In this document: positions 1 to 64,000 of the stretch, one piece after another | Layout of the letters: every line of letters begins with the position of its first letter | Numbering within the stretch: position 1 is the first letter of the stretch | IMG/VR virus record: IMGVR_UViG_2563366960_000002 | DNA length: 64,000 bases | Reading direction: 5' to 3' (one strand) | Origin: a virus | Lineage: Duplodnaviria > Heunggongvirae > Uroviricota > Caudoviricetes | Program-made: the position numbers and the translations under genes | Notes under the pieces: generated by a model | Told to the model about the DNA's origin: nothing | Database searches by the model: none | Seen by the model: the letters and a program-made list of their open reading frames with translations, nothing else

Positions 1-9294: not shown

Positions 9295-10512
9295 ATGCCA
9301 ACTGAATATGCTCGCGACAACCTTGGTCGCTATCAGACCGATGGATTAAGTGCAAAAGACTTTAACAAGGTCTTCGATCTTATCCGTAAACAGCAGCGTC
9401 AGAATCGGCGAAACGCGCGGCGTACACTCACCCCAAGGATTATGGGGATGCGTAACCGCGAACTTGAGGCATTCCTCAGCCTTGGGAAAAAGAAAGATGG
9501 CACCTACTTTACGCCCGAAGATATACGCAGTTTCAACACCTCAAGGCAGGCTCATAAAACCAAATTCAAGAGCACGGTACCCGGCATTACCTATGCTCAG
9601 CTGGTGGCGCAGTCCACCAGCATTGATATAAAACGCGCTAACAACAAAGTTTCTGATGGCACAGGGATCAAAGCCGCGACATTCCTCGGGCTAAAACACA
9701 ACCTTGCATTGATATCTGTTAATGCCTCGGATGAGTCGGTCCACCAGCATCACCGTGTCAGAATTCGATTTGAGGAATGGGATAAAGCCGTTGAGGAAAT
9801 TGCTGAAGACGGTGCGAAAAAAGCCCGAATCGCTGCCGATCTCTGCAAGGGCCGGGTATCTTTCGACTGTGATTGTGGACGCCATCAATACTGGTATCGT
9901 TATATGGCCACGGCTGGTAACTATGCTGTCGCGCCGCCAAAAGAGTATGCATTCCCCAAGATCCGCAACCCTGATCTGACTGGTGTAGCCTGCAAACATG
10001 TGTTGCACGCTATGACGCGTTTTCAATCTCCCACATGGCACAAGGCCATCATTATTGCCCTGGAAAAAGCAGCTGAACAGGTGGCCTTCGGCGATGACAA
10101 GCGGAAGACAACAACCTATTTCAAAGGCGAACTGGCTAAATCACTCGCACGCAACCGGACAACAACGACGGATCAGGCTAAAGCGGCGCGTGAGTATGAG
10201 TTATATCTGAAATCTCAGGATGCATTAGGCAAAAAACTACGCGCCAAAGATAGCGCCACGGACAACGTTCGCCGGTTGTTAAAAAAAGCTCGCACCACGG
10301 CAAACAGGAAGAATGCCGAACTAAAAGCATCGCGGGTGAGGGAAGCCCAGGCTCGCGCTGAAGCCGACGCCCTCAAAAAAGCCCTGCAAACGCAGGCGAA
10401 CAACCTCATAAAGTTTTTCATAAGTCAGGGAATGGACAAGGCCGCTGCCACCGCGCAGGCGCGAAGCATTCTTGAGACACAAATTAACGAAGCCCGTAAA
10501 CGGAAAGGATAA
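9295..10512 (+). CDS. hypothetical protein with SWIM-like zinc finger and basic coiled-coil C-terminus
   Basis: 405-aa ORF; FDCDCGRHQYW...GVACKHVLHAM fits CxCxnCxH. Confidence 0.5.
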   Translation: MPTEYARDNLGRYQTDGLSAKDFNKVFDLIRKQQRQNRRNARRTLTPRIMGMRNRELEAFLSLGKKKDGTYFTPEDIRSFNTSRQAHKTKFKSTVPGITYAQLVAQSTSIDIKRANNKVSDGTGIKAATFLGLKHNLALISVNASDESVHQHHRVRIRFEEWDKAVEEIAEDGAKKARIAADLCKGRVSFDCDCGRHQYWYRYMATAGNYAVAPPKEYAFPKIRNPDLTGVACKHVLHAMTRFQSPTWHKAIIIALEKAAEQVAFGDDKRKTTTYFKGELAKSLARNRTTTTDQAKAAREYELYLKSQDALGKKLRAKDSATDNVRRLLKKARTTANRKNAELKASRVREAQARAEADALKKALQTQANNLIKFFISQGMDKAAATAQARSILETQINEARKRKG

Positions 10513-13659
<3,147 letters not shown>

Positions 13660-13660
13660 G

Positions 13661-13689
13661 AAAAGCCCGGCGATCGGGCTTTTCTTTTA
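13661..13689. terminator. bidirectional intrinsic terminator (AAGCCCG-N5-CGGGCTT with flanking A and T runs)
   Basis: Direct read between convergent genes. Confidence 0.65.
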
Positions 13690-13704
13690 TAATGGGTTCA
13701 ATTT

Positions 13705-14679
13705 TTATCCGTTACCGCACGACGGTTTCTGCGTGATAAACGTTTCAAGCATCTTTTCCGCGATTGCCGACCAGGTGTGACACTGGACCTTTTCAGCATT
13801 TTTCAGGCGATCAACGCGAGCAATCACCTCATCCCAATCAATCCGCGACTTGATAACCATATGGTTCACCAAAGCCAGGCGATCTGGCGGAAGGCAATCG
13901 GACGGCGTTAATATCAACGCCCCACACATTGCCGCCTCAAGAACAGTTAATCCAAGGCTTTCGGGATGCGTAACGATAAAAACGTCACTCTTACGCAATT
14001 CAGCTGCAAATTCGGTTGCTGGTACCGGCGTCCGTCTGTATGGAGTTACCGAAATATTCCCCGGATCAATGGTAACCAATCCGTCATCGGTCAACGTTCT
14101 GGCCTCATACGGAACAGTCAGACGCTGAAGGTTCATAAGGATACTTAAGGAGTGATCAAACCCACTAACATCAAATGCAGCGTGGTCTACAAAAATACGC
14201 AGAACATCGTCTGTTTTGGTTTCCAGATGGAACAGCTCCTGATTCGCTGCCCATCCAACATGTTTGTTAAAGCGATTATGACGCTCTAACCTGCCGGGAT
14301 TATCCAGGTACCGCCAGGTATCATCGCGGACAGTAAAAGTAATATCAACTGGTGCCGAATCCAGCATAGAACCGTCGTATACCTGAGCTACCCATCCAGT
14401 GAATCGACGACGCAGTTGCACGCCTATTTCCCTGGGCACCGTAGTAAAATACCGCAATCCTGGCGCTAAAATGGCTTTCGCAGAACACGAGAGCGCAGCG
14501 GTCAACACAGCTTCAACATAATCCTCCGGGCTTTCGACGCCGGGAGAATATGGACGATGGTATTGCAATGTTACCCCAGCCTCACTAAAGGCGCAGGCCA
14601 GGTTGTAAGCCCACATTTCCGTATATGTTTTCACATCACTGATAGCTTCAAATTTTCGCCCAATGATCAGGATGTTCAT
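13705..14679 (-). CDS. GT-B-fold glycosyltransferase-like protein
   Basis: 324-aa ORF; HPESLGLTVLEAAMCGALIL resembles the GT4 E-x7-E region. Confidence 0.5.
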   Translation of the reverse strand: MNILIIGRKFEAISDVKTYTEMWAYNLACAFSEAGVTLQYHRPYSPGVESPEDYVEAVLTAALSCSAKAILAPGLRYFTTVPREIGVQLRRRFTGWVAQVYDGSMLDSAPVDITFTVRDDTWRYLDNPGRLERHNRFNKHVGWAANQELFHLETKTDDVLRIFVDHAAFDVSGFDHSLSILMNLQRLTVPYEARTLTDDGLVTIDPGNISVTPYRRTPVPATEFAAELRKSDVFIVTHPESLGLTVLEAAMCGALILTPSDCLPPDRLALVNHMVIKSRIDWDEVIARVDRLKNAEKVQCHTWSAIAEKMLETFITQKPSCGNG

Positions 14680-14981
14680 TGCGTCTCCTTTTCCCTGACT
14701 AAAAGCTCATCCAGCTTGCTTTTATGTTTGAGCACATAGCCACATATTTTTCCTTTGGAGCTAATTTGCGGAATGGAATAATATTCCGAAAATACTAATT
14801 CAGCCTTTTCTAAGACAAGTGAAACACCATAGCGCGCAACATGTCTGTCGATCATTTTTGCATCTCTGAGATTACCTTTAATTGATAGCCAGTCGTTGAG
14901 GTACATATGGTTGCGATTGGCTTTTTTCAGCATGTCGCTCAACCAATTTTTATTACGCTTAGTTAGTTTCCGTTGCATCAA
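14676..14981 (-). CDS. hypothetical small protein
   Basis: 101-aa ORF translationally coupled between ban and the glycosyltransferase. Confidence 0.4.
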   Translation of the reverse strand: MMQRKLTKRNKNWLSDMLKKANRNHMYLNDWLSIKGNLRDAKMIDRHVARYGVSLVLEKAELVFSEYYSIPQISSKGKICGYVLKHKSKLDELLVREKETQ

Positions 14982-16342
14982 TAATCCTCTTGCCAGTCAG
15001 CACCAGCATAGTTATCAAACCGTGAGTATTGGCCGTTAAAAGCCAATCTCACCGTGCCAATTGGGCCATTTCGTTGCTTACCGATAATCACCTCGGCAAT
15101 GCCCTTCATTTCGCTATCCGGGTGATAAACTTCGTCGCGATACAGAAACATGATCAGGTCTGCGTCCTGCTCAATTGCTCCTGATTCACGTAAATCTGAA
15201 TTTACCGGACGTTTGTCCGCACGCTGTTCAAGCGATCGATTAAGTTGTGACAATGCCACCACCGGTACTTGTAATTCCTTCGCCAACGCCTTCAGTGAGC
15301 GAGAAATCTCGGCAATTTCCAGCGTTCGGTTATCTTGCAGCTCGGGGACGCGCATAAGTTGCAGGTAGTCGATCATAATCATGCTCAAACCACCATTTTC
15401 TTTATAAACACGACGAGCGCGGGAACGTAGCTCTGTCGGCGTCAGGGCGCTTGAGTCATCAATAAAAATATTCTGCTTGTCCAACAGAATCCCCATTGCG
15501 CCAGAAACCCGCGCCCAATCCTCGTCGTTAAGTTGCCCTGTTCGAATACGAGTCTGATCAACGCGTGCAAGAGAAGCCAGTGAGCGCATCATCAGCTGGT
15601 GGCTCGGCATCTCAAGGCTAAAAACCAATACGGGCTTATCGTTACGGACTGCGGCATTTTCGACGAGATTCATCGCAAACGTAGTCTTCCCCATCGATGG
15701 GCGGGCGGCGACAATAATGAGATCGGACGCCTGAAGTCCTGCCGTCTTCTTATTGAGATCGGTAAATCCGGTATCAAGCCCCGTTACACCATCATGCGGT
15801 CGCTGAAACAACTCTTCTATGCGAGATACCGTTGCATCGAGAATGCTGGCGATATCTTTTGGACCACTACCGCTCTTTTGTCGTTTTTCAGCTATTTCAA
15901 AAACGCGGCGCTCGGCCATATCCAGCAATTCATTGCTGCCCCTGCCATCCTGCGCATATCCAGCTTCGGCTATTTCATTTGCGACGGAAATCATTTCACG
16001 AACAACCGCGCGTTCACGAACGATATCCGCATAAGCACAAATATTTGCCGCGCTGGGCGTGTTCTTTGACATCTCCGCAAGGTACGCAAAACCACCGGCG
16101 CGTTCTAATTTACCGTTCTGTTCAAGTGCTTCAGCAAGTGTTATCAAATCAATCGGTTTGCCATGACTTAATAACCTCTCCATCTCACTGAAAATTTCAC
16201 GATGAGCACTGGTATAAAAATCATCAGCAACTATACGATCTGCAACTTCATCCCAGCGGCAGTTATCAAGCATTAAGCCACCAAGTACAGCTTGTTCTGC
16301 ACTAAGGGAATTTGGCATGGATTCAAGAGGGGATGCAGACAT
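14978..16342 (-). CDS. ban: DnaB-family replicative helicase (P1 Ban-like)
   Basis: N-terminal AEQAVLGGLMLD, Walker A ARPSMGKTTFAMN, Walker B IMIDYLQL; start set at ATG 16342 after GGTGGAG RBS (track ORF begins at GTG 16348). Confidence 0.85.
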   Translation of the reverse strand: MSASPLESMPNSLSAEQAVLGGLMLDNCRWDEVADRIVADDFYTSAHREIFSEMERLLSHGKPIDLITLAEALEQNGKLERAGGFAYLAEMSKNTPSAANICAYADIVRERAVVREMISVANEIAEAGYAQDGRGSNELLDMAERRVFEIAEKRQKSGSGPKDIASILDATVSRIEELFQRPHDGVTGLDTGFTDLNKKTAGLQASDLIIVAARPSMGKTTFAMNLVENAAVRNDKPVLVFSLEMPSHQLMMRSLASLARVDQTRIRTGQLNDEDWARVSGAMGILLDKQNIFIDDSSALTPTELRSRARRVYKENGGLSMIMIDYLQLMRVPELQDNRTLEIAEISRSLKALAKELQVPVVALSQLNRSLEQRADKRPVNSDLRESGAIEQDADLIMFLYRDEVYHPDSEMKGIAEVIIGKQRNGPIGTVRLAFNGQYSRFDNYAGADWQEDY

Positions 16343-16627
16343 TAGCACTCCACCCAGGCGTGCTGAATGTCAGATATAATCGGCATACTCAAATCACTCC
16401 TAACGATATGAGTCATCACCAGAAAATCAGGATTAATGCGCCGGACTCTTCCCGGCTGTCACACCGAATCGCCAGGATGGTGAGTCCCTGTATCCGCTAT
16501 CCCTCCAACGGTGACTTGCACATTCCGGCTACCTGGTTTGTTGCCTGAGCTAGGGGAAAAGGTAACCCCTTTAACGTCACCAGACCGCTAACGACGCATG
16601 TGCCAGACGCCGTGTTACAACCAAATA

Positions 16628-16703
16628 TGGTGGCCCCTACCGGACTTGAACCGGTGACCGTGCGATTATGAGTCGCCAGCTCTAACCACTGAGCTAAAGG
16701 GCC
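16628..16703 (-). tRNA. tRNA-Ile (anticodon CAU, ileX-like)
   Basis: Cloverleaf read by eye: acceptor GGCCCTT/AGGGGCC, D-arm GCTC-AGTGGTTA-GAGC, anticodon loop CTCATAA, T-loop TTCAAGT, encoded CCA; near-identical to E. coli ileX as recalled. Confidence 0.8.
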
Positions 16704-16730
16704 GGATTACTGCCAATTTTGCTTACGCTT

Positions 16731-17558
16731 TTATTTCACCGGAACAAACGGAACAGCGGCATTACTGGTCATATACTGCGGTAATGTACCGTTCCATTTG
16801 TTGATCGCTTCCAACTCCATAACACCGGGGTTCTGGCGCAGAGCTTCACCACGTAAACGAATGGCATCAGCTTCGGCCTGGGCTTTTGTGCGAATAGCAT
16901 CAGCCTGTCCGGCAGCTTCCGCGCGCAGCATGTTGGCCTCTGCTTCACGTTGTTTGACCTCTTGCTCGCGTTGCAGGGTTTTTTGGTTTGCCGTAACTTT
17001 GGCGTTAATACTGTCAATAACTGTTGGCGGATATTCTGGCTTACCTACATAAGAGAGGCTCATCACCTGAATGCCGATTGGCGTCATTTCTTCCTGAATG
17101 TCTTTAAGGGCTGCATCAAGCAATTCAGATTTGCCACCGTCGATAAATTTGTCGGTGGTCATTTTGCTGGCTAACCGGTTCAGAGCATCTGCAACCTTCT
17201 GGCGTAGATCGGTATCAGTAATATCATCTACACCTTTGCGATAGGTCTGAAATACCGTTGTGACTTTTGCTGGATCAACCTTGTAGGCTACGCCGATGTG
17301 GTAACCAATGGTTGTTCCGTCGCTCATCTGGAAGCTGAACGGCTCATCGTATGTCTTCATTTGCTTAAAGGTCGGGAAGATATAAACTTCAGTATTCAAG
17401 CCTGTCCAGTAGCGACCAACACCAACTACTTCACCGATACCTTTATCATCCCCCAGCTTATTTACTTTGATCCCTACGTTACCTGGCTCTACCCGATCGC
17501 ATCCGGTCAGACATAAAGAACCCAAAATAATCGCTGCACTAATCAACGTTTTTTTCAT
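16731..17558 (-). CDS. plp: SPFH/band-7 domain lipoprotein (P1 Plp-like)
   Basis: 275-aa ORF; signal peptide with lipobox LTGC; band-7 core and C-terminal coiled coil. Confidence 0.65.
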   Translation of the reverse strand: MKKTLISAAIILGSLCLTGCDRVEPGNVGIKVNKLGDDKGIGEVVGVGRYWTGLNTEVYIFPTFKQMKTYDEPFSFQMSDGTTIGYHIGVAYKVDPAKVTTVFQTYRKGVDDITDTDLRQKVADALNRLASKMTTDKFIDGGKSELLDAALKDIQEEMTPIGIQVMSLSYVGKPEYPPTVIDSINAKVTANQKTLQREQEVKQREAEANMLRAEAAGQADAIRTKAQAEADAIRLRGEALRQNPGVMELEAINKWNGTLPQYMTSNAAVPFVPVK

Positions 17559-17775
17559 TAATTAATTTCCTGGTTTTTTCACGAAAAAAGACTACTGCGA
17601 AAGCCGGGTAAATGAGCGCGAGAAGGACTCCCAACAATACAAGTATTGTGCTGTTAGATGAGATCATATTTGGCAAAAGCCAAACATACAGAACCAGTGA
17701 CACAATCAAACAGAGGACGGCATAAATATATAACCGCACCCATAGCGTTCGACATTTGTTCGGATTGTTCTGCAT
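17539..17775 (-). CDS. small membrane protein (P1 Upl-like)
   Basis: 78-aa ORF with two hydrophobic helices, overlaps plp start. Confidence 0.5.
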   Translation of the reverse strand: MQNNPNKCRTLWVRLYIYAVLCLIVSLVLYVWLLPNMISSNSTILVLLGVLLALIYPAFAVVFFREKTRKLINEKNVD

Positions 17776-17931
17776 CCTCTCACTCCATTATTTAACGAAT
17801 AAAAAAGCTGCGGTGCCGGGTACCTCCCGGTGTCCTTTGGCTGGTTATCCACCGTGGACGGGGAAACAAGGAGAAATGAATGGACTGATATAACCATTTC
17901 CCCGCGTGCGCTTAGCCGCATTCACCGCAAT

Positions 17932-18031
17932 GGTAAGAGCACTTGGCTGGCTGGGCGGCGATGACGCCTGTATGCATTTGGTGATCCGGTTCTGCTTCCG
18001 GCATTCGCTTAATTAGCCAAATACTCTTAAC
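17932..18031 (-). repeat. GGTAAGAGCA-initiated structured element directly 3' of tRNA-Ser (imperfect partner TACTCTTAAC)
   Basis: Direct read; shares terminal motif with elements at 18497 and 19038. Confidence 0.3.
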
Positions 18032-18038
18032 GTTGCGC

Positions 18039-18125
18039 TGGCGGAGAGTAATGGAATCGAACCATCATCGCTTGCGCTATGGGACGGTTTTCAAGACCGC
18101 TTGAGCACCATGCTCCCTACTCTCC
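18039..18125 (-). tRNA. tRNA-Ser (anticodon UGA), class II with long variable arm
   Basis: Acceptor GGAGAGT/ACTCTCC, anticodon arm GCGGT-CTTGAAA-ACCGT, T-loop TTCGATT, encoded CCA; D-arm spacing non-canonical, needs covariance-model check. Confidence 0.65.
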
Positions 18126-18259
18126 CGTTATTGTGGCGACCGGTGCTGATCTCCGGCTTGCGGTTATTTCAGACTCTCACGGGCGTTTAATTGCCCCGCC
18201 GAACAGCTCTTTTCCGCAATAGCTGCAATGTCTTTCGCGCATCAGCCTGCGCATTCACC

Positions 18260-18350
18260 ACAACGTTGAGAACACTGGTTGTCACGCGCAACGCAACATT
18301 TATTCGTAGATTGGGATATGACCCCGTTACGCCAGTGTTCTCAACGTTGT
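18260..18350. repeat. perfect 19-bp inverted repeat ACAACGTTGAGAACACTGG / CCAGTGTTCTCAACGTTGT around a 53-nt spacer
   Basis: Direct read, arms 18260..18278 and 18332..18350. Confidence 0.7.
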
Positions 18351-18496
18351 AGTGCCGGTTACGGTTCCGGCCAGGCCTCTTCCTCAACGGGGTGTTCTCC
18401 ATACGGACTACCGTTTATTGGTCGTTCCTGCGGTTTATGTTGTGAAGCCAGATGCTTATCTTCTGGTTGCTTCAAAGAGCTGCACTTCATCACAAC

Positions 18497-18570
18497 GGTA
18501 AGAGCATTTATGGCTCGCATCGCGGGAAAAAGCCCACGGTAGAGAGTCGAACTCTACAAATGCTCTTACC
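18497..18570 (-). repeat. tRNA-sized palindromic element (13-bp terminal stem GGTAAGAGCATTT/AAATGCTCTTACC, internal T-arm-like hairpin) directly 3' of tRNA-Thr
   Basis: Direct read; no full cloverleaf could be drawn. Confidence 0.45.
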
Positions 18571-18578
18571 TGTTGTGT

Positions 18579-18654
18579 TGGTGCCGGTTAACGGGATCGA
18601 ACCGCTGACCATTCGCTTACAAAGCGACTGCTCTACCAACTGAGCTAAACCGGC
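18579..18654 (-). tRNA. tRNA-Thr (anticodon UGU)
   Basis: Acceptor GCCGGTT/AACCGGC, D-arm GCTC-AGTTGGTA-GAGC, anticodon loop TTTGTAA, T-loop TTCGATC, encoded CCA. Confidence 0.8.
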
Positions 18655-18658
18655 AATT

Positions 18659-18745
18659 TGGTGGGGAGTGATGGAGTCGAACCACCCGAGTCGCAATGAC
18701 AGTAGATTTACAGTCTACCCCGCTACCCCTACGGACTAACTCCCC
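18659..18745 (-). tRNA. tRNA-Tyr (anticodon GUA), class II
   Basis: Anticodon arm GTAGA-CTGTAAA-TCTAC and variable arm nearly identical to E. coli tRNA-Tyr as recalled; acceptor GGGGAGT/ACTCCCC; D-arm spacing irregular. Confidence 0.65.
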
Positions 18746-18750
18746 TAAAT

Positions 18751-18827
18751 TGGCGATGGTGGGTGGATTCGAACCACCGACCGACAGCTTAGAAGGCTGC
18801 TGCTCTATCCTACTGAGCTACACCATC
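18751..18827 (-). tRNA. tRNA-Arg (anticodon UCU)
   Basis: Acceptor GATGGTG/CACCATC, D-arm GCTC-AGTAGGATA-GAGC, anticodon arm GCAGC-CTTCTAA-GCTGT, T-arm GGTGG-TTCGAAT-CCACC, encoded CCA. Confidence 0.8.
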
Positions 18828-19037
18828 ACTTGCCGGGTACGTCTCCGGCGAGGGCTTCCACCTCCGTATGCTTTTCGGCGCACCGCGCCCTGGCTGCAAT
18901 TCGGTAACAGGGGATGCACAACCCTGGCTTCCAACGTGATTAGCGCCTTCAGCATGACGGGATATACCCGTAGTAGGACGTTATCTTCAAATTGCTAAAA
19001 GCAATTGCTGTTACGCAGAATGAAAAAGGACGTAACA

Positions 19038-19105
19038 GGTAAGGACGCTGACCAAAAAGATGGCCCCTTCTCGCTCATCTGGTTAATCGAACCAGCGCCC
19101 TTACC
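19038..19105. repeat. palindromic element GGTAAGGACGC...GCGCCCTTACC with internal CTGG-TTAATCGAA-CCAG hairpin
   Basis: Direct read; terminal motif shared with 18497..18570. Confidence 0.4.
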
Positions 19106-19496
19106 TGTTGTGCCTCCCCGTTCCCTAATACACAGACGGGGACACTCTGCGGTCGATTTTTTGACGGGGGACGACTCATACCCCGTGGCGTCTGGCTTCT
19201 TAGGCCGCTACCATCATCAGATCATCGTTTGCATTTACTTTAATGGTCAGTTTCTAAACCGCCGCAAAGTCGCTAACCATGACGAAAACCCTGAAAAAAA
19301 CGCCCACCCGAAGATGGGCAAACTGGAAGCTCGTAACGCACTTCGGTGTTGCCACTTAGGCGTATGGTCAACCTGGCAACTCGGCGTCATGATGGGGAAG
19401 GAGTCACTACCCCGCCATACTTGCCGCCGCGCCTGTCGCGGCTAACAGCTAAATCGCTCTATAAATCACGATTCATTGATGCGATATTACACTAAT

Positions 19497-19513
19497 AAAT
19501 TTATTAGAGCAAT
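19497..19513 (-). promoter_or_regulatory. C1-type operator, perfect 17/17 ATTGCTCTAATAAATTT, overlapping the last codons and stop of dmt
   Basis: Direct read; -35-like TTGCTC inside, TAATAT 17 bp downstream on minus strand; a degenerate inverted site follows at 19451..19469. Confidence 0.7.
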
Positions 19514-29689: not shown

Positions 29690-31396
29690 TTGAGTAACTT
29701 ACGCGAATACCAGAATCGTATTGCAGATATCGCAAAACGCTCTAAAGCTGTGCTTGGCTGGGCAAGCACTGCGCAGTTCGGTACTGATAACCAATTCATT
29801 AAAGATGATGCCGCGCGTGCCGCATCTATCCTTGAAGCTGCACGTAAAGACCCGGTTTTTGCGGGTATCTCTGATAATGCCACCGCTCAAATCGCTACAG
29901 CGTGGGCAAGTGCACTGGCTGACTACGCCGCAGCACATAAATCTATGCCGCGTCCGGAAATTCTGGCCTCCTGCCACCAGACGCTGGAAAACTGCCTGAT
30001 TGAGTCCACCCGCAATAGCATGGATGCCACTAATAAAGCGATGTTGGAATCCGTCGCAGCAGAGATGATGAGCGTTTCTGACGGTGTTATGCGTCTGCCT
30101 TTATTCCTCGCGATGATCCTGCCTGTTCAGTTGGGGGCAGCTACCGCTGATGCGTGTACCTTCATTCCGGTTACGCGTGACCAGTCCGACATCTATGAAG
30201 TCTTTAACGTGGCAGGTTCCTCTTTTGGTTCTTATGCTGCTGGTGATGTTCTGGACATGCAATCCGTCGGTGTGTACAGCCAGTTACGTCGCCGCTATGT
30301 GCTGGTAGCAAGCTCCGATGGCACCAGCAAAACCGCAACCTTCAAGATGGAAGACTTCGAAGGCCAGAATGTACCAATCCGAAAAGGTCGTACTAACATC
30401 TACGTTAACCGTATTAAGTCTGTTGTTGATAACGGTTCCGGCAGCCTACTTCACTCGTTTACTAATGCTGCTGGTGAGCAAATCACTGTTACCTGCTCTC
30501 TGAACTACAACATTGGTCAGATTGCCCTGTCGTTCTCCAAAGCGCCGGATAAAGGCACTGAGATCGCAATTGAGACGGAAATCAATATTGAAGCCGCTCC
30601 TGAGCTGATCCCGCTGATCAACCACGAAATGAAGAAATACACCCTGTTCCCAAGTCAGTTCGTTATCGCGGCTGAGCACACGGTACAGGCGGCGTATGAA
30701 GCACAGCGTGAATTTGGTCTGGACCTGGGTTCCCTACAGTTCCGCACCCTGAAGGAATACCTGTCTCATGAACAGGATATGCTGCGTCTTCGCATCATGA
30801 TCTGGCGCACTCTTGCGACCGACACCTTTGACATCGCTCTGCCGGTTAACCAGTCCTTTGATGTATGGGCAACCATCATTCGTGGCAAATTCCAGACTGT
30901 ATATCGCGACATTATTGAGCGCGTTAAATCTTCTGGTGCGATGGGGATGTTTGCTGGTGCTGATGCAGCATCTTTCTTCAAACAGTTGCCGAAGGATTTC
31001 TTCCAGCCAGCCGAAGACTATATCCAGACTCCGTATGTTCACTACATCGGTACCCTGTTCGGTAACGTGAAAGTGTACGAAGTACCTGCTGGTATTTGTA
31101 AGAACTTAACGACAGAGAACATTCAGTTCAGCTCGATGGATGTGCTGTGCTACGTCCGTGATGAAAATCCGGGTAAAGCAGGCTTCGTGACTGGTGATGC
31201 TGTACCGGCCATCCCGTTCCAGCATCCGACCACTCCGGCGCTGGTCAACCGTACCACGCTGTGGGGTTCGGCTATCAACGATATGCACCCACGCAACGGC
31301 GCTGATTACTTCACTCGTGTAACGCTGACAATGGCCAAAAAAGGCGGGCTTAACTTCATAAGCGGCGACACGATTGATGCCGGTGACTCTGAGTAA
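29690..31396 (+). CDS. major capsid protein (P1 gp23-like)
   Basis: Large ORF after parS; start set at TTG 29690 eight nt after AAGGAAG RBS (track uses TTG 29669); assignment by position and size. Confidence 0.55.
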   Translation: MSNLREYQNRIADIAKRSKAVLGWASTAQFGTDNQFIKDDAARAASILEAARKDPVFAGISDNATAQIATAWASALADYAAAHKSMPRPEILASCHQTLENCLIESTRNSMDATNKAMLESVAAEMMSVSDGVMRLPLFLAMILPVQLGAATADACTFIPVTRDQSDIYEVFNVAGSSFGSYAAGDVLDMQSVGVYSQLRRRYVLVASSDGTSKTATFKMEDFEGQNVPIRKGRTNIYVNRIKSVVDNGSGSLLHSFTNAAGEQITVTCSLNYNIGQIALSFSKAPDKGTEIAIETEINIEAAPELIPLINHEMKKYTLFPSQFVIAAEHTVQAAYEAQREFGLDLGSLQFRTLKEYLSHEQDMLRLRIMIWRTLATDTFDIALPVNQSFDVWATIIRGKFQTVYRDIIERVKSSGAMGMFAGADAASFFKQLPKDFFQPAEDYIQTPYVHYIGTLFGNVKVYEVPAGICKNLTTENIQFSSMDVLCYVRDENPGKAGFVTGDAVPAIPFQHPTTPALVNRTTLWGSAINDMHPRNGADYFTRVTLTMAKKGGLNFISGDTIDAGDSE

Positions 31397-31456
31397 TCAG
31401 GGGAAGTTCTCCGTTTAACATAGCGCCCCCGTGCGGGGCGCATAACAGGGAAAGTT

Positions 31457-33046
31457 ATGTCTCAATATTCAATTCAACAGTCATTAGGTAATGCATCCGG
31501 CGTCGCGGTTAGCCCGATCAATGCCGATGCGACGTTATCTACCGGTGTTGCATTAAATAGCAGCTTGTGGGCTGGTATTGGCGTATTTGCGCGTGGCAAG
31601 CCGTTTACTGTTCTTGCGGTTACTGAGTCCAATTACGAAGATGTTCTCGGCGAACCGCTGAAGCCGTCTTCCGGCTCACAGTTCGAACCAATTCGCCATG
31701 TATACGAAGCTATTCAGCAAACGTCTGGTTACGTTGTTCGCGCTGTTCCGGATGATGCGAAGTTCCCGATTATTATGTTCGATGAATCAGGCGAACCGGC
31801 TTACAGTGCGTTGCCATACGGTTCTGAAATTGAACTTGATAGTGGCGAAGCCTTTGCTATCTACGTTGATGATGGTGATCCGTGTATTTCACCTACCCGT
31901 GAGTTAACCATCGAAACGGCAACAGCGGACAGCGCGGGTAATGAACGCTTCCTCTTAAAACTGACCCAGACGACTTCGCTCGGCGTGGTAACGACCCTGG
32001 AGACACACACTGTGTCTTTGGCGGAAGAAGCGAAAGATGACATGGGCCGCTTGTGTTATCTGCCTACGGCTCTGGAAGCCCGTTCTAAATATTTGCGCGC
32101 GGTTGTTAATGAAGAGCTGATTTCGACAGCGAAAGTAACAAACAAAAAATCGTTGGCGTTCACTGGCGGTACCAACGGCGATCAGTCGAAAATCTCAACC
32201 GCTACGTACCTGCGTGCGGTGAAAGTTCTGAACAATGCGCCGTACATGTACACCGCTGTTCTTGGCCTGGGCTGCTATGACAATGCGGCTATCACCGCAT
32301 TAGGTAAAATCTGTGCAGATCGCCTGATTGATGGCTTCTTTGATGTCAAACCGACATTAACGTACGCAGAAGCACTACCAGCTGTTGAGGATACCGGTTT
32401 ACTTGGTACCGATTATGTAAGCTGTTCTGTCTATCACTACCCGTTCTCCTGCAAAGACAAATGGACCCAATCCCGTGTGGTCTTTGGTCTGTCTGGCGTG
32501 GCGTATGCGGCGAAAGCTCGTGGCGTCAAGAAAAACTCTGATGTCGGCGGTTGGCATTACTCACCGGCTGGTGAAGAACGTGCCGTCATTGCTCGTGCGT
32601 CAATTCAACCGCTGTATCCGGAAGATACCCCGGACGAAGAAGCAATGGTCAAGGGCCGTCTCAATAAAGTATCTGTTGGCACCTCTGGCCAGATGATCAT
32701 CGACGATGCTTTAACTTGCTGCACGCAGGATAACTATCTGCACTTCCAGCACGTCCCATCCCTGATGAATGCAATCAGCCGTTTCTTTGTCCAGTTAGCC
32801 CGACAGATGAAGCATAGCCCGGACGGTATTACTGCGGCTGGCCTGACTAAAGGGATGACCAAACTTTTAGATCGCTTTGTCGCCTCCGGCGCTCTGGTGG
32901 CTCCTCGTGATCCTGATGCTGACGGTACAGAACCGTATGTGCTGAAAGTTACGCAGGCGGAATTCGATAAATGGGAAGTAGTCTGGGCCTGCTGCCCGAC
33001 TGGCGTAGCCCGTCGTATCCAGGGCGTACCGCTGCTTATTAAGTAA
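31457..33046 (+). CDS. contractile tail sheath protein (P1 gp22-like)
   Basis: 529-aa ORF; size and position consistent with sheath. Confidence 0.5.
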   Translation: MSQYSIQQSLGNASGVAVSPINADATLSTGVALNSSLWAGIGVFARGKPFTVLAVTESNYEDVLGEPLKPSSGSQFEPIRHVYEAIQQTSGYVVRAVPDDAKFPIIMFDESGEPAYSALPYGSEIELDSGEAFAIYVDDGDPCISPTRELTIETATADSAGNERFLLKLTQTTSLGVVTTLETHTVSLAEEAKDDMGRLCYLPTALEARSKYLRAVVNEELISTAKVTNKKSLAFTGGTNGDQSKISTATYLRAVKVLNNAPYMYTAVLGLGCYDNAAITALGKICADRLIDGFFDVKPTLTYAEALPAVEDTGLLGTDYVSCSVYHYPFSCKDKWTQSRVVFGLSGVAYAAKARGVKKNSDVGGWHYSPAGEERAVIARASIQPLYPEDTPDEEAMVKGRLNKVSVGTSGQMIIDDALTCCTQDNYLHFQHVPSLMNAISRFFVQLARQMKHSPDGITAAGLTKGMTKLLDRFVASGALVAPRDPDADGTEPYVLKVTQAEFDKWEVVWACCPTGVARRIQGVPLLIK

Positions 33047-33055
33047 GGGAATACA

Positions 33056-33871
33056 ATGAGCAAAAACTTTTTTCAATCCGGGGCATTTTTGGGGAATGGA
33101 CTGTCTCGTTTCGCTTTGAACTCTGATCCTGTGCAGCTGATGGAGTCTGCCCGAGCAAGCGCCGAACCGCCAACAGATCCGGTTATTAATAATAATCCGG
33201 AACCGGCGGCACAGACTAACGATAACGTTCCATCTGCCCAGGCTCCTGAGCAAATCCTGGAAGGGAAAGACGGTAAAGAATGGACCGTCGAACAGGCGCA
33301 CCAGATGATTCTGGAAGCTGCAAATCGAAGTGCTATGCAGAATGCGTTGAGTGATGCGGCCGACGCCGTTTTCGCCTGGGCTGATAGCGGTGATCTGACT
33401 TTCGACTCCCTTGATGGTTTCGTTCAGGCTATCGCTGGTATCTCTGATGACGACGACTCCGAAGTTACAGAAGAACAGGACGATGCCTATAACGAAGCAT
33501 GGGCAAATGTTGCTGACTTCCTCGCAGCATGCGGTGTAGATGATGACCTGATCGAAGCACTGGCTGACGATGAAGACGACGACGCTGCTGCTGATGTTGG
33601 TGCCTCTATCGCTGGTTTAGATAGCGACGACCGCGACGAACTGGAAGCGGCGTTTGTTGTTGCTGGCACTTCTGATGAAATGCTGACTGAAGCATTTAAG
33701 AAGGTTGTTCGTAACGGTGAGATCAAACTCATCCGTAAACGCCTGCGTAAAAAACGTCTGACTGCGGCTCAAAAATCGGCGCTGAAAAAAGCGCGTCGAA
33801 AAGCCCAGACCGGCGCGGCAAAACTTGCCCGCAAAAAGTCAATGAAACTGCGCCGTAAGCGCCTTGGCTAA
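33056..33871 (+). CDS. acidic protein with lysine/arginine-rich C-terminal tail
   Basis: 271-aa ORF; Asp/Glu-rich body and KRRLRKKRL C-terminus. Confidence 0.5.
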   Translation: MSKNFFQSGAFLGNGLSRFALNSDPVQLMESARASAEPPTDPVINNNPEPAAQTNDNVPSAQAPEQILEGKDGKEWTVEQAHQMILEAANRSAMQNALSDAADAVFAWADSGDLTFDSLDGFVQAIAGISDDDDSEVTEEQDDAYNEAWANVADFLAACGVDDDLIEALADDEDDDAAADVGASIAGLDSDDRDELEAAFVVAGTSDEMLTEAFKKVVRNGEIKLIRKRLRKKRLTAAQKSALKKARRKAQTGAAKLARKKSMKLRRKRLG

Positions 33872-33906
33872 AGGAGGAGGCCGGAGAACTCCGGCCTTTA
33901 ACTTGA

Positions 33907-34488
33907 ATGGCTCCTATAGCTTATGGGGTTTACAGCCAGGCTGACGGTGTATCGCCATATCTGAAAGTTACTTTAACGAACTCTCAGTACCAGGTTACCG
34001 GATATATCAGCCAGGGAGCGGCAATGAACATGGCCCAGAATTGGGAAGCGCCGTTTACCGGTATGTCCATGGGATCTGTTTCTGGTGCTCTGGGTGGTTT
34101 TGTGCAAGTAGGTACTGAAACAACGTCGGTTGCCCGTTGGAATAGCTTAATGGTTTGGGAAGGGGGGACTCCGCCGACGTTCACGCTGCCTGTAACTTTC
34201 ATTGCTTTGAACAATCCATTCATTGAAGTTTCAGGCGCTATCGCCGCGTTGACAGCCATGATTAGCCCGGAACTAAAAGCGGCCAATGTTGGTGGTCGAA
34301 TCCCGGAGCGCGTGACGCTAAACATTGGTCGCCGGATCAACATCACCGATGTCGCCATCCAGGACTTAAGTTTTGATCTCGATGCGCCAAGGGACAGTAA
34401 TGGATATTTCCTGAAAAACACCGTCAACCTCCAGTTGACCGGTTCTTCGATATATAACAGCTCCGATATTGTTCGGGCGTTCCAGTAA
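33907..34488 (+). CDS. hypothetical tail-module protein
   Basis: 193-aa ORF. Confidence 0.45.
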   Translation: MAPIAYGVYSQADGVSPYLKVTLTNSQYQVTGYISQGAAMNMAQNWEAPFTGMSMGSVSGALGGFVQVGTETTSVARWNSLMVWEGGTPPTFTLPVTFIALNNPFIEVSGAIAALTAMISPELKAANVGGRIPERVTLNIGRRINITDVAIQDLSFDLDAPRDSNGYFLKNTVNLQLTGSSIYNSSDIVRAFQ

Positions 34489-34499
34489 AAGGATTTTAT

Positions 34500-35009
34500 A
34501 TGGGGCACAATAACACTAAGGGAAACCGTAAATTTATTAAGGGCCGCTATACTGCCAACGCGGCCAAAGGCGAACGACTGGTATCTTCTGAATTCCAGCT
34601 CACTTTTGCAGGCCATGAAGATATCAGCGTACTGGTTCGCACGTCGCAAATCCCTGAAATGACCCGCGAGGATGTGGAGGACTATGGTCCGAATGGTGTG
34701 AAGTTCAACCAGCACGGTCCAATTCGAAACTCTGGGGAAATCCAGGTCCAGTGCGTGGAGACTATCGAAGGCGATATTCTTCAGTTCATTAAAGATCGCA
34801 TTGCGGCGAAGGACTATGTTGATATCACGATGGCTGCTACCCCTGAATCCAAATCTTCCGGGGTTAACGCTGTGACAAAAGCTGCTACAACAATTGAAAT
34901 GTTGGACTGCAAAATCTACAGTGATGCAATCGACTTTAGTACCGAAGATGTGACTGCTGCTGTGCGTCCGTCACTTCGTATTGTCTACAACTGGATTGAG
35001 TGGGATTAA
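34500..35009 (+). CDS. hypothetical tail-module protein (tube-sized)
   Basis: 169-aa ORF. Confidence 0.45.
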   Translation: MGHNNTKGNRKFIKGRYTANAAKGERLVSSEFQLTFAGHEDISVLVRTSQIPEMTREDVEDYGPNGVKFNQHGPIRNSGEIQVQCVETIEGDILQFIKDRIAAKDYVDITMAATPESKSSGVNAVTKAATTIEMLDCKIYSDAIDFSTEDVTAAVRPSLRIVYNWIEWD

Positions 35010-35028
35010 GAGTCATCACTTGTATTTT

Positions 35029-35053
35029 AAAGCTCCTACGGGAGCTTTTTTTT
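35029..35053 (+). terminator. intrinsic terminator AAAGCTCC-TACG-GGAGCTTT plus T8
   Basis: Direct read after stop at 35009. Confidence 0.7.
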
Positions 35054-35180
35054 ATAACTATTTTATATAAAAATGCATTGATAACATTGTCTGGAGTTTT
35101 ATGTTAGATTATTAATGTTCTAATAAACTACAATTATTGAGGTAGAGGTTTGTGCCTGTCTGTTAAAGGGGGACTCTAAA

Positions 35181-35777
35181 ATGGCTGTGATTCCAATGTC
35201 GTACTCCCCGGGTACTGTCGCTCGTCGATTTTCGATCCTGGACGGAGTTACCATCCAGGGTGTGCTTTACCAGGTTATATGGGATTCCAAAACCCCATTT
35301 GCAGCTGTAATAGAGGCTGCGCCTTCTGTTATCGATGGTGATATGCGGCATAAGGTTGTCGCTACTCTTGAACTTCAACGTCGCCCGCAGCTTGAAGGTG
35401 TACTGGTAAGGAGGTTCTGGGAGGATAGTGATGTTGCCCAAATTGAAGGTATCGTGGTTGATGGAACCGTCCGTGATGTCGGTTTAGCTACTTTTGTTTA
35501 CGAAACCGTAGCCTCAAAAGCTGGTGTTGTTTTGCTTAGTGATAATGAGCAATACGAAGGTGGAAAAGCTCTTTGGCAACACATCGCCCGTCGCTCTTCC
35601 GAGCTAAAAGTGTTTATCCTCGACACCGATGCCGCTCAGTATTACCCGTTTGACGGCGAACGTGTTTGCTATGACGGGGTAAGTATTCCTGAATCTGAGA
35701 TATGGAGTGAACACCCAGATCGAAGTAAGCATGGGGTTGTTCTTGTCGCTGAATCCATAACTGGAAAGGCGGCATAG
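35181..35777 (+). CDS. hypothetical protein
   Basis: 198-aa ORF with AT-rich promoter-like leader and AAAGGGGGA RBS. Confidence 0.5.
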   Translation: MAVIPMSYSPGTVARRFSILDGVTIQGVLYQVIWDSKTPFAAVIEAAPSVIDGDMRHKVVATLELQRRPQLEGVLVRRFWEDSDVAQIEGIVVDGTVRDVGLATFVYETVASKAGVVLLSDNEQYEGGKALWQHIARRSSELKVFILDTDAAQYYPFDGERVCYDGVSIPESEIWSEHPDRSKHGVVLVAESITGKAA

Positions 35778-36066
35778 CAGTAAAATTCCTTGCTCCTTAA
35801 AAGGGGAGAGGGTTAATCTAGATATGCTAAGCATGGATATGGCCTCAGATTAATGTTAAGCGTCTTGCAGGACGCGTAATGTTATCTGGGGCTTTCTTCT
35901 GTTATTTGTTTGAGTGCTAGGTAGCAAAGAGAGCTAGCATTCATCAGGCAAATCTATCAATAAATAGCGTTAGTTTTTGTTGTGTGTATGTTTCTTTATT
36001 GTTATTGTGTTGTTTGTTTTTTGGACAACGCAATTCCTATAATCTATAGAATAAAGGAAGTATATA

Positions 36067-36353
36067 TGGCTGATGTACGCATTACTTGCATTACCCTCTC
36101 CGGCTCGCAATCAATCCATGAGCATATTACTCATGTGGGAAGTCCTCAATTTAATACTAGCAATGGGAAATGGACTGTTGAGCAGGTAATTAATGCTATT
36201 GATAATAATCTCCATACATTCTATGTAACAGATAATGCAGGTAATCGTGTAGAAGTTGGGGTTGTTAATCCTGGTAATGGTGGAAGGCAGTTTATTAGAA
36301 CGTATGCAGACAATCGATGGAATAATAATTTACTATCGCTACCAGTCTGTTAA
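36067..36353 (+). CDS. small hypothetical protein, low-GC moron
   Basis: Start set at ATG 36067 after AGGAAG RBS; AT-rich coding; strong terminator follows. Confidence 0.5.
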
Positions 36354-36364
36354 TGTAATTTTAT

Positions 36365-36398
36365 AAAAAAGGCTGCAACCTCTGTTGCAGCCTTTTTT
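36365..36398. terminator. bidirectional intrinsic terminator (A6-GGCTGCAAC-N4-GTTGCAGCC-T7)
   Basis: Direct read between convergent genes. Confidence 0.75.
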
Positions 36399-36423
36399 TA
36401 GCTATTATGACTGAGATAAGCCA

Positions 36424-37479
36424 CTATAAACTCTGAACAAGACGTTCGATTGCTGCACCATATCTTTCTAATGGTTCATTATTGATTTGTGGCTCAGTGT
36501 CATGGATCTGATATCTGCCTGGTTTTATATCAAATAGAGGTCTTCCTAGATGGGAAGATACTATAGCTACGGAATGGTTATCTGGCACAGTAAACGTTTT
36601 TAAATTTCCGCCTTGGAACGCTGTTGGTTTATTCGTCCGCAGATTTTCAGCTCTATCCCTGATTTCGTCGAACATTGCCGAAAACGCTTTACTTGCTCGT
36701 TTGTCATACTCTGTCGAACGATTAAAAACTAGAGAATGAATGACAGGAACCGCTAGACCAAACTGTTGACACCGATCGTAAAAGTTAACAGAACGATAAT
36801 CGTTTTGTACTCCAACGCCATAAACCAACTGGCTTAGGTTATCCACTGCTCGAGCCGAAGAACCATCACTTGAGCAAGGTATTATAATTGCATTTGCTGC
36901 TATCAGTGATAGTTCGGTATAGGCAGAGAAACTGGGGTTGCAATCAATAAAGCAAATGGTTTCTTCGATACCTTGTTGTTGTGCACATGCAACAAGCAAA
37001 TCTCGTAGCCACAGGTGGATGCTTTTCCATGAGTCAACTGGTAAGTTTACGCTGCTTAACTGATTGATTACTTGCGCCTGAACTTCCAGGCTTGGGTCGC
37101 CTGCAATCAAAAATACATTGTCAGGGACATGCCCGTTAATTTCAGAGACATGAATTAAGAAACTTGTTTCTGAACCGGTAAGCATGTGGGGGCTGCGAGT
37201 TCTTCTGTCAAAGTACCCACCGACAGTTTTTCGTTGTTGAATTAAGCTCGCGAGGTTAGCAGCACCAGTACCGTTACCACCGAGCAATATTTCAGATAAG
37301 TTAGCCTGCGGACACATATCTGCAAAAATAATACGCTTTTCTGGATTTTGCCTTGCGTATTCACAGGCCATAGCGAAAGATAAGTAGGTCTTTCCTACGC
37401 CACCTTTATTATTCCAAATAGCATACGATTTCATGGTATCCCCGGCGTTATCTGCTGTTTGTGTGCCAGCATAAGTCAT
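36424..37479 (-). CDS. orphan ParA/MinD-family ATPase (not part of the partition locus)
   Basis: Deviant Walker A NNKGGVGKT, A' IIFADMCPQAN, Walker B ICFIDCNPS; alternative start ATG 37434 (MKSYAIW) is plausible; no ParB-like partner adjacent. Confidence 0.6.
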   Translation of the reverse strand: MTYAGTQTADNAGDTMKSYAIWNNKGGVGKTYLSFAMACEYARQNPEKRIIFADMCPQANLSEILLGGNGTGAANLASLIQQRKTVGGYFDRRTRSPHMLTGSETSFLIHVSEINGHVPDNVFLIAGDPSLEVQAQVINQLSSVNLPVDSWKSIHLWLRDLLVACAQQQGIEETICFIDCNPSFSAYTELSLIAANAIIIPCSSDGSSARAVDNLSQLVYGVGVQNDYRSVNFYDRCQQFGLAVPVIHSLVFNRSTEYDKRASKAFSAMFDEIRDRAENLRTNKPTAFQGGNLKTFTVPDNHSVAIVSSHLGRPLFDIKPGRYQIHDTEPQINNEPLERYGAAIERLVQSL

Positions 37480-37722
37480 TATGCATCTCCATTACTATCC
37501 ATGAATTGAGTCAAAAAATATGTAAAAGTAGCAATGTATCACTCTTTTACTCATTATAAACGTTACAAGTTGTGATGGTTAGCTGTGTTTTTATCAGTAC
37601 AAGTTTTGATCTGGCTTTGGGTTTTTATATATGGATATGTCTCAAAGATGCCCTGCAAAAGCGATCGCTAACTGTAAAAAATCAGATTGCATCTCCGACC
37701 TCAAACTGAAAACGCCAGGTGA

Positions 37723-37739
37723 CTCCAGATTAGAGCAAT
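37723..37739 (-). promoter_or_regulatory. partial C1-type operator (ATTGCTCTAATCTGGAG on minus strand; first 11 positions match)
   Basis: Direct read just after repL stop and upstream of the ParA-like gene. Confidence 0.35.
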
Positions 37740-37742
37740 CTA

Positions 37743-38588
37743 TCACCCTCTGAATCCTGCCGGTATACCCCATTGTTCGTTATCTTTATTTTTGGCTAAA
37801 ACCGCATTAAGAGCTTTGTTTACCGTCATGCAATGCGGCAGATTATCGAAGTTTGATATCCCGCAAATATCAGGAGAACGCTTGTTCTTCAGGTAAGCAT
37901 ATTTCCGCGCTGCCGCCTCTACTTTCTGCTTGAACTCATGTTTTTGAGCGCGTTTTTTGGATAACCGCAGATTGTCAGCCTTTGCTTTTGCCTCAGCGAT
38001 CCATGAAGTCAATTTTTTGAGTCTGGTCGTTCCGGCACCGCCGGAAACTGATCTTTTTGTTTTTTTAACTTGTGACTTCTTATTCTTTATTGCCACGTCA
38101 TCCTGACAGGGGGAGGGGGTATCATTTTGACATGGGGGTGTGGATAAAAAATCAAATAAAGCCAATGTATTAGCGAGAACAGCTTTAACCTTGGTTGCGG
38201 CTGAAGAGATCTTTAATTTGCTTTCAATCAGCGCGTTTTTAGCGTGTTGTGCGAAGGCCAAAAAGGATGGTGTAAACCGGTACAGGTTAGCGCGGCGTTC
38301 ACGGTGATCGCCGATAACAATCTCTACAGACAGGATTCCTTTGTTTACAGCTTCACGGAATGCACGAACGACGGTTGATTGACTATAACCAGTTTCTGCC
38401 GCGATCAGGCGGTGAGGCTTGTGAATGAAGTATTCACTGGTTGTTGCCGCGAGATTTGCACATTGCGACAGGATATGCCCGGCGCTACGGGATAGACCGG
38501 AGTGTGTTACAAAGCAGGCCAATTCATAGCCAGAAAAAGTAAAATCGCTCATCGTTATACAGCTCAGGAAAGTGACTTTAGCCAGCAT
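37743..38588 (-). CDS. repL: lytic replication protein RepL-like
   Basis: 281-aa ORF after kilA under an operator-bearing promoter; HTH-like AAETGYSQSTVVRAFREAVNKGILS; size matches P1 RepL as recalled. Confidence 0.6.
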   Translation of the reverse strand: MLAKVTFLSCITMSDFTFSGYELACFVTHSGLSRSAGHILSQCANLAATTSEYFIHKPHRLIAAETGYSQSTVVRAFREAVNKGILSVEIVIGDHRERRANLYRFTPSFLAFAQHAKNALIESKLKISSAATKVKAVLANTLALFDFLSTPPCQNDTPSPCQDDVAIKNKKSQVKKTKRSVSGGAGTTRLKKLTSWIAEAKAKADNLRLSKKRAQKHEFKQKVEAAARKYAYLKNKRSPDICGISNFDNLPHCMTVNKALNAVLAKNKDNEQWGIPAGFRG

Positions 38589-38617
38589 TACAATGCTGGT
38601 GGTTCTTACTACGTCTG

Positions 38618-39418
38618 TTAGCGCGTTGCCGCGACAGGTACCAGCACACCAGCATCAAGCAATCGCTTCATCAGCCACTGCTGACCTTTGCCGGTTATAC
38701 GAGTCGTGAAAGAAATCCTGCTTCCATTGCTTGTATCGATCACGGTTTCTTTAAGGGTGAAATACCCACGGGATATGTATTCTTGTTTGGGGACGTTCCT
38801 GCGTTCACCGGTTGCGATCAGAATTCCGTTATCACGCAACCAGGTGAAGAGATAGTTTTGGCCCAGGCCGAGCACTTTGGCATAGTTGCCGATTAGAACC
38901 CCGCTGGCGGTAGCAACGCGTTCGGCGAATTCGACTTTAGGTGCATCCATCAGCATTTTTTGCTCCAGCCGTTGCTTTTGCTCTGCCAGGTCGGCAGCCA
39001 AACGGAGAGCTTCTGGGAGGCTCTTCGGAATAGCAGGTTGTAATCTTCCAGCTCGATAGTCGATAAATGTCTGGTTTACCTTCAGCCGAAACGCGGGAGA
39101 AATCCAACCAGCGTACTCCACTGCGAGCAATTCATGGGCAAAAGTGCCGCCGCCACGGCCTTCGAACGAAACTATGCAATTCTGCATAGTTTCTTTTTCA
39201 AGCTCTTCGATGAGCTGTTTTGCTGACAGCGTTCTTAGCCATTGAGCTGGCGCTTTATGGGCACCGAGTCCGCTCGCTCTGTGTAGAGCATTAAGGTTGT
39301 AACGGCCAGCGCGGTCGGTCGTAATTTCAACACCACAAATAACGGGCAGAGTGGTTGAAGGATCGACATTTTGATGAAGGTTTGATATATTCATATCCGC
39401 ATTGAATGTTTGTTGCAT
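38618..39418 (-). CDS. kilA: KilA-N / antirepressor KilAC-domain protein (P1 KilA-like)
   Basis: 266-aa ORF; C-terminal LPEALRLAADLAEQK...GNYAKVLGL...LFTWLRDNGIL is the KilAC pattern shared with the upstream Ant. Confidence 0.65.
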   Translation of the reverse strand: MQQTFNADMNISNLHQNVDPSTTLPVICGVEITTDRAGRYNLNALHRASGLGAHKAPAQWLRTLSAKQLIEELEKETMQNCIVSFEGRGGGTFAHELLAVEYAGWISPAFRLKVNQTFIDYRAGRLQPAIPKSLPEALRLAADLAEQKQRLEQKMLMDAPKVEFAERVATASGVLIGNYAKVLGLGQNYLFTWLRDNGILIATGERRNVPKQEYISRGYFTLKETVIDTSNGSRISFTTRITGKGQQWLMKRLLDAGVLVPVAATR

Positions 39419-39487
39419 TTTTTCTCCAAATTTGCATCAACCTTCAATCACCAGCTCGAAATGGTGATTCTTTGCACTTAGAAAACG

Positions 39488-39504
39488 AAATTTATTAGAG
39501 CAAA
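39488..39504 (-). promoter_or_regulatory. C1-type operator (TTTGCTCTAATAAATTT on minus strand), 16/17, upstream of kilA-repL
   Basis: Direct read. Confidence 0.65.
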
Positions 39505-39581
39505 TTTTTCTGACTCGATCCAGATCGGGTTGGACGATCTGCTCAGAAACCTGCCAGTTTGCTGGCAGGTTTTTTCTTTTG

Positions 39582-40619
39582 TTAACCTATTGCTACTGGT
39601 TTTAACAAACCAGCATCAAGTAGCTTGCGAGTTAACCACTGCTGGCCTTTACCCGTTAATTGGGGCGTCAGCCGTATCTGGTAGCCATTTTCATCATCCA
39701 GCACCACTTCTTTCACCGTGAAATACCCGGCGTTAATGTACTGCTGGCGCGGTACGTTTTTGCGCGCACCAAAAGCCATGAGAATGCCGTTCTGGCGCAA
39801 CCATGAGAAAAGGGCGTTTTGCTTAAGTCCAACGACCTTTGCAAAGTTCCCGATCAGGATTCCATTAGCCGCTGATACCCGGTCGGCAAAATCGACTTTA
39901 GGGGTTGCGGCCACCAGCTGTTGTTCCAACTGCATTTTCTGTTCTGCCAACTCGGCAGCCAGGCGTAGAGCTTCTGGTAATGTTTGGGGGATCGATGGGG
40001 CAGGGGAGTTTGCCTGCTGCAATTCTTCCAGTTTGTCGATCAGCGAACGGCGGACCGCTTTTGACTCGCGCGCGGCGACTCGCAGGGCTTGTTTGAAAGT
40101 CATGGTTATGACAAGCATTGATGTTTTGTTCATTTTTTCCACTACACTTTTTGTGTAGTGCTCACCATCAAGCTCATCGAGTATTTTTTCGATGAATTTG
40201 TTGTTCCGAACCTCTGGTTCCCCACATAACTTACGCGCTTCATTGACCATCTTTAACAGTGTCAGGCTGTCGATTGTGTCTCCGGTGTTGGAGATAACAT
40301 TCACTGCTGGTGATGGCGTAGCTGAAGCAACAGGTGCTGGTTTTTCAACATTCAAATTATTACCGGTCATTCTGCGCGCCTCCTTTCTCATTTCTGCTGC
40401 CACTGTTGCGTAACGTAGACGTCCTTGTTCAATCAAATAATCCCTGATCTCGGCTATCAGTAGCCTGTTGATCACAGCCTTATCTGTTCGGGTATAAAAA
40501 CGTCTGGTTATCATGAAATAGTTGGCAATTGCGCCGGGGATCTCCCGTGTCGGCATACAGGTTGTATGCAAAGCGATCGCTTCGGCTATTTCATTACGGG
40601 TGACGAGAGGTGTTTTCAT
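39582..40619 (-). CDS. ant: antirepressor Ant (KilAC C-terminal domain)
   Basis: 345-aa ORF; C-terminus paralogous to KilA C-terminus; start overlaps icd stop. Confidence 0.7.
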   Translation of the reverse strand: MKTPLVTRNEIAEAIALHTTCMPTREIPGAIANYFMITRRFYTRTDKAVINRLLIAEIRDYLIEQGRLRYATVAAEMRKEARRMTGNNLNVEKPAPVASATPSPAVNVISNTGDTIDSLTLLKMVNEARKLCGEPEVRNNKFIEKILDELDGEHYTKSVVEKMNKTSMLVITMTFKQALRVAARESKAVRRSLIDKLEELQQANSPAPSIPQTLPEALRLAAELAEQKMQLEQQLVAATPKVDFADRVSAANGILIGNFAKVVGLKQNALFSWLRQNGILMAFGARKNVPRQQYINAGYFTVKEVVLDDENGYQIRLTPQLTGKGQQWLTRKLLDAGLLKPVAIG

Positions 40620-40837
40620 AAACCCCCCTGAACGTCGGCAGAGAAGGGGAGGCTCCAGTAACTAAGTGAATTGCGCGAGTCAGTTGAAAAACGGGCAGTA
40701 AAAATGCAGGGGCCATCAGGCAATTGAGAGCGTGCTTCGTCTTCTGTTGCTGCGATAACGAAGTGATAGTGACGTTTTTGGCAGGAGTAAAAGCGCCAGA
40801 TAAATTCAGGATGAGTTTGGGTAGGGGTAGTAGCCAC
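40616..40837 (-). CDS. icd: Icd-like cell-division inhibitor, small ORF coupled to ant
   Basis: 73-aa ORF, GTG start after AAAAGGAGG RBS; position and size match P1 icd as recalled. Confidence 0.55.
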   Translation of the reverse strand: MATTPTQTHPEFIWRFYSCQKRHYHFVIAATEDEARSQLPDGPCIFTARFSTDSRNSLSYWSLPFSADVQGGL

Positions 40838-40879
40838 AATGGCAGCCTCCTTTTGCTAATTTAAGGAGCTACCGCGTGA

Positions 40880-41090
40880 GGTTCCAATCTCAATGGCGGT
40901 AGCACTGACTGGGTTGGAACTACCGGCGCAAAAGGGAACCGGCCTGCCTTTCGGCAGCCCAGCCAGCACTACCATTGATCTCGGAGCTATGTGCTACGTA
41001 TGGCTGTGCGATGGCATGACACAAAAAAGACGCTTTTGGCGTCTGTGTCGCCTTTTGCATTATCCGGGGTTCCAATCCCGGCATCCGTTT
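40880..41090 (-). ncRNA. c4-type antisense RNA region with complementary target elements (boundaries approximate)
   Basis: Leader between operator/promoter and icd contains GGTAGTTCCAACC complementary to GGATTGGAACC upstream and GATTGGAACCTC downstream; the latter sits in a hairpin next to the icd RBS. Confidence 0.4.
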
Positions 41091-41170
41091 TACTAAGATG
41101 CCTGTTTAGGATAAACCGAAAATGCATTAGCACGCAAGAAAGTTAATGTAGCATATGAAGCTAAAAAAAC

Positions 41171-41187
41171 AAAATAATTAGAGCAAT
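41171..41187 (-). promoter_or_regulatory. C1-type operator variant (ATTGCTCTAATTATTTT on minus strand), 15/17, at the immunity-region promoter
   Basis: Direct read. Confidence 0.55.
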
Positions 41188-41333
41188 TTGCAACCGTGCG
41201 AATTATTTCTCAGGTAACTAAAATACATAACTTTAATTGATATAGATCAAAGATTTTGACCATTGCATGGTGAAACTTTGTGCTACAAAATGTTATTTTA
41301 AGGCGTTTTATCTGTGACAGGAGATAGTTAATC

Positions 41334-41684
41334 ATGTCATCTGAACATGTTCGTAAAGGTGTAACAAATGCGAAATTCAATGAAGAGCAATCTAATATTC
41401 TCTTTATTGAAATAGGAATTCTGTCAATACTGATAGGTTTAATATCTAAATCATGGTGGGCTTTTGGCGGTTCTTTTCTTGGACTGATTTTTAGTTTAAG
41501 AATAAAATTTCTGGCAATTCCATTGATGATTGTTTTTAGCTTAGTATGGGGAGCTATTGGCTATAGTATTGGTACTTTGTTTGAATCAACAGCAGCAAGT
41601 ATTGTTTTGGGGGTAATTGCTTTCCTGAGTGGCTTGGGGACTCATTTTGCTGCCGTGCAATGGGCAAATGATATTGCAGAATAA
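41334..41684 (+). CDS. small polytopic membrane protein, low-GC cassette gene 1
   Basis: 116-aa ORF with three to four hydrophobic helices; GGAG RBS. Confidence 0.55.
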   Translation: MSSEHVRKGVTNAKFNEEQSNILFIEIGILSILIGLISKSWWAFGGSFLGLIFSLRIKFLAIPLMIVFSLVWGAIGYSIGTLFESTAASIVLGVIAFLSGLGTHFAAVQWANDIAE

Positions 41685-41706
41685 TTACAGATAAGAAGCG
41701 AAAATA

Positions 41707-42183
41707 ATGAATATGAGATTGTTTTTATTGTTTGTATCGTTAATTTCAGCAGGAGCATTTGCAAAAATTGATCCTCTACAATGGAATGTGATTGAAGAGA
41801 GAGGGGGGAGAGAATATACAATCCATAATCATAATGGTGATAAGATAAGTTTTTTATGTGATATGGGATTCATGTATGGTTCACCAGATAGTGCAGGTAG
41901 TTTAGGCTTGTTGCTAAGTTCGTCGAATAATAAAAAGGAGTATAATGCTGACAAGAATAAAATAGTATTAACTATAGATGGTGAGCAATACCCTTTTAGC
42001 AATCTTGGGTCAATGGTTGGAGATTCTTGGTGGTATGCCTTTTGGCAAGATGCAGCAGATTCAAGTGCTAATATGATTGATGCTTATGTTGATGATGAAA
42101 AAATTGCTACATTCCCTCTTTCTGGGCTAAGTAAGTTGTATCAACAAGCCAAAATGGATGGATGCATTAAACGAGGAAAATGA
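41707..42183 (+). CDS. secreted/periplasmic protein, low-GC cassette gene 2
   Basis: 158-aa ORF with signal peptide MNMRLFLLFVSLISAGAFA. Confidence 0.55.
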   Translation: MNMRLFLLFVSLISAGAFAKIDPLQWNVIEERGGREYTIHNHNGDKISFLCDMGFMYGSPDSAGSLGLLLSSSNNKKEYNADKNKIVLTIDGEQYPFSNLGSMVGDSWWYAFWQDAADSSANMIDAYVDDEKIATFPLSGLSKLYQQAKMDGCIKRGK

Positions 42184-42257
42184 TCTTTCTGTGTTAAAGA
42201 TTAACGCAATCAATAAAACATTGGTTGCGTAATATTCTATTATATAAATGGAATAAT

Positions 42258-43292
42258 ATGACAAAAATTACTAATTCTAATGAGTTGGAGTTACTGTACA
42301 AACAGTCAGTAATCATTCCATCATACAAAGATCACGTAGCGATCTTGCAAAAACAATTAGGAATAGAAAAACATTCTTTTCAAAATATGACAAGATTGAA
42401 TAGACAAGCTGTAATTAGTAACGCTCTTCGAAAACAATTGGCTAGTATGCCGAACTTGGCTGGAATAGGCAGCAAGTATCGTGAACATATCGCGATTTTA
42501 CAGAAACAGACACAGGCTCTTTTCCCTCATAACGCAAATAGATATATTCAAATGCTAAGGAAACAGGCAGAAATAGCTATGCCATTACGAAACCAGCTTG
42601 AGATGCTTAATAAGCAAGCTGGTTTAAATAACATGCAAGCGATACTTAAAGAATTACAACAAAGTGCAAGTTATAAAATAGATGTAAGCCAAGACATAAA
42701 GAAAGTACTAGATCATTATGCTAGAACAAGAAATGCTTCATTACATCAAATAATAGAGCAGGGGCTTTCATCTATTGCGCAGGCTTATGCTGAAGGTGCT
42801 ACTGAAACATCACACACCAAAAGTGATGTCCAAAACAAAGGATTAAATAAATCTAATTCAACGTTTGTTGATTCATTTAAAGAGCTTCCTTATCCGCTGC
42901 AATGGTTACTAATGGTTATATTTTCTCAAGTTGTGTTTGGTGCCTTTATTGATTACGGAAAGGAGAAAACCTTATTGGGAATACACGAGGCAGAATCATA
43001 CCTTATATCTCTGTTTGAGGATAAACCAATATCAAAACAACAATTAATTAAAGAAAACAAAAAAATTAGTTGGGAAGATCTCAATGGTTTTCGTTTTATA
43101 ACTGGTGAGAACGTAAGATTACACGTCAGTCCTTCTGTAAATAGTGAAGTGATTGAATGCATTGCCAAAAACACAATCGTTGCTATTTTAGATAAAAAAG
43201 ATCGACAATGGCTTTTCGTGCAGGTTAAATCAGGGGACGAGTTTATTACTGGATGGATTACACGAACATATACAAAGCCTCTTAAGGCTTGA
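42258..43292 (+). CDS. membrane-anchored protein with repeat/coiled-coil N-terminus and C-terminal SH3b-like domain, low-GC cassette gene 3
   Basis: Start set at ATG 42258 (track uses TTG 42225); repeated AILQKQ / MLRKQ / MLNKQ units; one TM helix; C-terminal SH3-like pattern. Confidence 0.5.
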   Translation: MTKITNSNELELLYKQSVIIPSYKDHVAILQKQLGIEKHSFQNMTRLNRQAVISNALRKQLASMPNLAGIGSKYREHIAILQKQTQALFPHNANRYIQMLRKQAEIAMPLRNQLEMLNKQAGLNNMQAILKELQQSASYKIDVSQDIKKVLDHYARTRNASLHQIIEQGLSSIAQAYAEGATETSHTKSDVQNKGLNKSNSTFVDSFKELPYPLQWLLMVIFSQVVFGAFIDYGKEKTLLGIHEAESYLISLFEDKPISKQQLIKENKKISWEDLNGFRFITGENVRLHVSPSVNSEVIECIAKNTIVAILDKKDRQWLFVQVKSGDEFITGWITRTYTKPLKA

Positions 43293-43417
43293 ATTTTATC
43301 TCCGTACCTTGGGGCTGGGTGTTGATGATGCTACTTGAAGCACTTGAGTTGTTTTAACGTAGTATCTGAAATGTGTAGACTGACCGGTAACAAATGACAA
43401 CTCGTAGAATCGGTTAA

Positions 43418-44008
<591 letters not shown>

Positions 44009-44018
44009 GGGAGCTGAT

Positions 44019-44630
44019 ATGGGGCTTAATGTTGCTTCAGTAAAGTCTTATGTATCTTCGGCATTAACGACGACATTATTTGGCTCCGGCGTTGGTGAGC
44101 GGGAAGTTGGTAAGCTGACGTCAATCATCATGAACAAAATGTTGTTCGCGCAAGGATGGCAGTTCTCTGTCGAAGTTGATGGACTGGAGGGGGCAGACTT
44201 CTTTGCCAAAGATATTACCTACCACGATTACAGCATCGAATATGAAACGATTAAAATCGGCGGAGGGAATATCCTTCAACCAACGGAGCGTTCGCCTGGG
44301 CAGATAACAATGATGGTCAGGGATACCGTTGATGGCCTCGTTTTGGACTGGTTTAAGACGGCAAAAAGTCGGGTGATCAATCCGGACGGTACCGGGAATA
44401 TACCGTCTAAATATTTGCTCAATGTGCGTATTTATCGGTTGCTGTCTTCCGGCTTAACCAAACTGGAAAATGAGATGACGGTATTCCCGGTCACTACCGG
44501 CGATGTCACCTATGCGCGAGATCAGGTTACTGAATTTAAGTCATTCCCAATGACCTTCGCATTGCACAGCACGTTTAACCAATCCTCAAGTTCTTTGGCT
44601 TCCCTTCTGGGCTTTAGCTTTTCTCTTTGA
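44019..44630 (+). CDS. hypothetical tail-module protein (tube-sized)
   Basis: 203-aa ORF. Confidence 0.5.
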   Translation: MGLNVASVKSYVSSALTTTLFGSGVGEREVGKLTSIIMNKMLFAQGWQFSVEVDGLEGADFFAKDITYHDYSIEYETIKIGGGNILQPTERSPGQITMMVRDTVDGLVLDWFKTAKSRVINPDGTGNIPSKYLLNVRIYRLLSSGLTKLENEMTVFPVTTGDVTYARDQVTEFKSFPMTFALHSTFNQSSSSLASLLGFSFSL

Positions 44631-44644
44631 ATTAAGGAGCAAGG

Positions 44645-45526
44645 ATGCTTTTACCTCTTTTCCCGCTACCATCGCGGCCAACTGAATTGATCCAGTTCCG
44701 TCAGCCAAATATTGCTGATGCGATGCGTTTCAACTCGATAACACCGGAGGAACAAGAACAACAGACAACGGCGTATTTAAAAGCCTTGCTGGCTGAACCC
44801 GCGAAACATGATCCCCTGACATGGACGGCGCAGGACCGGATTACCGCGTTATGGTGGATATTTACCGGCTCCCGTGAAACACCGGTCGAGACATTCACCT
44901 ACACCTGTAAACATTGCGGTAAAGAGCACTATTACGATTGCGATATGAATGCTCTGGCTGAAGATATCCAGGTCCTGGAAGTGGAACCTTTCATTGACGA
45001 TATTGAGGTGTCTGTAGAGGGAGTACCTTATCAATGGCGTATCGTGCCGCTTGATGGCTGGGCAATGGAAATGCTGGAGATGCGCCGTGCAGCATTGCCA
45101 CCTGAAGACGACGCGGAATTCAAAGAAGCGATCGTTGATTTGCGTTTTTGGGAATTCGCTTATCAGTGTGAGCTTTATAACGATGTTAGCGGTACTCGTG
45201 AAGATCAGGCTGAGCGTCGTTATGAAACGATTAAACGGATGGCCATTGATACTGAATTTATGAAGCTGGCGGCACACATCCGACTGGCTCATGAAAAGCT
45301 CGAACATGGTTTACCGTGCTACATCGATAAAGGTGAAATGCGTCTTCGTCTCCCGCCGCATAAATGCCCAAATCAGGATAAAAAGGAGTCCACAGAGGGT
45401 GCGTATACCCGTCTGTGGGTGCCCTTTCGGGCTACCGACTTCATTCCACAGGTGGGGATTGAAAAGCTATCAGACCTTAGTGTCCAACCTGGTTTTGTAT
45501 GGGGGTATACCGATTCAGGACGCTGA
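44645..45526 (+). CDS. hypothetical tail-module protein with CxxC...C motif
   Basis: 293-aa ORF; CKHCGKEHYYDC. Confidence 0.5.
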   Translation: MLLPLFPLPSRPTELIQFRQPNIADAMRFNSITPEEQEQQTTAYLKALLAEPAKHDPLTWTAQDRITALWWIFTGSRETPVETFTYTCKHCGKEHYYDCDMNALAEDIQVLEVEPFIDDIEVSVEGVPYQWRIVPLDGWAMEMLEMRRAALPPEDDAEFKEAIVDLRFWEFAYQCELYNDVSGTREDQAERRYETIKRMAIDTEFMKLAAHIRLAHEKLEHGLPCYIDKGEMRLRLPPHKCPNQDKKESTEGAYTRLWVPFRATDFIPQVGIEKLSDLSVQPGFVWGYTDSGR

Positions 45527-45607
45527 AAGGCTTACTGAATCCTATGCGTTTTTCCTGTTGGAGAAACTGGAAGAAAAACTTAAACCGAAACGGTAGGCGA
45601 TAAGATC

Positions 45608-48600
45608 ATGGAAAGAAAAAACGCCAACATTGACGATGTTATAAGGACAGTTGAAACCGCCAGCGCAAAAGAGCTGGAAGAGCTTGCAGGTATCCGGGAA
45701 GCTGTTGAAGATTTGAAAGGGGGACGCGTTGCTACTGTTGATCCTGTCTCTCGCAGCGTGTCGGCATTAAATCGCACAATCGACAATTCCCGGCCTGACT
45801 TTGTGGCCAAAGCGCCATCAGTAGACCCTATTGTTGACGCAATGAAACGGCTTAATTTAGGGGACGTTTCTCGTGTAGTTCAGGAAGATGTTGCTCAACA
45901 GGAACTGCGGGCCAAATCAACTACACCAAAGGGTAAAAAACGACACAGGAAGGCTATACCAGAGGATGTAAAGGCACAACGGACCGAAGCAGCCGAACAC
46001 GCTCGCGAAATGTTCGGTCAAAAAGGCGGTGCGCAAAAAAGCCAAAACAAACGCGATGCGCGTGGTCGTTTTATTGGCAAGTCAGGGAGTAAGGCCGCAG
46101 CGGAAGAAGCCCGTGCTGAACGAGCAGAAAAGGCCAGGCGCAAAGAGGATGATGAGCGTCTAAATGCTGAATCAGGTTTATTAAAAAAACTGTCAAAAGT
46201 AGCTGAAGGCATAGGTAACCCTTCAGAGACTCGTGCCGTCGATGCGTTAGGTTATGCCGTTGCTGGTCCATTGTGGGCAGCAGGGAAGGAGCTTGGCGGG
46301 ATATCAAAAGAAGTTGGCGGATCGCTTAATGGTGCCAGAAAGTCTATTGCCGATGTGATTCGTGGCAATGACGATAACAGCCGTAGAAAAGGTTTTTTTA
46401 GGCGTAAATCGCAAAGTAGTGCCGATGTCGTTCAGGTTAACACCCAAAAACGGACGGTTCAGGAACTTCAGGATCAGACCAGCGAAATTAAAGAGGGCAA
46501 TGACAAGATTCTCCGCGCCCTTGATCAGATAGCCAAAAACACCGGGAAAAAGAAGGGCGGCTTGCTGTCCAAACTATTTAGCCTGTTAGGGAAGGGGGCC
46601 GGTGGCGTCGCGTCGTTGTTAATGGGGCGTGGCATGCTGAAAAAAGCTGGAGCACTCGCTTTTGGCGCTCTGGGGGCAAAGAAACTTGTAGGAATGCTAC
46701 GCGGTGGTGGCAAGAAGACTCTCACCCATGAAGGCGGAGATTTGGCTGCCCGGGCAGCAGGTAAACTTGGATTAAAGGCAGTTGGTAAAGGGGCGTTACG
46801 CGCAATTCCCCTAGTCGGCACAGTGGCTGGAGGTATTTATGATGCGGTAACCGGTTGGAATGATACAGAAGCGCAACGTCGAGCGTTTGGGCTTAAATCA
46901 GGACAAGATCCATCATTCCAGCAAAAAGCCGCTTATACGTTAGCCAATGTTCTTGATATGGGGGGACTGGTATCTGGTATTAGCAGCGCCATTGGTGAGG
47001 TTCTCAAATCACTTGGATTTGAGGATATCGGCAATATGTTGCAATCATTTTCGACGGAAAGTATTGCCCAGGCCATTGATAGTGGGATTACCAACTTAGA
47101 AACATATATTTCTAACCTTGGCGACACCATTTCTACCAAGTTCGAAGATTACACAGCAAAGATTGGTGATGCTGTTTCAGAATGGTTTAGCGATACATCC
47201 AATAAGCTGATTGAAAAGCTGGATGCCATAAAAAACTTCTTTACTGTCGATAACCTGAAACAGGTTTTCAGTGATGTAATTGATAGTGCAATTGATTTCA
47301 TTAAGAACCCAGGGAAACACATTAAAGAGGCGGCTGGTAATATTTGGGATGGGGTTAAAAATTTACCCGGTAAAGCATTAGATGCAGCGGTTGATGCCGT
47401 TAAAAATACCCCTGCGGAAATGATTGTATCAAAAATACCCAATCCGATCGGCGAGGCTAATGCGAAAGAAATCACTCCAGAGTTAAAAGCTCCGGTTAAT
47501 AGCCACCAGGAGACATCTGATTCTAAAACTGAATCCGATGCCAAACAGACTAATATTGTTACCCGCGTGATAAATGCGGCACTGGACACGGCGAAAGATA
47601 GCAATAAAACAGTTAAAGAAACTGCTAATCAGATTATCAATGCAAATGCCGTAGAAACGGGAAATAGCGCGTTGCAGAAAATTGATAGAGCTATTGGTCA
47701 AAATAGCTCGTCATCATCGTCGCTTAATACCACTGGTACCAGGAATGACATTCAGAAAGCTGCGGATACCTACAACAATGGCAACTTGGATGTAAAAGTC
47801 GAAGGTCTTGGCGCTGAAGGTAAGGCAAATCTCGATAAGTTGGCTCCGTATTTTGCTGACCTAGAGAATAAATATGGCCTTCCTGAAGGTACTCTTTACT
47901 CGATTGCTGCAACTGAATCAGGAGGGAATCCTAACGCAAAGTCTCCGCTGACAAGATCACCAGATGGAAAGTTAAGTGGTGGCGCACTCGGGATGTTCCA
48001 GTTCACGAGTATTGCTCGTAAAGAGACAGGGATATCGGAACAGGATGCATTTGATCCCGTGAAATCGGCAGAAGCTGCGGCTCTTCTCATGAGCAAGTAT
48101 CTGAAGCAAGCCAATGGAGACTTAAACGAGGCCATCACTGCATATAACGCTGGGTTTGGCACTATCAATAAGTGGAAAAAAGGCATAGGTGACTTATCGA
48201 AAGAAAACCGTGAGTACGCGATCAAGGTCAATACTCATCGTGCTCGCTATTTAGGTGGTGAAATCTATACACCTGGAGCAGAAGCACAGGGTGGGGCGCA
48301 ATATGGAGTGAGGGGACCACTGCCTGATAACGCTGTTATCGATCAGTCTACTGGTCTGGCGTTTACCCCTGGTGATAGTCCGTTTGAGAAAGGCGGTCTG
48401 GTAGACAAAATCGGTAATGCTGTTGGCGTTAACGATCTGGTCAACAAATTCATGCATGGTCGGGGGATGCGTCGAGAAGTTGTTCAGGGAACGCTCGAAG
48501 AACGTGCACGAGGAAAGGGGACCGCAACGGCTGCTGGCAATGTGTATGTTGATACACCTATGCCAGTTGAAGAGGCACGTCCGGTGGCCAACAACTCAAG

Positions 48601-49030
48601 TTACTTTGACCAGCTCGGCGCACAAATGGGGATTGATGGACTGTATGACAAACTCATTAATGCCCGGGGAATGCGCTCAAATAATTCTCCTCAACCAGCC
48701 TCCACGTCCCAGGTGACGACTGCCGCCAACGATTTGCAGCAACCAACCGGTCGTATGCAGATAGACGGGCAGGTTATTAGTGACCTTGGCGGTTCCGGTG
48801 CCAAGCCGACAATGCAGTTGGCTGATAATACCGTTTCACTTGATGGTGAAACGAAGCGGCTGTTTGCGCAGATGACCTCATTGCTCGCCAGGATTGAAGA
48901 GCACACCAAAGACTCGGCGAAAGGCCAGGGAACTGTCGTAAAGGTCAGCACGCCTCAGCCGGGCGTTATGCGCACGGTACCACTGTCAATTGATGATCCG
49001 TTGATGAATGACTACGCGAGAGTTGATTGA
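45608..49030 (+). CDS. sit: tape-measure-like structural injection transglycosylase (P1 Sit-like)
   Basis: 1140-aa ORF; Gly-rich central region; C-terminal SLT motif ATESGGNPNAKS...GALGMFQF...AYNAG. Confidence 0.8.
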   Translation: MERKNANIDDVIRTVETASAKELEELAGIREAVEDLKGGRVATVDPVSRSVSALNRTIDNSRPDFVAKAPSVDPIVDAMKRLNLGDVSRVVQEDVAQQELRAKSTTPKGKKRHRKAIPEDVKAQRTEAAEHAREMFGQKGGAQKSQNKRDARGRFIGKSGSKAAAEEARAERAEKARRKEDDERLNAESGLLKKLSKVAEGIGNPSETRAVDALGYAVAGPLWAAGKELGGISKEVGGSLNGARKSIADVIRGNDDNSRRKGFFRRKSQSSADVVQVNTQKRTVQELQDQTSEIKEGNDKILRALDQIAKNTGKKKGGLLSKLFSLLGKGAGGVASLLMGRGMLKKAGALAFGALGAKKLVGMLRGGGKKTLTHEGGDLAARAAGKLGLKAVGKGALRAIPLVGTVAGGIYDAVTGWNDTEAQRRAFGLKSGQDPSFQQKAAYTLANVLDMGGLVSGISSAIGEVLKSLGFEDIGNMLQSFSTESIAQAIDSGITNLETYISNLGDTISTKFEDYTAKIGDAVSEWFSDTSNKLIEKLDAIKNFFTVDNLKQVFSDVIDSAIDFIKNPGKHIKEAAGNIWDGVKNLPGKALDAAVDAVKNTPAEMIVSKIPNPIGEANAKEITPELKAPVNSHQETSDSKTESDAKQTNIVTRVINAALDTAKDSNKTVKETANQIINANAVETGNSALQKIDRAIGQNSSSSSSLNTTGTRNDIQKAADTYNNGNLDVKVEGLGAEGKANLDKLAPYFADLENKYGLPEGTLYSIAATESGGNPNAKSPLTRSPDGKLSGGALGMFQFTSIARKETGISEQDAFDPVKSAEAAALLMSKYLKQANGDLNEAITAYNAGFGTINKWKKGIGDLSKENREYAIKVNTHRARYLGGEIYTPGAEAQGGAQYGVRGPLPDNAVIDQSTGLAFTPGDSPFEKGGLVDKIGNAVGVNDLVNKFMHGRGMRREVVQGTLEERARGKGTATAAGNVYVDTPMPVEEARPVANNSSYFDQLGAQMGIDGLYDKLINARGMRSNNSPQPASTSQVTTAANDLQQPTGRMQIDGQVISDLGGSGAKPTMQLADNTVSLDGETKRLFAQMTSLLARIEEHTKDSAKGQGTVVKVSTPQPGVMRTVPLSIDDPLMNDYARVD

Positions 49031-49386
49031 TGGCCAACAATAACGAAATTGATCCTTTGCTGACGCTGGAGTTATCCGGCGTAAAAACGTATGAGTCCCA
49101 GGAGGAGGCCTGGGGCGCTCGTTTATATGAGTGGCTAAACACTTATCAGGGTGAGGTATACGGAGATCCGTCATGGGGCAATGTTTTACCGCAGTTTAAA
49201 CACGAACCGACCAACTTGTCGCATGTTCAAATTGCGGTTGAGGCAATGCTGTTGCAAAAACTGACGGTAGATTTACCTGACATACCGATTTCTGGCTTGT
49301 CAGTAGCCGAGGGAGATGCTTTTGATAAGTTGAAAATATCCATTCGTATCAGGGATATAACTATCACACAGGACGTGGTGCTATGA
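49027..49386 (+). CDS. baseplate wedge protein, gp25/gpW-like
   Basis: 119-aa ORF coupled to sit; weak resemblance to gp25-like proteins. Confidence 0.4.
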   Translation: MMANNNEIDPLLTLELSGVKTYESQEEAWGARLYEWLNTYQGEVYGDPSWGNVLPQFKHEPTNLSHVQIAVEAMLLQKLTVDLPDIPISGLSVAEGDAFDKLKISIRIRDITITQDVVL

Positions 49387-50816
49387 GTAAAACAACACCG
49401 ACTAAAGACAGTATTCGTGCAGAGTTTGAAGAGCTTGTCGAGAAAGACTCATTCTGGTCGAAGTTTGTCGGCTCTCAATTTGTCTCGATGCTGACATTGT
49501 TTATTACCCAGATTGTCTACAGGTGCTTTCAGTATGCCGATGCGGCGCTGGCTGAAGGCTTTATATCGACCGCGACGCGGCGTTCCTCTATCCTGGCAGC
49601 GGCAGAAACGAATAGTTACGTTGGTACCAAGCCAACACCGTCATCGGGGATGATTGAGATCACCGCCACAAGTGAAGATGCCCCAGCGGTAATCCCCAAA
49701 AACATGCCTTTAATATCTGACGACCAGTACCCTTACATGACTATGGATGTATGCAGGTTGGTTGACGGCACCGGTACGGTAGAAGTGGCGCAGTTGGAAA
49801 TCCAGGAGGTGACATATACCGTTACGGCAGCTAAAGAATTTCTGGAAGTCGTGTTATCAAAGGCTCTTACTGCTGTCTGCTATAAGCTGGAAGTATTCGT
49901 GACGACCGATGGTAAGACCACGCAGTGGTCTTCCAGCACTATGTTCCGGTTAGCCGGTAGTAAAAGCCAGGTCTACGTTGAGTTTTATAAACCATCCGAG
50001 CAGTTGGGGGTTCGATTCGGTGATGGGCTAATTGGGCAAATACCGCCAGAAGGCTCGACCATTACGCTTAAGGTATGGTGCACCAACGGCGATATAACCC
50101 TGGTTGCTGGCCAAAACCTGACGCCTGTCGATTCTGCGGCTAATTTAGCTAATTTGATTTCAGTTAAGACAACGACACCTATAACCGCAGGTACCGATGC
50201 CGAAACAACGGAGATCACACGTAACCGTGCACAATATTACCTTGCCTATGATGATCAGGTCGTATGGGGCGGGGACTATACGTATTTTCTGGTGCGTAAC
50301 ATCCCGGGACTGTCCTGGGTAAAGGCATGGGGCGAAGGCCAGCAAGAGAAATTAGATGGTGCTTATAATGTTCGGAATATCAATAAGATATTTATTTCAG
50401 GGTGGCATCCAAATAAAAGCCAGTCAGAGCTTGAAGAAATGATCCTGGCTGCCTTTAAGAAGGTGCCGAATGAGTTGAACAAGAAATTCTCGTATAAAGA
50501 GGTCAGAAAACTACCCTTTAAGATCACCATCACCGGGCGGATATCGGCAAGCCTGACCATTGAGAACGTGACCGATGAGCTGAAGTCGGCACTGGAAACA
50601 AAATTTGGGCGCGACTCAACTTTCTTTGATCCGAACCGCGTCGGAAAGTACATCCTGATTAAGAAAAAAGACGTTTGGGCGTTTATCGAAACGCTGGGTT
50701 ATTTCCGCGACTTTTATCTGGAATTTGTCGAGTGGAATGAGTCCAACGGCTTTTACGATTTCGTTTATCTGGATACAGAAAGCTCCACCTTTAATATTTC
50801 GTATGAGGAGGAGTGA
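49383..50816 (+). CDS. baseplate protein, gpJ-like position
   Basis: 477-aa ORF in coupled baseplate operon. Confidence 0.4.
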   Translation: MSKTTPTKDSIRAEFEELVEKDSFWSKFVGSQFVSMLTLFITQIVYRCFQYADAALAEGFISTATRRSSILAAAETNSYVGTKPTPSSGMIEITATSEDAPAVIPKNMPLISDDQYPYMTMDVCRLVDGTGTVEVAQLEIQEVTYTVTAAKEFLEVVLSKALTAVCYKLEVFVTTDGKTTQWSSSTMFRLAGSKSQVYVEFYKPSEQLGVRFGDGLIGQIPPEGSTITLKVWCTNGDITLVAGQNLTPVDSAANLANLISVKTTTPITAGTDAETTEITRNRAQYYLAYDDQVVWGGDYTYFLVRNIPGLSWVKAWGEGQQEKLDGAYNVRNINKIFISGWHPNKSQSELEEMILAAFKKVPNELNKKFSYKEVRKLPFKITITGRISASLTIENVTDELKSALETKFGRDSTFFDPNRVGKYILIKKKDVWAFIETLGYFRDFYLEFVEWNESNGFYDFVYLDTESSTFNISYEEE

Positions 50817-51652
50817 TGCAGCGTTCCTGGTTTAATAACCGGCTTACATCAGCTAAGCAAAAGTCATTGCTCTATAAATCATTGGCTGATTTGGTTCAGT
50901 CAATGATGGACACCTTTGTTGACCCATGGTTGGAGCGAATTACCAACCGGAAGTCTATTTTCTCCATGAGCAAGGAGGATCTGGAGACCAGGACAAATGA
51001 ACTTGGCCAGTTCTTTACTATCAGAACCTCGAACTCATCTTCCGTTCCGATGTTGTTACAACAGCGGCTTGATGAGATCCACTTTAAGGGAACTGAACGC
51101 CCTATAAACCAGACAATTTACCGCGAATTTAACGGTATTTCTGTTTTATGGGATCCGATATATGCACCGGTGGACCTTGAGCGTCATCCCTATGGCACGG
51201 TTCTAATACCAGAAAGCACACTGGAGACTACCGGCGGCACATTCGGCGAGATGTTTCTGACTTCCAGAGGGATGATCAGTATTCCCATAAACGACCTGGC
51301 CCGGACAATGGGGATTACTGGCACGATAGATCAGTCCGCAATTACAGAAGAAATTCTCAGAAAGTTTAATCAGTTCGTAAAGCCTCTACTGCCACTGCAT
51401 ATAGTGTTTGATGGGCTTACGCTCTATTTGTCGGTTGTTGTAAATGAACAGGCCGACATGATCACTTTGAACGAGATTTCTGATACCGAAAAAGCGTACT
51501 GCTGGTTTGAAACTTCGGATACAACTTCGCTTACTGGAGTTACGTCGATTAGCGCTCCGATCACTGCAACGCCGGGAGGCACTATTGTGAAAGCAACGCC
51601 TACGTTTGATCGCACCCGCGCAGATGATTTGCTGCTGGATAGCGATGCCTGA
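50813..51652 (+). CDS. baseplate/tail protein
   Basis: 279-aa ORF coupled to previous gene. Confidence 0.4.
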   Translation: MMQRSWFNNRLTSAKQKSLLYKSLADLVQSMMDTFVDPWLERITNRKSIFSMSKEDLETRTNELGQFFTIRTSNSSSVPMLLQQRLDEIHFKGTERPINQTIYREFNGISVLWDPIYAPVDLERHPYGTVLIPESTLETTGGTFGEMFLTSRGMISIPINDLARTMGITGTIDQSAITEEILRKFNQFVKPLLPLHIVFDGLTLYLSVVVNEQADMITLNEISDTEKAYCWFETSDTTSLTGVTSISAPITATPGGTIVKATPTFDRTRADDLLLDSDA

Positions 51653-51730
51653 CAATCACCCCGTCCGTAGGGCGGGGTGACAAGTTACTTCTCTTACAAT
51701 GAGGCTTCACAACATTGATTAGGGAAAATC

Positions 51731-52165
51731 ATGTCTGACGTCTCAACAAACCTCTATAAGAGTCAGTTGTTGGACTATTACTATCAGCGGCGCGCTGAAT
51801 CGTCCATTAACAAAGGCTCTCGATTTTTAATCAGCAAGGCCGTTTTCGGTACCAGTTCGCTGGTTACCAAGAAAGGAGATGGCACTTATGAGATTGGAGA
51901 ACTGCCAAAGGCTTTCGATCTGGCAGAACTGACCAGTCAATTTTGCACCATCAACCTCGTGCCAACCTACTCAGGTGGGATAATTACTGTCCGAATGGAC
52001 CTTGATCAAAGCCAGTTGCAGGAAGGGAAAAACTACCCATTCAACACTCTGGTTGTTCTGGATAACGAGAACAAGCCAATCGCCATTATTTGTGTCCAGG
52101 AAGACTCGCTGTATGTGGGCAAAACATATACCGCAGTTATGGCCATAAACACGACTACAGCATAA
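51731..52165 (+). CDS. tail-fibre-associated protein (P1 R-like)
   Basis: 144-aa ORF immediately upstream of the fibre gene. Confidence 0.45.
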   Translation: MSDVSTNLYKSQLLDYYYQRRAESSINKGSRFLISKAVFGTSSLVTKKGDGTYEIGELPKAFDLAELTSQFCTINLVPTYSGGIITVRMDLDQSQLQEGKNYPFNTLVVLDNENKPIAIICVQEDSLYVGKTYTAVMAINTTTA

Positions 52166-52176
52166 GGATATGCTTG

Positions 52177-55101
52177 ATGAATGACGTTACAGTTGTCACA
52201 TCGGTTACTTACCCATCACCCGAGTCGTTGGCTCTGGTGGCTGATGTGCAATACCACGAACCATATCTGTCAGCCGCGCTAAACCGAAAATTCAGGGGGA
52301 TTGTTGACCCGGGATTTTATGCCGGTTTCTTACCTAAGCCTGGCGGTGGGATGAACCTGTTAATCACCTCAGTGGATGGTGATAAAACCGCAGGCGCGGC
52401 GTCGGTGGATATTGGTGAATTCTACCAGGTAACTATTCAGCAACGTAAGGATATTTCTCTTGCACTTAGTGCAGGCAAGAAATATGCAATTGTGCTGAAG
52501 GGAAGATACCTCCTTGGAGAAGATACCTATCAGGTGAATACCGCGTCACATATTCATGCGGCTGAATTTGTTGCCAGAACCTATACCGATTCATATCAGT
52601 TAGGAGATGGGGAGCTGCTTGTTTGTACGGTGAATATCCCTGCTGGTGTATCTGCCATTACCCAGGAGATGATTGATACATCCGAGCGTATCAACCGCAC
52701 GATCGGCATTGATATTTCAGACTCTGTAACCAGTAGCAGAAGTGATGTTGCTGCAAGTTCGCTGGCAGTTAAAAAAGCTTACGATCTGGCGAAAAGTAAG
52801 TATACGGCGCAGGATGCAAGCACAACGCAAAAGGGATTAGTTCAGCTCAGTAGCGAAACTAACAGCGACAGCGAAACAATGGCGGCTACCCCTAAAGCCG
52901 TTAAGTCTGTAAAAGATCTTGCTGATACCAAAGCGCCAATAGAAAGCCCGAGTCTGACAGGAACGCCAACCGCGCCGACGGCAGCGCAAGGTACAAATAG
53001 CACGCAGATCGCAAATACAGCCTTTGTTAAGGCAGCTATAACGGCACTTATCAACGGTGCACCTGGCACACTGGATACACTTAAAGAAATAGCTGCTGCG
53101 ATCAATAACGACCCGAATTTCAGCACAACTATCAACAATGCTCTGGCCCTTAAAGCGCCTTTAGCAAGTCCTGCATTAACGGGAATACCTACTGCGCCTA
53201 CCGCTGCACAGGGTACGAATAACACGCAGATTGCTACGACCGCTTATGTAAGAGCTGCCATATCCGCACTGGTTGGTTCATCACCAGAAGCTCTTGATAC
53301 CCTGAATGAGCTTGCCGCAGCACTTGGCAATGACCCGAACTTTGCGACAACAATGACAAATGCGCTGGCAGGCAAACAGCCTCTGGATGCAACTTTAACC
53401 GCTCTCGCGGCCCTTGCGACTGGTGCAAACAAACTGCCTTATTTTACTGGTAAGGATACGGTAGCTCAGACTGATTTAACGTCAGTCGGTCGCGATATTC
53501 TGGCTAAAACAAGCACACTGGCCGTTATCCAATACCTTGGTTTAAGAGAACTCGGTACCAGCGGTGAAAAGATCCCCCTGTTGAGCACGGCTAACACATG
53601 GAGTGCGCGCCAGACTTTCAACGGCGGGATCACCGGAGCGCTGACAGGGAACGCCGATACCGCAACGAAATTGAAAACAGCCAGAAACATTAATGGCGTC
53701 AGGTTCGATGGTTCTGGTGACATTAATATCAATACTATGGTATCGCGTGGTCGCGTAACGGCTCTGGGGGCGAATGCACAGGGGACATCCGGGATTCAGC
53801 TGTATGAGGCATACAACAATGGCTACCCTTCCCCCTATGGCAATGTGCTTCACCTTAAAGGTGCCACCGCTGCTGGCGAAGGTGAGTTATTCATTGGCTG
53901 GAGTGGCACGAGTGGTGACCATGCGCCCGTACATATCCGTTCGCGGCGGGATACTGATTCTGCTAACTGGTCTGAATGGGCGCAGGTCTATACGTCAAAA
54001 GATTCCGTTCCCGGCGTTAATGCCAAAGGGAATCAGGACACCTCTGGTAATGCGGCTACAGCGACTAAATTGCAGACAGCATGTACTATTAACGGTGTCT
54101 CGTTTGATGGTTCTAAAAACATTGAGTTAACGGCGGAAGATTTAAATCTTGAGCAAACCGTAGAATTAGCCGTAGGAGCATTACAGAAAAACCAGAACGG
54201 CGCGGATATTCCAGGAAAAGATACCTTCACCAAAAATATTGGGGCCTGCCGCGCATATAGCGCATGGCTGGATATTGGTGGCGATAGTCAGGTCTGGACA
54301 ACCGCGCAATTTATTTCGTGGCTGGAGAGTCAGGGAGCATTTAACCATCCTTACTGGATGTGCAAAGGCTCATGGGCTTATGCAAATAATAAGGTCATTA
54401 CAGATACAGGTTGCGGAAATATTTGTCTTGCAGGTGCTGTGGTGGAAGTTATTGGCACTCGCGGCGCAATGACCATACGCGTTACCACGCCGAGCACGTC
54501 CAGCGGTGGAGGAATTACTAACGCTCAATTCACTTATATTAATCATGGTGATGCTTACGCTCCTGGCTGGCGACGAGACTACAACACGAAAAATCAACAA
54601 CCTGCATTTGCTTTAGGGCAAACAGGAAGCACTGTCGGAAATGATAAAGCTGTTGGCTGGAACTGGAATAGCGGGGTCTATAACGCAATCATTGGTGGCG
54701 CATCGACATTAATCCTCCACTTCAATATGAATACGGGGAGCTGCCCTGCTGTACAGTTCCGCGTGAATTACAGGAACGGTGGTATTTTTTATCGTTCAGC
54801 GCGTGATGGTTACGGATTCGAAGCTGACTGGTCAGAATTTTACACCACAACACGCAAGCCATCAGCAGGAGATGTTGGTGCATATACGCAGGCAGAATGT
54901 AACTCAAGGTTTATTACAGGTATTCGCCTTGGCGGTCTGTCATCTGTTCAGACATGGAATGGTCCCGGCTGGTCTGACAGGTCAGGTTATGTCGTTACGG
55001 GTTCAGTTAACGGAAACCGTGATGAATTAATTGATACAACTCAGGCAAGGCCAATTCAGTATTGCATTAATGGAACGTGGTATAACGCGGGGAGTATTTA
55101 A
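52177..55101 (+). CDS. S: tail fibre protein S (constant Sc part to about 53550, variable Sv part thereafter)
   Basis: Start set at ATG 52177 (MNDVTVV) after AAGGA RBS; track ORF begins upstream at 52090; crosses cix site at 53525..53550; C-terminal half shares a 599-bp repeat with the inverted Sv' cassette. Confidence 0.8.
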   Translation: MNDVTVVTSVTYPSPESLALVADVQYHEPYLSAALNRKFRGIVDPGFYAGFLPKPGGGMNLLITSVDGDKTAGAASVDIGEFYQVTIQQRKDISLALSAGKKYAIVLKGRYLLGEDTYQVNTASHIHAAEFVARTYTDSYQLGDGELLVCTVNIPAGVSAITQEMIDTSERINRTIGIDISDSVTSSRSDVAASSLAVKKAYDLAKSKYTAQDASTTQKGLVQLSSETNSDSETMAATPKAVKSVKDLADTKAPIESPSLTGTPTAPTAAQGTNSTQIANTAFVKAAITALINGAPGTLDTLKEIAAAINNDPNFSTTINNALALKAPLASPALTGIPTAPTAAQGTNNTQIATTAYVRAAISALVGSSPEALDTLNELAAALGNDPNFATTMTNALAGKQPLDATLTALAALATGANKLPYFTGKDTVAQTDLTSVGRDILAKTSTLAVIQYLGLRELGTSGEKIPLLSTANTWSARQTFNGGITGALTGNADTATKLKTARNINGVRFDGSGDININTMVSRGRVTALGANAQGTSGIQLYEAYNNGYPSPYGNVLHLKGATAAGEGELFIGWSGTSGDHAPVHIRSRRDTDSANWSEWAQVYTSKDSVPGVNAKGNQDTSGNAATATKLQTACTINGVSFDGSKNIELTAEDLNLEQTVELAVGALQKNQNGADIPGKDTFTKNIGACRAYSAWLDIGGDSQVWTTAQFISWLESQGAFNHPYWMCKGSWAYANNKVITDTGCGNICLAGAVVEVIGTRGAMTIRVTTPSTSSGGGITNAQFTYINHGDAYAPGWRRDYNTKNQQPAFALGQTGSTVGNDKAVGWNWNSGVYNAIIGGASTLILHFNMNTGSCPAVQFRVNYRNGGIFYRSARDGYGFEADWSEFYTTTRKPSAGDVGAYTQAECNSRFITGIRLGGLSSVQTWNGPGWSDRSGYVVTGSVNGNRDELIDTTQARPIQYCINGTWYNAGSI
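53525..53550. promoter_or_regulatory. cix recombination site (TTATCCAATACCTTGGTTTAAGAGAA)
   Basis: Resembles Gin/Cin crossover sites as recalled; lies at the boundary of the inverted repeat. Confidence 0.7.
53551..54149. repeat. left inverted repeat of the C-segment (599 bp)
   Basis: Exact reverse-complement match to 57228..57826; identical ORFs on opposite strands in the track. Confidence 0.85.
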
Positions 55102-55103
55102 TT

Positions 55104-55637
55104 ATGATGCACTTAAAAAATATTACTGCTGGCAACCCTAAAACAAAAGAGCAATACCAGCTAACGAAACAATTTAACATCAAATGGCTTTATACAGAGG
55201 ATGGGAAAAACTGGTATGAGGAACAAAAGAACTTTCAGCCTGATACGTTGAAAATGGTCTATGACCACAACAACGTTATTATTTGTATTGAAAAGGATGT
55301 TTCAGCAATTAATCCAGAAGGCGCAAGCGTCGTTGAGGTTCCTGATATTACAGCAAATCGCCGGGCTGATATTTCGGGTAAATGGATGTTCAAAGATGGC
55401 GTAGTGATAAAGCGAACTTATACCGAGGAGGAACAGAGGCAGCAGGCAGAGAATGAAAAGCAAAGCCTGTTGCAACTTGTCAGGGATAAAACCCAGCTAT
55501 GGGACTCACAGCTACGGCTGGGCATCATTTCCGACGAGAATAAGCAGAAATTAACCGAGTGGATGCTCTTTGCGCAGAAAGTCGAATCTACAGACACCTC
55601 CAGCCTGCCAGTAACGTTTCCCGAACAACCAGAATGA
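55104..55637 (+). CDS. U: tail fibre assembly protein U
   Basis: 177-aa ORF directly after S; paralog of the inverted U' gene. Confidence 0.75.
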   Translation: MMHLKNITAGNPKTKEQYQLTKQFNIKWLYTEDGKNWYEEQKNFQPDTLKMVYDHNNVIICIEKDVSAINPEGASVVEVPDITANRRADISGKWMFKDGVVIKRTYTEEEQRQQAENEKQSLLQLVRDKTQLWDSQLRLGIISDENKQKLTEWMLFAQKVESTDTSSLPVTFPEQPE

Positions 55638-55640
55638 GAG

Positions 55641-55668
55641 AAGGCCCGCTATCGGGCCTTAATTTTTA
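55641..55668. terminator. bidirectional terminator (AAGGCCCG-CTAT-CGGGCCTT then T-rich)
   Basis: Direct read between convergent U and U'. Confidence 0.65.
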
Positions 55669-56193
55669 TTCAGGCTTTTGTGGCCATTCAGGATTTGCCG
55701 TATCCACACGGCTGACCAGAACGCTGTAGCGTTCCCATGACTCCAGTCGTGCGCGTTCCTCATCCGTCGCCATGTTCAGCCTGACAGCGCGTTCCAGTGG
55801 CTGGATAACTGATTCAGCTTCGGAAAGTAATGCGGCCTTTTGTGATTTGGCCTGTTGTTGCTGTTCGTCTGCCGTATAAATCCGCTTAACTACAGCCCCG
55901 TCCTTAAACATCCACTTACCGGAATCATCAGCACGACGATTAGCTGTAATATCAGGAACCTCAACGACGCTATAACCTTCAGGGTTAAGCGTGGAGGCAT
56001 CTTTGGTGATGGCGACAATAATATTATTTGCATCGTAAACAATCTTTATTGTGTCTGGCTGAAAGTTTTTCACTTCCTCATACCAGTTTTTTCCGTCCTC
56101 AGAGTAAAGCCAGATAACTCCGTGTTTCTTTGTTAACTCATACTGTTCCAGTGTTTTAGCGTTACCCGCTTTTATGTTCTTTAAGTGCATCAT
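55666..56193 (-). CDS. alternative tail fibre assembly protein U'
   Basis: 175-aa ORF; N-terminus [14 protein letters not shown] paralogous to U. Confidence 0.7.
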
Positions 56194-56194
56194 A

Positions 56195-57796
56195 TTAAAC
56201 GCTCGCTACATTATACCAGGTGCCATTTATATACTTTTGAACGGGTCTGTAATAAACGCCCGCTATATTATCGGCAGAGTTGGACCCTGTATCCTGAACA
56301 TTAATACCAGACAATACATGACCTGACGGGCACTGGAAATTCCATGTTTGCCAGTTGTTCACTCCATAATATTGCTGTGAACCAAGTCGAACATCTTTCA
56401 CATATCTGGAATCAAAATTGCCATAGTTTCCGGGAATAACTTGCGCACCGCAAAGCCAGTTTCCGTTATTATCCATGTACGCCTGACCATCGGTGCCATT
56501 GGCTGTCCTTGAATTATTAATCATGTAAAAACCAAACTGGTAGTTACCAAGTCCACCGACAAAAAATTTGCGTTCTGCATGGTCTTGTCTTAACAAAGCC
56601 TGCGCAGAACTTGTTGATACTGCGTTTCTACCAAAAATGACATTCTGGTTTCGCATATCAATCCATGAGGTTGAGCCACTATTAATAGCAAACCTGTTTG
56701 CATACACCCAGGCGTTAGTTGTTATATCTCCTGTAACATCCAGACCATGCCCCATAGTTATGCGGCCAGTTCTGAGATTAAGCGTAAAGGGACGTAGTGG
56801 CCCTATATCACCATTTTCCCCCTCATTCTCTCGTGTAGGGATGATATGCAGGCATTCTTCAGAACGGCGAAAAATGGCACCAAAAGATGAATTAAATATC
56901 CTCAGTGCATTGACTGTCGATATTTTTACTTCACTGCTGAAAAGGGCTTTAACAAGAACAGACAAAGCATCCCATTTAAGATTCATCAGGTCTTTTGTTG
57001 TGGTGCTCTGGCGGCTTCTCCATTTGAAATATTCATTTCCGTTGTCGCCTGTTTCAAACCACATGTATGAATCAGTATCGCTGTCGGCATCATTTTTAAA
57101 TCCAATCTTTGCCCAGTCAGTATTTCGAATCCAGGCAAGGATTGAGTCATTTTCAAAAGTAAGCCCGCCGGACAAGATATCGCCTGAACGCTGAACGGCA
57201 TTATTTGCTTTATTAATGAATTCCTGTAGATTTAAATCTTCCGCCGTTAACTCAATGTTTTTAGAACCATCAAACGAGACACCGTTAATAGTACATGCTG
57301 TCTGCAATTTAGTCGCTGTAGCCGCATTACCAGAGGTGTCCTGATTCCCTTTGGCATTAACGCCGGGAACGGAATCTTTTGACGTATAGACCTGCGCCCA
57401 TTCAGACCAGTTAGCAGAATCAGTATCCCGCCGCGAACGGATATGTACGGGCGCATGGTCACCACTCGTGCCACTCCAGCCAATGAATAACTCACCTTCG
57501 CCAGCAGCGGTGGCACCTTTAAGGTGAAGCACATTGCCATAGGGGGAAGGGTAGCCATTGTTGTATGCCTCATACAGCTGAATCCCGGATGTCCCCTGTG
57601 CATTCGCCCCCAGAGCCGTTACGCGACCACGCGATACCATAGTATTGATATTAATGTCACCAGAACCATCGAACCTGACGCCATTAATGTTTCTGGCTGT
57701 TTTCAATTTCGTTGCGGTATCGGCGTTCCCTGTCAGCGCTCCGGTGATCCCGCCGTTGAAAGTCTGGCGCGCACTCCATGTGTTAGCCGTGCTCAA
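56195..57796 (-). CDS. alternative tail fibre variable cassette Sv' (promoterless; fuses to Sc after inversion)
   Basis: 533-aa ORF; first about 200 residues identical to the matching S segment, then divergent. Confidence 0.7.
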
Positions 57797-57826
57797 CAGG
57801 GGGATCTTTTCACCGCTGGTACCGAG
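57228..57826. repeat. right inverted repeat of the C-segment (599 bp)
   Basis: Reverse complement of 53551..54149. Confidence 0.85.
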
Positions 57827-57852
57827 TTCTCTTAAACCAAGGTTTAGGATTG
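57827..57852. promoter_or_regulatory. cix recombination site, inverted copy
   Basis: Reverse complement CAATCCTAAACCTTGGTTTAAGAGAA matches the left site over its core and inner arm. Confidence 0.7.
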
Positions 57853-58404
57853 AAATGATGACGCAGGAAACTTTTTATAAAGCGTGGAAACAGCAACATC
57901 ATAGATGATTGCAACCTGCTTACGGGGGATGCCATTCTCCAGCAATCGACGCATTTGCTGCCATGTTTCTTCTTGGTATTTAGGCCGACGGCCTCCTATT
58001 CGACCTTCTGCGCGAGCTGCATCAAGTCCAGCGCGTGTACGTTCAACGATAAGCTCGCGTTCCATTTCAGCCAGCGCCCCCATTACGTGAAAGAAAAAAC
58101 GCCCCATTGGTGTACTGGTGTCGATAGAGTCAGTGAGACTCCGGAAATTAATTCCTCTGTCACGCAGCTCTTCCACCAGCACAACCAAGTGACGCATGCT
58201 GCGCCCAAGACGATCTAACTTCCATACGACCAGGGTGTCACCTCTGGAAAGCATACGCAAAACCTTTTTTAGCCCAGGGCGTTCAGTCTTTTTGCCGCTC
58301 GCCTTATCCTCAAAAATTAGCTCACATCCTGCGCTTTCAAGGGCATTTCGTTGCAAAGCAGTGTTTTGTTCATTTGTTGATACGCGTACATAGCCGATCA
58401 GCAT
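57844..58404 (-). CDS. cin: serine recombinase / DNA invertase Cin
   Basis: 186-aa ORF; N-terminal resolvase-family catalytic motif GYVRVSTNEQ, C-terminal HTH; adjacent to cix. Confidence 0.85.
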   Translation of the reverse strand: MLIGYVRVSTNEQNTALQRNALESAGCELIFEDKASGKKTERPGLKKVLRMLSRGDTLVVWKLDRLGRSMRHLVVLVEELRDRGINFRSLTDSIDTSTPMGRFFFHVMGALAEMERELIVERTRAGLDAARAEGRIGGRRPKYQEETWQQMRRLLENGIPRKQVAIIYDVAVSTLYKKFPASSFQS

Positions 58405-58525
58405 GATTTTTACTCTAATGCGTTGTTCTTATGAGTCTGCGAATTTTAAAGAACAAAGCGTTATGCACAGAAATAACAATCTGAATAGGTTCCTGCTTGA
58501 TTTTTGTTAGATCCGGGAGGAGCTT

Positions 58526-58810
58526 ATGCAGATTTTGATTTTTTTAATGTCCATTATTAGTGGAACCTATTTATTTCTTACTGGAGTTAGGCGTGGAGCT
58601 TATAAGCCATGTTTTTTACATTGGCTTGAAGCATGGCTGCTTGCCATAAAAGGTGGTTTTGTTGGTTTTTGTCTTGCAGAAGTTCAGTGGGGAAACTCAT
58701 TTTTGAATGTGGTTGCTTTTTTGATATGTAGTTGGAATAGCCATTTTGTATTAAGAATAACCAAAATATGGGTTTTTCACTTGATTTACGAATGTATTGG
58801 CAAATTATGA
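58526..58810 (+). CDS. small membrane protein, AT-rich
   Basis: 94-aa ORF with three hydrophobic helices; GGAGG RBS. Confidence 0.45.
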   Translation: MQILIFLMSIISGTYLFLTGVRRGAYKPCFLHWLEAWLLAIKGGFVGFCLAEVQWGNSFLNVVAFLICSWNSHFVLRITKIWVFHLIYECIGKL

Positions 58811-58870
58811 ACAACCAGATGAGAAGTTACTTTGCATACCATTACCTCCTGACAACGTAGGAGGGAACTT

Positions 58871-59200
58871 GTGCTTGACACACAGGAATTAGCTCCAGTT
58901 GCTATTGCGCTCCTGCTTTCAGTAATTGGTGGGATAGGCACGTTCCTGATGGATGTCCGAGACGGTCGCCAGTCTGGCAATTTGTTGGGATTGGTTACGG
59001 AGATCTTTGTTGCAGTGACAGCTGGCGCGGTGGCGTACCTATTGGGGCAACACGAGGGCTGGGAGTTATCAATTACGTACTTAATGGTAACGATAGCCAG
59101 CAATAACGGTCATGAGGTGATTTCAGGGATGAAACGAGTGAATATCGATAGCATTCTGAATGTTCTTACAAGTTTGGTGAAAAAGGGAGGCGGGAAATGA
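58871..59200 (+). CDS. holin-like membrane protein (P1 LydA-like by position)
   Basis: 109-aa ORF with two TM helices and charged C-terminus. Confidence 0.45.
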   Translation: MLDTQELAPVAIALLLSVIGGIGTFLMDVRDGRQSGNLLGLVTEIFVAVTAGAVAYLLGQHEGWELSITYLMVTIASNNGHEVISGMKRVNIDSILNVLTSLVKKGGGK

Positions 59201-59640
59201 TTGGCTGGGGTGTATGCGTTCTTGCGTTAGCCTTAGCCGATCGCTATTTGCTAAAACGCAAGGACATCACGCATTTAGAACTTGGTGATGTGGAAATTAA
59301 ACCGGGTTTCATCCGGGTGCCGTTCAAATACCGGTCTAAATTCCCGTTTTTGCGCGGCGCAACGGTCAGATATTGGATCCGCGATGTTCAGAAGCCGACG
59401 ACAGTGATTGAAGGCGAACAACGTTGTCTGACGTCAGCTGAACAGGGCGAAAACAGTGAATGGTTGTACATACCCACTGAATATATGGGTAAAGGAGAGC
59501 GACTGTGGCATTTCAACGTCATGGTTACGCATGGCGACTCGTTCATTAACCCGTTGTATCGGATTTTCCCTGTTACTCAGCAAATCCGCAGAAGTTACGT
59601 AATAAATCTCGCACAGGATGTGTCAGATGACGAAAAATAA
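59197..59640 (+). CDS. hypothetical protein (LydB-like by position)
   Basis: 147-aa ORF coupled to previous gene. Confidence 0.4.
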   Translation: MIGWGVCVLALALADRYLLKRKDITHLELGDVEIKPGFIRVPFKYRSKFPFLRGATVRYWIRDVQKPTTVIEGEQRCLTSAEQGENSEWLYIPTEYMGKGERLWHFNVMVTHGDSFINPLYRIFPVTQQIRRSYVINLAQDVSDDEK

Positions 59641-60229
59641 GTATGCAACGGTCGATTTTGACCAGGTTAATGAAAAGGGGCTGAAATCCCTTATCGCGGC
59701 GATCAATAAAACCGGTGTTACGGTAATTGAGGTTGACTCCAGCAACCGCGCAACAACGAAAGATGGCGTTAAAGTTAAAACCGCAAAGCTGGTTCTTAAC
59801 GACGGACAAATTCTTGCCATACAGGTAAACGATACTGGCGATATATCGTCTGTGAAACTGAATGGAAAAGCTATTCCTAACGCTCAGTCGCCGGATATCA
59901 AGACGCTTGGTACCGTCATGGGACAGGCGGCCCGCAAAAACTCCGCAAAATTCCAGAAATCACTGATCGCCAAAGCGAAGCGTGTTGCCAATCCGGTAGA
60001 CAAGAAACCGGCAGTTAAATCCAACTTTCAGCGCCTGCAAGAAGCAAAACAGCGGAATGCTCAGGTGGTTGCCGCTTATAAGTCCGCGCAGAATTCGGTG
60101 TCTTTCAATCAACAGCAGATCACTGATTTGCGGGCGAAGCTGGATAAGGAGACGGGCCGACTCAATAACGAAAAGGCACGGAATGGCGAACTCAAACGTC
60201 GTCTTAAGCAACTGAAAGCAGGAAATTAA
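59627..60229 (+). CDS. hypothetical protein with basic coiled-coil C-terminus
   Basis: Start set at ATG 59627 after AGGA RBS (track start 59618). Confidence 0.45.
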   Translation: MTKNKYATVDFDQVNEKGLKSLIAAINKTGVTVIEVDSSNRATTKDGVKVKTAKLVLNDGQILAIQVNDTGDISSVKLNGKAIPNAQSPDIKTLGTVMGQAARKNSAKFQKSLIAKAKRVANPVDKKPAVKSNFQRLQEAKQRNAQVVAAYKSAQNSVSFNQQQITDLRAKLDKETGRLNNEKARNGELKRRLKQLKAGN

Positions 60230-60230
60230 C

Positions 60231-62150
60231 ATGGAACAGTTAAATATCAATAAAGGGGTGACGATCAAGCCTGGGCTTGACGTGCTTCCCCCGCCAGTGA
60301 CTGATGATGAATATCGCGCATTAATGGCCGGTGAGGACCGCTATCTGATGACGGAATCCAACACCCTGGAGGAAATCGAGGCTACGTTCTTCTATGACAC
60401 GCCGATCCACTGGTGTGCTACGGATTTACTGGAGGCGATTAGTTCTACTCGTTTGCAGTTACACCGGACCATGCAGGCATTTGTCCGGGCATTGAACCAG
60501 AAGCTGAATGGTACCGGAATCTCTGCGGGGAGTGATAAAACGGGGGAGGTGGCCCAGAGCGGCGCGCGCGCGATCGGCGGTGCTGAAATTGGCCGGGCAC
60601 GTAACGTTAACGGGCTGCCGGTCCTGCCAGCCATTATTCCGCTCAGTGATGGTCAGACTATCAGCATTCTGTTTCATAGCCCGACAGCGGAAAACCGGAT
60701 CACCAATAGCGATACGCTGGTTGCTTTCCAGTTCTTACTGAATAAAAAAGACGTTACTCACACCGTTGCTCCGATGAGTGGACGTGATATGACGCTGGCG
60801 CAGGTCACCATGAAACTTGCCAACCTTGCAGAGAAAAACTCGGCAAAATTCCAGCGTGCGCAGAAGAAGAAAAAAGCCCTGGTTGATGAAATAACCCAAC
60901 TACAGGCTGACAGTGACCAGAAAGAGGATGCCATGAGCGACCTCGCGGATCAGGTGGCAGCGGTAGAAGGGCAGAAGGTAGATCTGGAGCAGAAAATTAA
61001 CGCTGTTGCATCGGAAGCGGATTCTCTTTATGAAGAGAATGAGCGTTTGCAGACGGAGATTGATCAGCTCAATCGCACAGGTGGGCGCGATACCATTGAT
61101 CCAGCGGGGATGACTGGTGGGCACTCGCGCGCGCTGACGGATCGCCTTGCCAGTATCAAAAATCGTATGCATATGAACGGGGAAGTGACGCTCAGTAATG
61201 GAGCATCAATGAAGCAATTCATTGAGGACGGCGAAGGGTATATCCAGTTAACCGATTCGGATGGCAGCGTGTACATGATCAAGGCTAAATCCATACAGGG
61301 TGTGGACATGGCAGATGCGATCGGCAAGCTGTTTAAAGCCTATAAAGCGGGTAATGTATCGGAATATCTGGTCCAACCAGAAGAACATAAACCGGAAAAC
61401 GTCGAACCTGAACCAGCGGAGGATACCGGTAGCTCTTCGCCTGAACCAGAAGTCTCTGTAGGTGCATATCGATATGCCTTGCAAATGCGTCCGGCGGCCC
61501 CTGGCGCAATACCTGAAGGTAACAAAGCAATTCTGCCGCGCCCTGATGAAGGTGACCCGTATTATGAATATGCACGCTACGGCATTGCTACTTACGATAC
61601 CCCGCTTTCTGATCAGCAAATGAGTGAGTACGACCTGAAGTTATTGCCTCGCGAGGATTCTTTCGACTTCCTGGCGAAGACACTTACTAATGGTCCGTTT
61701 GGCAAATATGCACAAAAAGCTCTGGATCTGGCCACCAGCTCACCAGACGAGTTCCGCGTAATGCTGAAAACTCAGTTTCAAAAAACTTTCCCCAATATTG
61801 CGTTTCCGGGGGGCGCTGGCACCGAGAAAATGGTGCAGAGCATGATCAATGCATTGCAGGCCGAAGTCGGTGAGATTACTCAGCCAGAACCTGCCCCGGC
61901 ACAGCCTGATGAAACGGTTAGCGAAGCAGATGCAGAGGCTAATAAAGCCATTGAATATCTCGATAACGTGATGGATATGCAAAGCACTGACATGGCGGAG
62001 ATCCGTAACGCCCGGGGTAATGTCCGGGAAGCGATTGCAGCCCTTCAGGCTGCCGGGCGTTTTGAGGAAAACGAAGAGCTGGTTAATGGCGCTGCTCGCC
62101 ACCTGGCTGATCTGCTGGTAGCAATCCAGAAAGCGGGGGTAGCGGCATGA
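60231..62150 (+). CDS. darA: DarA-like internal head / antirestriction protein
   Basis: 639-aa ORF; assignment by size and position downstream of holin-like genes; no catalytic motif recognised. Confidence 0.45.
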   Translation: MEQLNINKGVTIKPGLDVLPPPVTDDEYRALMAGEDRYLMTESNTLEEIEATFFYDTPIHWCATDLLEAISSTRLQLHRTMQAFVRALNQKLNGTGISAGSDKTGEVAQSGARAIGGAEIGRARNVNGLPVLPAIIPLSDGQTISILFHSPTAENRITNSDTLVAFQFLLNKKDVTHTVAPMSGRDMTLAQVTMKLANLAEKNSAKFQRAQKKKKALVDEITQLQADSDQKEDAMSDLADQVAAVEGQKVDLEQKINAVASEADSLYEENERLQTEIDQLNRTGGRDTIDPAGMTGGHSRALTDRLASIKNRMHMNGEVTLSNGASMKQFIEDGEGYIQLTDSDGSVYMIKAKSIQGVDMADAIGKLFKAYKAGNVSEYLVQPEEHKPENVEPEPAEDTGSSSPEPEVSVGAYRYALQMRPAAPGAIPEGNKAILPRPDEGDPYYEYARYGIATYDTPLSDQQMSEYDLKLLPREDSFDFLAKTLTNGPFGKYAQKALDLATSSPDEFRVMLKTQFQKTFPNIAFPGGAGTEKMVQSMINALQAEVGEITQPEPAPAQPDETVSEADAEANKAIEYLDNVMDMQSTDMAEIRNARGNVREAIAALQAAGRFEENEELVNGAARHLADLLVAIQKAGVAA

Positions 62151-62512
62151 CACTATCAGCTATTGAGTTAATGGATCTCAGCGATAAGTTGGATGCTCTG
62201 ATGTCCAAAGCGGCTACCGCGAGTGGCATGGAGTTGCTGGATATCAGCGATGAAATTGACCAGATCATGCAACAGATGGGGTACGGTGTGTCCGGCGGCA
62301 GTAGTGGCGAGGAAAAACAACCTTCGGTACATGATGGTGTGCCAAAACTGGTTGCTGATTTCCTGGCTGATAAATTCGTCGATCAGAGCACCGATGCATT
62401 TATCGGTACCTTGCAGGATTTGAGTCAATATGTTGGCACATACATCGACCTGGACCAGGTTAAACAGCACACGGCGGCATGGATAGCCGCCAACATTAAA
62501 GAGGCAGCATAA
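62147..62512 (+). CDS. hypothetical acidic protein
   Basis: 121-aa ORF coupled to previous gene. Confidence 0.45.
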   Translation: MTLSAIELMDLSDKLDALMSKAATASGMELLDISDEIDQIMQQMGYGVSGGSSGEEKQPSVHDGVPKLVADFLADKFVDQSTDAFIGTLQDLSQYVGTYIDLDQVKQHTAAWIAANIKEAA

Positions 62513-62524
62513 GGCGTAACAGGG

Positions 62525-64000
62525 ATGAGCTTAAGCGATCAGGTGGTAATGGCCACCAGCATAGAAACGCTGATCGAGCTGCTAAAGAACCTGCCCGATT
62601 ATGGGCGGGTTTCGTATGTGGTGACAGCGAAGGGAGACGAGGTAAAAACAGCGTTTGATATCGTCGATGCCTCAGCTCTTTTGGTATCCAATACTCTGGA
62701 TGGGAAAATTAATCCTGACTATCCCCAGGAACTTCAGCCGCGCGACCGGACCCGCGCATCCAGCCTTCTTCAGGTTAACCAGATATCCAAAGATTTGCGG
62801 CCTGCTCAGCTTACTGATTCCGGTTTATCCAGCCATGGCGCGCCGATAATTGGTGAGGATAATGCCGTTGAGTCAGGTAATGGACGGACCATGGGGATCA
62901 TCAAAGCCTATCAGGACGGCAATGCGGATCGGTATCGTGAGTACCTGATTGATCATGCGACCGAATTCGGCATACGACCTGAAAAGGTTGAATCAATGAC
63001 GGCTCCGGTACTGGTGCGCCGCCGGTTAACTAAGGTTGACCGCGTTCAGTTTGCCAAGGACTCAAATATTTCTGATCTTCAGGAAATGGCAGCCAGTGAA
63101 AAGGCTTTTGTTGATGCCGACAGCATAACACCGGCGATGATGGCGCTTTTTAACCCGTCAGAAAGCGGAGATCTGCTTAGCCGCAGTAATGACGCGTTTA
63201 TTCGCGGATTTATGACGCAAGTTGGTGCCACACAGGCGGCTGGCCTTGTAACTGAAGATGGGCGACCAACACGGCAACTTGTTGACCGTATACAAAACGC
63301 GATCTTTGCCAAGGCATATAAGGATGCGCGCCTGGTAAGGATGGTTGCAGAAGAACCTGATCCGGATATGCGTAATGTTCTGACGGCGCTTAATGCGGCA
63401 GCCAATGATTTTGTCCAGATGCAGGCTTTATCAGGAGAAGCGCACAAGCAGGCTGTGACAACTATTGTTGATGGCATTGAGACAGCGGATAGCCTCGATA
63501 AAAAGGCGCTGGCGGCATTGAAAGATGCGGTAGACCTGGTAAGGCAATCGAAGGAGTCAGGCCAGCATATTACCGATGTTATTGCTCAGGGGGATATGTT
63601 CAGCGAAACGGCCCCGGAAGTGAAAGCACTCGCGTTGTTCATCGTCGCGAATAACCGTAGCGCGAAGCGTATGGCCACCGCCTTTAAGTTGATGGCGCAA
63701 CGTATCAATGATGAGTTACAGCACCAGGGCCAGGCGCTCGGGGATATGTTTGGCGGCGGCGATGTGTCGTTACAGGATATCCTTCGCCAAGTATCTCAGG
63801 AACTGGAAAACGAAGGTATGCAAGGGATATCTGGCGGTCTTTTCGAGTCAGCTTCTGGCGGTAGTTACAACGGTGTTGCTCCATATACCAGCTTGCTATT
63901 ACATCGGGCATCCGGCATCAAAGACATTATTCATCTGATCAGGCTGCTTTCCCGTACAGATCCCCAGGATGAACAGCTTGTTCAAGTGCTTGCGCATTTT
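62525..64000 (+). CDS. large protein with ParB/Srx-like N-terminal domain, 3' end beyond window
   Basis: ATG 62525, frame open to window end; N-terminal LQPRDRTRASSLLQVNQISKDL...GAPIIGEDNAVESGNGRTMG resembles the ParB N-terminal fold. Confidence 0.5.
   Translation, partial: MSLSDQVVMATSIETLIELLKNLPDYGRVSYVVTAKGDEVKTAFDIVDASALLVSNTLDGKINPDYPQELQPRDRTRASSLLQVNQISKDLRPAQLTDSGLSSHGAPIIGEDNAVESGNGRTMGIIKAYQDGNADRYREYLIDHATEFGIRPEKVESMTAPVLVRRRLTKVDRVQFAKDSNISDLQEMAASEKAFVDADSITPAMMALFNPSESGDLLSRSNDAFIRGFMTQVGATQAAGLVTEDGRPTRQLVDRIQNAIFAKAYKDARLVRMVAEEPDPDMRNVLTALNAAANDFVQMQALSGEAHKQAVTTIVDGIETADSLDKKALAALKDAVDLVRQSKESGQHITDVIAQGDMFSETAPEVKALALFIVANNRSAKRMATAFKLMAQRINDELQHQGQALGDMFGGGDVSLQDILRQVSQELENEGMQGISGGLFESASGGSYNGVAPYTSLLLHRASGIKDIIHLIRLLSRTDPQDEQLVQVLAHF

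Follow-up and report, generated by a model that had tools for sequence, protein, structure and literature searches.

A candidate glycan-assembly module containing Dbn and a polymorphic gene behind ban in a P1-like phage genome

Comparative data from this P1-like locus suggest that Dbn, the product of the last gene in the ban operon, belongs to a glycan-assembly module that is conserved among phages, contiguous in others but split in P1-like genomes. We analyzed a 64-kb stretch of DNA from a tailed virus (hereafter the window), and we lean slightly towards an explanation that combines this split module with the ancestral loss of a small gene between ban and dbn. A broader version is put forward tentatively, as a possibility that we would not yet bet on: that P1 and its plasmid-prophage relatives carry an unrecognized four-enzyme system (Dbn, PmgQ, PmgO, and PmgP) that decorates a phage macromolecule, either virion proteins or, perhaps in EP_H11-type phages, DNA, that the system is portable across myo-, sipho-, lambdoid, P2-like, T4-like, and jumbo phages, and that the small ORF might be an ancestral Ban-coupled modulator lost by laboratory P1. 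Few phages are used as widely in bacterial genetics as P1, and resistance genes are commonly carried by P1-like phage-plasmids, but the P1 annotation labels dbn only as 'downstream of ban' and pmgO, pmgP, and pmgQ only as having a 'putative morphogenetic function'. Treating dbn and pmgO/P/Q as one conserved glycosylation module gives a concrete and cheaply testable hypothesis.

The ban operon and the predicted fold of Dbn

Operon layout. The ban gene (14978..16348, minus strand) encodes a 456-aa DnaB-family replicative helicase (Pfam DnaB_C 1e-107, DnaB 3e-35) and shares 98.6–99.3% nucleotide identity with ban of P1, P7, and RCS47 (blastn). It is followed on the same strand by the small ORF (14676..14978) and dbn (13705..14679). 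The coupling of these two genes downstream of ban, as given in a preliminary description of this DNA, was confirmed by a TGATG overlap between the ban stop and the small-ORF ATG and an ATGA overlap between the small-ORF stop and the dbn ATG. Both starts are preceded by good Shine-Dalgarno sequences, AGAGGA for the small ORF and AAGGAG for dbn. The same description gave the small ORF 101 aa; this frame exists from a TTG start (14676..14981), but the ATG at 14978, which yields 100 aa, is the likelier start. Downstream, dbn and the convergent baseplate gene 5 (plus strand) share a strong terminator-like hairpin at 13658..13686, in agreement with the bidirectional terminator facing the baseplate genes that had been proposed. 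The hairpin has a 12-bp stem and a 5-nt loop with T/A runs flanking both sides, and sits between the gene 5 stop (13657–13659, plus strand) and the dbn stop (13705–13707, minus strand). Its fold energy was −18.9 kcal/mol (z = −4.97), and 0/200 shuffles were equally stable. A generic terminator scan overlooked this hairpin because the T run lies partly within the stem. At the other end, a bivalent C1 operator (Oban/Op72) at 19486..19513 heads the ban operon in the position annotated in P1, and the two operators of the pair have 0 and 2 mismatches to the operator consensus. Both the small ORF and dbn are thus expected to ride an early, repressor-controlled transcript, of which dbn is the last cistron as in P1, and the earlier assignment to an early transcript holds.

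Identity of Dbn. By sequence, the 324-aa ORF is the already named P1 gene dbn, or glt in P7. P1 Dbn and P7 Glt are orthologues found in the same place between ban and gene 5 with the same terminator, and the window protein was 96–98% identical to Dbn/Glt of P1-type phage records and matched PHROG 2518 at 4e-231. Synteny with P1-type phages extended to the whole ban/dbn/gene 5 layout but not to the small ORF, which was not present in any of 18 P1-type phage records. Unlike in P1, then, a 100-aa gene stands between ban and dbn in the window. The P1 GenBank record describes Dbn as 'function unknown, possible glycosyltransferase', while in NCBI the P1-type cluster goes under the name 'glycosyltransferase family 4 protein'. 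The gene is non-essential in P1 (PMC10695390), and our literature search turned up no work on the function of dbn, pmgO, pmgP, or pmgQ.

Fold and catalytic motif. The AF2 model of Dbn (pLDDT 94.2, pTM 0.90) had a GT-B fold and matched mostly GT4-type enzymes in the PDB (Foldseek, E 4.5e-9 to 1e-5, probability 1.0, TM ~0.6), consistent with the GT4-like assignment made earlier from the sequence. Classification by profiles agreed in part. The match to Pfam Glycos_transf_1 (PF00534) reached 24.5 bits, just below the gathering score of 26.4, and covered residues 221–307 only, whereas the N-terminal half had no Pfam or NCBIfam match and no N-terminal GT4 domain model. A Gly-rich (GGxG-type) loop was not found in the N-terminus MNILIIGRKF. 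Alignment nevertheless recovered the GT4 catalytic residues: the EX7E motif (E240-x7-E248) did not vary among 44 homologues, some as low as 28% identical, and its segment aligned to the same motif in the PDB glycosyltransferase 8xsg. Dbn shares this motif and the two-Rossmann GT-B fold with retaining enzymes of CAZy family GT4, including sucrose-phosphate synthase (6kih), GlgM (6tvp), BshA, PimB', and WaaG, but is only 9–14% identical to GT4 enzymes in sequence and is shorter, at 324 aa against 350–450. Other conserved residues were specific to the family and lay in the N-domain (D102, GWAAD at 142–146, D165-H166, and D175). Dbn had no membrane segment, as no hydrophobic stretch reached 1.6 (Kyte-Doolittle-19), and the Dbn proteins were acidic, with a pI of 5.6–6.9 in most lineages. 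Sequence and model together support Dbn as a soluble, very divergent GT-B glycosyltransferase of GT4-like type that has kept the donor-site EX7E motif. It would act as a cytoplasmic, retaining-type enzyme made from the final cistron of the ban operon, which is dmt-proximal and repressed by C1.

Partner genes of dbn across phage lineages

Scanning viral contigs with a Dbn alignment gave P1-like loci only, while placing a distant member first in the alignment gave diverse loci. Proteins encoded beside the Dbn homologues matched three other ORFs of the window, pmgO, pmgP, and pmgQ, at E values of 1e-37 to 1e-64 (tblastn). These partner genes are 6–8 kb away from dbn, with pmgQ at 7.8 kb. The pmgQ gene (5213..5914, minus strand), located by tblastn of the Dbn-neighbor proteins and the P1 annotation, encodes a 233-aa GT-A-like protein with a DxD motif (D79, D81) and weak GT8 matches in the PDB. 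Its cassette partners pmgP (6585..7211, minus strand; 208 aa) and pmgO (7109..7771, minus strand; 220 aa) both encode MptE-like, CstII/MAF-like proteins; that of pmgP is of the DUF115 type, and that of pmgO bears the RefSeq name alpha-2,3-sialyltransferase.

A PmgQ-family gene was detected by profile searches in 18/19 other Dbn loci examined, representing ~11 lineages, and immediately adjoined Dbn in 14 of these loci. The sole locus without one, L018, is flanked by just 5 kb of sequence, and a PmgQ-family gene is present in its sister locus L047. The full order PmgO-PmgP-(GT-A)-Dbn-PmgQ was contiguous in loci L045 and L019 and in coliphage EP_H11. This constant partnership of Dbn with PmgQ across 11 phage lineages, often together with PmgO/PmgP, appears to be new. 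In the window and in P1, pmgO-pmgP-ppp-pmgQ belong to another transcription unit than dbn and are not contiguous with it, and the two parts of the split module flank the tail/baseplate operon 26-25-7-24-6-5 on both sides. Cassette contexts varied among the other phages. Some cassettes were within structural operons, between the tail sheath and tail tube genes (L136) or between the head-tail connector and head-completion genes (L135 and L046), while others were in DNA-metabolism regions (EP_H11 and T4-like aquatic phages) or at moron sites (P2-like and lambdoid phages).

PmgQ was also found without Dbn, in JK004, phi456, phiNP, and Chlobot, and because it can occur alone we place it at the start of the proposed pathway, where it probably primes or performs the core glycosylation step. 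During lytic growth, Dbn would then use an NDP-sugar as donor to extend the glycan on a macromolecular acceptor by another sugar. We entertained a defense role for Dbn because one homologue adjoins a KAP NTPase gene in a P2-like hotspot. This was rejected, since neither Dbn nor the small ORF matched any PADLOC defense-protein model at E values up to 1 and the neighbors at the hotspot were the same glycosyltransferase partners.

Candidate acceptors of the module

Virion proteins. As to the acceptor, we would guess first at a virion protein. Actinobacteriophages have virion-glycosylation gene sets in which glycosyltransferase genes lie beside capsid and tail genes. Such sets, mentioned in PMC11256854, resemble loci L046, L135, and L136 in that several genes for glycosyltransferases, and in some cases for methyl- or sulfotransferases, stand in head/tail operons. 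The P1 genes differ in flanking a tail/baseplate operon instead of lying inside it, and the likeness is one of gene context. The P1 proteome paper reported no virion glycoprotein, and the string 'glycos' is absent from it. If the acceptor is a virion protein, phage virion glycosylation would extend from actinobacteriophages to enterobacterial phages, with a bearing on immune recognition and phage therapy.

Envelope glycans. Dbn and PmgQ/O/P might instead act at the cytoplasmic face to add sugars to a glycan of the host envelope (LPS core, O-antigen, ECA, or capsule) and so change adsorption or serotype, the lysogenic conversion that had been suggested for this locus. P1 uses the LPS core glucose as its receptor, and the fold matches of Dbn include the LPS and cell-envelope glycosyltransferases WaaG and PimA/PimB'. 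The PmgQ-only homologue of Chlobot lies between integrase and tail-fiber genes, a classic conversion site, and all five genes in question are dispensable for plaque formation. We nonetheless consider this reading improbable, chiefly because the operon is under C1 control and, judging from its operators, would be repressed in lysogens. Strictly lytic phages (EP_H11 and T4-like aquatic phages) also have homologous cassettes, and such cassettes are found inside operons for virion structure as well. The Gtr modules for O-antigen seroconversion (GtrA/GtrB/GtrC) are likewise phage-borne, non-essential glycosylation genes, but they encode membrane proteins, lie by int/att, and are expressed in the lysogen, whereas Dbn is soluble, C1-repressed, and of another fold and family, and has no Gtr-type partner nearby. 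Only the internal promoters predicted inside ban could alter the expected silence of dbn in a lysogen.

Phage DNA. In the other function suggested for this locus, DNA glycosylation, phage DNA would escape restriction through a sugar or an oligosaccharide that the cassette builds on one of its modified bases. The idea retains some ground in EP_H11 and IME392, which have the contiguous PmgO-PmgP-Dbn-PmgQ cassette and which PMC12686479 groups, within one phage family, with SP-15, YerA41, and Carin-5-type phages (oligosaccharide-modified thymidine), although that study left the cassette genes unassigned. T4-like aquatic contigs have the cassette beside RecA/UvsX-like and helicase genes, and one Foldseek match of Dbn, 9ir0, is a glycosyltransferase of phage HY126, whose DNA has arabinosylated 5-hydroxycytosine, but this match was no better than those to many unrelated GT4 enzymes. 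For P1 we regard DNA as a very unlikely acceptor: tblastn with a ThyA-family protein, as a probe for the thymidylate-synthase family that might supply a hydroxylated pyrimidine acceptor, found nothing in the 64-kb window (a weak test, since the window is only part of the genome and a search of this kind misses distant homologues), the 5hmdU pathway genes were not seen there either, most Dbn proteins are acidic, and the cassette of temperate phages can lie within head and tail operons. To our knowledge, P1 DNA is classically restrictable and known only as methylated. Should DNA be the acceptor in EP_H11-type phages, the cassette would supply candidates for the enzymes of a hypermodification pathway that is still unsolved.

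The small gene between ban and dbn

Family and distribution. The small ORF matched PHROG 12809 at 1.9e-46, with residues 1–100 aligned to profile positions 1–104 of 106. This PHROG is a family without known function. The protein has a pI of 9.9, and fold searches with its AF2 model (pLDDT 84.7) matched no known fold. Homologues were 34–42% identical and shared a strongly basic N-terminal helix in which K4, R8, N9, and K10 were invariant. Presence of the gene varies with a 288-bp segment (14680..14967, minus strand), revealed by blastn against P1, P7, and RCS47, that is polymorphic among P1-like elements and is represented by 13 nt in P1. We found the segment in 52 PLSDB plasmids, compared with 471 that had dbn, and in 14 IMG/VR loci, compared with 66 without it, such that ~11–18% of P1-like elements have kept the small ORF and ~82–89% are without it. 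It was intact in 14/14 IMG/VR alleles. The ban-dbn junction had two states only, of 300 nt and 25 nt, and the short one was nearly monomorphic. Outside the P1-type phages, Cronobacter phage JK004 and a Pantoea phage-plasmid have small-ORF homologues directly 3' of Ban orthologues (76–83% identical), joined to them by the same TGATG overlap, so the gene follows a ban orthologue in three P1-related lineages.

Ancestral gene or insertion. The P1 junction ATGCAATGGAA matches the first 11 nt of the small ORF, which code for the family-conserved M-Q/K-R/K-K N-terminus. P1 Dbn is annotated with eight extra N-terminal residues (MQWNEEKP), whereas Dbn in the window begins at the family-conserved Met that gives 324 aa. 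From these alignments, the 8-codon extension of P1 Dbn looks like the scar of a deleted small ORF, and the small ORF is probably ancestral behind ban, which appears to be a new observation. In the proposed history, the ancestor of the P1 supergroup would have had the small ORF coupled to the ban 3' end, and a single deletion, in the line leading to P1, P7, and most P1-like plasmids, would have removed it and left the MQWNEEKP extension. The deletion-scar result corrects the annotated start of P1 Dbn, and it shows the reference P1 genome to be without a gene that relatives have behind ban. The converse history, in which the small ORF is a foreign gene (moron) recently inserted into a P1-type ban-dbn junction, has several points in its favor. 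The gene has a lower GC content (38.9%) than ban (48.7%) or dbn (48.9%), which fits later horizontal acquisition, and it is a minority allele among P1-like elements that was missing from 18/18 P1-type phage records. We consider insertion unlikely, as the first 11 nt are common to the P1 junction while an inserted cassette would bring its own start codon, JK004 and the Pantoea element have the gene in the orthologous place behind Ban, and its low GC is explained in part by a Lys/Asn-rich composition. A homing endonuclease or mobile cassette was also rejected, with no nuclease motif or domain and no junction repeats detected.

Relation to Dbn and Ban. Mutual absences across loci led us to reject the small ORF and Dbn as a functional pair. 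No dbn lies downstream of the small ORF in JK004 or the Pantoea element, P1 has dbn without the small ORF, and the distant Dbn loci never carry it. The small ORF is an independent gene, inherited separately from dbn, and we picture its product as a fast-evolving, basic early accessory protein that would function independently of Dbn. A dedicated role as a Ban partner, whether as a loader, a regulator, or an inhibitor of host DnaB/DnaC, would account for the kept translational coupling to ban, and the loaders of phage helicases tend to be small proteins whose genes adjoin that of the helicase. The TGATG coupling to Ban orthologues in three lineages parallels the arrangement of lambda P, P2 B, SPP1 G39P, and DciA-like proteins, small helicase partners with genes next to the helicase gene, and the basic N-terminal helix with its four invariant residues would suit such a partner. 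The small ORF nevertheless had no sequence or fold similarity to those proteins and, unlike helicase loaders, is dispensable and shows no obligate co-occurrence with a helicase. We rate the partner role as quite unlikely, given that most P1-like elements have lost the small ORF while their ban remains nearly identical to that of the window, and Ban of the P1 reference strain functions without it. Away from P1, the homologues in Avunavirus, Vibrio T5-like phages, and an inovirus-like contig had no helicase gene next to them. The last of these (L043) was the one new context recovered when IMG/VR and GTDB genomes were scanned for diverse small-ORF loci.

Identity and transcription of dbn

The 324-aa protein is Dbn ("downstream of ban") of phage P1 and Glt of P7, an already known gene that the preliminary description had missed. 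The surrounding region shared 96.5–99.3% identity with Punavirus genomes (P1, P7, RCS47, SJ46, and others) and with hundreds of P1-like plasmids. Gene order was as in P1: the plus-strand tail/baseplate operon 26-25-7-24-6-5 ended at 13659, and the minus-strand operon finishing with the helicase gene ban and then dbn converged on it. The three coupled minus-strand ORFs described from the sequence were real. ban (14978..16348) was tightly coupled to a 100-aa ORF (14676..14978) by a TGATG overlap of its stop with the ORF's ATG, and the ORF's stop in turn overlapped the ATG of dbn (13705..14679), the last gene of the operon, as ATGA; good Shine-Dalgarno sequences preceded both downstream starts. 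The shared terminator said to face the baseplate genes was recovered as a terminator-like hairpin with a 12-bp stem at 13658-13686, between the converging stop codons (−18.9 kcal/mol, z = −4.97, zero shuffles folding equally well); a generic terminator scan did not pick it up.

A bivalent operator for the C1 repressor at the head of the ban operon (19486-19513) was the exact counterpart of annotated P1 Oban, so "early, repressor-controlled transcript" is a fair description for dbn. The 17-bp operator consensus ATTGCTCTAATAAATTT had nine matches with ≤3 mismatches between 3055 and 41187 (0.46 expected), including Oban, a pair after pmgQ (5146-5211), and O26 (8819-8835). The window's ban operon also carried five tRNA genes at 16628-18827 (Met/Ile2-type CAT, Ser-TGA, Thr-TGT, Tyr-GTA, and Arg-TCT) compared with three in reference P1. 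Where P1 has tciA/tciB/tciC upstream of ban, the window had two other ORFs (16731-17775, minus strand), one lipoprotein-like with an SPFH domain (275 aa) and the other a 78-aa membrane ORF; RCS47 has the same replacement, with the SPFH-type ORF annotated as "putative serine protease".

Sequence models barely detected Dbn. P1 annotation calls it a "possible glycosyltransferase" and it falls in PHROG 2518, while NCBIfam and PADLOC searches returned nothing useful. In the HMM classification proposed earlier, Pfam Glycos_transf_1 matched the last third only, at 24.5 bits against a 26.4 cut-off. A database search found 73 homologues (lowest identity 28%), and in an alignment of 44 of these the EX7E motif of GT4 (E240, E248) and the surrounding THPESxGLxVLEA were invariant, as were D102, W143-A144, D165-H166, and D175 in the N-domain. 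The AlphaFold2 model built on this alignment (pLDDT 94.2) had GT-B Foldseek neighbors, mostly GT4-type (E 4.5e-9 to 1e-5, identity 9–14%), namely sucrose-phosphate synthase, GlgM, BshA, PimB', WaaG, and one phage glycosyltransferase. With both glutamates invariant and a GT-B fold, the check named beforehand, for loss of the GT4 catalytic residues, therefore did not refute the glycosyltransferase call. We regard Dbn as a predicted divergent GT4-like GT-B enzyme, though not a clean member by curated sequence models. The preliminary interpretation was thus partly right, in its glycosyltransferase and early-transcript elements.

Constant partners of Dbn

The most informative result of our analysis is that Dbn has constant partners. 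We retrieved the contexts of distant Dbn homologues and compared the neighboring proteins with each other. A protein of ~220–234 aa with a DxD motif recurred directly downstream, and tblastn with the neighbor proteins located the same proteins in the window 6–8 kb from dbn (E 1e-37 to 1e-64): pmgQ (5213..5914), pmgP (6585..7211), and pmgO (7109..7771), all on the minus strand. Profile HMMs made from the neighbor families were then used to check 19 other Dbn loci from ~11 lineages. A PmgQ-family gene was present in 18/19 (17 plus the cultured coliphage EP_H11) and directly abutted Dbn in 14 of those; the sole locus lacking one, L018, had a 5 kb flank only, and one was present in the sister locus, L047. 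Three loci carried PmgO-PmgP-(GT-A)-Dbn-PmgQ as an uninterrupted block: L045 (a lambdoid contig), L019 (a P2-like contig), and EP_H11. The association runs in one direction, with PmgQ found without Dbn in JK004, phi456, phiNP, and Chlobot. This pattern is as expected if PmgQ performs a core step and Dbn then extends its product. The conserved Dbn-PmgQ(-PmgO/P) cassette is a comparative addition of this work and appears to be new.

P1 annotation gives pmgO, pmgP, and pmgQ a "putative morphogenetic function", and RefSeq names PmgQ a "glycosyltransferase" and PmgO an "alpha-2,3-sialyltransferase". PmgQ had an invariant D79-x-D81 and weakly matched GT8-type GT-A enzymes; PmgO and PmgP had a weak, below-threshold match to MptE-like/DUF115 and merely marginal likeness to CstII. 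P1-like genomes split the module: pmgO-pmgP-ppp-pmgQ and dbn flank the tail/baseplate operon at opposite ends, and the pmg unit carries a separate annotated C1 operator that was conserved in the window. All five genes are non-essential in P1; for dbn this comes from CRISPRi and from a previous knock-out that the same study cites (PMC10695390).

The overlap between pmgO and pmgP is 103 nt long (7109-7211), as in P1, versus 4–49 nt in other phages, and the annotated pmgP start may therefore be too far upstream. Two lambdoid phages carried PmgQ-family genes without Dbn: Chlobot (5001-5720), between integrase and tail-fibre assembly genes, and phiNP (4463-5648), together with a PmgO-like gene between lysis genes and terS. 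In lytic EP_H11, contiguous PmgO-PmgP-Dbn-PmgQ (4891-7586) was near an NAD-dependent DNA ligase gene. Aquatic T4-like contigs (L012, L014, L016, L129-L134) had Dbn homologues in larger sugar clusters with a cytidylyltransferase-cupin fusion, polysaccharide pyruvyl transferase, GT8-like and GT47-like proteins, duplicated PmgQ-like genes, and a methyltransferase, adjoining RecA/UvsX-like and DEAD-helicase genes.

Candidate acceptors

For P1 we rank the candidate acceptors as virion protein, envelope glycan, other, and DNA. A virion protein is favored by where the cassette is inserted: in a Mu-like myovirus contig (L136, 6224-9186) it separates the tail sheath and tail tube genes, and in siphovirus contigs L135 and L046 (4575-8460) it is flanked by genes for the head-tail connector and for head completion, with sulfo- and methyltransferases accompanying it within these virion operons. 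Second is a host-envelope glycan, consistent with the LPS and cell-envelope enzymes among the fold neighbors of Dbn and with the Chlobot homologue adjoining int/att. C1 repression, the lack of membrane proteins (no membrane segment was found in Dbn), and the presence of the cassette in lytic phages argue against it, and leave the lysogenic conversion suggested in the preliminary description unsupported.

DNA glycosylation, its other suggestion, is unlikely for P1, and the evidence for it comes from other phages. EP_H11 and IME392 are assigned to a family with oligosaccharide-modified thymidine (PMC12686479). In the aquatic T4-like contigs, genes for recombination proteins and helicases surround the cassette, and a nucleotide-sugar-type enzyme and a pyruvyl transferase are encoded alongside. 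Against DNA as the P1 acceptor, Dbn proteins are acidic and no thymidylate-synthase-family gene was found within the window, a weak test. To our knowledge, P1 DNA is modified by methylation only. The glycosylation hypothesis for these known, non-essential genes is now specific and simple to test.

The 100-aa ORF at the ban-dbn junction

The 100-aa ORF was absent from 18/18 P1-type phage records, with 288 bp (14680-14967) standing in place of 13 nt of P1. It occurred in 52 PLSDB plasmids, versus 471 with dbn, and in 14/80 IMG/VR P1-like loci, and 14/14 long alleles were intact. The junction had two states only, 25 nt and 300 nt, the former nearly monomorphic. The P1 junction ATGCAATGGAA is identical to the opening 11 nt of the ORF, coding the family-conserved start M-Q/K-R/K-K, and the purine-rich stretch preceding the dbn ATG is also common to both states. 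On sequence comparison, the simplest reading is that one deletion in the P1/P7 lineage removed the ORF. It would have placed the opening codons of the ORF in the dbn reading frame, giving P1 Dbn its annotated MQWNEEKP extension; in family alignments Dbn proper begins at the Met that follows. That the N-terminus of P1 Dbn is a deletion scar is likewise a comparative proposal that appears to be new. The ORF is probably ancestral at the junction; its low GC (39% versus 49%) would also suit a later acquisition.

The protein matched PHROG 12809 (E 1.9e-46) in a tiny family, with 6 matches among 1.84 billion representatives. In Cronobacter phage JK004, a related contig, and a 94-kb "Candidatus Pantoea alvi" element, homologues 34–42% identical directly followed Ban orthologues (76–83% identical) and overlapped them by the same TGATG. 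In Avunavirus and Vibrio T5-like phages, homologues were located amid small early genes. With a pI of 9.9 and 8 Lys/Arg within the first 25 residues, the protein is basic; M1, K4, L5, R8, N9, K10, L17, A20, R45, R49, E60, and P70 are invariant. Its AF2 model (pLDDT 84.7) had three helices, a small sheet, and a C-terminal helix, and a fold search found no match among solved structures. We tentatively take it to be an early accessory protein that is dispensable and binds either nucleic acid or some acidic protein of the host. Modulation of Ban is improbable, and an obligate Ban partner is ruled out because ban was 98.6–99.3% identical whether the ORF was present or absent. A tie to Dbn function is excluded, as either gene can be found alone. 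An 8-kb inovirus-like contig (L043, 3001-3438), an unexpected genome type for the family, encoded a 145-aa homologue downstream of Zot-like and pIV-secretin-like genes.

Follow-up and report, generated by a model that had tools for sequence, protein, structure and literature searches.

A five-gene tRNA array in the ban operon of a P1-like phage-plasmid, with a probable role in codon supply and a T5-type tRNA-Tyr

The closest described relatives of the array reported here are the tRNA genes of bacteriophage P1 (NC_005856), which carries trnA (Asn), trnT (Thr) and trnI (Ile2) in the map order Pban/Oban, dicF-like region, trnA, trnT, tci genes, trnI, ban. The tRNAs of lambdoid and Stx prophages (ileZ, argN and argO, downstream of Q) decode AUA and AGA/AGG and lie in the long non-coding leader of a regulated phage operon. 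T5 and the T4/T6 phages have tRNA clusters, and in T5 structured non-tRNA RNAs with T-loop-like arms (RNA1, RNA2, RNA3 and others) occur as well. Some phage tRNAs counter host defences. The T5 tRNA-Tyr was reported to be resistant to variable-loop cleavage by retron-Eco7 (PMC13096335), and T5 tRNA-Lys has been described as acting against PARIS (PMC11464382). P2 OLD cuts host Thr(UGU) after nucleotides 27–29, and phage Thr(UGU), such as that of Bas32, restores the plating of some phages against it (bioRxiv 10.64898/2026.07.10.737580).

We analysed a 64,000-nucleotide stretch of phage DNA (the window), which is a 100% match to the E. coli plasmid pAVS0578-B (NZ_CP124376.1). Coordinates below are on the minus strand unless marked otherwise. 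Run on the whole window, ARAGORN placed exactly five tRNA genes on the minus strand and none on the other (Ile2-CAU, Ser-UGA, Thr-UGU, Tyr-GUA and Arg-UCU), in agreement to the base with an earlier note that had described them from the sequence. All five carry an encoded CCA and are already annotated in RefSeq on pAVS0578-B as tRNA-Ile, -Ser, -Thr, -Tyr and -Arg; no further tRNA was found in the remaining 31 kb of the plasmid. The note gave three tRNAs for canonical P1, next to which the present set looked expanded. The P1 annotation bears this out: P1 and RCS47 have Asn-Thr-Ile2, and the pAVS0578-B element has Arg-Tyr-Thr-Ser-Ile2 (slots 1 to 5). Each of the five has a 7-bp acceptor stem, a 7-nt anticodon loop with U33, a UUCRANY T loop and a discriminator followed by the 3' CCA, as read from the sequence and from covariance-model alignments. 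Four of them pass RF00005, the general tRNA model of Rfam, with its gathering score of 29 bits: Arg (72.1 bits), Thr (67.2), the CAU tRNA (64.7) and Tyr (41.9). Gene calls, architecture and conservation together predict that all five genes are functional. We estimate at about 70% the probability of our main reading, namely that the ban operon of a P1-like phage-plasmid, repressed by C1, holds five functional tRNA genes in a cassette-like array that was assembled by recombination and serves codon supply, with a nuclease-resistant tRNA-Tyr.

The array lies on one strand, flanked by the conserved Pban/Oban control region and by ban (14978–16342), the distal gene of the operon, which encodes a DnaB-like replicative helicase (RefSeq annotation and P1 map); locus, strand and control are those of P1. 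The Pban/Oban region aligns nearly base for base with its annotated P1 counterpart. The operon starts at a bivalent C1 repressor operator (Oban a/b, 19486–19513) that overlaps Pban and was placed by operator consensus and P1 alignment: the consensus ATTGCTCTAATAAATTT is matched exactly at 19497–19513 and, with two mismatches, by an overlapping copy at 19486–19502 on the plus strand. The counterpart of the P1 'dicF-like region' (19292–19386, coordinates transferred from the P1 annotation via the alignment) ends in a strong intrinsic-terminator-like hairpin (19301–19320, terminator scan). With this hairpin standing between Pban and the tRNAs, either Pban transcripts extend past it or unrecognised internal promoters are in use; a promoter scan returned no internal promoters, and the same scan also missed Pban. 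Between Ser and Ile2 are two protein genes (16731–17775; ORF list, Pfam and P1 map), a 78-aa small membrane ORF (17539–17775) and the gene of a 275-aa SPFH/Band 7 protein (16731–17558; Pfam Band_7, E = 9.7e-31), which stand where P1 has tciA/B/C and plp/upl. In the relative pE2863-2, an anti-Thoeris Tad2 gene adjoins trnI. In contrast to the T5 and T4/T6 clusters, the array is small (2–5 genes among relatives), belongs to a temperate phage-plasmid under lysogenic repressor control and has no homing endonuclease genes between its tRNAs. It shares with the lambdoid and Stx prophages the decoding of AUA and AGA/AGG and a position in an operon leader, but it resides on another replicon and its regulator is C1 rather than Q antitermination.

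The slot 5 gene (16628–16703, RefSeq tRNA-Ile) is identical to P1 trnI over 76/76 nucleotides, is present in 62/62 surveyed P1-like contigs and belongs with ileX/ileY rather than with metT or metY (89.5% identity to K-12 ileX, the anticodon arms being the same). Its acceptor stem has both C4-G69 and C5-G68, pairs which together with the ileX anticodon arm are TilS determinants. By its sequence, the CAU tRNA is tRNA-Ile2, predicted to be of the lysidine-dependent type. ARAGORN labelled it tRNA-Met from the anticodon alone, and as an elongator tRNA-Met it would leave AUA uncovered by the set. This is hardly credible given the likeness to ileX, the identity with P1 trnI (annotated as tRNA-Ile2), the RefSeq name and the TilS determinants, and with ATA as the most phage-enriched codon.

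Slot 1, which has the same flanks as in P1, holds tRNA-Arg(UCU) (18751–18827) in place of the P1 tRNA-Asn. Alignments and an allele list identify it as a chimera: its acceptor stem, D stem, T arm and flanks come from the P1-family tRNA-Asn, and compared with the local Asn tRNA only the D-loop and anticodon arm have been replaced, by Arg-type ones. Its best full-length match among deposited phages is a tRNA-Asn (83%), and it is not the Arg gene of Stx phages, which is 80–84% identical to it over the tRNA body only. E. coli ArgRS recognises A20 in the D-loop and the anticodon; the chimera has thus apparently gained exactly the parts that carry Arg identity, which would not be expected of random debris. 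The slot 3 tRNA-Thr(UGU) (18579–18654) is homologous to that of P1 but represents another anticodon-stem allele (allele A: GUCGC/GCGAA with G27.A43, plus U32). P1-like tRNA-Thr occurs as two alleles that differ at nearly every anticodon-stem position and are both unlike the host stem. Thr, Arg and Ile2 of the window are only 64–68% identical to their T5 versions.

The remaining two tRNAs, Ser(UGA) in slot 4 (18039–18125) and Tyr(GUA) in slot 2 (18659–18745), are of the T5-type type II kind, with a long variable arm and a compact, shifted D arm. The earlier note had remarked on their irregular acceptor-to-D-arm spacing and considered rejection by covariance models. The spacing is real: Ser has a 3-nt connector (A-G-G) followed by a 4-bp D stem (GAGC/GCUC) and a 5-nt loop, and Tyr requires a 2-nt insertion before the D stem in the covariance-model alignment. 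As regards rejection, Tyr passes RF00005, but Ser gives no match at the gathering score of 29; in Rfam the tRNA-Sec model scores it highest, at 41.8 bits (threshold 47), and RefSeq labels near-identical copies in other plasmids 'tRNA-OTHER'. The Ser gene otherwise has a regular acceptor stem (GGAGAGU/ACUCUCC), anticodon loop (CUUGAAA) and T loop (UUCGAUU) followed by G-CCA; the window carries a minority allele with an A.G mismatch in the variable-arm stem. Decay, which the note had raised to explain the spacing, finds no support: the same odd architecture occurs in the T5 tRNA-Ser1 and tRNA-Tyr, both noted in the T5 record as effective suppressors after anticodon change. Ser shares the A-G-G connector, the 4-bp D stem and the small loop with T5 tRNA-Ser1 at 71% overall identity, and a distant phage Ser-UGA keeps the same fold with a different D-stem sequence through compensatory changes. 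Both genes are 95–100% conserved over many plasmids.

The tRNA-Tyr gene is a clean tRNA-sized insertion that appears as a 92-nt indel in the alignment of P1-like loci. It is 90–93% identical to the tRNA-Tyr of T4-like and rV5-like phages and 84% identical to that of T5, but only 69% to host tyrU. The window, T5 and the T4-like phage ECML-134 have the same 30-nt block, TGTCATTGCGACTCGGGTGGTTCGACTCCA, which takes in the variable arm and the greater part of the T arm; the host tRNA-Tyr reads CGTCAC--AGACTTCGAAGGTTCGAATCCTT at this block. The variable loop differs from that of the host and matches the one in the T5 tRNA, which was reported to be resistant (PMC13096335); resistance of the window tRNA-Tyr itself is predicted from this likeness.

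Conserved long hairpins separate the RNA modules of the leader, and, as in T5, structured RNAs with T-loop-like arms lie between the tRNAs. These hairpins start directly after the last tRNA of each cluster, abutting the CCA of Thr and Ser, and three of the four (E1, E2 and E3) have z-scores of -5.3 to -7.0. E1 (19034–19109, found as an inverted repeat; MFE -45.7 kcal/mol, z = -5.3) has a 17-bp outer stem and a degenerate T-arm-like interior, GCUGGUUCGAUUAACCAG. E2 (18488–18578; -44.4 kcal/mol, z = -7.0), directly after the CCA of tRNA-Thr, encloses a perfect T-arm-like hairpin, GUAGAG-UUCGACU-CUCUAC; its outer arms are conserved in 7/7 aligned P1-like loci around three unrelated interiors, and the element also occurs between Q and the holin gene of a lambdoid prophage. 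E3 (18256–18354, an inverted repeat; -55.9 kcal/mol, z = -6.3) has a 23-bp stem that is 96% complementary. E4 (17924–18038; -50.6 kcal/mol, z = -2.5), directly after the CCA of tRNA-Ser, is a degenerate member of the same family, a direct-repeat family of 3' arms, and accompanies Ser in all representative loci that have this tRNA. In lambdoid phages, the Q-to-holin and early-left leaders contain hairpin and sRNA modules also found in the window. The segment 18131–18277 is found at 97–99% identity in unannotated DNA of many E. coli chromosomes, where it belongs to lambdoid prophages and is behind nearly all of the 768 chromosomal places matched; its neighbours in strain JJ1887 are yfdP and a cI-like XRE repressor gene. 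At 17809–17929 is a sub-threshold match to the sRNA family STnc100 (Rfam, 35.1 bits vs threshold 47, E = 3.7e-5), also present in P1; the STnc100/PasD-like family has been described as prophage-borne (bioRxiv 10.64898/2026.05.13.724894).

The array varies among relatives both by presence or absence of whole tRNAs and by replacement of parts inside a tRNA. Among 62 P1-like IMG/VR contigs there are eight tRNA combinations with 2–5 tRNAs, and the five-tRNA set of the window is found in five of them (about 8%) and in 27 of the 60 best RefSeq matches; 60% of relatives are without the extra tRNAs. The set is thus a minority variant, and universality in the group, which the earlier note had named as grounds for refutation, does not hold. 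Most P1-like elements get by with Asn-Thr-Ile2 alone, so the extra tRNAs can be dispensed with. The feature is ordinary, being a recurrent minority variant of the P1 set that decodes phage-overused codons and is already in RefSeq. Modules are present, absent or reordered between loci, and fusion tRNAs exist, for example with an Asn 5' half and a Thr 3' half. This diversity would have arisen through recombination in the conserved arms of the hairpins and in conserved stretches of the tRNAs, involving modules common to T4/T5-type and lambdoid phages.

Codon usage fits four of the five tRNAs closely. By window/host ratio, ATA (3.6x), AGG (3.1x), ACA (2.4x), TCA (1.8x) and AGA (1.8x) rank 1 to 5 of 61 codons, where the host reference is one 50-kb K-12 stretch, not the whole genome. 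The excess is larger in late and morphogenesis genes: per 1000 codons of annotated CDSs in the late block, other phage genes and the host, ATA stands at 12.5, 8.3 and 2.8, AGG at 4.6, 3.4 and 0.7, ACA at 22.5, 14.2 and 7.0, TCA at 17.3, 10.6 and 7.4, and AGA at 5.7, 4.2 and 2.3. The lower G+C content (47.5% vs 50.3%) is partly behind the excess of A-ending codons. Tyr codons show hardly any enrichment, with TAT at rank 12, TAC not enriched and a total of 30.7 per 1000 in late genes vs 24.5 in the host. The codon supplementation proposed in the earlier note, with late genes named as the place to look, is accordingly supported for four of the five tRNAs and does not account for Tyr.

Two other explanations of the array have to be weighed against the main reading. 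The extra tRNAs could be hitch-hiking mosaic debris in a tolerant non-coding leader, some of them, Ser above all, non-functional or decaying. The shuffled modules, the Asn/Thr fusions, the absence of the extra tRNAs from 60% of relatives, the failure of Ser to reach the RF00005 gathering score, its occasional tRNA-OTHER label and its A.G mismatch would all suit this view. However, it is quite improbable in the face of intact acceptor stems, canonical anticodon loops, T loops and CCA in all five tRNAs, the 95–100% conservation of Ser and Tyr, their T5-like architecture, and an Arg chimera that took exactly the D-loop with A20 and the anticodon.

Alternatively, the array could be mainly a counter-defence kit, each tRNA being a cleavage-resistant stand-in for a targeted host tRNA and the codon match secondary. 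The agents proposed are PtuAB, Septu and retron-Eco7 for Tyr, P2 OLD for Thr(UGU), colicin D-type nucleases for Arg, and others. Tyr argues for this, with a variable arm identical to that of the cleavage-resistant T5 tRNA and with barely enriched codons. So do the cutting of host Thr(UGU) by OLD and the P1-like Thr alleles that both differ from the host anticodon stem, the divergence of all phage tRNAs except Ile2 from their host counterparts (64–77% identity), and the Tad2 gene next to trnI in pE2863-2. Yet a defence-only model does not predict that four of the five anticodons fit the top five phage-enriched codons exactly; Ile2 is close to host ileX, with the same anticodon arm; and no nuclease that targets Ser(UGA) or Ile2 in E. 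coli came to light. Furthermore, the cleavage resistance on which the model depends is a prediction for each of these tRNAs, and the P1-like Thr, although it has the anticodon of an OLD target, is no close homologue of the T5-type Thr (66% identity to T5 Thr), which leaves no homology link to the OLD-resistant tRNA of a T5-like phage. Unlike T5, whose tRNA-Lys acts against PARIS, the set contains no tRNA-Lys. We consider a mainly defensive array possible but doubtful. Of the anticodon-nuclease counter-defence suggested in the earlier note, the anticodon nuclease finds no place, and a defence role is supported only indirectly, through the T5-type variable arm of Tyr.

Under the main reading, relief of C1 repression would lead to synthesis of the operon transcript, from which mature tRNAs would be released by RNase P at their 5' ends, by endonucleolytic cutting in the ~17–23-bp hairpins and by 3' trimming to the encoded CCA; RNase III is the most likely enzyme for the hairpins, a choice made because of stem length alone. 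The extra tRNAs would provide more decoders for AUA, AGA/AGG, ACA and UCA, so that late-gene translation would not be limited by rare host tRNAs. Tyr, unexplained by codon bias, would most likely act as a nuclease-resistant stand-in when PtuAB-type defences (retron-Eco7, Septu) cut host tRNA-Tyr.

Upstream of the tRNAs, the leader contains an unannotated tmRNA-like module (19135–19300; Rfam tmRNA_permuted, 24.1 bits, sub-threshold). It comprises a D-loop-like GUUUUCGUCA, a tag template, a stop codon in a hairpin loop, a covarying hairpin and an H-type pseudoknot. The template (GCA..TAA, 19232–19200) encodes ANDDLMMVAA*, and in this frame the stretch from the upstream UAG to the GCA is free of ATG, GTG and TTG codons. 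The module resembles two-piece (permuted) tmRNA in its resume codon GCA after UAAAU, in an invariant A at -4 (for the A86 requirement of tmRNA, see PMC2481249), in an ANDD... tag that ends in Ala-Ala-stop with the stop codon in a hairpin loop, in the downstream pseudoknot, and in a 5' UUUUCGUC that resembles the TLD D-loop 'UUUCGAC' of true permuted tmRNA. In contrast to such tmRNAs, it has neither an acceptor stem with G3.U70 nor a canonical T arm followed by the acceptor 3' strand and CCA, and it has no partner piece anywhere in the plasmid. ARAGORN called no tmRNA in either the window or the remainder of the plasmid, neither it nor Rfam found a tRNA-like domain for the module anywhere in the plasmid, the flanks of the module hold closed hairpins only, and G3.U70 is absent from all five tRNAs. 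The Rfam tmRNA models score the module at 14–24 bits, far under their thresholds (24 bits vs 47 for the closest). The tag is conserved in all P1-like loci. Its template occurs in canonical P1, about 580 times in P1-like plasmids and about 140 times, presumably within prophages, in E. coli chromosomes, and related tags in other phage contigs differ at third codon positions. The template appears to be under selection for the peptide.

A broader, rather unlikely view is that the ban-operon leader is a phage 'stable-RNA toolkit' with which host translation is taken over at two levels, made of tRNA cassettes and an uncatalogued tmRNA-derived tag template. At one level, exchangeable cassettes, such as the T5-type tRNA-Tyr, the tRNA-Thr alleles with alternative anticodon stems and the Arg tRNA on an Asn scaffold, may both close gaps in codon supply and substitute for host tRNAs that defence nucleases have destroyed. 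The second level would be the tag template: should it really serve, perhaps as the coding part of a split tmRNA or to capture host factors, then P1-type and lambdoid phages would, in their lytic growth, redirect ribosome rescue and protein tagging.

ARAGORN, run on the 64-kb window, predicted exactly five tRNA genes, all on the minus strand and all where the earlier note had placed them: tRNA-Ile2 with anticodon CAT (16628–16703), tRNA-Ser-TGA (18039–18125), tRNA-Thr-TGT (18579–18654), tRNA-Tyr-GTA (18659–18745) and tRNA-Arg-TCT (18751–18827). An encoded CCA end was read from the sequence in each of the five genes. Against the general Rfam tRNA model (RF00005, gathering score 29 bits), the Ile2, Thr and Arg genes scored 64.7, 67.2 and 72.1 bits, respectively. 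The two genes singled out for a covariance-model check fared differently: Tyr passed with 41.9 bits, whereas Ser fell below the gathering score, its best Rfam match being the tRNA-Sec model at 41.8 bits (threshold of that model, 47). The window is 100% identical to pAVS0578-B (NZ_CP124376.1), a 94,894-bp P1-like phage-plasmid of E. coli AVS0578 originating from a Swiss river or lake. RefSeq annotates tRNA-Ile, -Ser, -Thr, -Tyr and -Arg on this plasmid, so that the observation is both confirmed and already public; no further tRNA was found in the other 31 kb of pAVS0578-B.

In P1 (NC_005856), the corresponding interval comprises, from the dmt end, Pban/Oban (the C1-repressor-controlled promoter and operator of the ban operon), the 'dicF-like region', trnA (Asn), trnT (Thr), plp/upl, tciA/B/C, trnI (Ile2) and the dnaB-like helicase gene ban, and everything between dmt and ban lies on a single strand except plp and upl, which are on the opposite strand. 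The Pban/Oban region of the window matches that of P1 almost completely at base level, with the operator consensus reproduced exactly at 19497–19513 and a second site overlapping it, and ban (dnaB) is retained at 14978–16342. The tRNA genes thus belong to a leader that the lysogenic repressor would silence. A strong terminator-like hairpin (19301–19320) is located between Pban and the tRNA genes. A sigma-70 scan of 16300–19600 returned zero sites and also missed the conserved Pban, and is thus uninformative on internal promoters. A literature search on the tRNAs of the P1 ban operon and on tRNA variation among P1-like elements yielded nothing specific.

Between the tRNA genes, the place of P1 tciA/B/C and plp/upl is taken by two overlapping genes, one for a 275-aa SPFH/Band 7 protein and the other a small membrane ORF of 78 aa (16731–17775, minus strand). 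Stx, phiP27 and P88 prophages carry this SPFH gene as well, under the annotation 'serine protease/lipoprotein'. In the related plasmid pE2863-2 (NZ_AP018804.1), trnI is closely followed, on its downstream side, by a gene annotated 'Thoeris anti-defense Tad2 family protein' (113–688 of locus L008), a placement pointing to a hot spot for accessory or anti-defence genes at the end of the ban leader. Elsewhere in the window, on the minus strand, the immI region of P1, which precedes the antirepressor genes icd/ant, is represented by a C4 antisense RNA (40892–40979, 76.7 bits) and an RNA of the isrK family (41023–41101, 58.5 bits); this pair recurs in a lambdoid prophage locus (L005).

The set is expanded relative to P1, as had been proposed, with five tRNAs versus Asn, Thr and Ile2. 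A 30-mer upstream of the first tRNA slot, invariant across seven aligned loci, was used as an anchor and retrieved 111 P1-like IMG/VR contigs, of which the 62 usable ones, with at least 3.5 kb downstream, were analyzed with ARAGORN. Eight tRNA arrangements were found among these 62 contigs: Asn-Thr-Ile2 in 37, Asn-Thr-Ser-Ile2 and Asn-Tyr-Thr-Ile2 in 6 each, Arg-Tyr-Thr-Ser-Ile2, the set of the window, in 5, and Arg-Thr-Ser-Ile2, Asn-Ser-Ile2, Asn-Ile2 and Asn-Tyr-Thr-Ser-Ile2 in 2 each. Among the best 60 RefSeq matches to 18000–18900 in complete E. coli genomes, Ser, Tyr, Arg and Thr occur together in 27, and another 27 contain Ser, Arg and Thr. The five-tRNA set is therefore neither universal in the group (5/62 contigs) nor unique, and is an ordinary phage tRNA supplement, a recurrent and already annotated variant.

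The individual genes are themselves mosaic. In the first slot, Asn-GUU alternates with Arg-UCU, and the two do not differ in their flanks, acceptor stem (GAUGGUG/CACCAUC, followed by G-CCA), D stem or T arm. Apart from the D-loop (CGGT to TAGGAT) and an anticodon arm of 17 nt, the Arg gene is the same as the second Asn allele. In E. coli, arginine identity is determined by A20 and the anticodon, so that the exchanged parts are those that bear it. This Arg allele is absent from 50,697 deposited phage genome records, in which its best full-length match is a tRNA-Asn with 83% identity. The Tyr gene is a clean 92-nt insertion relative to loci that lack it. Two alleles of tRNA-Thr occur, with anticodon stems that are different at almost all positions: GUCGC/GCGAA with G27.A43 and U32 in the window, and CCUGC/GCAGG with C32 in P1; the window-type allele was found only together with Tyr (7/7 cases). 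The Ile2 gene of the window is identical to P1 trnI and shows 89.5% identity to E. coli ileX. The 'Asn-Ile2' arrangements, exemplified by the IMG/VR contigs L154 and L199, include at least one gene in which the 5' half of Asn is fused to the 3' half of Thr. This fusion is a deletion that arose by recombination between adjacent tRNA genes, and it demonstrates that recombination occurs within tRNAs. Its junction is a shared GGTC, and its acceptor strands are mismatched.

The irregular acceptor-to-D-arm spacing noticed earlier in Ser and Tyr is real. Its reading as decay did not hold up, as the architecture is common to T5 and to the Ser gene of a distant phage. The window Ser begins GGAGAGU-AGG-GAGC-AUGGU-GCUC-AA and T5 tRNA-Ser1(UGA) begins GGAAGGU-AGG-GCGU-AGUGGU-ACGC-AA; the connector is the same and the D stem has 4 bp in both, whereas the D-stem sequences differ. 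The Ser-UGA of the distant IMG/VR phage contig L109 has an identical layout with a third D stem, GCUA/UAGC. According to the T5 record, tRNA-Ser1 and tRNA-Tyr become effective suppressors upon anticodon change, implying their processing and charging in vivo. The window Tyr shares 90–93% identity with tRNA-Tyr of T4-like and rV5-like phages and 83–84% with that of T5, in contrast to only 69% with host tyrU. The window Tyr, T5 and the T4-like phage ECML-134 have an identical 30-nt block, which comprises the variable arm and most of the T arm and differs in the host. Because several plasmids carry the RefSeq label 'tRNA-OTHER' at the Ser gene, and because the Sec model is its best Rfam match, a suppressor or recoding tRNA was also considered; all four 'tRNA-OTHER' loci examined retain the UGA anticodon and differ from the window only at one D-stem and one variable-arm position, and this reading was rejected. 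At the variable-arm pair, U.G is commonest, the A.G of the window is a minority allele, and a perfect C-G is also seen.

The earlier note had offered codon supplementation or counter-defence against anticodon nucleases as the role of these tRNAs. Codon usage in the window, taken from 45 long ORFs with 15,352 codons in total, was compared with 12,125 codons from one 50-kb stretch of the K-12 genome. The five most phage-enriched of the 61 codons are ATA (3.6x), AGG (3.1x), ACA (2.4x), TCA (1.8x) and AGA (1.8x), precisely those that Ile2, Arg-UCU, Thr-UGU and Ser-UGA decode; AAT, which corresponds to the Asn tRNA of P1, ranks 6, and TAT ranks 12. Among annotated CDSs, the excess is greater for the block of morphogenesis and lysis genes than for the remaining phage genes. 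Per 1000 codons, late block, other phage genes and host contain, respectively, 12.5, 8.3 and 2.8 ATA; 4.6, 3.4 and 0.7 AGG; 22.5, 14.2 and 7.0 ACA; and 17.3, 10.6 and 7.4 TCA. Tyr codons total 30.7 per 1000 in late genes versus 24.5 in the host. By these counts the set fits the textbook codon-compensation model, and the ranks together with the late-gene excess mean that codon supply accounts well for Ile2, Arg, Thr and Ser, though not for Tyr. For Tyr there is a specific alternative. The tRNA-Tyr of T5 is reported to withstand cleavage by retron-Eco7 through its distinctive variable loop (PMC13096335), and the P1-like Tyr, which has the variable arm of T5, may confer the same resistance. For Thr(UGU) the connection is looser: P2 OLD cleaves host Thr(UGU) after nucleotides 27–29, and phage Thr(UGU) rescues some phages from it (bioRxiv 10.64898/2026.07.10.737580). 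The P1-like Thr, with 66% identity, is no close homologue of T5-type Thr, and any protection by it against P2 OLD would be hypothetical.

The RNA modules are separated by four long hairpins of one family, encoded on the tRNA strand (minus) and with stems of 17–23 bp: E1 (19034–19109, fold z −5.3), E2 (18488–18578, −7.0), E3 (18256–18354, −6.3) and E4 (17924–18038, −2.5). E2 begins with the base that follows the CCA of Thr, and E4 likewise follows that of Ser. Seven P1-like loci have conserved outer arms in E2 (ACAACAGGUAAGrG ... CyCUUACCGUUGUG) around three unrelated interiors, two of them with T-arm-like hairpins. The same elements are found in lambdoid prophages, in the Q-holin interval and the early-left leader, where they also border other RNA modules, including the tmRNA-like module described below. 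Module-by-module BLAST showed the entire interval to be a shuffled mosaic among relatives, with only a short hairpin-arm match surviving at several of the breaks. Stems of 17–23 bp are the type of substrate cleaved by RNase III. Given this stem length, the hairpins may be putative RNase III processing sites that double as recombination joints.

No Rfam family was found for the hairpins, permissive E-values giving only spurious miRNA-type matches, and three other identities were rejected. A YrlA (Y RNA-like) identity fails because the YrlA match of P1 sits on tRNAs rather than on hairpins. For integron attC-like sites, the arm ends, on inspection, do not fit RYYYAAC/GTTRRRY, and there is no integron integrase. 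In geometry the hairpins fit a two-piece tmRNA as its permuted tRNA-like domain, with the outer stem as P2 and the interior as T arm and closed acceptor stem; they lack CCA and G3.U70 and their interiors are unconserved, leaving this reading unsupported. Also in the interval, at 17809–17929 (minus strand), is an STnc100/PasD-like module with a sub-threshold Rfam match (35.1 bits versus a threshold of 47, E = 3.7e-5) that is present in P1 as well; the STnc100 family is described as prophage-borne and as related to the PasD sRNAs of Stx-type prophages (bioRxiv 10.64898/2026.05.13.724894). The tRNA region of T5 is comparable, its record listing 'tRNA-like stable RNAs with unknown functions' likewise interspersed among tRNAs. 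Hundreds of E. coli chromosomes carry unannotated DNA with 97–99% identity to a segment of ~146 nt (18131–18277), which makes up most of the 768 chromosomal places matched; in strain JJ1887, the copy belongs to a lambdoid prophage and is flanked by yfdP and a gene for a cI-like XRE repressor.

The region's most unusual feature is a tmRNA-like module (19135–19300, minus strand), upstream of the tRNA genes and on the same strand. Its tag template (19232–19200), GCA AAC GAT GAT CTG ATG ATG GTA GCG GCC TAA, encodes ANDDLMMVAA*, compared with ANDENYALAA for the E. coli SsrA tag; UAAAU directly precedes the resume codon GCA, and there is no in-frame start codon. Several observations point to a relationship with tmRNA. 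Rfam aligns the module to the coding piece of permuted tmRNA with only 24.1 bits versus a threshold of 47. Canonical P1 and all P1-like loci examined carry the module unchanged, and other enterobacterial phage and prophage contigs encode the related tags ANDDLMLMAA, ANDDVVLMAA and ANDDLMLAAA, in which Ala-Ala-stop is retained across several third-position changes. The A at −4 of the template is invariant; its counterpart in E. coli tmRNA, A86, is essential (PMC2481249). The stop codon lies in the loop of a small hairpin whose stem covaries, and this is followed by a downstream 5-bp hairpin (96.9% of cells paired, with compensatory changes at three pairs) and an H-type pseudoknot. Among 5,426 complete E. 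coli genomes, the module occurs at 582 plasmid and 140 chromosomal places and is never annotated as RNA. On L109, the ANDDVVLMAA module (11050) lies ~1.2 kb from an upstream cluster of six tRNAs (9203–9861), one of which has a CUA anticodon ('Pyl' in ARAGORN) and is a possible amber suppressor.

Conservation of the tag could have come from a protein gene on the opposite strand, where RefSeq places an 86-aa ORF (WP_162149578.1, 19185–19445, plus strand) facing the dicF-like and tmRNA-like RNAs. This was rejected, because the ORF has no Pfam match and is missing from the curated P1 annotation, and also because indels in the conserved block are not multiples of three; the ORF probably reflects false gene prediction across structured RNA. 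Neither ARAGORN nor Rfam found a tRNA-like domain for the module in the window or the rest of the plasmid, and the alanine identity pair G3.U70 is absent from all five tRNAs of the window. A 2014 census of RefSeq viruses recorded tmRNA in mycobacteriophages only and mentioned it, outside that dataset, in Bacillus phage G and mycobacteriophage DS6A (PMC4131195); a literature search on prophage tmRNA-like elements yielded nothing specific. The module may be a relic or a decoy, or it may work as a template.

Thus, the original finding is real and its interpretation right in outline. Worth keeping are the cassette combinatorics, the Asn-to-Arg rebuild, the Thr alleles, the T5-type Tyr arm, the hairpins and the orphan tag template; only the upstream tag module and the punctuating hairpins might qualify as new biology. 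P1-like plasmids represent a clean natural experiment, in which single tRNA cassettes distinguish close relatives, with eight combinations seen, and with the in-place change from Asn to Arg identity on one scaffold and the two Thr anticodon-stem alleles as further natural variants. With such single-cassette differences, isogenic comparisons could tell the codon-supply role of phage tRNAs from their anti-nuclease role, a debate that is still current. The link to T5-type tRNA-Tyr leads to a direct, testable prediction for temperate phage-plasmids, elements that spread antibiotic-resistance genes in Enterobacteriaceae.

What the first reader, a model, noticed from the sequence alone, without database searches (positions are those of the whole stretch)
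17932..19105. Repeated GGTAAG...CTTACC palindromic elements in the tRNA region
Seen: tRNA-sized elements at 18497..18570 and 19038..19105 are each closed by a 10 to 13-bp terminal stem (GGTAAGAGCATTT/AAATGCTCTTACC; GGTAAGGACGC/GCGCCCTTACC) and contain an internal hairpin with a TCGAA loop; a third weaker copy (17932..18031) starts with the same GGTAAGAGCA. Two of the three begin within 8 nt of a tRNA 3' end on the transcribed strand. None is explained by a gene. Inference: tRNA-derived remnants, processing or termination hairpins, or a small repeat family.
Basis: seen in the sequence. Interest (0 to 1): 0.55.

Follow-up and report, generated by a model that had tools for sequence, protein, structure and literature searches.

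The report
Conserved RNA clamp hairpins in phage leaders
The repeated GGTAAG...CTTACC palindromes are four copies of a widespread phage RNA module, also present in phage lambda: a nearly invariant ~20-bp stem enclosing an interchangeable small structured RNA, which most likely serves as an RNase III cutting site that separates tRNAs and small RNAs from a long untranslated leader transcript.

Summary
The window is a P1-like phage-plasmid, and the finding lies in the untranslated leader of the ban operon on the minus strand. Each is closed by a 19-23 bp helix, about twice as long as reported.

The helix, CACAAC-A-GGUAAGAGCAYUG / CAGUGCUCUUNCC-GUUGUG, recurs almost unchanged in more than 120 viral contigs and in prophages of at least 14 Enterobacterales genera. 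In phage lambda it sits directly after tR'. It always lies in sense orientation between antiterminator Q and the holin gene. It encloses about 55 unrelated interiors ("cargos") of 31-143 nt, and only about 11% of these have a tRNA-like T-arm.

G.U wobbles and compensatory changes show that it folds as RNA on the transcribed strand. No Rfam 15 family, tRNA finder or terminator scan explains it.

The best explanation (confidence about 0.55) is an RNase III processing clamp. It would free the tRNA 3' ends and sRNA 5' ends and release the cargo. The sequence conservation may also let phages swap cargos by recombination. The mechanism is inferred; it was not shown here.

The parts
19031..19112 (-). 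Element E-A. Clamp helix CACAAC-A-GGUAAGGGCGCUG / CAGCGUCCUUACC-U-GUUACG encloses a 42-nt cargo. It lies about 200 nt upstream of tRNA-Arg on the transcript.
   Evidence: Inverted repeat I4. Fold z = -5.7. Clamp model gives 18.9 bits, E = 1.5e-3, scored on the + strand of this near-symmetric copy. The P1 homologue scores 24.9 bits on the sense strand against 14.2 bits antisense.
18491..18577 (-). Element E-B. Canonical clamp (CACAAC-A-GGUAAGAGCAUUU / AAAUGCUCUUACC-GUUGUG) starting 1 nt after the CCA of tRNA-Thr. The cargo is three hairpins (T-arm-like GUAGAG-UUCGACU-CUCUAC, CGUGGG-CUUUUU-CCCGCG, AUG-CGAGC-CAU), giving a cloverleaf-like four-way junction.
   Evidence: I10. Fold z = -7.1. Clamp model gives 56.3 bits, E = 3.8e-15, on the minus strand against 37.2 bits on the plus strand. 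Each interior helix has compensatory changes in 6 distinct homologues.
18256..18354 (-). It is a 23-bp near-perfect helix CACUACAACGUUGAGAACACUGG / CCAGUGUUCUCAACGUUGUGGUG. The outer ACAAC/GUUGU and the 3' flank GGUGAAUGCGCAG are kept, and the middle of the stem is changed on both arms. The cargo is two hairpins.
   Evidence: Inverted repeat I1, 23 nt, 96% complementary. Fold -56 kcal/mol, z = -6.0. Partial clamp-model hit on the 3' arm plus flank, 13.2 bits, E = 0.08. Conserved in P1.
17926..18038 (-). Element E-D. Divergent clamp (CGCAAC-G-UUAAGAGUAUUUGGCU / AGCCAAGUGCUCUUACC-AUUGCG) directly after the CCA of tRNA-Ser. Its ~65-nt cargo core is 97% identical to lambda 44866-44930.
   Evidence: Clamp model gives 21.1 bits, E = 3e-4, minus strand. 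Fold z = -3.8. Cargo core is conserved in lambda, Salmonella phage ST1UNAM and rV5-like phage phita32, each with a different closing stem.
18579..18827 (-). tRNA-Arg(UCU), tRNA-Tyr(GUA) and tRNA-Thr(UGU) cluster lying between E-A and E-B on the same transcript.
   Evidence: ARAGORN; Rfam tRNA.
18039..18125 (-). tRNA-Ser(UGA). Its CCA end abuts E-D.
   Evidence: ARAGORN. The same tRNA-Ser plus E-D-core pairing is seen in rV5-like phages.
17809..17929 (-). STnc100/PasD-like small RNA module starting at the conserved GGUGAAUGCG flank of E-D. It ends in a stem followed by a U-run.
   Evidence: Rfam RF02076 gives 35.1 bits, below the gathering score of 47, E = 4e-5, model positions 31-147. The same flank follows dicF in prophage Qin.
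19301..19520 (-). Start of the ban-operon leader. It holds the region homologous to P1 Pban/Oban, a segment homologous to the sequence upstream of dicF in prophage Qin, and the only terminator-like hairpin of the region (19301-19320).
   Evidence: P1 annotation. Sequence comparison. Terminator scan.

Best explanation
The elements are four copies of a modular RNA unit carried in long untranslated leader transcripts of temperate enterobacterial phages. These leaders are the P1 ban-operon leader here and the late leader between Q/PR'-tR' and the lysis genes in lambdoid phages.

Each unit has two parts:
- A nearly invariant "clamp" helix of about 19-23 bp. From the outside in it has 6 bp (CACAAC/GUUGUG), a bulged A, two G-C pairs, a frequent U.U mismatch, then about 10 bp (AAGAGCAYUG/CAGUGCUCUU).
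- An interchangeable structured "cargo" of 31-143 nt.

I propose that the clamp is a substrate of host RNase III. Cleavage in the helix would cut the polycistronic leader into pieces. It would remove the stable helix that otherwise blocks 3' trimming of tRNA-Thr and tRNA-Ser, whose CCA ends lie 0-1 nt from the stem. It would create the 5' ends of downstream small RNAs such as the STnc100-like module. It would release the cargo as a small hairpin RNA.

The near-identity of the arms across unrelated cargos may also reflect that they act as portable homology for exchanging cargos between co-resident phages.

Shown here: the structure, its strand, its conservation, its context and the replacement of cargos. 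Inferred: RNase III cleavage and its consequences.
For: 1. RNA-level helix on the transcribed strand.
- In 109 unique elements, G.U or U.G pairs reach 83%, 19% and 10% at three stem positions. A.C or C.A, which would be the wobble on the other strand, is at most 5% within the conserved stem.
- P1 and this window differ at E-B by two compensatory double changes in the arms, while the downstream flank and the adjoining tRNA-Thr still align closely.
- E-C keeps a 23-bp helix with a changed middle.

2. Size fits RNase III.
- The outer helix has a median of 19 bp over a 22-nt span. The enzyme's dimer valley holds about 22 bp (PMC6212723).
- The two invariant central G-C pairs recall the G-C preference between the two cut sites reported there.

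3. Context.
- 61 of 61 nearby Q antiterminator genes, of three Pfam families, are upstream on the same strand. Holins lie downstream.
- In lambda the clamp is at 44788-44870, directly after tR'.
- In the centroid fold, the clamp is the longest helix of the lambda late leader downstream of tR'.

4. The tRNA CCA ends abut the helix. This leaves no single-stranded trailer for the usual RNase E and exonuclease pathway (established tRNA maturation knowledge).

5. The elements are not terminators, not tRNAs and not in Rfam 15.

6. An independent clamp model finds only these four sites in the window.
Against: - No cleavage data were available. I could not read the 1988 lambda paper, so the match between its RNase III sites and the clamp is unverified.
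- RNase III needs little sequence specificity. Cleavage alone does not explain why the arm sequence is about 95% invariant from Brenneria and Serratia to E. coli.
- The bulged A and the central mismatch could just as well be a protein-recognition signature, or features that limit cleavage.
- In rV5-like phages the E-D core is closed by a shorter stem of about 11 bp with a different sequence. That stem may not be an RNase III substrate, so the cargo's role does not depend on the clamp.
- E. coli K-12 prophages DLP12 and Qin lack the clamp, so the published K-12 RNase III maps cannot be used.
Confidence: 0.55

Rival explanations
1. Recombination linkers, acting at the DNA level. The conserved arms plus the GGTGAATGCGCAG flank would be short portable homologies, like the "boundary sequences" annotated in lambdoid phages. 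Their main role would be to let phage or host recombinases swap the intervening segment, and the RNA helix would be incidental.
For: - About 55 unrelated cargos sit between near-identical arms.
- P1 and this window carry different cargos at the same two positions, with identical flanks.
- The lambda-type E-D core appears in P1-like, siphoviral and rV5-like phages.
- The CUS-3 record annotates boundary sequences bsq4 and bsq3 on either side of its clamp.
Against: - Pure DNA homology does not require the two arms to be complementary to each other.
- It does not predict strand-specific G.U wobbles, compensatory arm changes or a strictly sense orientation.
- This rival is compatible with the RNA function as a second, evolutionary role.
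Confidence: 0.15
2. Uncleaved structural insulator or stabiliser. The clamp would isolate each cargo so that it folds independently. It would also block 3' exonucleases or Rho loading on a long untranslated leader, and would not itself be cut.
For: - The helices are very stable (-44 to -56 kcal/mol).
- The leader is about 1.7 kb and shows no ORF conserved among relatives.
- Arrays of 2-3 clamps occur in late leaders.
Against: - A stable helix 0-1 nt after the CCA would prevent 3' maturation of tRNA-Thr and tRNA-Ser unless something cuts it.
- This model does not explain the sequence invariance either.
Confidence: 0.13
3. Protein-binding scaffold in the manner of Y RNA (YrlA). The long terminal helix would bind a conserved host or phage protein, and the cargo (a tRNA mimic in E-B) would be the effector or tether.
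For: - E-B runs stem, T-arm, stem-loop, small arm, stem. This is the same circular order as YrlA (PMC4201824).
- The conserved bulge and mismatch look like a recognition signature.
- T-arm hairpins are enriched among cargos: 11 observed against 0.15 expected from shuffles.
Against: - Rfam YrlA (RF02553) gives no hit at E <= 10 in 16000-20500.
- There is no GNCGAA(N)G motif in the 5' strand.
- No Ro60/TROVE gene lies nearby. From my own knowledge, not a tool result, E. coli lacks Rsr.
- About 89% of cargos have no T-arm.
Confidence: 0.07
4. Mobile DNA: a MITE-like element, or an integron attC-like recombination site folded as single-stranded DNA.
For: - The elements have terminal inverted repeats, a variable centre and a size of 80-190 bp.
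- The ends ..AAC / GTT.. with an extrahelical base loosely resemble the attC R boxes (reading).
Against: - The elements are always in one orientation and one kind of location.
- No target-site duplication is evident in the flanks of the elements read (not searched for systematically), and no transposase or integron integrase gene lies next to them in the regions whose annotation I read.
- attC sites are conserved in structure but not in sequence, which is the opposite of what is seen here.
- Clamp-model hits in the 64-kb window are confined to this one leader.
Confidence: 0.03

Closest known systems
RNase III processing hairpins in phage and rRNA operon transcripts (T7 R-sites; the 16S/23S leader-trailer helices; the lambda late-leader RNase III sites of Daniels et al. 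1988)
   Same: About two turns of dsRNA formed by sequences flanking a structured RNA, inside a polycistronic, largely untranslated transcript. The sequence-similar T7 sites are recalled from my own knowledge, not tested here; they suggest that repeated, sequence-similar copies within phage genomes have a precedent. The lambda copy lies where late-leader RNase III sites could be.
   Different: Cleavage is not demonstrated for any member here. The arms are near-invariant across many genera and enclose dozens of unrelated interiors, a pattern absent from Rfam 15 and from the literature I could search.
YrlA / bacterial Y RNAs (Rfam RF02553; Chen et al. 2014, PMC4201824)
   Same: A long terminal helix closes a tRNA-like module with the permuted arm order (T-arm first), as in E-B and its homologues.
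   Different: No Rfam hit, no Rsr-binding motif and no Ro60 neighbour. The T-arm occurs in only a minority of cargos.
STnc100 / PasD prophage sRNAs (RF02076; bioRxiv 10.64898/2026.05.13.724894)
   Same: Same genomic niche, next to antiterminator Q in lambdoid prophages. An STnc100-like module starts at the conserved 3' flank (GGUGAAU...) of E-D.
   Different: These are terminator-bearing, Hfq-type sRNAs lying downstream of the clamp. They do not include the clamp-and-cargo unit, and the match in the window is below the gathering score.
Boundary sequences of lambdoid phages (bsq features annotated in phage CUS-3)
   Same: Short conserved non-coding segments at mosaic joints in the Q-to-holin interval.
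   Different: The annotated bsq4 and bsq3 flank the clamp and overlap it by only 5 nt. They are described as DNA joints, not as RNA helices.
Integron attC sites
   Same: An imperfect palindrome with conserved ends, an extrahelical base and a variable centre of similar size.
   Different: No integrase. Here the sequence rather than the structure is conserved. The elements are fixed in sense orientation in transcribed leaders.

Membership tests
Clamp-and-cargo leader element (unnamed family defined here) | Arms match CACAAC-A-GGWAAGAGCAYUG / CAGUGCUCUUNCC-GUUGUG and pair into an 18-bp or longer helix | tested here: met
   The clamp model R1, built without P1-type sequences, gives E-B 56.3 bits, E-D 21.1, E-A 18.9 and E-C a partial 13.2. 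E-C and E-D are divergent members that keep the helix.
Clamp-and-cargo leader element (unnamed family defined here) | Sense orientation within an untranslated operon leader | tested here: met
   All four lie on the strand of the tRNAs and ban, downstream of the region homologous to P1 Pban. In other phages Q is upstream on the same strand in 61 of 61 cases.
E. coli RNase III substrate | Intramolecular dsRNA of about 20-22 bp | tested here: met
   Family median is 19 bp over a 22-nt span. The window copies have 19-23 bp. The size requirement is taken from PMC6212723.
E. coli RNase III substrate | rnc-dependent staggered double cleavage leaving 2-nt 3' overhangs | not testable with these tools
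   No transcript-end data are available. The lambda 1988 paper is not held. The K-12 maps are unusable because DLP12 and Qin lack the clamp.
E. coli RNase III substrate | Base-pair preferences of the proximal, middle and distal boxes | not tested
   The scoring table (Supplementary Table S4 of PMC6212723) is not held. I note only the central G-C pairs.
tRNA | Cloverleaf recognised by ARAGORN or Rfam RF00005 | tested here: not met
   Neither tool calls any of the four elements, even at E <= 10.
YrlA / Y RNA (RF02553) | Match to the family covariance model | tested here: not met
   No hit at E <= 10 in 16000-20500. The model is in the library.
YrlA / Y RNA (RF02553) | GNCGAAN0-1G Rsr-binding motif near the 5' end | tested here: not met
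   The motif is absent from the 5' strands of all four elements (reading).
YrlA / Y RNA (RF02553) | Encoded within about 4 kb of a Ro60/TROVE gene on the same strand | tested here: not met
   The neighbours are dmt, a 78-aa ORF, an SPFH protein and the ban helicase.
Intrinsic terminator | G+C-rich hairpin followed immediately by a U-tract | tested here: not met
   The only terminator-like site in 17600-19600 is at 19301-19323, outside the elements.
MITE / transposon | Scattered insertion sites and orientations, with target-site duplications | tested here: not met
   One context and one orientation. Confined to this leader within the window. Target-site duplications were not searched for systematically; none is evident in the flanks read.
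Integron attC | Array next to an intI integrase, with the core site GTTRRRY | tested here: not met
   The 3' end GTTGTGG matches GTTRRRY at only 5 of 7 positions. No integrase appears in the annotated neighbourhoods I read.
STnc100 (RF02076) | Score at or above the gathering threshold | tested here: not met
   35.1 bits against a threshold of 47. The match covers the sequence downstream of E-D, not the elements themselves.

The most novel reading that the evidence does not exclude
Temperate enterobacterial phages share an undescribed "clamp-and-cargo" RNA cassette system. A sequence-invariant ~20-bp helix would act as a universal processing and expression adaptor. Dozens of unrelated small RNAs, including permuted tRNA mimics such as E-B, would be inserted into it and exchanged between phages as different as lambda, P22-like phages and P1. 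The cargos would be functional effectors, such as regulators, decoys for tRNA-targeting defences or enzyme substrates, diversifying under selection. In effect this would be an RNA-level analogue of integron cassettes sitting in operon leaders.
Probability: 0.3. Interest if true: 0.8.

Novelty: new variant of a known kind. Interest (0 to 1): 0.6.

Why it matters
The clamp sits in phage lambda, the most studied phage, and upstream of the lysis genes in many prophages of pathogens. BLAST hits include three Stx2-converting phage records. It is nevertheless absent from Rfam 15 and from almost all genome annotations. In P1 the region is instead annotated as the doubtful ORFs upl and plp.

If the clamp is a processing site, it sets how phage tRNAs and prophage small RNAs (the STnc100/PasD type) are matured from leader transcripts. 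It could also affect expression of downstream late or ban-operon genes.

The invariant stem with exchangeable interiors is also a natural, compact design for expressing small structured RNAs. It gives a handle for finding new phage small RNAs: search for the clamp and read the cargo.

Tried and rejected
- Rfam at gathering and at E <= 10 on the window and on 22 related loci returned only tRNAs, C4, isrK, isrJ and a sub-threshold STnc100 hit. No family covers the elements.
- YrlA/Y RNA was considered because of E-B's permuted tRNA-like order. It was rejected as a family assignment.
- Terminators were rejected.
- Protein-coding explanations were rejected. The plp ORF is broken in relatives.
- The K-12 prophages DLP12 and Qin were scanned so that published RNase III maps could be used. 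They contain no clamp.
- I tried to read Daniels et al. 1988, the P1 genome paper and the Casjens-Hendrix lambda review. None is held.
- The RNase III scoring matrix is not held.
- A full-text search for the arm sequences found no paper.
- The "boundary sequence" annotation in CUS-3 looked like a prior name for the element. It covers the flanks, not the clamp.
- My first fuzzy-regex scan was too strict and strand-ambiguous. I replaced it with arm HMMs and a covariance model.
- The weak tmRNA_permuted hits were judged to be noise.
Full report
**Where the finding lies**

The window is a P1-type phage-plasmid. The stretch 17500-19500 is 100% identical to E. coli plasmid NZ_CP124376 and about 90-95% identical to P1, P7, D6, RCS47 and SJ46. 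By comparison with the annotated P1 genome, the finding lies on the minus strand in the leader of the ban operon. The order along the transcript is:
- dmt (19504-21768), followed by the region homologous to the C1-controlled promoter Pban;
- about 1.7 kb with no ORF conserved among relatives;
- a 78-aa ORF, an SPFH protein (Pfam Band_7), a tRNA with anticodon CAT, and the ban helicase.

ARAGORN and Rfam find tRNA-Arg, tRNA-Tyr and tRNA-Thr at 18579-18827 and tRNA-Ser at 18039-18125, all on the minus strand.

**The observation**

The three reported palindromes are real (I10 is 13 of 13 paired, I4 is 17 nt at 94%). Read on the transcribed strand they are larger than described.
- Each stem continues outward through CACAAC/GUUGUG, past a bulged A, to 19-23 bp.
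- A fourth element with a 23-bp stem lies at 18256-18354 (I1).
- I call them E-A (19031-19112), E-B (18491-18577), E-C (18256-18354) and E-D (17926-18038).
- Minus-strand folds have z-scores of -5.7, -7.1, -6.0 and -3.8.
- E-B begins 1 nt after the CCA of tRNA-Thr. E-D begins directly after the CCA of tRNA-Ser.

**The family is not specific to P1**

BLAST of the four elements against phage genomes gave these matches:
- lambda, where the interior of E-D is 97% identical to 44866-44930;
- Enterobacter phage CobraSix, which carries an E-B homologue;
- Salmonella phage ST1UNAM, which carries two elements;
- rV5-like phages, which carry the E-D interior right after their tRNA-Ser, closed by a different stem.

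Lambda itself has CACAACAGGTAAGAGCA...TGCTCTTTCCGTTGTG at 44788-44870, immediately after the tR' terminator of the 6S RNA.

These contigs yield 109 unique elements.

A two-arm pattern search in one genome per species gave 40 hits. Of these, 21 are lambda-identical sequences in unrelated taxa or low-coverage contigs, which is evidently lambda DNA contamination. The other 19 are genuine and all lie in Enterobacterales: Serratia, Pantoea, Klebsiella, Kluyvera, Citrobacter, Rouxiella, Erwinia, Enterobacter, Brenneria, Acerihabitans, Phytobacter, Raoultella, Pseudocitrobacter and Superficieibacter.

**Anatomy**

The arms are nearly invariant. From the outside in, the helix has:
- 6 bp, CACAAC/GUUGUG;
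- a bulged A (94% of elements);
- two G-C pairs;
- a position that is unpaired in 57% of elements (U.U 51%, A.A 6%);
- 7 bp, AAGAGCA/UGCUCUU;
- a U.G wobble (83%), then U-A and G-C.

A conserved 3' flank, GGUGAAUGCGCAG, follows. The outer helix has a median of 19 bp spanning 22 nt.

The interior is not conserved. The 104 unique interiors fall into about 55 unrelated classes of 31-143 nt. Only 6 classes (11 interiors) have a T-arm-like hairpin, defined as a stem of at least 4 bp with a UUCRANN loop. That is far above the 0.15 expected from shuffles, but it is a minority.

**It folds as RNA on the sense strand**

- G.U and U.G pairs are common at three stem positions. A.C and C.A, which would be the wobbles of the opposite strand, are at most 5% within the conserved stem.
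- P1 and this window differ at E-B by two compensatory double changes in the arms (AGC/GCU to GGU/ACC). The sequence downstream is essentially identical, and the interior is replaced.
- E-C keeps a 23-bp helix with a different middle.
- The E-B interior forms three hairpins, giving a cloverleaf-like four-way junction. Each hairpin has compensatory changes among six distinct homologues. Overall 96.6% of cells are paired, against 35-61% when partners are slid, and 5 pairs have changes on both sides. The sample is small.

**Context and orientation**

In the viral contigs, the nearest upstream ORF on the element's strand is an antiterminator Q from one of three Pfam families. The nearest downstream ORF is a holin. 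All 61 detected Q homologues near an element are upstream on the same strand. Only 28 of 116 loci hold any tRNA, so the association with tRNAs is secondary. The common denominator is a long untranslated operon leader.

**Membership of the window copies**

I built a covariance model of the clamp alone from 48 elements, excluding P1-type sequences. In the 64-kb window it hits only the four elements:
- E-B: 56.3 bits, E = 3.8e-15;
- E-D: 21.1 bits, E = 3e-4;
- E-A: 18.9 bits, E = 1.5e-3;
- E-C: partial hit, 13.2 bits, E = 0.08.

In twelve other loci the sense strand outscores the antisense strand by roughly 10-45 bits. This comparison is partly circular, because the model was trained on sense-oriented copies.

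**What it is not**

- It matches no Rfam 15 family, either in the window or in 22 related loci.
- It is not a tRNA.
- It is not YrlA. The model is in the library, but there is no hit at E <= 10, no GNCGAA(N)G motif and no Ro60 neighbour.
- It is not a terminator.
- It is not coding. P1's plp ORF on the opposite strand is broken by a stop and a frameshift in this window and in relatives, and its C-terminus is simply the antisense of tRNA-Thr.
- It is not a scattered mobile element, since it has one context and one orientation.

**Mechanism**

Most of this section is inference. The clamp is two helical turns of dsRNA, the size that the RNase III dimer accommodates (PMC6212723). It sits inside polycistronic leaders that must be cut into tRNAs and small RNAs. 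At tRNA-Thr and tRNA-Ser it leaves no single-stranded trailer after the CCA, so an endonucleolytic cut in the helix is the simplest route to a mature 3' end.

[quoted passage not shown] 1988, cited in PMC7547250). I could not read it. From my own recollection, which is unverified, the sites lie in a stem just beyond tR'. That is where the clamp is, and in the centroid fold the clamp is the longest helix downstream of tR'.

RNase III alone does not explain the invariance of the arm sequence. I therefore consider that the arms also act as portable homology for cargo exchange, or that a protein reads the bulge and mismatch. These ideas are listed as rivals or complements.

Downstream of E-D the conserved flank leads into an STnc100/PasD-like module. 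That sRNA family is known from the Q-proximal region of prophages (bioRxiv 10.64898/2026.05.13.724894). This fits a role for the clamp in generating sRNA 5' ends.

**Novelty**

RNase III hairpins in phage leaders are a known kind, and one member (lambda) was probably mapped in 1988. Three things appear to be undescribed:
- the family itself;
- its near-invariant arms across many genera;
- its dozens of exchangeable interiors, including a covarying cloverleaf-like, T-arm-bearing RNA.

The supporting evidence is that Rfam has no model, genome records annotate nothing or spurious ORFs under the matches, and no paper in the searchable library prints the arm sequence. The boundary sequences annotated in phage CUS-3 flank the clamp but do not cover it. 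I rate the finding a new variant of a known kind, interest 0.6.

Noticed in passing
window 18256-18354 (-): A fourth clamp element, E-C, with a 23-bp near-perfect stem lies between tRNA-Thr/E-B and tRNA-Ser.
   Followed up: yes
window 17809-17929 (-): An STnc100/PasD-like small RNA module (RF02076, 35 bits, below the gathering score of 47) lies directly after E-D and ends in a stem plus U-run. The same GGUGAAUGCGGCU(A/G)AGCGCACGCGG start follows dicF in K-12 prophage Qin (L127 1160-1185).
   Followed up: partly
window 19301-19425 (-); L127 975-1070: The first ~130 nt of the ban leader are homologous to the sequence upstream of dicF in prophage Qin and end in the only clean terminator-like hairpin of the region (19301-19320). 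This corresponds to P1's annotated "dicF-like region", but Rfam DicF does not hit it.
   Followed up: partly
L001 2659-3228 (P1 upl, plp); window ~18230-18610 (+): The P1 reference ORF plp is interrupted by a stop and a frameshift in this window and in L009, L014 and L002. It runs antisense to tRNA-Thr and to clamp elements. upl is absent from the window. Both are probably annotation artefacts.
   Followed up: yes
L132, L135, L138, L140, L142, L144-L147, L151, L152, L154, L156, L157, L159-L161, L163, L168-L170: 21 GTDB species-representative assemblies of unrelated taxa (Pseudomonas, Oceanobacillus, Kitasatospora, Segatella and others) carry a sequence identical to the lambda clamp, often on contigs of about 48 kb or with coverage near 1. 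This is almost certainly lambda DNA contamination of the assemblies.
   Followed up: partly
L003 688-786 (lambda 44853-44951): In lambda the 3' end of the clamp (GUUGUGCUG) can alternatively pair with CAGCACAAC downstream, which encloses the E-D-like core. The MFE fold uses this pairing and the centroid fold uses the clamp, so the two may be mutually exclusive structures.
   Followed up: partly
window 17947-18011 (-); L003 701-765; L004 1501-1567; L006 1515-1585: The ~65-nt E-D core (AAUUAAGCGAAUGCCGGAAGCAGAACCGGAUCACCAAAUGC.UACAGGCGUCAUCGCCGCCCAGC) is 88-97% conserved across P1-like, lambda, siphoviral and virulent rV5-like phages, with a different closing stem in each. It appears to be an independent conserved RNA of unknown function.
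   Followed up: partly
window 40892-40979 (-) and 41023-41101 (-): Rfam finds C4 antisense RNA (76.7 bits) and isrK (58.5 bits), consistent with the P1 immI (c4/icd/ant) region.
   Followed up: no
window 19200-19305 (-); L006 1086-1209: A stretch conserved between the P1-type leader and Salmonella phage ST1UNAM gives weak tmRNA_permuted hits (24-27 bits against a gathering score of 47). These are probably noise, but the segment is conserved and structured.
   Followed up: no
L004 1585-1681 (phage phita32): An unannotated tRNA-like sequence (Rfam tRNA, 35.5 bits) with a long insertion lies between the E-D-like element and tRNA-Thr in an rV5-like phage.
   Followed up: no
L001 2692-2725 (P1); L005 ~1478-1498 (CobraSix); L150, L164, L167: A small conserved hairpin, GCUCCACGAAACGGAGC, immediately precedes the clamp in a subset of phages. 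Its function is unknown.
   Followed up: no
window 16628-16703 (-): ARAGORN calls this CAT-anticodon gene tRNA-Met. It is the counterpart of P1 trnI, which is annotated as tRNA-Ile2 and read as Ile after lysidine modification.
   Followed up: no

Follow-up and report, generated by a model that had tools for sequence, protein, structure and literature searches.

What does a perfect 19-bp inverted repeat do between two tRNA genes of a tailed phage? The repeat lies at positions 18260–18350 of the 64-kb stretch of viral DNA analysed here (hereafter the window), and the initial annotation, which was made from the letters alone, had offered a structured RNA, a protein-binding or recombination site and a miniature inverted-repeat element as explanations. 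As a description of the DNA it was exact: the sequence ACAACGTTGAGAACACTGG at 18260–18278 (plus strand) was found as its exact reverse complement at 18332–18350, with a spacer of 53 nt between the two arms. When arms within 200 nt of each other were considered, this was the longest inverted repeat of the whole window. Even with up to three mismatches tolerated, the arm sequence had only two matches across the 64 kb, and two arm matches were yielded by none of the 100 dinucleotide shuffles. By our own arithmetic (64000 x 201 x 4^-19, for a perfect 19-mer with a spacer of 0–200 nt in 64 kb), about 5e-5 such repeats are expected by chance. RNA folding gave a stable hairpin with the minus strand favoured, at -54.5 kcal/mol (z = -8.7 against shuffles) for the minus strand and -44.6 kcal/mol (z = -5.6) for the plus strand. 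The shuffles, the expected count and the fold z-score of the minus strand thus bore out the earlier judgement that the repeat is unlikely by chance.

The window was 100% identical to a 94.9-kb plasmid of E. coli (NZ_CP124376.1), and the region of the hairpin was about 89–94% identical to phages P1, P7, D6 and other punaviruses; judged by its sequence, the window is a P1-like phage-plasmid. The operon was assigned by alignment to the annotated P1 genome, in which Pban is followed by a 'dicF-like' stretch, tRNA genes, tciA-C, trnI, ban and dbn, all of which lie on the minus strand in the orientation of the window. The first operon ORFs of the window are a 78-aa ORF and an SPFH/Band-7 lipoprotein, which replace tciABC, and because they start only after the leader, the roughly 1.7 kb from Pban to position 17775 would be an untranslated leader. 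Within this leader four related long hairpins (a, b, c and d) were found, which have a common arm motif and are each followed by a structured module; hairpin c is the one built from the repeat in question. The features of the leader, in the order of transcription, are as follows.

19481–19518, unstranded: palindrome matching the P1 bivalent C1 operator Oban, overlapping the promoter Pban, at the start of the minus-strand leader transcript
19031–19112, minus strand: hairpin a, a paralogue, followed by a divergent region whose last hairpin (18849–18828) abuts the 5′ end of tRNA-Arg
18579–18827, minus strand: tRNA-Arg(UCU), tRNA-Tyr(GUA) and tRNA-Thr(UGU), between unit a and hairpin b
18579–18654, minus strand: tRNA-Thr, adjoining hairpin b
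18488–18577, minus strand: hairpin b, a paralogue, beginning 1 nt past the 3′ end of tRNA-Thr
18346–18493, minus strand: module b, with its 3′ motif at 18372–18346 and its 5′ boundary (GUGAUG, about 18493) placed by eye
18256–18354, minus strand: hairpin c, the subject of this study, with its 5′ arm at 18354–18332, its apex at 18331–18279 and its 3′ arm at 18278–18256
18131–18261, minus strand: module c, with the start GUGGUGAAUGCGCAGGCUGAUGCGC, a variable insert and the end GCCGGAGAUCAGCACCGGUCGCCACAA
18039–18125, minus strand: tRNA-Ser(UGA), between module c and hairpin d, starting 5 nt after module c
17923–18037, minus strand: hairpin d, a paralogue, beginning 1 nt past the 3′ end of tRNA-Ser
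17809–17928, minus strand: module d, with a 35.1-bit match to positions 31–147 of the STnc100 model, whose gathering score is 47

The repeat had been placed between tRNA-Ser and tRNA-Thr, which agrees with the positions of both genes (18039–18125 and 18579–18654) and with their common minus strand. Hairpin c shares this strand with the tRNA genes and the ban operon and lies downstream of Pban, with neither a promoter nor a terminator nearby. A search of 17500–19600 gave no promoter-like site, and the sole terminator-like site of the leader (19320–19301) was inside the dicF-like region. Since no promoter-like site was found in this interval and no U-tract comes after the stem (its 3′ arm is followed by AAUGCGCAGG), hairpin c is predicted to be internal to a longer transcript, and its position assigns it to what would be the untranslated leader of the C1-controlled ban operon. 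Rfam scans of the leader gave no credible match for the DicF, C4, tmRNA or put-like families, and over the hairpin itself they returned only meaningless microRNA-precursor matches, such as any long hairpin attracts. A CRISPRi knock-down over trnT, plp, upl, tci and ban of P1 gave no plaque defect (PMC10695390), so that no phenotype constrains the model; the P1vir RNA-seq papers contained no discussion of the hairpin region.

Pairing between the two arms grew beyond the perfect 19 bp to 23 nt (18256–18278 with 18332–18354), and in RNA made from the minus strand the single non-complementary position becomes a U·G pair, giving a stem of 23 bp. The full stem was present in the MFE and centroid folds of the 235-nt unit, and the 53-nt apex folded into two small hairpins. 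The P1 counterpart was 97.7% identical to hairpin c. At the equivalent of position 18264, P1 and most P1-like elements have T for C, which makes a C·A mismatch in the stem, and over the P1-like series this one stem position appeared as C-G (the window), C·A (P1 and most others) or U-A (L023 and L066). Because P1 and most of its relatives carry C·A there, the perfect 19 bp is a minority allele of a slightly imperfect stem. The C·A of the sense strand of P1 would be G·U on the other strand, which makes the strand argument neutral for P1 alone. In the paralogous hairpin d, the stem needs two G-U pairs, which are workable on the minus strand only.

Hairpins, modules and tRNA genes were packed tightly in the leader. 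The 3′ end of module b (GGCCGGAACCGUAACCGGCACUACAAC) ran into hairpin c, with which it shares the 9 nt that open the 5′ arm, the stretch CACUACAAC being at once the end of the module and the beginning of the hairpin, and the first 6 nt of module c overlapped the 3′ arm. The two flanks of hairpin c, CGCATTCACC and TAGTGCCGGT, accordingly fall within module c and module b. The tRNA genes were placed exactly at the junctions between units. Module c was 98% identical to a segment of phage mEp460, and the sole piece recognised by Rfam was module d, through its weak, sub-threshold match to the core of STnc100 (RF02076); the copies of P1, D6 and Ro157c2 likewise reached only 33–40 bits of the 47 required. 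The STnc100 model had no match over 18256–18354 nor over module c, and neither ARAGORN nor the Rfam tRNA model called a tRNA at 18131–18261, the resemblance of the module to tRNA being restricted to the spacing of its acceptor, D-like and T-like parts.

A search for the element elsewhere, which the initial annotation had suggested, gave no extra copy of the arm in the window, and related hairpins were found in P1-like and lambdoid phages. The 3′ arm together with module c matched many lambdoid phages, and at least part of the unit was present in 1173 of 5426 complete E. coli genomes, with 799 of the places being chromosomal. A pattern scan of IMG/VR with the 5′ motif of the module gave at least 120 contigs, and a second scan, anchored on the canonical 5′ arm, gave at least 120 further contigs. 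Among the matches listed, all 98 unique units anchored on the 5′ arm had a matching 3′ arm, and of the 103 unique modules taken from IMG/VR and phage records, 82 followed directly on a long hairpin. Hairpin and module were seen together in more than 120 phage contigs. The hairpins of the family lie directly 5′ of the module and overlap it by 3–6 nt; their stems are about 19–30 bp long, and their apices range from 4 to more than 100 nt (4–103 measured) with unrelated sequences. The commonest version of the arms is CACAACAGGUAAGAGCAUUG ... CAGUGCUCUUUCCGUUGUGGUG, and many stems have a quite different sequence. In the module itself, two conserved parts, one 5′ and one 3′, are separated by an insert that measures from about 20 to more than 170 nt. 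The two small hairpins of the module covary, GCGCA/UGCGC changing always jointly to GCACA/UGUGC, and the GCCGG/CCGGC stem was seen with U-A and A-U variants. In many lambdoid contigs the unit ends with a linker and an intrinsic terminator. The orientation of the unit was that of the late genes in HK629 and PY54 and that of the adjacent repressor gene in mEp460. A recognisable promoter stood in place of the hairpin in 3 of 21 hairpin-less units, and a general rule that a promoter replaces the hairpin was dropped, as it was true of these three only.

In order to examine the pairing across the family, a covariation test was performed in which cognate and non-cognate arms were paired over 44 stem classes, defined by the sequence of the 3′ arm. 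This test replaced a mini-hairpin alignment of all stems, whose 5′ anchors had proved unreliable. The cognate upstream region paired better than all 43 non-cognate partners in 16 of the 44 classes; most of the other hairpin-bearing classes share the common arm sequence, so that their non-cognate arms pair too. In an alignment of close relatives (the window, P1-like variants, Yersinia phage PY54 and two IMG/VR contigs), standard pairs were found in 93.7% of the cells, as against 33–50% when the partners were slid by 1–3 columns, and both sides had changed in 10 of 25 pairs, as against 1–3 with slid partners and 3.6 on average after shuffling. The apex in this alignment consisted of two small hairpins, the first with the conserved loop ACGGGNYCAUAWCCCAAUCYA on a covarying stem. 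Stem sequences differ across the family while the pairing is retained.

The strand was examined in the same material. The motif-bearing strand folded better in 78 of 82 fixed 146-nt windows, with a mean difference of -8.6 kcal/mol, whereas a downstream control window had no strand bias (38 of 82). Furthermore, all 51 tRNA genes within 1.5 kb of the motif were on the motif strand. Taken together, the pairing, the covariation, the strand bias and the co-orientation argue that the structure is formed in the transcript: the two arms of the repeat make up the stem of an RNA hairpin that has been conserved. Of the explanations offered at the outset, it was that of a structured RNA which found support, through compensatory changes in homologues and paralogues, the better folding of the transcribed strand and the fixed position before an RNA module or a tRNA. 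The repeat would have lost this standing if it had been unique and had shown no compensatory change; it is not unique and covariation is present, the perfect 19 bp being the part that is confined to the plasmid and a few relatives. A protein-binding or recombination site would be a minor rival.

The strongest support for a link with tRNAs came from two contigs (L136 and L172) in which the same long hairpin precedes a real tRNA-Arg(UCU) and not a module. In both, nucleotides 1–3 of the tRNA are the last three of the 3′ arm of the hairpin, and the tRNA is followed by the same trailer and terminator that come after the modules in other contigs. Here the hairpin has to be a 5′ leader, removed on maturation of the tRNA. 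The module is closed by 6–7 nt that pair with its 3′ end, followed by 2–3 nt; next come a D-like part, with a 4–5-bp stem and a 6–8-nt loop containing GG, the variable insert, and a T-like part, whose 5-bp stem runs directly into the 3′ strand of the closing helix. The loops of the two stems are complementary (GCUGAU and AUCAGC). In our own reading this spacing appears tRNA-like, and the module is apparently related to the prophage small RNAs STnc100 and PasD. Altogether, hairpin c appears to be the conserved leader hairpin of a tRNA or tRNA-like RNA cassette of temperate phages; the hairpin is covered by no Rfam family.

As to its function, we tentatively consider hairpin c to be a structured leader or spacer in the minus-strand ban leader, most likely a processing stem of the RNase III type, a reading to which we give somewhat less than an even chance. 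The Pban transcript would carry the hairpins, modules and tRNAs on the minus strand, with the inverted repeat as the basal stem of hairpin c. By cutting this stem of roughly two turns, RNase III would free the tRNA-like module on the downstream side from the tRNA or mRNA before it, and the short tails left after the cut would be trimmed by RNase P and exonucleases. An uncut hairpin abutting the CCA end of a tRNA would block 3′ trimming, and the hairpin would not be a gene product in its own right. The RNase III of E. coli needs about two helical turns, that is, a stem of 20–28 bp, and precedents for such sites in phages are the early sites of T7 (such as R1.1), sib and the N-leader site of lambda, the precursor of the T4 tRNA cluster and the maturation of DicF. 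Set against a stem length of about two turns (at least 20 bp), the stem measures 23 bp in the window and 19–30 bp in the family. Across phages, the sequences of the arms are conserved far more strongly than would be needed if they served a nuclease through their structure alone; this strong conservation, together with the conserved and covarying apex, hints at a sequence-specific partner or at a function of the hairpin RNA's own. No copy of the unit was found in the late regions of DLP12 and Qin of E. coli K-12, which makes the published RNase III maps of K-12 unusable here.

Two other roles of the transcript were weighed against that of a processing stem. The hairpin might be the working domain of a trans-acting sRNA, either as a 5′ stem against 5′-end-dependent decay, or through binding of ProQ or Hfq, or by showing its apex loop to a target. 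It would be in keeping with this that the relatives of the module, STnc100 and PasD, are abundant Hfq-associated prophage sRNAs composed of the module, a seed linker and a terminator (Pearl Mizrahi 2021, PMC8550237; Zhu, Shabalina and Storz 2026 preprint, bioRxiv 10.64898/2026.05.13.724894), that many lambdoid units are closed, like sRNA genes, by an intrinsic terminator, and that the apex of the hairpin c type is conserved and covaries among P1-like phages, PY54 and the two IMG/VR contigs. Across the family, however, the apex varies from 4 to more than 100 nt with unrelated sequences, STnc100 and PasD are without the long hairpin, and within the window no target complementary to the apex loop was found; the same hairpin also stands before a true tRNA, where it has to be excluded from the mature product. 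The sRNA domain is a plausible role that is weakened by the free variation of the apex and by the case of the tRNA, and on balance we consider it unlikely. Less is to be said for the unit as a cis element that lets RNA polymerase carry on through a leader which is long, untranslated and terminator-containing, in the manner of nut, put or the boxA of rrn, or that blocks the loading of Rho, and we judge it improbable. The 1.7-kb ban leader, being untranslated, would be exposed to Rho, and the units do lie in leaders behind regulated promoters (Pban in P1, pL/operator-like sites beside the repressor gene in the mEp460 and L110 type, Q/pR′ in HK629 and PY54), often with terminator-like hairpins just upstream or downstream. 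Genuine boxA (YGCUCUUUA) is single-stranded, bound by NusB-NusE and placed beside a boxB hairpin; judged by eye, many 3′ arms of the family read YGCUCUU(U/A), which is boxA-like, and some units come after a small hairpin with a GAAGAGA loop, which is boxB-like. But a 20-bp stem encloses this boxA-like stretch, whose sequence is degenerate in hairpin c (UGUUCUCAAC), the put regions of HK022 have no similarity to the unit, late operons already use Q, four tandem copies would be superfluous for such a function, and a genuine tRNA can stand in for the module.

The remaining explanations concern the DNA. The repeat might be a recombination joint whose arms serve as swap points for tRNA and RNA cassettes, through homologous recombination or through site-specific recombination on a folded single strand, as in attC sites. 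P1, D6, Ro157c2 and the window do differ in a cassette-like way, with breakpoints that fall inside hairpin d and within the 5′ motif conserved in module c, tRNA and module are interchangeable between the same hairpin and trailer, and the hairpin is imperfect, with a bulge, an AAC...GTT base and a variable apex. Such mosaic joints call for no special function, since any conserved sequence becomes one by homologous recombination. The stem base CACAAC/GUUGUG (or CACTAC/GTTGTG), moreover, does not fit the attC consensus RYYYAAC/GTTRRRY, which speaks against an integron attC; no recombinase was consistently linked to the repeat, the contexts differ, and the universal co-orientation with transcription is explained more simply by RNA. 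We hold a recombination joint to be very unlikely. That the repeat is an ordinary feature or none, be it a palindrome arisen by chance, an intrinsic terminator, a MITE or a piece of the P1 gene plp, we regard as scarcely credible. The layout of the hairpin does resemble terminal inverted repeats, and in the P1 reference a CDS of the plus strand, plp ('putative lipoprotein'), spans it. Chance was excluded by the shuffles and the fold z-scores, and an intrinsic terminator by the want of a U-tract after the stem and by a terminator scan that was empty at the site. The miniature inverted-repeat element that had been proposed did not survive: the window holds no second copy with up to three mismatches, the flanks are parts of neighbouring conserved RNA structures and not direct repeats, so that the check for a target-site duplication was negative, and the related hairpins are tandem paralogues in one leader. 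As for plp (P1_gp072), which is preceded by upl in P1, its frame starts with TTG and runs antisense through tRNA-Thr; in the window it is shifted after residue 19 by a 1-nt indel in the apex of the hairpin, in phage Ro157c2 it is split over three frames, and it is intact only in P1 and D6. RefSeq annotation has no gene at the site in nearly all of the hundreds of P1-like plasmids listed. Because of its start codon, its antisense course, its broken frames and the lack of a RefSeq call, plp would not be a real gene, and the region would code for RNA on the other strand. With the plp frame rejected and no coding from Pban/Oban to the first ORF on the strand of the tRNAs, the location of the repeat in non-coding DNA, as originally described, was upheld. 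A few further classes were considered and set aside: a hammerhead ribozyme (CUGAUG occurs, but without a conserved GAAA), an HDV-like or theta ribozyme (wrong topology), an ERIC repeat (different sequence), a Y RNA (different topology) and a retron ncRNA, as to our knowledge no reverse transcriptase is expected in P1.

Beyond the processing stem itself, the hairpin and the module together might be an undescribed class of tRNA-derived phage RNA cassette, a broader proposal that we think rather unlikely to be right in full. Such a cassette would consist of a double-stranded leader removed by RNase III and a tRNA-shaped scaffold, in which an acceptor-like stem is stacked on a T-like arm, a D-like arm is present and an elbow may arise from the complementary loops; the scaffold would mature through the tRNA machinery of the host, and a freely variable insert would replace the anticodon arm. 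Temperate phages, both P1-like and lambdoid, would then use the cassette interchangeably with tRNA genes for variable regulatory or decoy RNAs. If the leader hairpin and the tRNA-like scaffold are true, they would account for the way in which phages obtain mature tRNAs and small RNAs out of long operon transcripts, and would provide a new Rfam family and a natural tRNA-scaffold system for the expression of variable RNAs. If the processing stem alone is true, the result would be a useful correction of annotation and unsurprising; the interest of the hairpin by itself is moderate and would be greater with the scaffold. P1 is among the most studied phages, yet the 1.7 kb from Pban to the first gene appear to be a dense array of conserved structured RNAs, a stretch which the P1 reference annotation covers with two doubtful protein genes (upl and plp). 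Through the hairpin, P1 is connected with an RNA unit widespread among lambdoid phages and prophages, of which only one sister branch (STnc100 and PasD) has been named. Outside the P1 genome paper (PMC523184), the literature search gave no description of the long hairpin, of its link to module and tRNA, or of the tandem array in the ban leader of P1, and full-text searches for the motif sequences gave no match.

Several known systems resemble the unit in part. The boxA/boxB of lambda nut, the boxA of rrn and put of HK022 also lie in operon leaders downstream of repressor-controlled promoters and resemble the unit in the YGCUCUU stretch and the small hairpin; they differ in that the boxA-like stretch is base-paired here and in that no similarity to HK022 put was found. 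Integron attC sites and MITEs are likewise inverted repeats that are imperfect, bulged and variable in the middle and that lie at the boundaries of cassettes, but the hairpin does not fit the attC core, has no target-site duplication, occurs as a single copy per locus and is always co-oriented with transcription. The C4 antisense RNA of P1 and P7 (RF01695) is another small RNA in an operon leader of P1, with a mimicry of the acceptor/T-arm stack as in the modules, and its 5′ end is formed when RNase P cleaves a tRNA-like precursor. It lies, however, in the immI operon and has no sequence or Rfam similarity to the modules, for which cleavage by RNase P is an inferred step only.

Closer to the module are STnc100 and PasD (RF02076), which share its core, namely the closing stem UGGUG...CACCA, the 5′ hairpin and the 3′ hairpin CCGG-loop-CCGG, and which also occupy moron positions of temperate phages. 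The PasD sRNAs match the STnc100 model over its full length, below the threshold, and the seed of PasD lies in the linker (seed as quoted in PMC8550237). These RNAs are built differently: starting from their own promoter, they carry an AU-rich 5′ leader ahead of the module, then a linker and a terminator, and have no long hairpin, whereas hairpin c is outside the Rfam model, module c has no Rfam match of any kind, and the P1 copies are in tandem, interleaved with tRNAs and without terminators. The loci of PasA, PasC and PasD in E. coli E2348/69 had no blastn or motif similarity to the region of the window.

The nearest comparison for the hairpin itself is with the RNase III hairpins of phages. 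It differs from them in the strong conservation of its arms across unrelated phages, in a 3′ arm whose end is shared with the opening nucleotides of the tRNA or tRNA-like module downstream, and in an apex that has its own conserved fold within the sub-type, and its own RNase III role is putative. It is like them in having a stem of at least about 20 bp within a polycistronic phage transcript, on the border between one functional RNA and the next and with an apex free to vary, and in T4 the RNase III site is also found within a tRNA cluster.

The modules, the structured RNA elements lying 3′ of the long hairpins, appear to be tRNA-shaped (window 18131-18261 (-) and 17809-17928 (-); comparison loci L010-L129). 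The closing stem of the module is acceptor-like and stacked on a T-like stem of 5 bp, the D-like stem covaries (GCGCA/UGCGC to GCACA/UGUGC), and the loops are complementary (GCUGAU/AUCAGC), while the place of the anticodon arm is taken by a variable insert of ~20 to >170 nt. Apart from a sub-threshold match to the prophage sRNA family STnc100, no Rfam entry was found for the module. It was in two IMG/VR contigs that a genuine tRNA was observed in the place of the module, following a canonical long hairpin:

L136 and L172, about 60-215 nt into the units: long hairpin followed by tRNA-Arg(UCU)

This tRNA shares 3 nt with the 3′ arm of the hairpin, and the trailer and terminator behind it are those found behind modules elsewhere. 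Since the same hairpin, trailer and terminator surround the tRNA-Arg, tRNA and module are interchangeable in one slot.

In the window, tRNA-Ser(UGA) (18039-18125 (-)) scored 41.8 bits with the Rfam tRNA-Sec model, below the gathering score of 47. The score is an effect of the long variable arm and does not point to a selenocysteine tRNA; the same Ser/Sec ambiguity was remarked in the D6 annotation. The place of tciA-tciB-tciC of P1 is taken in the ban operon of the window (16731-17775 (-)) by two ORFs, one hydrophobic and 78 aa long, the other coding for a lipoprotein of the SPFH/Band_7 type (Pfam PF01145, E = 1e-30). A little downstream of the promoter Pban, a terminator-like hairpin with a U-run was noted at 19320-19301, within a stretch named in P1:

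Window 19295-19390 (-): stretch labeled 'dicF-like' in P1, holding the terminator-like hairpin

The Rfam DicF model gave no match in this stretch, and tmRNA-type matches at 19162-19330 were weak (E = 0.018-0.35) and probably spurious. Elsewhere in the window, the 16-mer TGTGTGCTGGAGGGAA occurs three times at 26858-27046, with one copy inverted relative to the other two; we take them to resemble the RepA iterons of the P1 plasmid replicon.

The annotation of plp and upl as genes in P1 is probably mistaken; both lie on the strand opposite to the structured ban leader:

P1 NC_005856.1 69472-70041, equal to 3159-3728 of the P1 reference locus L001; window about 18190-18610 (+): plp/upl stretch

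The plp frame starts with TTG, is broken in the window and in phage Ro157c2, and runs antisense to tRNA-Thr where the two overlap. Comparably, mEp460_037, an annotated plus-strand ORF, lies antisense over the hairpin-plus-module unit of phage mEp460:

L005 (mEp460) about 2390-2850 (-): hairpin-plus-module unit, considered alongside L110, L062, L072 and L123

As a separate observation, mEp460 carries an isrK match (67 bits) and a C4 antisense RNA match (52.8 bits) at L005 4869-5037 (+), which adjoin a rha-like antirepressor gene and are unrelated to the hairpin.

In mEp460-type phages the unit is found immediately left of the repressor gene, with a pL-like promoter ahead of it and a terminator at its end; in L110-type contigs the long hairpin is replaced by an operator-flanked promoter, TTGACA-18-TACATT. 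In units such as those of L005, L136, L056, L057 and L099, the long hairpin is immediately preceded on its 5′ side by a smaller one, CCUGG-GAAGAGA-CCAGG, of which compensatory variants occur, and the 3′ arms of the long hairpins carry YGCUCUU(U/A) in many units. We take these to resemble boxB and boxA, respectively, of antitermination sites. The position of the unit in mEp460-type phages is that of nutL/putL.

Follow-up and report, generated by a model that had tools for sequence, protein, structure and literature searches.

The DNA analysed here is a stretch of 64,000 nucleotides, referred to as the window, and the site of interest lies where the dmt gene ends and a group of tRNA and protein-coding genes leading to ban begins. 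The 5-kb stretch around this site has 96-98% identity with the P1-group phages P1, P7, RCS47, JL22, and vB_EcoM-Ro157c2YLVW, from which we conclude that the window is a P1-like (Punavirus) plasmid prophage. Identity to P1 across the operator region is 97.5%, and the window is oriented in reverse to the P1 reference. The dmt gene (19504-21768, minus strand), recognised from the list of open reading frames, comparison with P1, and a domain search, is predicted to encode a bifunctional DNA methyltransferase with D12 N6-adenine and C5-cytosine methylase domains and 98.4% identity to P1 Dmt. Further upstream is Odmt (former Op68; 23019-23035, minus strand), the C1 operator of the uhr-hrdC-dmt operon, which was located by pattern search and from the P1 record. 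We found no terminator-like site on the minus strand at 19514-19700, between dmt and the ban promoter. Because dmt ends inside the operator described below with no terminator before it, transcripts of the Op68-controlled dmt operon must also enter the Pban region.

Beyond the end of dmt, the minus strand carries tRNA-Arg(TCT) (18751-18827), tRNA-Tyr(GTA) (18659-18745), and tRNA-Thr(TGT) (18579-18654), all three found with a tRNA search and with Rfam. They are followed by tRNA-Ser(TGA) (18039-18125, minus strand), predicted by ARAGORN and matched by the Rfam tRNA clan, where the best model was tRNA-Sec at a score below the cut-off. This is an atypical long-arm tRNA, and in the record of phage D6 tRNAscan-SE assigns no amino acid to its equivalent. 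Two cargo genes come next on the same strand and stand in place of tciABC of P1. One is a 78-aa ORF (17539-17775) with no Pfam match and the other (16731-17558) is predicted to encode an SPFH/Band-7 protein 275 aa long (PF01145, E = 9.7e-31) with an N-terminal lipoprotein-like signal. A tRNA with a CAT anticodon (16628-16703, minus strand), which is trnI, tRNA-Ile2, in P1, is located directly upstream of ban (14978-16348, minus strand). The latter gene is predicted to encode a DnaB-type replicative helicase with DnaB and DnaB_C domains and 99.6% identity to P1 Ban. It lies approximately 3.1 kb downstream of the operator, and ban and the five intervening tRNAs are all on the minus strand. The distal genes of the unit, also on the minus strand, are a 101-aa ORF (14676-14981) with no Pfam match and the glycosyltransferase-like dbn (13705-14679). 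In P1, ban and dbn abut, and in the window the 101-aa ORF is inserted at this point.

An earlier note on this DNA had described a tRNA-upl-plp-ban unit transcribed from a C1-controlled promoter far upstream. What it proposed for the tRNAs and ban is in line with the annotation of P1 and P7 and with the gene layout in 51/51 related loci (see below). The place it gave to upl and plp did not hold. With tblastn there was no match to upl in the window, and plp was present as a frameshifted remnant on the plus strand (18232-18605). Wherever upl and plp occur, in P1 and the related loci alike, they are on the strand opposite to ban.

The operator consensus recognised by C1, ATTGCTCTAATAAATTT, is quoted in PMC8546580 together with a ternary complex that includes the co-repressor Lxc. 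A pattern search matched this consensus at 17/17 positions once in the whole window, at 19497-19513 on the minus strand, as the earlier note had reported. We refer to this C1 half-site by its P1 name, Obana (former Op72a). It contains the -35 hexamer of the ban promoter and, again as reported before, overlaps the final codons and stop of dmt. The end of dmt on the minus strand reads ...ATA TTG CTC TAA TAAATTT, and Obana spans 1 nt of the Ile codon, the two Leu codons, and the stop codon, which account for 10 of its 17 bases. A second half-site, Obanb (former Op72b; 19486-19502, plus strand), is inverted relative to Obana. Its sequence, ATTACACTAATAAATTT, matches the consensus at 15/17 positions (2 mismatches), shares 6 bp with Obana (19497-19502), and extends 4 nt into the -10 hexamer. 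Together, Obana and Obanb form an imperfect 28-bp palindrome in which the 14-nt halves differ at 2 positions. The C1 operators of P1 share an asymmetric 17-bp consensus from which known sites depart by 0-4 mismatches. The region at 19486-19513 combines a consensus match of this kind with overlap of a sigma-70 promoter and orthology to a named operator. Having two inverted, overlapping 17-bp sites that form an incomplete palindrome, it is of the bivalent Op72ab type.

Nine sites in the window matched the consensus with at most 3 mismatches where 0.46 were expected, and 0/100 shuffles reached nine. The earlier note had proposed a scan with a position weight matrix (PWM) as a check of its operators. 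We derived such a matrix from the other seven operators in the window, leaving out the two ban sites. Both overlapping ban sites scored as operators, with 27.6 bits for Obana and 20.4 bits for Obanb; the degenerate site at 19451-19469 that the earlier note had put forward as a second operator fell far below. All nine sites with at most 3 mismatches scored at least 20.4 bits, and Op83 (7912-7928), the tenth mapped operator, scored 15.9 bits. Apart from these ten mapped operators, the top score in the window was 12.9 bits. The remaining operator matches are the named P1 operators Op88, Op86a/b, Op82, Op83, Op68, Op53, and Op51, and the context of these other operators is mostly near-identical to P1.

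The two promoter hexamers are on the minus strand at positions orthologous to those of the sigma-70 promoter P1ban of P1. The -35 hexamer TTGCTC (19507-19512) is inside Obana and is separated by a spacer of 17 bp from the -10 hexamer TAATAT (19484-19489), which coincides with the annotated minus_10_signal of P1. The earlier note had pointed to this TTGCTC as -35-like and to TAATAT 17 bp downstream, and these are exactly the P1ban hexamers annotated in P1. It had also suggested promoter prediction as a check; a generic promoter scan did not report P1ban, which is a poor consensus promoter (7/12). From spacing alone, the start of transcription is predicted at the A at approximately 19477 (or at 19480) rather than near 19490 as had been proposed. 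The view that no operator adjoins ban was borne out, since the interval from 19486 to 16349 contains no C1 site with at most 3 mismatches and nothing that scores above 11 bits on the PWM. We looked for the P1 late-promoter box from the leader terminator described below to ban and found none, and a lenient sigma-70 scan of the same interval found weak 8/12 matches only. Because P1ban itself matches at only 7/12 positions, such sigma-70 scans are weak evidence and leave room for other promoters.

This operator is already known. It is the textbook P1 Op72/Oban, annotated in P1 and P7, which is found here in a P1-like genome with different cargo. In the P1 record (AF234172), 68667-68683 is annotated as 'monovalent C1-controlled operator Obana... 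former Op72a' and 68678-68694 as 'Obanb... former Op72b'. The pair is annotated as 'divalent C1-controlled operator Obanab', former Op72ab, that 'controls expression of ban'. The same record places the -35 of 'sigma 70 promoter P1ban' at 68668-68673, its -10 at 68691-68696, and the end of the dmt coding sequence at 68676; P1ban is listed as a 'sigma 70 promoter' and P2ban as 'predicted'. When the offset between the two sequences is applied, these annotated positions fall exactly on 19497-19513, 19486-19502, TTGCTC, and TAATAT. In the P7 record (AF503408) the same pair is Op(ban[a])/Op(ban[b]) at 70972-70999, which 'controls expression of trnRNA, ...'. The window, P1, P7, and Ro157c2YLVW all have the same 28-mer.

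The window shares with P1 the same 28 bp, hexamers, spacing, and overlap with the dmt stop, the same leader and terminator downstream of the operator, and ban on the same strand. It differs from P1 in having a leader module that is P7-type and not P1-type in the middle helix. Between promoter and ban, P1 has tRNA-Asn/Thr and tciABC, whereas the window has tRNA-Arg/Tyr/Thr/Ser, the 78-aa ORF, and the SPFH gene; in addition, the window has no upl, a degraded plp, and the additional 101-aa ORF between ban and dbn. The closest leader type is that of P7, where the operator is identical and 19290-19640 is 98.3% identical, but P7 differs in its cargo of terB/tci and tRNA-Asn/Thr(/Ser) and in having its methylase gene annotated as dam. 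Other C1 operator/promoter pairs, such as Odmt/Op68 on Pdmt and OrepL/Op53 on PkilA, are all present in the window. These two resemble Oban in their 17-bp asymmetric consensus, overlap with a sigma-70 promoter, and membership of the same regulon. They differ in being monovalent, whereas in Oban two inverted, overlapping sites lie across the whole core promoter.

That C1 binds at this locus, that the promoter is active, and that ban is controlled from it are taken from annotation or literature. Binding of C1 to Op72 of P1 is known from the literature. The ban gene has been treated as a C1-controlled gene that is induced in the lytic cycle (PMC4713147). Using tblastn with a partial C1 (184 aa, from a related plasmid), we found no c1 match in the 64-kb window; in P1, c1 lies approximately 25 kb beyond what corresponds to the low-coordinate edge of the window. 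With c1 outside the window, the check on the cognate repressor was made in a relative, the plasmid pAVS0578-B, which encodes a 'phage repressor protein C1'.

We examined how well the operator is conserved in related loci. An exact search for the 28-mer in IMG/VR returned 89 contigs. To avoid circularity, loci were also chosen by a 35-nt anchor in the leader and not by the operator (90 IMG/VR contigs). In the anchor-selected loci with enough upstream DNA, the exact 28-mer was present in 84/91 and differed by one base in the other 7/91. By comparison, in these loci the dmt codons directly upstream of the 28-mer were highly polymorphic and the few bases between the -10 hexamer and the anchor were strongly polymorphic. 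The operator region is also carried by approximately 470 PLSDB plasmids, mostly Escherichia plasmids of the IncY-type and P1-like. Where a locus contained both the operator and ban, the order was always operator, leader/terminator, 0-3 tRNAs, cargo, tRNA(CAT), and ban on one strand (51/51), with 2.3-3.4 kb between operator and ban. The plasmid pAVS0578-B is 100% identical to the window over 19290-19640 (351 nt) and only 90-97% identical and mosaic relative to the window elsewhere.

The contents of the unit varied across these 51 loci. The tRNA set contained Asn or Arg and, in some loci, Tyr, Thr, or Ser as well. As protein cargo, loci had either tciABC or the 78-aa ORF with the SPFH/Band-7 protein. 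The combination of Arg-Tyr-Thr-Ser with SPFH was seen in the window and in only one other locus (L006).

The region directly downstream of the promoter is predicted to be transcribed as a structured leader RNA. All of its elements are on the minus strand. At 19450-19475 there is a predicted 5' leader hairpin with an 8-bp stem (-7 kcal/mol), followed at 19344-19441 by a conserved module of approximately 100 nt in which folding and alignment predict three helices. The predicted fold of the module has 23 pairs, and 2 of these have compensatory changes among the six sequences that were available. A short, very conserved RNA segment (19294-19339) follows at the position that DicF takes in lambdoid phages, within the 'dicF-like region' of P1, and ends in an intrinsic terminator. 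The terminator has a stem at 19320-19301 (7-8 bp), a UUCG tetraloop, and a U7 tract at 19300-19294, with a predicted energy of -12.8 kcal/mol. It lies about 160-180 nt downstream of the predicted start, and the exact hairpin is present in 50/51 loci. Across 92 loci the least polymorphic part of the leader was the 46 nt ending in the terminator, a part that was unused in selecting the loci. The presence of a strong terminator between the promoter and the tRNAs means that expression of the tRNAs and ban needs read-through. Given this terminator, the sequence does not make continuous transcription from Pban to ban evident. A further stretch of approximately 467 nt (18828-19293, minus strand) separates the leader terminator from the first tRNA, and in it we found no convincing ORF or RNA-family match.

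The leader module has relatives outside the P1 group. The stretch from 19441 to 19344 has 82% identity over 100 nt to the sequence immediately 5' to dicF in the Qin prophage (L003, 663-759), and the module also occurs in the lambdoid phages mEp460, cdtI, and Stx2a/PPompW between ydfC-like genes and dicF/dicB. The homology with the lambdoid loci stops before dicF, and the 3' RNA of the window is unrelated in sequence to DicF. Which RNA follows the module depends on the phage group: it is DicF in Qin, mEp460, and the Stx phages, whereas cdtI and the P1-like phages each have a different one. A search of 13500-20000 with Rfam (E <= 0.1) returned tRNAs, a sub-threshold STnc100-like match, and chance matches; it returned no DicF (RF00039) and nothing on the leader. 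Thus, the window resembles the dicBF operon of Qin and the lambdoid phages in having a homologous module of approximately 100 nt directly 5' of a short terminated RNA, protein-coding genes beyond the terminator, and control by a phage repressor. It differs in that the short RNA is unlike DicF in sequence, that the module comes immediately after the promoter and not after ydfABC, and that tRNAs and a helicase gene, not dicB, lie downstream. The segment at 19294-19339 could act as an sRNA of the phage on targets of its own. In RNAduplex comparisons against shuffles, the leader 3' RNA gave z = +0.6 on the ftsZ translation start, and the DicF positive control was also non-significant (z = -1.3).

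Read-through has a precedent in Qin, where dicB lies past the terminator of DicF and is nevertheless expressed from the same upstream promoter (PMC5069750). We considered an HK022 put-like antiterminator as the source of read-through and found no support for it, since the leader has no significant similarity to the early region of HK022; an analogy in structure alone may exist.

We interpret 19486-19513 as the bivalent C1 operator of the P1 ban operon (Obanab) superimposed on the sigma-70 promoter P1ban, and we regard this as very probable. The palindrome reaches from just upstream of the -35 hexamer into the -10 hexamer. In the plasmid prophage, C1 bound to both sites and aided by its co-repressor Lxc/Bof would exclude RNA polymerase. 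Once C1 is inactivated, transcription would begin at approximately 19477 on the minus strand, and the first product would be a leader of approximately 180 nt made up of the 5' hairpin, the 100-nt module, the short conserved segment, and the UUCG-loop terminator. Polymerases that read through would go on to transcribe tRNA-Arg, -Tyr, and -Thr, tRNA-Ser, the 78-aa ORF, the SPFH gene, tRNA(CAT), ban, the 101-aa ORF, and dbn. In this scheme, we infer where transcription starts, that polymerases pass the terminator, and how far the transcript extends.

That the match has no regulatory role and arose by chance or as a by-product of dmt coding is suggested by the ten bases it shares with dmt codons and stop and by its AT-rich surroundings. 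However, the expected number of perfect 17-mers is far below one, and the window has the excess of near-matches given above. The match is also paired with an inverted second site on top of promoter hexamers, is orthologous to an annotated, named operator, and is nearly invariant where the adjacent dmt codons vary freely, so that a chance origin is extremely improbable. The earlier note had a different partner in mind for the perfect operator, which under that reading would cooperate with a degenerate inverted operator downstream of the promoter at 19451-19469. This segment does hold GCTCTA and TAAAT, is invariant in P1, P7, and Ro157c2YLVW, and ranks 43rd of approximately 128,000 17-mers by PWM. 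Even in its best ungapped register (19453-19469, plus strand) it has 7/17 mismatches, and approximately 590 17-mers in the window are as good or better (at most 7 mismatches); aligning the segment to the consensus needs a 1-nt deletion. Its score is 5.8 bits compared with 15.9 bits for Op83 and at least 20.4 bits for the other nine mapped operators, and it has no annotation in P1 or P7. A near-identical look-alike at 50866-50882, one base shorter than 19453-19469, lies inside an ORF and was judged to be a chance match. The segment forms one arm and the loop of the predicted 5' leader hairpin, and its invariance is common to the whole leader. With the real partner of Obana at 19486-19502, which had been overlooked, we consider cooperation with 19451-19469 very improbable: this segment is not an operator but part of the 5' leader hairpin that folding predicts.

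A more serious alternative accepts the operator and promoter and concerns what is made from them. The main product could be a terminated RNA of approximately 180 nt, a precursor of a DicF-type sRNA, with the tRNAs and ban transcribed mostly from another promoter or by a small fraction of polymerases that read through. The retention of the strong terminator in all but one of the 51 loci and the low polymorphism of the 46 nt that end in it argue for this idea, as does the homology of the module to the sequence flanking dicF on its 5' side, at a locus that produces a terminated small RNA (PMC5069750). It is also consistent with a report that, after lytic induction of P1, ban was induced less than the gene ref, above which the same paper ranks ssb, dmt, and kilA (PMC4713147). 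On the other hand, the annotation of P1 and P7 gives this operator control of ban and the tRNAs, and between terminator and ban there is no other C1 site, late box, or convincing sigma-70 promoter. Expression of dicB past the dicF terminator from the same promoter in Qin (PMC5069750) also argues against it. Partial termination is compatible with both this alternative and a repressor-controlled ban operon, and we think it rather unlikely that the terminated RNA is the main product with the downstream genes served mostly in another way.

A related proposal, which we put forward tentatively and consider possible but still less probable than not, is that the terminated leader of approximately 180 nt is the first and perhaps the main product and is processed to an sRNA of approximately 50 nt that is analogous to DicF with different targeting. 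The module would then be a portable sRNA platform with interchangeable 3' cassettes, and the level of the helicase and tRNAs would be set by regulated read-through. If this is true, only the modular platform and the attenuation would be new, as the P1 annotators had already flagged a 'dicF-like region'.

The operator itself is unchanged in hundreds of P1-like plasmids and has little weight as a discovery. Its value lies in annotation, where it marks the window as a P1-type plasmid prophage and fixes the start of the ban operon. The ban operon can be viewed as a variable cargo slot, filled with different tRNA sets and with tciABC or SPFH, whose repressor-controlled promoter and leader are invariant. 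Of the whole region, the conserved, terminated 'dicF-like' leader alone might be worth experimental work.

Several minor features of the window were also observed. The counterpart of Oc4/Op51 at 41171-41187 (minus strand) is present, but its context is just 27/57 identical to P1, which suggests that the immI region may differ in type from that of P1 and is possibly P7-like. Between tRNA-Ser and the 78-aa ORF, 17809-17929 (minus strand) gave the sub-threshold Rfam match to STnc100 (35 bits versus a cut-off of 47, E = 6e-5). STnc100 is a gammaproteobacterial sRNA. The stretch 18749-19322, which takes in the approximately 467 nt before the first tRNA, is 89.8% identical to the divergent phage D6. 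D6 has no C1-consensus site within 5 kb of this shared terminator-to-tRNA stretch, but its upstream region is unrelated, so this absence says little about the operator of the window. In the GenBank record of D6 (L005, 4373-5078), the tRNAs are on the strand opposite to that implied by the alignment with the window and P1, which is probably a strand error in the record.

Follow-up and report, generated by a model that had tools for sequence, protein, structure and literature searches.

A solitary ParA-like ATPase gene in a cargo cassette of a P1-like phage-plasmid: a candidate anti-phage factor related to GiPD474

Genes and signals of the cassette region

We analysed a stretch of 64,000 nt (referred to in full as the window) from a P1-like phage-plasmid in which a ParA-like gene and a DUF3892 gene are inserted at the repL-bplB junction. 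The region has the following features.

35181..35777, + strand: 198-aa ORF (phrog_7522), inside the variable region and outside the cassette
35807..35900, − strand: leader remnant of a hok/mok/sok locus at the left cassette border; the hok ORF is lost
35901..37642, no strand: cargo cassette (1742 bp, 39.3% GC) comprising the DUF3892 gene, the ParA-like gene plus upstream region, and the terminator that both genes share
36066..36353, + strand: DUF3892 gene, 95 aa (Pfam E 1.7e-15; phrog_8224)
36365..36398, no strand: bidirectional intrinsic terminator common to both convergent genes
36424..37479, − strand: solitary ParA/MinD-fold ATPase, 351 aa (from ORF, motifs and fold); alternative start M16 at 37434
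37480..37642, − strand: stretch upstream of the ParA-like gene that the cassette carries, read from the sequence
37723..37739, − strand: counterpart of the P1 operator Op55/Orlf (C1 consensus), part of the backbone and not of the cassette

In comparison with phage vB_EcoM-673R5, homology ends at 35900 and restarts at 37643, with the cassette standing in place of 252 bp. The GC content of the cassette is 0.393 versus 0.475 for the window, in agreement with the low-GC islet described in the initial annotation. Among 5426 complete E. coli genomes, 38 have the entire cassette on a plasmid and one more has a truncated copy, with no case of a chromosomal location in this set. In PLSDB, at least 80% of the region was covered in 40 of 545 matching plasmids (∼7% of matching P1-like plasmids). 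A search within the window for an insertion signature at the cassette ends (inverted repeats, target duplication) found none; entry by recombination is assumed. The hok/mok/sok remnant has 87–95% identity to mok/sok regions and could also be aligned with the intact mokW locus of MH422554. The Rfam sok model scores 24 bits on it, under the gathering score of 59; an Rfam search of positions 34900–38000 (E ≤ 0.1) detected terminator look-alikes and this sub-threshold sok only. The 198-aa ORF is common to 673R5 and SJ46 and missing in P1.

At the equivalent site P1 carries rlfA-rlfB-pmgF, which counts among eight variable regions described in the literature (PMC9603915); DNA homology to P1 runs out at 37729, within Op55. 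The ParA-like gene is missing from P1 and most of its relatives, where unrelated cargo fills the site (hok/mok in one relative); further functional phages of the P1 type have either nothing or unrelated genes there. Occupancy of this junction, proposed as a check in the initial annotation, thus shows that the ParA-like gene is not a conserved P1 gene. In PADLOC, P1 RlfA and RlfB both have a match in the candidate system PDC-M04 (E 1e-95 and 1e-51, respectively). The insertion site is a hotspot for cargo and defence.

The DUF3892 gene is preceded by a −10 box TATAAT (36038–36043) and a Shine-Dalgarno sequence AAGGAAG (36054–36060). It had been described as a small gene convergent with the ATPase gene across a terminator; the arrangement holds, while the start is at 36066 rather than at 36067. 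The terminator, correctly described as strong and bidirectional, has a perfect 15-bp stem between A and T runs. Its folding energies on the two strands are −23.6 and −22.4 kcal/mol (z about −6; none of 200 shuffled sequences was as good), and a consensus terminator scan did not pick it up. Upstream of the ParA-like gene we observed a perfect −10 box TATAAT (37558–37553) with a weak −35 (TAACCA), as well as two 13-nt direct repeats (37564–37576 and 37598–37610). A consensus scan found no sigma-70 site upstream of this gene, so its promoter is a putative one. The predicted promoter amounts to a −10 match only, a point that we counted against a defence function. The partial C1-type operator noted just upstream is indeed present: in ATTGCTCTAAT (37739–37729, − strand) the first 11 of the 17 consensus bases match and the rest do not. 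It is the counterpart of the annotated Op55/Orlf and lies 3 bp past the repL stop codon. A search of the window for C1 operators with up to 3 mismatches found nine others, the Op55 counterpart not being among them.

The 351-aa ATPase belongs to the ParA/MinD (deviant Walker A) superfamily. It matches Pfam AAA_31 (E 5.9e-15) and CbiA and has the ParA/MinD three-dimensional fold. Its deviant Walker A motif is KGGVGKT (residues 25–31, signature Lys25), the A′/switch-I Asp54 lies in ADMCPQAN and the Walker B Asp179 in FIDCNPS. Residues K25, G26, G27, V28, G29 and K30, as well as both aspartates, are invariant in 18 homologues, which bears out the earlier identification of a second ParA-family ATPase with intact Walker A, A′ and B motifs. 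Translation may in fact start at 37434, since M16 corresponds to the first residue of most homologues. The protein has no nuclease, protease or membrane effector domain. Searches of PADLOC, NCBIfam and PHROGs with the three proteins of the cassette region returned generic ParA labels or nothing. In PADLOC-DB v2 (2023), at E ≤ 0.1, there were no matches for the ParA-like protein, the DUF3892 protein or the 198-aa ORF; the GiPD474-like protein P0250 (see below) is matchless there as well, which indicates that PADLOC lacks a model of this family and makes the null result uninformative.

Relationship to GiPD474 and distribution of the family

GiPD474 (STM474_RS13505 / STM474_2742) is a single-gene defence encoded in Gifsy-1 of S. 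Typhimurium 4/74 and Gifsy-3 of 14028s (Bosma, Noireaux & Bowden, Appl Environ Microbiol 2025; PMC12724215). Its deletion restored plating of Felix O1, and in E. coli K-12 as well as in LT2, T4 and Alf5 plated about 5 logs lower when the gene was expressed from a plasmid; protection covers T4 and Felix-O1-like phages, a narrow and phage-specific range (PMC12724215). The report deals with prophages of Enterobacteriaceae only, and its supplements do not list the window protein or its clade (PMC12724215).

By BLASTP, the window ATPase is 36% identical to P0250 over 342 of 351 aa (E 7e-78), and the profiles of the two clades align end to end (hhalign probability 100%, E 1.8e-83, 335 columns). We equated P0250 with GiPD474 not by accession but on the basis of gene length, motif position, context and host: the gene is of 1086 bp (361 aa), has GGVGKT exactly at residues 29–34 and is located just behind that of a CI-type repressor, with a Cro-like gene running divergently; the hosts of members include S. 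Typhimurium and E. coli. On this sequence evidence, we place the ATPase in the GiPD474 family as a distant member that is homologous over its full length. Both proteins have the ParA/MinD fold, about 350 aa, the KGGVGKT motif, the AAA_31 domain and insertions that they share relative to canonical ParA; both are encoded by solitary, partnerless genes borne on temperate phages. The window protein nevertheless falls into a separate clade, with DMCPQAN, PCSSDGSSARA and PDNHSVAIV in place of DACPQSN, PCTADAASIRG and KDGNTLAAI of GiPD474, and the function of this 36%-identical clade could differ. Another 361-aa ParA-like protein, DIP2308 of Corynebacterium diphtheriae (PDB 3pg5), aligns by sequence in its N-terminal 200 residues alone and adds no mechanism.

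The family is large, with thousands of solitary genes, and sporadically distributed. Copies in a Serratia prophage (85% identity) and in Pseudomonas phage phi297 (71%) are located directly downstream of cI and co-oriented with it, as are, with respect to position, remoter members in Klebsiella phage ST11-VIM1phi8.2 and Salmonella phage S.Inf 5-2. Hence, like GiPD474, the nearest relatives of the window protein sit beside cI, and these niches imply expression in the lysogen. The slot immediately downstream of cI is a classic place for lysogen-protecting genes such as rexAB. Family members resemble lambda rexAB in this position, co-transcribed with cI, but have no relation to it in sequence or fold, and rexAB comprises two genes versus one here. 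While GiPD474 lies in a prophage immunity region, the window gene belongs to a plasmid prophage and lies in its repL-bplB variable region; the immunity repressor is not adjacent, which we counted against a defence function.

Unlike GiPD474 as published, the window clade spreads well beyond Enterobacteriaceae, to many phyla and archaea. Its members are 55–60% identical across E. coli plasmids, Acidobacteriota, Patescibacteria and archaea; such identity between phyla is higher than usual for defence proteins and was counted against a defence function. So was the observation that many chromosomal copies stand alone among housekeeping genes and not in defence islands; enrichment for defence islands among direct neighbours was weak, with few PADLOC matches.

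Clustering of 1319 ORFs from 84 loci revealed no conserved protein partner, the recurrent neighbour families being transposases (IS1595, IS1, Transposase_31) and HTH_3 only. A transposase of the IS1595, IS1 or YhgA type is the direct neighbour in about 19% of loci, and most copies have none nearby. The ParA-like gene also resides in an IS1595-type element of 2272 bp that is bounded by 23-bp terminal inverted repeats, is flanked by 8-bp target duplications and occurs in three copies in one genome, the ParA-like ORFs being frameshifted. At four more IS1595-linked loci, terminal inverted repeats around the ParA-like and transposase genes were not convincing, so the status of IS passenger rests on one element with a frameshifted ORF. 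An RNA partner, suggested by long gene-free gaps upstream of some homologues, was dropped as a candidate since the gaps are not conserved.

Weighing of possible functions

The initial annotation placed the gene about 8 kb from the true parA-parB locus; parA (27250–28461) and parB (28458–29423) lie 7–10 kb away. Its further statement that there is no ParB partner and no centromere-like repeats was confirmed. The genes flanking the ParA-like gene are the convergent DUF3892 gene and repL, with no ORF for a ParB-like or other adaptor, and no centromere-like repeat array was found in 35780–37760, where two-copy repeats of 12–18 nt occur at chance level only. Canonical type I ParA, Soj, McdA and MinD differ from the ATPase in having a ParB/MinE/McdB-type partner gene or a centromere. 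The window protein also lacks the N-terminal HTH and the C-terminal membrane helix of canonical ParA-type ATPases, is longer than canonical ParA by about 95 residues, mostly in insertions, and has marginal similarity to canonical ParA/Soj (E 1e-3 to 1e-8). The resident ParA resembles it around Walker A only (BLASTP E 0.003). The DNA-binding arginine motif of Soj, which we take to be PRNVRL, has PDNHSV at the matching position of the ATPase (placed by eye, unaligned), and this was counted against partition. A second partition or incompatibility ATPase, working through the resident ParB-parS, through a host partner or against the partition of competing plasmids, is highly improbable, even though the ParA fold and the ATPase motifs are intact and the authors of the phi297 study considered, speculatively, a link between the orphan parA of that phage and a plasmid state of the prophage (PMC3564109). 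For interference with competitors, one of the functions offered in the initial annotation, we saw no evidence in favour. Homologues reside in integrated prophages, on chromosomes and in or beside insertion sequences, and are thus not confined to replicons that need segregation; among the matching P1-like plasmids themselves, the gene is present in only ∼7%. The view that this is not a partition system is supported.

The role in lytic replication that the initial annotation also considered was not supported, given that the gene is absent from P1 and most relatives. An accessory of lytic replication that replaced rlfA/rlfB would be suggested by position only: the gene follows kilA-repL in the same orientation and lies behind the Op55 counterpart. 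It does share with P1 rlfA-rlfB ('replication-linked function') the slot downstream of repL and Op55, and both are low-GC accessory cargo. However, rlfA-rlfB form a co-oriented two-gene operon for unrelated proteins (a DUF3800 protein and a 154-aa protein); we found no homology of the ATPase to RlfA (DUF3800) or RlfB, the Pfam content differs, and RlfA and RlfB themselves resemble the defence candidate PDC-M04. With the site empty or otherwise occupied in other functional P1-type phages and the family occurring outside any RepL context, we regard this function as hardly tenable. A two-gene system of the ParA-like and DUF3892 genes (e.g. sensor/effector or toxin/antidote) is improbable too. The two genes did enter P1-like plasmids in one 1742-bp cassette with a terminator in common, and DUF3892 has been linked to defence operons in the literature, which we counted in favour of defence. 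Yet they are convergent, each with its own −10 box, and tblastn found neither a DUF3892 gene in 87 other ParA-like loci nor a ParA-like gene in nine DUF3892 loci; elsewhere DUF3892 keeps other company, an FRG-domain gene or a satellite-like element. We judged the DUF3892 gene to be a second, independent cargo gene and no partner of the ATPase.

A more serious, still unlikely, alternative is that the family confers a benefit other than defence on the insertion sequences, prophages and phage-plasmids that carry it as a passenger, for instance as a nucleoid-tethering or target-selection helper in transposition or maintenance, by manipulating a ParA/MinD-dependent process of the host, or as an anti-defence factor. 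The directly adjoining transposases, the triplicated IS1595-type element and the very high cross-phylum conservation, suggestive of a universal target such as DNA, point in this direction. On the other hand, most copies have no transposase nearby, the three transposase families are unrelated and fit a passenger better than a dedicated partnership, the ParA-like copies in the triplicated element are frameshifted, and the homologue GiPD474 is active against phages in a host without the cognate element.

We consider it probable (about 0.6) that the phage-plasmid acquired the ParA-like gene as cargo and that the gene product, a GiPD474-family protein, acts alone as an anti-phage defence or superinfection-immunity factor. 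This reading is favoured by the full-length homology to P0250, as opposed to E-values of 1e-3 to 1e-8 only with canonical ParA/Soj, and by the GiPD474 phenotype, the cI niche within its own clade, the solitary state of the gene and the hotspot nature of the site. The anti-phage phenotype of the window clade would follow by analogy with GiPD474. The initial annotation had offered the NTPase of a defence module as one of three functions; defence is the best supported of them, while a stand-alone homologue of GiPD474 does not fit a multi-gene module. Overall, its interpretation is supported in part.

Proposed mode of action and significance

We infer all steps of the following mechanism for the window ATPase. 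A self-contained unit (promoter, gene and terminator) would have entered a P1-like phage-plasmid by recombination at the rlfA-rlfB-pmgF variable region, and its own promoter would drive the ParA-like gene while the element resides as a plasmid prophage. The protein would work as a ParA-type nucleotide switch, the signature lysine sandwiching ATP between two subunits. Since there is no effector domain, protection would have to stem from ATP-dependent dimerisation together with binding; it would take effect after adsorption, the target being a specific phage component or a host structure that the phage needs. The narrow phage range of GiPD474 argues for recognition of one phage-encoded protein.

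More speculatively, the window gene and GiPD474 may represent a pan-prokaryotic immune class devoid of effector domains, spread as a one-gene unit that also travels as a passenger of IS1595 and IS1; we hold this to be doubtful. In such a class, a bare ParA-type ATP switch would bind, sequester or mis-position one component of the invader, which would be stopped without degradation or killing of the cell.

E. coli from clinical and livestock sources commonly harbour P1-like phage-plasmids, which are already carriers of resistance genes. The 'replication-linked' slot appears in our data as a swap site for defence cargo, occupied by PDC-M04-like rlfAB, by hok/sok or by the GiPD474-like gene with DUF3892, and annotation of the region should change accordingly. 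The GiPD474 family is now extended to a phage-plasmid, Pseudomonas phage phi297, passengers of insertion sequences and many phyla including archaea. The window clade provides a second, divergent clade for comparative work on effector-less ParA-like ATPases that block phages.

The ParA-like ATPase gene and its surroundings

The initial annotation had described a ParA-family ATPase with intact deviant Walker A, A′ and B motifs in a low-GC islet, convergent with a small gene (36067–36353) across a strong bidirectional terminator. All of these elements are confirmed, and correctly located: KGGVGKT (residues 25–31), D54 and D179 are invariant in the 18 homologues compared, GC content is 0.393 in the insert versus 0.475 in the window, and one terminator is common to both genes. 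The small gene is present, with its start one base earlier.

Features of the region and the resident partition locus (window positions)
27250–29423: genuine partition genes
34500–35009, +: bplB
35807–35900: hok/mok/sok remnant, its leader/sok part 87–95% identical to prophage mok/sok regions
36038–36043: perfect TATAAT upstream of the DUF3892 gene, read from sequence
36066–36353: gene with DUF3892 domain assignment, convergent with the ParA-like gene
36365–36398: hairpin between A and T runs, ∼−23 kcal/mol on both strands, z ∼−6
36424–37479, −: ParA-like ATPase gene, 351 aa, AAA_31 and CbiA domains
37558–37553: perfect TATAAT upstream of the ParA-like gene (putative −10), read from sequence
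37743–38588, −: repL

The ATPase is separate from the genuine partition genes, with similarity confined to the Walker A neighbourhood. No ParB-like ORF and no repeat array of centromere type were found in the flanks. The partial C1-type operator reported just upstream was recovered as the initial 11 bases of the counterpart of Op55/Orlf, an annotated C1 operator of P1, 3 bp past the repL stop; homology to P1 itself stops within this counterpart, at 37729.

Nine C1-operator matches with at most three mismatches occur in the window (3055, 5146, 5195, 8819, 19486, 19497, 23019, 39488 and 41171) against a chance expectation of 0.46. An overlapping pair (19486–19513) and the Op53 counterpart (39488–39504) upstream of kilA are among them. 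Two 13-nt direct repeats on the + strand (37564–37576, TACAAGTTGTGAT, and 37598–37610, TACAAGTTTTGAT; 34 bp apart) overlap and sit upstream of the −10 proposed for the ParA-like gene; they could represent a site for a regulator, or be coincidental.

The repL–bplB interval as a variable site

The region is 95–99% identical to P1-type phage-plasmids, and the cassette (DUF3892 gene, terminator and ParA-like gene) lies between repL and bplB. Homology to the backbone of phage vB_EcoM-673R5 (673R5) ends at 35900 and restarts at 37643; thus 252 bp were replaced by 1742 bp. The left border adjoins the 94-bp hok/sok leader remnant, which has lost the hok ORF present in MH422554. The Rfam sok model scores 24 bits here, where its gathering score is 59; production of an orphan Sok-like antisense RNA may nevertheless continue. 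The cassette region is carried at ≥80% coverage by 40 of 545 matching PLSDB plasmids. Among 5426 complete E. coli genomes, 38 have the whole cassette (one further genome has a truncated copy); all copies are plasmid-borne and none is chromosomal. The phage collection searched contained no record with the cassette.

In other elements the interval holds different genes: Op55/Orlf, rlfA, rlfB and pmgF in P1, only a hok/mok gene in MH422554, other small ORFs in SJ46 and 673R5, and an IS605-family transposase in RCS47. Two published surveys count the rlfA–rlfB–pmgF segment among eight low-GC regions that vary strongly between P1-like elements, and one of the two noted a plasmid with three orfs replacing it from repL to bplB (PMC9603915, PMC6906374). 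At the pmgF position, the window has a 198-aa ORF (35181–35777; phrog_7522, marginal GNAT match with E 0.063) that 673R5 and SJ46 also have and P1 lacks.

P1 holds rlfA, rlfB and pmgF at this site, and the ATPase is no conserved P1 function; a part in lytic replication is highly improbable. P1 RlfA (DUF3800; NC_005856.1 6241–6945) and RlfB (6945–7409), in the slot equivalent to 35901–37642, match both components of PADLOC candidate system PDC-M04 (E 1e-95 and 1e-51), and their name, ‘replication-linked function’, is probably misleading. DUF3892 has been tied in the literature to defence operons under CapH/CapP-type regulators. Given these two links, the slot appears to swap defence or addiction-type cargo, not replication functions; the junction looks like a defence-cargo hotspot.

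DUF3892 homologues elsewhere also occupy accessory positions. One from E. coli (73% identical; L015–L019, ∼6001–6288) borders a satellite-like element encoding AlpA, D5_N primase, SSB, major capsid and head decoration proteins; the element looks like a capsid-forming satellite and appears to be inserted beside a truncated lambdoid capsid gene. In Salmonella islands (L020–L023, 6001–7360) DUF3892 is followed directly by a co-oriented FRG-domain gene, and the pair, which has a DEAD/ResIII helicase and TrbL nearby, may form a two-gene unit.

Family breadth and mobile copies

Searches with the ATPase returned thousands of proteins of ∼335 aa; the best 120 (55–100% identity) come from Proteobacteria, Desulfovibrionia, Acidobacteriota, Patescibacteria and others. 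A pattern scan with one genome per species found the family in 345 species, archaeal MAGs included. Clustering of 1319 ORFs from 84 loci revealed no conserved neighbour. Just three Pfam families turned up more than twice in the 140 direct neighbours, namely IS1595 transposase (7), IS1 transposase (4) and HTH_3 (3); the rest were mainly singletons, many of them housekeeping genes.

In a Vicinamibacterales MAG (OZ250139.1), a ParA-like gene and an IS1595-family transposase lie inside a 2272-bp element with 23-bp terminal inverted repeats (L087 7883–10154, also L088 and L089). Its three copies have distinct 8-bp target duplications (ATCGGAAA, CAAATGAT and ATATATAA), and all three have a frameshift in the passenger ORF near residue 95, which reflects either true pseudogenization or an error of long-read assembly. 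Six IS1595-linked copies elsewhere are intact; no terminal repeats were found around the four examined. At four alphaproteobacterial loci (L035 9032–9460; L038 9251–9703; L049 7458–7895; L060 3900–4334) a ∼145-aa protein without Pfam assignment occurs alongside the IS1595 transposase and the ParA-like gene, and may be a second passenger.

Copies in a Serratia lambdoid prophage (85% identical, 123 bp from the repressor gene) and Pseudomonas phage phi297 (71%) lie downstream of a CI-type repressor in the same orientation. In Klebsiella phage ST11-VIM1phi8.2 and Salmonella phage S.Inf 5-2, cI is followed by more distant members (∼35% identical). A temperate phage in the lysogenic state expresses genes from this slot behind cI.

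Relation to GiPD474 and alternative functions

The immunity regions of Gifsy-1 (S. Typhimurium 4/74) and Gifsy-3 (14028s) carry GiPD474, a single gene of 1086 bp that encodes an AAA_31 ParA/MinD/Soj-like fold with GGVGKT at residues 29–34; its expression is constitutively high (PMC12724215). Its deletion restored Felix O1 (FO1) plating. On a low-copy plasmid in E. coli K-12 or LT2 it lowered T4 and Alf5 plating by ∼5 logs and FO1 plating strongly; T7, SP6, LPST153, Jbel, VpaE1 and S16 were not affected, and action is probably after adsorption (PMC12724215).

With the Klebsiella phage protein as query we found protein cluster P0250 (361 aa, 1086-bp gene, GGVGKT exactly at 29–34), located directly behind a CI repressor, with members from S. 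Typhimurium and E. coli. Because length, motif position, context and hosts agree, we take P0250 to be GiPD474 itself or a relative with ≥90% identity. The window's ATPase is 36% identical to P0250 over 342 residues (E 7e-78), and the profiles of the two clades match along their whole length (probability 100%, E 1.8e-83), whereas canonical ParA/Soj structures yield no better than E 1e-3 to 1e-8. The defence-HMM check gave no match since PADLOC 2023 has no model for either protein.

The best-supported reading (probability ∼0.6) is that the ParA-like gene encodes an anti-phage factor of the GiPD474 family that works as a single gene and is expressed in the lysogen, rather than part of the uncharacterised defence module that was one of the options raised initially. 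Fold, motifs, homology, solitary organization and niche are observed; the anti-phage phenotype, demonstrated for GiPD474 alone, would extend to the window's clade by analogy. The protein would form an ATP-driven dimer recognizing one specific phage component, without an enzymatic effector. Against this reading, identity to GiPD474 is just 36%, cross-phylum conservation is unusually high and association with defence islands is weak.

Some other role benefiting the element is a lesser possibility. A two-gene system with DUF3892 is unlikely; the genes share a cassette, and outside P1-like plasmids DUF3892 and the ATPase family never co-occur in the 87 ATPase and 9 DUF3892 loci compared. The authors of the phi297 study pointed to an orphan parA that had no parB, and speculated about plasmid maintenance (PMC3564109); for the window's gene we consider partition or incompatibility very unlikely, and the initial judgement that it is not a partition system was right.

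The ParA-like gene thus occupies a variable region that was already known, and it diverges from the other members of its family, whose first description dates from November 2025. The breadth of the family, its IS association and its presence in phage-plasmids go beyond the published record.

Follow-up and report, generated by a model that had tools for sequence, protein, structure and literature searches.

The question raised by this locus is whether the DNA between an operator-bearing promoter and icd encodes a c4-type antisense RNA that controls icd and ant, as in bacteriophage P1. A first-pass annotation had proposed such a switch, with three complementary boxes in the leader. Control of icd-ant by c4 is a well-known property of the immI regions of P1 and P7. 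The proposal was followed up in the window, i.e., the whole 64,000-nucleotide stretch of DNA that was analyzed, and in related loci. The Rfam C4 match, the collinearity with P1, the homology of icd and ant, and the covariation of the boxes all support control of the P1 c4 type. We consider it highly probable that the locus represents the regulatory leader of an immI operon of the P1 family, in which c4 represses icd-ant. Sequence, structure, homology, covariation and gene context were established here, and processing, repression and the termination step are carried over from P1.

Gene Context and Organization of the Locus

The window is a P1-like phage-plasmid that shares about 97.5% identity with P1 and RCS47 in the structural genes nearby. 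Its Icd protein is 85% identical to P1 Icd and matches the NCBIfam model phage_ICD_like (50.7 bits), and Ant shares 92% identity with P1 Ant1 and is recognized by Pfam ANT/KilAC (106 bits). Both genes are found directly downstream of c4 on the same strand, a layout from which we infer that c4, icd and ant belong to one operon. The order on the minus strand, 5′ to 3′, is operator-like site, two promoter-like elements, leader, spacer, c4, hairpin, Shine-Dalgarno sequence, icd and ant. All the strings quoted for the three boxes in the first-pass annotation are present, and those boxes are real; what had to be corrected is the strand, which is the minus one, and the number of box sets, which is two (six boxes). 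The features are as follows.

41171..41187, minus strand: C1 operator, homologue of P1 Oc4/Op51, ATTGCTCTAATTATTTT (consensus match and P1 alignment)
41145..41173, minus strand: operator-overlapping promoter, homologue of P1 P2c4/P51a (alignment to the annotated P1 promoter)
41108..41137, minus strand: putative second promoter, homologue of P1 P1c4/P51b (P1 alignment)
41023..41101, minus strand: leader RNA with a1 and b1, an IsrK-like / c4-a1b1 element (Rfam isrK RF01394, fold)
41023..41101, minus strand: parts of this leader, namely hairpin 1, a1-loop hairpin, single-stranded b1 and terminator (fold)
41069..41075, minus strand: box a1, UUGGAAC, in the loop AUUGGAAC (sequence and fold)
41051..41058, minus strand: box b1, GCAAAAGG (sequence)
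41018..41044, minus strand: intrinsic terminator-like hairpin AGACGCC-AAAA-GCGUCU, then UUUUUUGUGUC (terminator scan)
40895..40973, minus strand: c4 antisense RNA, predicted mature form of 79 nt (ends from alignment to the annotated 77-nt P1 c4)
40928..40935, minus strand: box b′, CCUUUUGC, in the loop of c4 hairpin 2 (sequence and fold)
40914..40920, minus strand: box a′, GUUCCAA, in the single-stranded c4 junction (sequence and fold)
40868..40903, minus strand: a2-presenting hairpin with an 8-bp outer and a 4-bp inner stem, loop AUUGGAAC (fold)
40881..40887, minus strand: box a2, UUGGAAC (sequence)
40846..40856, minus strand: box b2, GCAAAAGG (40856..40849), and the icd Shine-Dalgarno sequence AAGGAGG (aligns with the annotated P1 b2)
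40616..40837, minus strand: icd, 73 codons, GTG start, stop codon overlapping the ant start (ATGA) (ORF list and homology)
39582..40619, minus strand: ant, antirepressor of 345 aa (homology and Pfam)

Other features of the surroundings were recorded. Divergent from c4, the segment 41334..43292(+) holds three genes where P1 has the sim (superimmunity) operon; they encode a hydrophobic protein of 116 aa and two further proteins of 158 and 355 aa, the last of which has a marginal C-terminal match to SH3_3 (26.3 bits, slightly under the 27-bit cut-off). A C1 operator with one mismatch lies at 39488..39504(-), just downstream of ant and ahead of two ORFs, 38618..39418 (266 aa) and 37743..38588 (281 aa), an arrangement that matches P1 Op53 with kilA and repL. 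Four tRNA genes, three of them tightly clustered at 18582..18827, occupy a P1-like tRNA region at 16631..18827(-).

The c4 RNA

The Rfam C4 model (RF01695) recognizes the segment 40979..40892(-) with 76.7 bits, well over its gathering score of 45, and the match is full-length (model positions 1-87). The same search found no second c4 copy within the window. The RNA folds as expected of a c4-type molecule: the predicted 79-nt form has a 16-bp closing stem and two hairpins (minimum free energy -46.6 kcal/mol, z = -5.27), a P1-c4-like structure that leaves a′ and b′ unpaired.

Related loci were used to examine the stems. The survey consisted of 80 loci collected from IMG/VR via Icd, to which P1 and D6 were added, and comprised 83 loci with 62 distinct leaders, in which three RNA scaffolds are found (P1-like, D6-like and L011 type). 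Thirteen distinct c4 sequences representing the three scaffolds show 92% of cells paired in the c4 stems, with both sides changed in 12 of the 27 pairs. Helix 1 is paired throughout (100%), and half of its pairs (8/16) changed on both sides. None of 500 shuffles reached the observed level of covariation, and slid controls were at most 57.5% paired. All 13 sequences share the 5′-terminal G1 G2 U3 and a CC-N-CC at the 3′ end, features expected of an RNase P substrate. The tail of the window c4 is GCC-A, which resembles a tRNA discriminator followed by CCA. In P1, c4 is a 77-nt RNA cut from a precursor, its 5′ end being made by RNase P. The mature ends of the window c4 are predicted, and they were placed solely by alignment with P1.

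Two Sets of Complementary Boxes

The three strings that had been proposed as complementary are GGTAGTTCCAACC at 40924..40912(-), within c4; GGATTGGAACC at 41078..41068(-), 5′ of c4 in the transcript; and GATTGGAACCTC at 40889..40878(-), 3′ of c4. The exact Watson-Crick core shared by them is 7 nt long and consists of GUUCCAA in c4 (40920..40914) and UUGGAAC at 41075..41069 and 40887..40881. A 10-mer, GATTGGAACC, is found at only two places within the 64-kb window, the upstream and the downstream box. In the nomenclature of P1, these boxes are indeed the a set (a1, a′ and a2), but the icd ribosome-binding site is covered by a b set that the first-pass annotation had missed. It is composed of b′, CCUUUUGC at 40935..40928, and two copies of GCAAAAGG at 41058..41051 and 40856..40849. 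The downstream copy, b2, overlaps the icd Shine-Dalgarno sequence AAGGAGG (40852..40846). The probability of finding such an arrangement by chance was estimated with 5000 dinucleotide-preserving shuffles of the 264-nt leader. One target-antisense-target triple of at least 7 nt appeared in 66 of the 5000 shuffles and two triples, the number observed, in one of them, i.e., a probability of about 2e-4.

The downstream a box had been described as part of a hairpin with an 8-bp stem, and folding agrees: the outer stem GCUACCGC/GCGGUAGC joins 40903..40896 with 40875..40868, an inner stem of 4 bp follows, and the box is located within the 8-nt loop AUUGGAAC. The loop that presents a1 upstream is identical in sequence to that of a2, and in the predicted fold it is closed by a G-C pair. 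Since nucleotides 40903..40896 serve both as the 5′ arm of the a2 hairpin and within the 3′ arm of the c4 closing stem, two folds compete in the unprocessed transcript. According to these fold models, the a2 hairpin is incompatible with a folded c4 in the precursor, the two structures have 8 nt in common, and one arm of the hairpin would be lost on processing.

Operator, Promoters and Leader

The operator-bearing promoter that had been noted upstream of the leader was found to be as described. The sequence ATTGCTCTAATTATTTT at 41187..41171(-) agrees with the consensus of the P1 C1 operator at 15 of 17 positions and aligns with the annotated P1 operator. Within the window, nine C1-operator-like sites were observed against 0.46 expected by chance. 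The upstream promoter has the -35 hexamer TTTGTT (41173..41168) and the -10 hexamer TACATT (41150..41145). The downstream promoter, located outside the operator, has TTGCGT (41137..41132) and TATCCT (41113..41108) separated by an 18-nt spacer, and its -10 aligns with TATAGT, the -10 of P1. A generic sigma-70 promoter scan picked up neither of the two leader promoters, and both were placed by homology to P1. The start of the transcript is predicted at the G at 41101/41102, position 1 of the Rfam isrK model being 41101.

The leader, 41101..41023(-), matches Rfam isrK (RF01394) with 58.5 bits (threshold, 50) and, as shown by the terminator scan, ends with a terminator hairpin and a U run. A hairpin followed by UUUUUGUGUC occupies the corresponding position in all three scaffolds (D6, L011 and P1), its stem differing in sequence between them. 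Leaders of the D6 and L011 scaffolds score 59-62 bits with isrK. Those of the P1 scaffold score 47-56 bits with c4-a1b1 (RF03163), the homologous leader of P1 itself giving 51 bits, and 35-48 bits with isrK, which is below the threshold. Because the same leader element is matched by isrK or by c4-a1b1 depending on the scaffold, the two Rfam families describe one homologous element, and isrK and c4-a1b1 can now be linked as such. The shared element lies at 41023..41101(-) in the window, and at 921..1015, 1202..1280 and 1257..1334 in the surveyed loci L001, L002 and L011, respectively. The isrK family is absent from the C4 clan, CL00128.

The leader of about 79 nt might be a separate small RNA, a counterpart of IsrK, in which a1 and b1 serve as a decoy that holds c4 off the icd-ant mRNA. 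This idea is tentative and we regard it as rather unlikely; it comes from the fact that, in all specificity types, changes in a′ and b′ are accompanied by changes in a1 and b1, and that the a1 and a2 loops are identical. A decoy, an antisense and a target RNA could then make up a three-RNA circuit, set by the frequency of read-through at the terminator, with specificity re-assorted in modules. We offer this extension as speculation of the same low standing; re-assortment in modules is suggested by the existence of all four combinations of a and b boxes on the D6 scaffold.

Conservation and Mosaic Origin

Loss of complementarity in related genomes had been named as the outcome that would speak against antisense control. 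The survey gave the opposite outcome, as changes in the c4 boxes are matched by changes in the target boxes. With G.U pairs allowed, a2/a′ and b2/b′ are complementary in 83/83 loci, and a1 and b1 match c4 in 81. Since the complementarity of a2/a′ and b2/b′ is kept through compensatory changes, the interpretation given in the first-pass annotation is supported. At least 13 different box combinations exist on the three scaffolds across the 83 loci. Loci with the D6 scaffold carry UUGGAAC or UUGAGAC as the a box and GCAAAAGG or GUCAAAGG as the b box, and each of the four possible combinations was found. The P1 scaffold has UUGACAG or UUAGCAG as a boxes and GUUAGUG, GAUUGUG, ACGAAUG or ACUUACG as b boxes. 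The L011 type has its own box pair, and each box pairs with one G.U. The exact-match search for triples found none in 27 L011-type loci, where the G.U in each box pair makes this zero a limit of the method and not of the biology; these loci were covered by a column-based alignment table instead. MAFFT columns defined from the window boxes were out of register for the P1 scaffold, and the exact-match triple search was used there. Two IMG/VR loci, L010 and L012, are natural recombinants in which the type of a1 does not correspond to that of a′ and a2 (UUGAGAC alongside GUUCCAA, or vice versa), and their leader is located about 240 nt upstream of icd. Their existence indicates that a matching a1 is not strictly required for persistence of the element.

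The a/b box combination of the window is common, as it was found in 16 of the 83 surveyed loci, and the c4 sequence is identical in 13 distinct leaders. The region is present in 339 plasmids and in 303 complete E. coli genomes, and in many plasmids the regions are 98-99% identical. Over 41102..40776, which includes the leader and c4, the identity to phage D6 is 93%, while the sequence is P1-like from about 40810 leftwards. The position of this junction indicates that the exchanged cassette extends from the leader through c4 and its two downstream targets into the first codons of icd; c4 RNA and its targets travel together. The junction (40776..40810(-)) falls inside the first icd codons, and Icd differs from P1 Icd mostly in the first 10 residues. 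In other words, the window has a D6-scaffold c4 cassette recombined into a P1 backbone, with the b box in common with D6 and a different a box. Related cassettes are found in JL22 and RCS47 at a second site, between pacB and c1 (PMC6906374).

By analogy with P1, the 7-nt and 8-nt boxes would set immunity specificity. The same two bases differ between the window and D6 in a1, a′ and a2 (GGAA in the window, GAGA in D6). At the level of sequence, this change resembles the two-base differences between P1 and P7, whose heteroimmunity comes from small differences in immI (PMC6906374). With structure ignored, the duplex energy was -9.4 kcal/mol for the cognate a pairing and -3.4 kcal/mol for the window c4 on the D6 a2. 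The sequence UUGAGAU lies directly 5′ of a2 and overlaps it (40881..40892(-)); allowing for one G.U, it is the complement of GUCUCAA, the D6-type a′. The same bases also lengthen the precursor stem by pairing with GAUCAA 5′ of c4. One-way cross-repression of the window element by a D6-type c4 is suggested as possible by modeling in which the duplex energies ignore intramolecular structure.

Proposed Mechanism

By analogy with P1, the C1 repressor bound at 41187..41171 would shut off the operator-overlapping promoter. When transcription proceeds from the two promoters, the leader of about 79 nt would be formed first, with a1 in a hairpin loop and b1 single-stranded. Judging from homology, part of the transcripts would stop at the intrinsic terminator (41044..41018), and read-through would continue into c4. 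The c4 RNA, of about 79 nt, would then be cut out, its 5′ end presumably generated by RNase P as in P1. It is expected to pair in trans with the icd-ant mRNA through two contacts: a′ (GUUCCAA) in the c4 junction with a2 (UUGGAAC) in its hairpin loop, and b′ (CCUUUUGC) in the c4 loop with b2 (GCAAAAGG) over the icd Shine-Dalgarno sequence, so that icd translation would be blocked. The block would shut off ant as well, because icd and ant are translationally coupled through the ATGA overlap. In P1, an untranslated icd leads to Rho-dependent termination. A summary of the c4 mechanism of P1 is available (PMC8198154).

Alternative Explanations

The c4 region can also be read as a gene. The minus-strand ORF 40975..40856, of 39 codons, is a translation of c4 itself, and RefSeq records of plasmids, and of 303 among 5426 complete E. 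coli genomes, give the c4 region as an ‘ash family protein’, without an RNA feature. It is very unlikely that the product of this region is a 39-aa Ash family protein or that its translation matters as it does for orf45 of Gifsy-1, although the ORF matches Pfam Phage_ASH (PF10554) with 33 bits over a cut-off of 26, RefSeq calls it a CDS in about 300 E. coli genomes, and the ORF in the equivalent place of Gifsy-1 is translated and needed for expression of anrP (PMC4825925). With 14, 31, 39 or 41 codons in the relatives, or a frame open into icd, the ORF does not qualify as a conserved gene. The b′ box of P1 introduces a stop codon in the ORF, the substitutions are compensatory stem changes, and no NCBIfam model matches the 39-aa sequence. 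As for orf45, a review of the Gifsy-1 work states that its nucleotide but not its amino acid sequence is conserved (PMC12197685). The variable or interrupted length of the ‘ash’ ORF, together with variation that follows the RNA stems, led us to reject it as a conserved gene. The 39-codon ORF matches positions 49-87 of the Phage_ASH profile, and the L011 type, with its frame running into icd, matches positions 49-107; judging from these sequence matches, part of the profile seems to model translated c4 RNA. Annotators should treat 40973..40895(-) as an RNA gene and not as an ‘ash family protein’. The plus-strand ORF 40893..41096, which exists and which the first-pass annotation had dismissed as spurious, was also discarded as a real gene. 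It has no Pfam match and neither its frame nor its length is kept in relatives, so that the term ‘spurious’ is reasonable.

Alternatively, c4 could act mainly like CI of P4, pairing with a1/b1 and a2/b2 on the nascent RNA and causing premature transcription termination instead of blocking the icd ribosome-binding site. The c4 family is common to the P4 CI/seqA/seqC system (PMC4825925), a1 and b1 are located just upstream of an intrinsic terminator, and they covary with c4 in 81 of the 83 loci. Nevertheless, b2 overlaps the icd Shine-Dalgarno sequence in all three scaffolds although the b2 sequence differs between them, as a translational block predicts, and the two natural recombinants have a matched a2/a′ and an unmatched a1/a′. 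The primary effect of c4 in P1 is also reportedly on icd translation. Taken together, we judge a mainly P4-like action to be unlikely. More remote still, and strongly disfavoured, is the idea that the complementarity is due to chance or that the locus is an inactive relic of recombination between D6-like and P1-like elements. It is true that the cassette is a mosaic with a junction inside the first icd codons. However, such complementarity is hardly expected by chance according to the shuffle test (about 2e-4), the c4 sequence is identical in 13 distinct leaders, the box combination recurs in 16 of 83 loci, 339 plasmids and 303 complete E. coli genomes contain the region, and all parts are intact and collinear with P1. 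The preferred reading is therefore still translational repression of icd-ant by c4.

Comparison with Known Systems

Satellite phage P4 has, like the window, a processed small RNA located between two complementary targets on one transcript, the CI RNA with seqA, seqB and seqC (PMC4825925). P4 differs in that CI causes premature transcription termination of the replication operon and in having neither icd-ant nor a C1 operator. The leader described here also resembles the IsrK-STnc1160/orf45-anrP region of Gifsy-1, which has the same three hairpins, including a terminator, and downstream of them c4-like RNA and the gene of an antirepressor. In Gifsy-1, the short terminated IsrK RNA accumulates, binds Hfq and activates the read-through transcript in trans; a processed RNA complementary to IsrK lies downstream, and the authors liken IsrK to seqA of P4 (PMC4825925). 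The Gifsy-1 region has no icd, and its c4-like part is treated as the translated orf45. Besides, activation of long-transcript translation in trans by the short RNA was demonstrated there.

Phage D6 (NC_050154) and the window are 93% identical in leader and c4, and they have the same type of scaffold and the same b boxes. Each of the three a boxes differs at two positions (GGAA in the window, GAGA in D6), and D6 has another antirepressor and lacks the C1 operator and the upstream promoter at this place. A c4/icd/antirepressor region has been described in D6 and D6-like plasmid prophages (PMC6799933). Unlike the window, D6, JL22 and RCS47 have a second c4 copy. In D6, a second, weaker C4-like match (40.2 bits, below the threshold; 774..853 of the surveyed locus L002) is found about 470 nt upstream of the main c4, in line with the second c4/icd-like region reported in D6-like plasmids (PMC6799933).

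As the check proposed in the first-pass annotation, the window was aligned with P1, and the alignment runs end to end with the annotated immI leader, from the operator and the two promoters through a1, b1, c4, a2 and b2 to icd. The order of parts is that of the P1/P7 immI (C1 operator, two promoters, a1, b1, terminator-like hairpin, c4, a2, b2 with the Shine-Dalgarno sequence, icd, ant). The lengths of the boxes (7 and 8 nt), the positions of a′ in the junction and b′ in the loop of hairpin 2, and a closing stem of 16-17 bp are also the same. On the other hand, the RNA scaffold of P1 is only about 69% identical to that of the window, beyond the range of megablast, and its boxes are UUGACAG/GUUAGUGA compared with UUGGAAC/GCAAAAGG in the window. 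The loop of hairpin 2 is 2 nt longer in the window, the 3′ tail is GCC-A in the window and ACC-U in P1, and other genes take the place of the sim operon found upstream in P1. At least 13 c4 box combinations on three scaffolds occur among P1-like phage-plasmids, often carriers of resistance genes, and these combinations probably decide which elements superinfect or coexist. The accepted mechanism of P1 is left unchanged, and the window carries the known c4 switch of the P1/P7 immI, its box combination being one that public sequences already contain many times.
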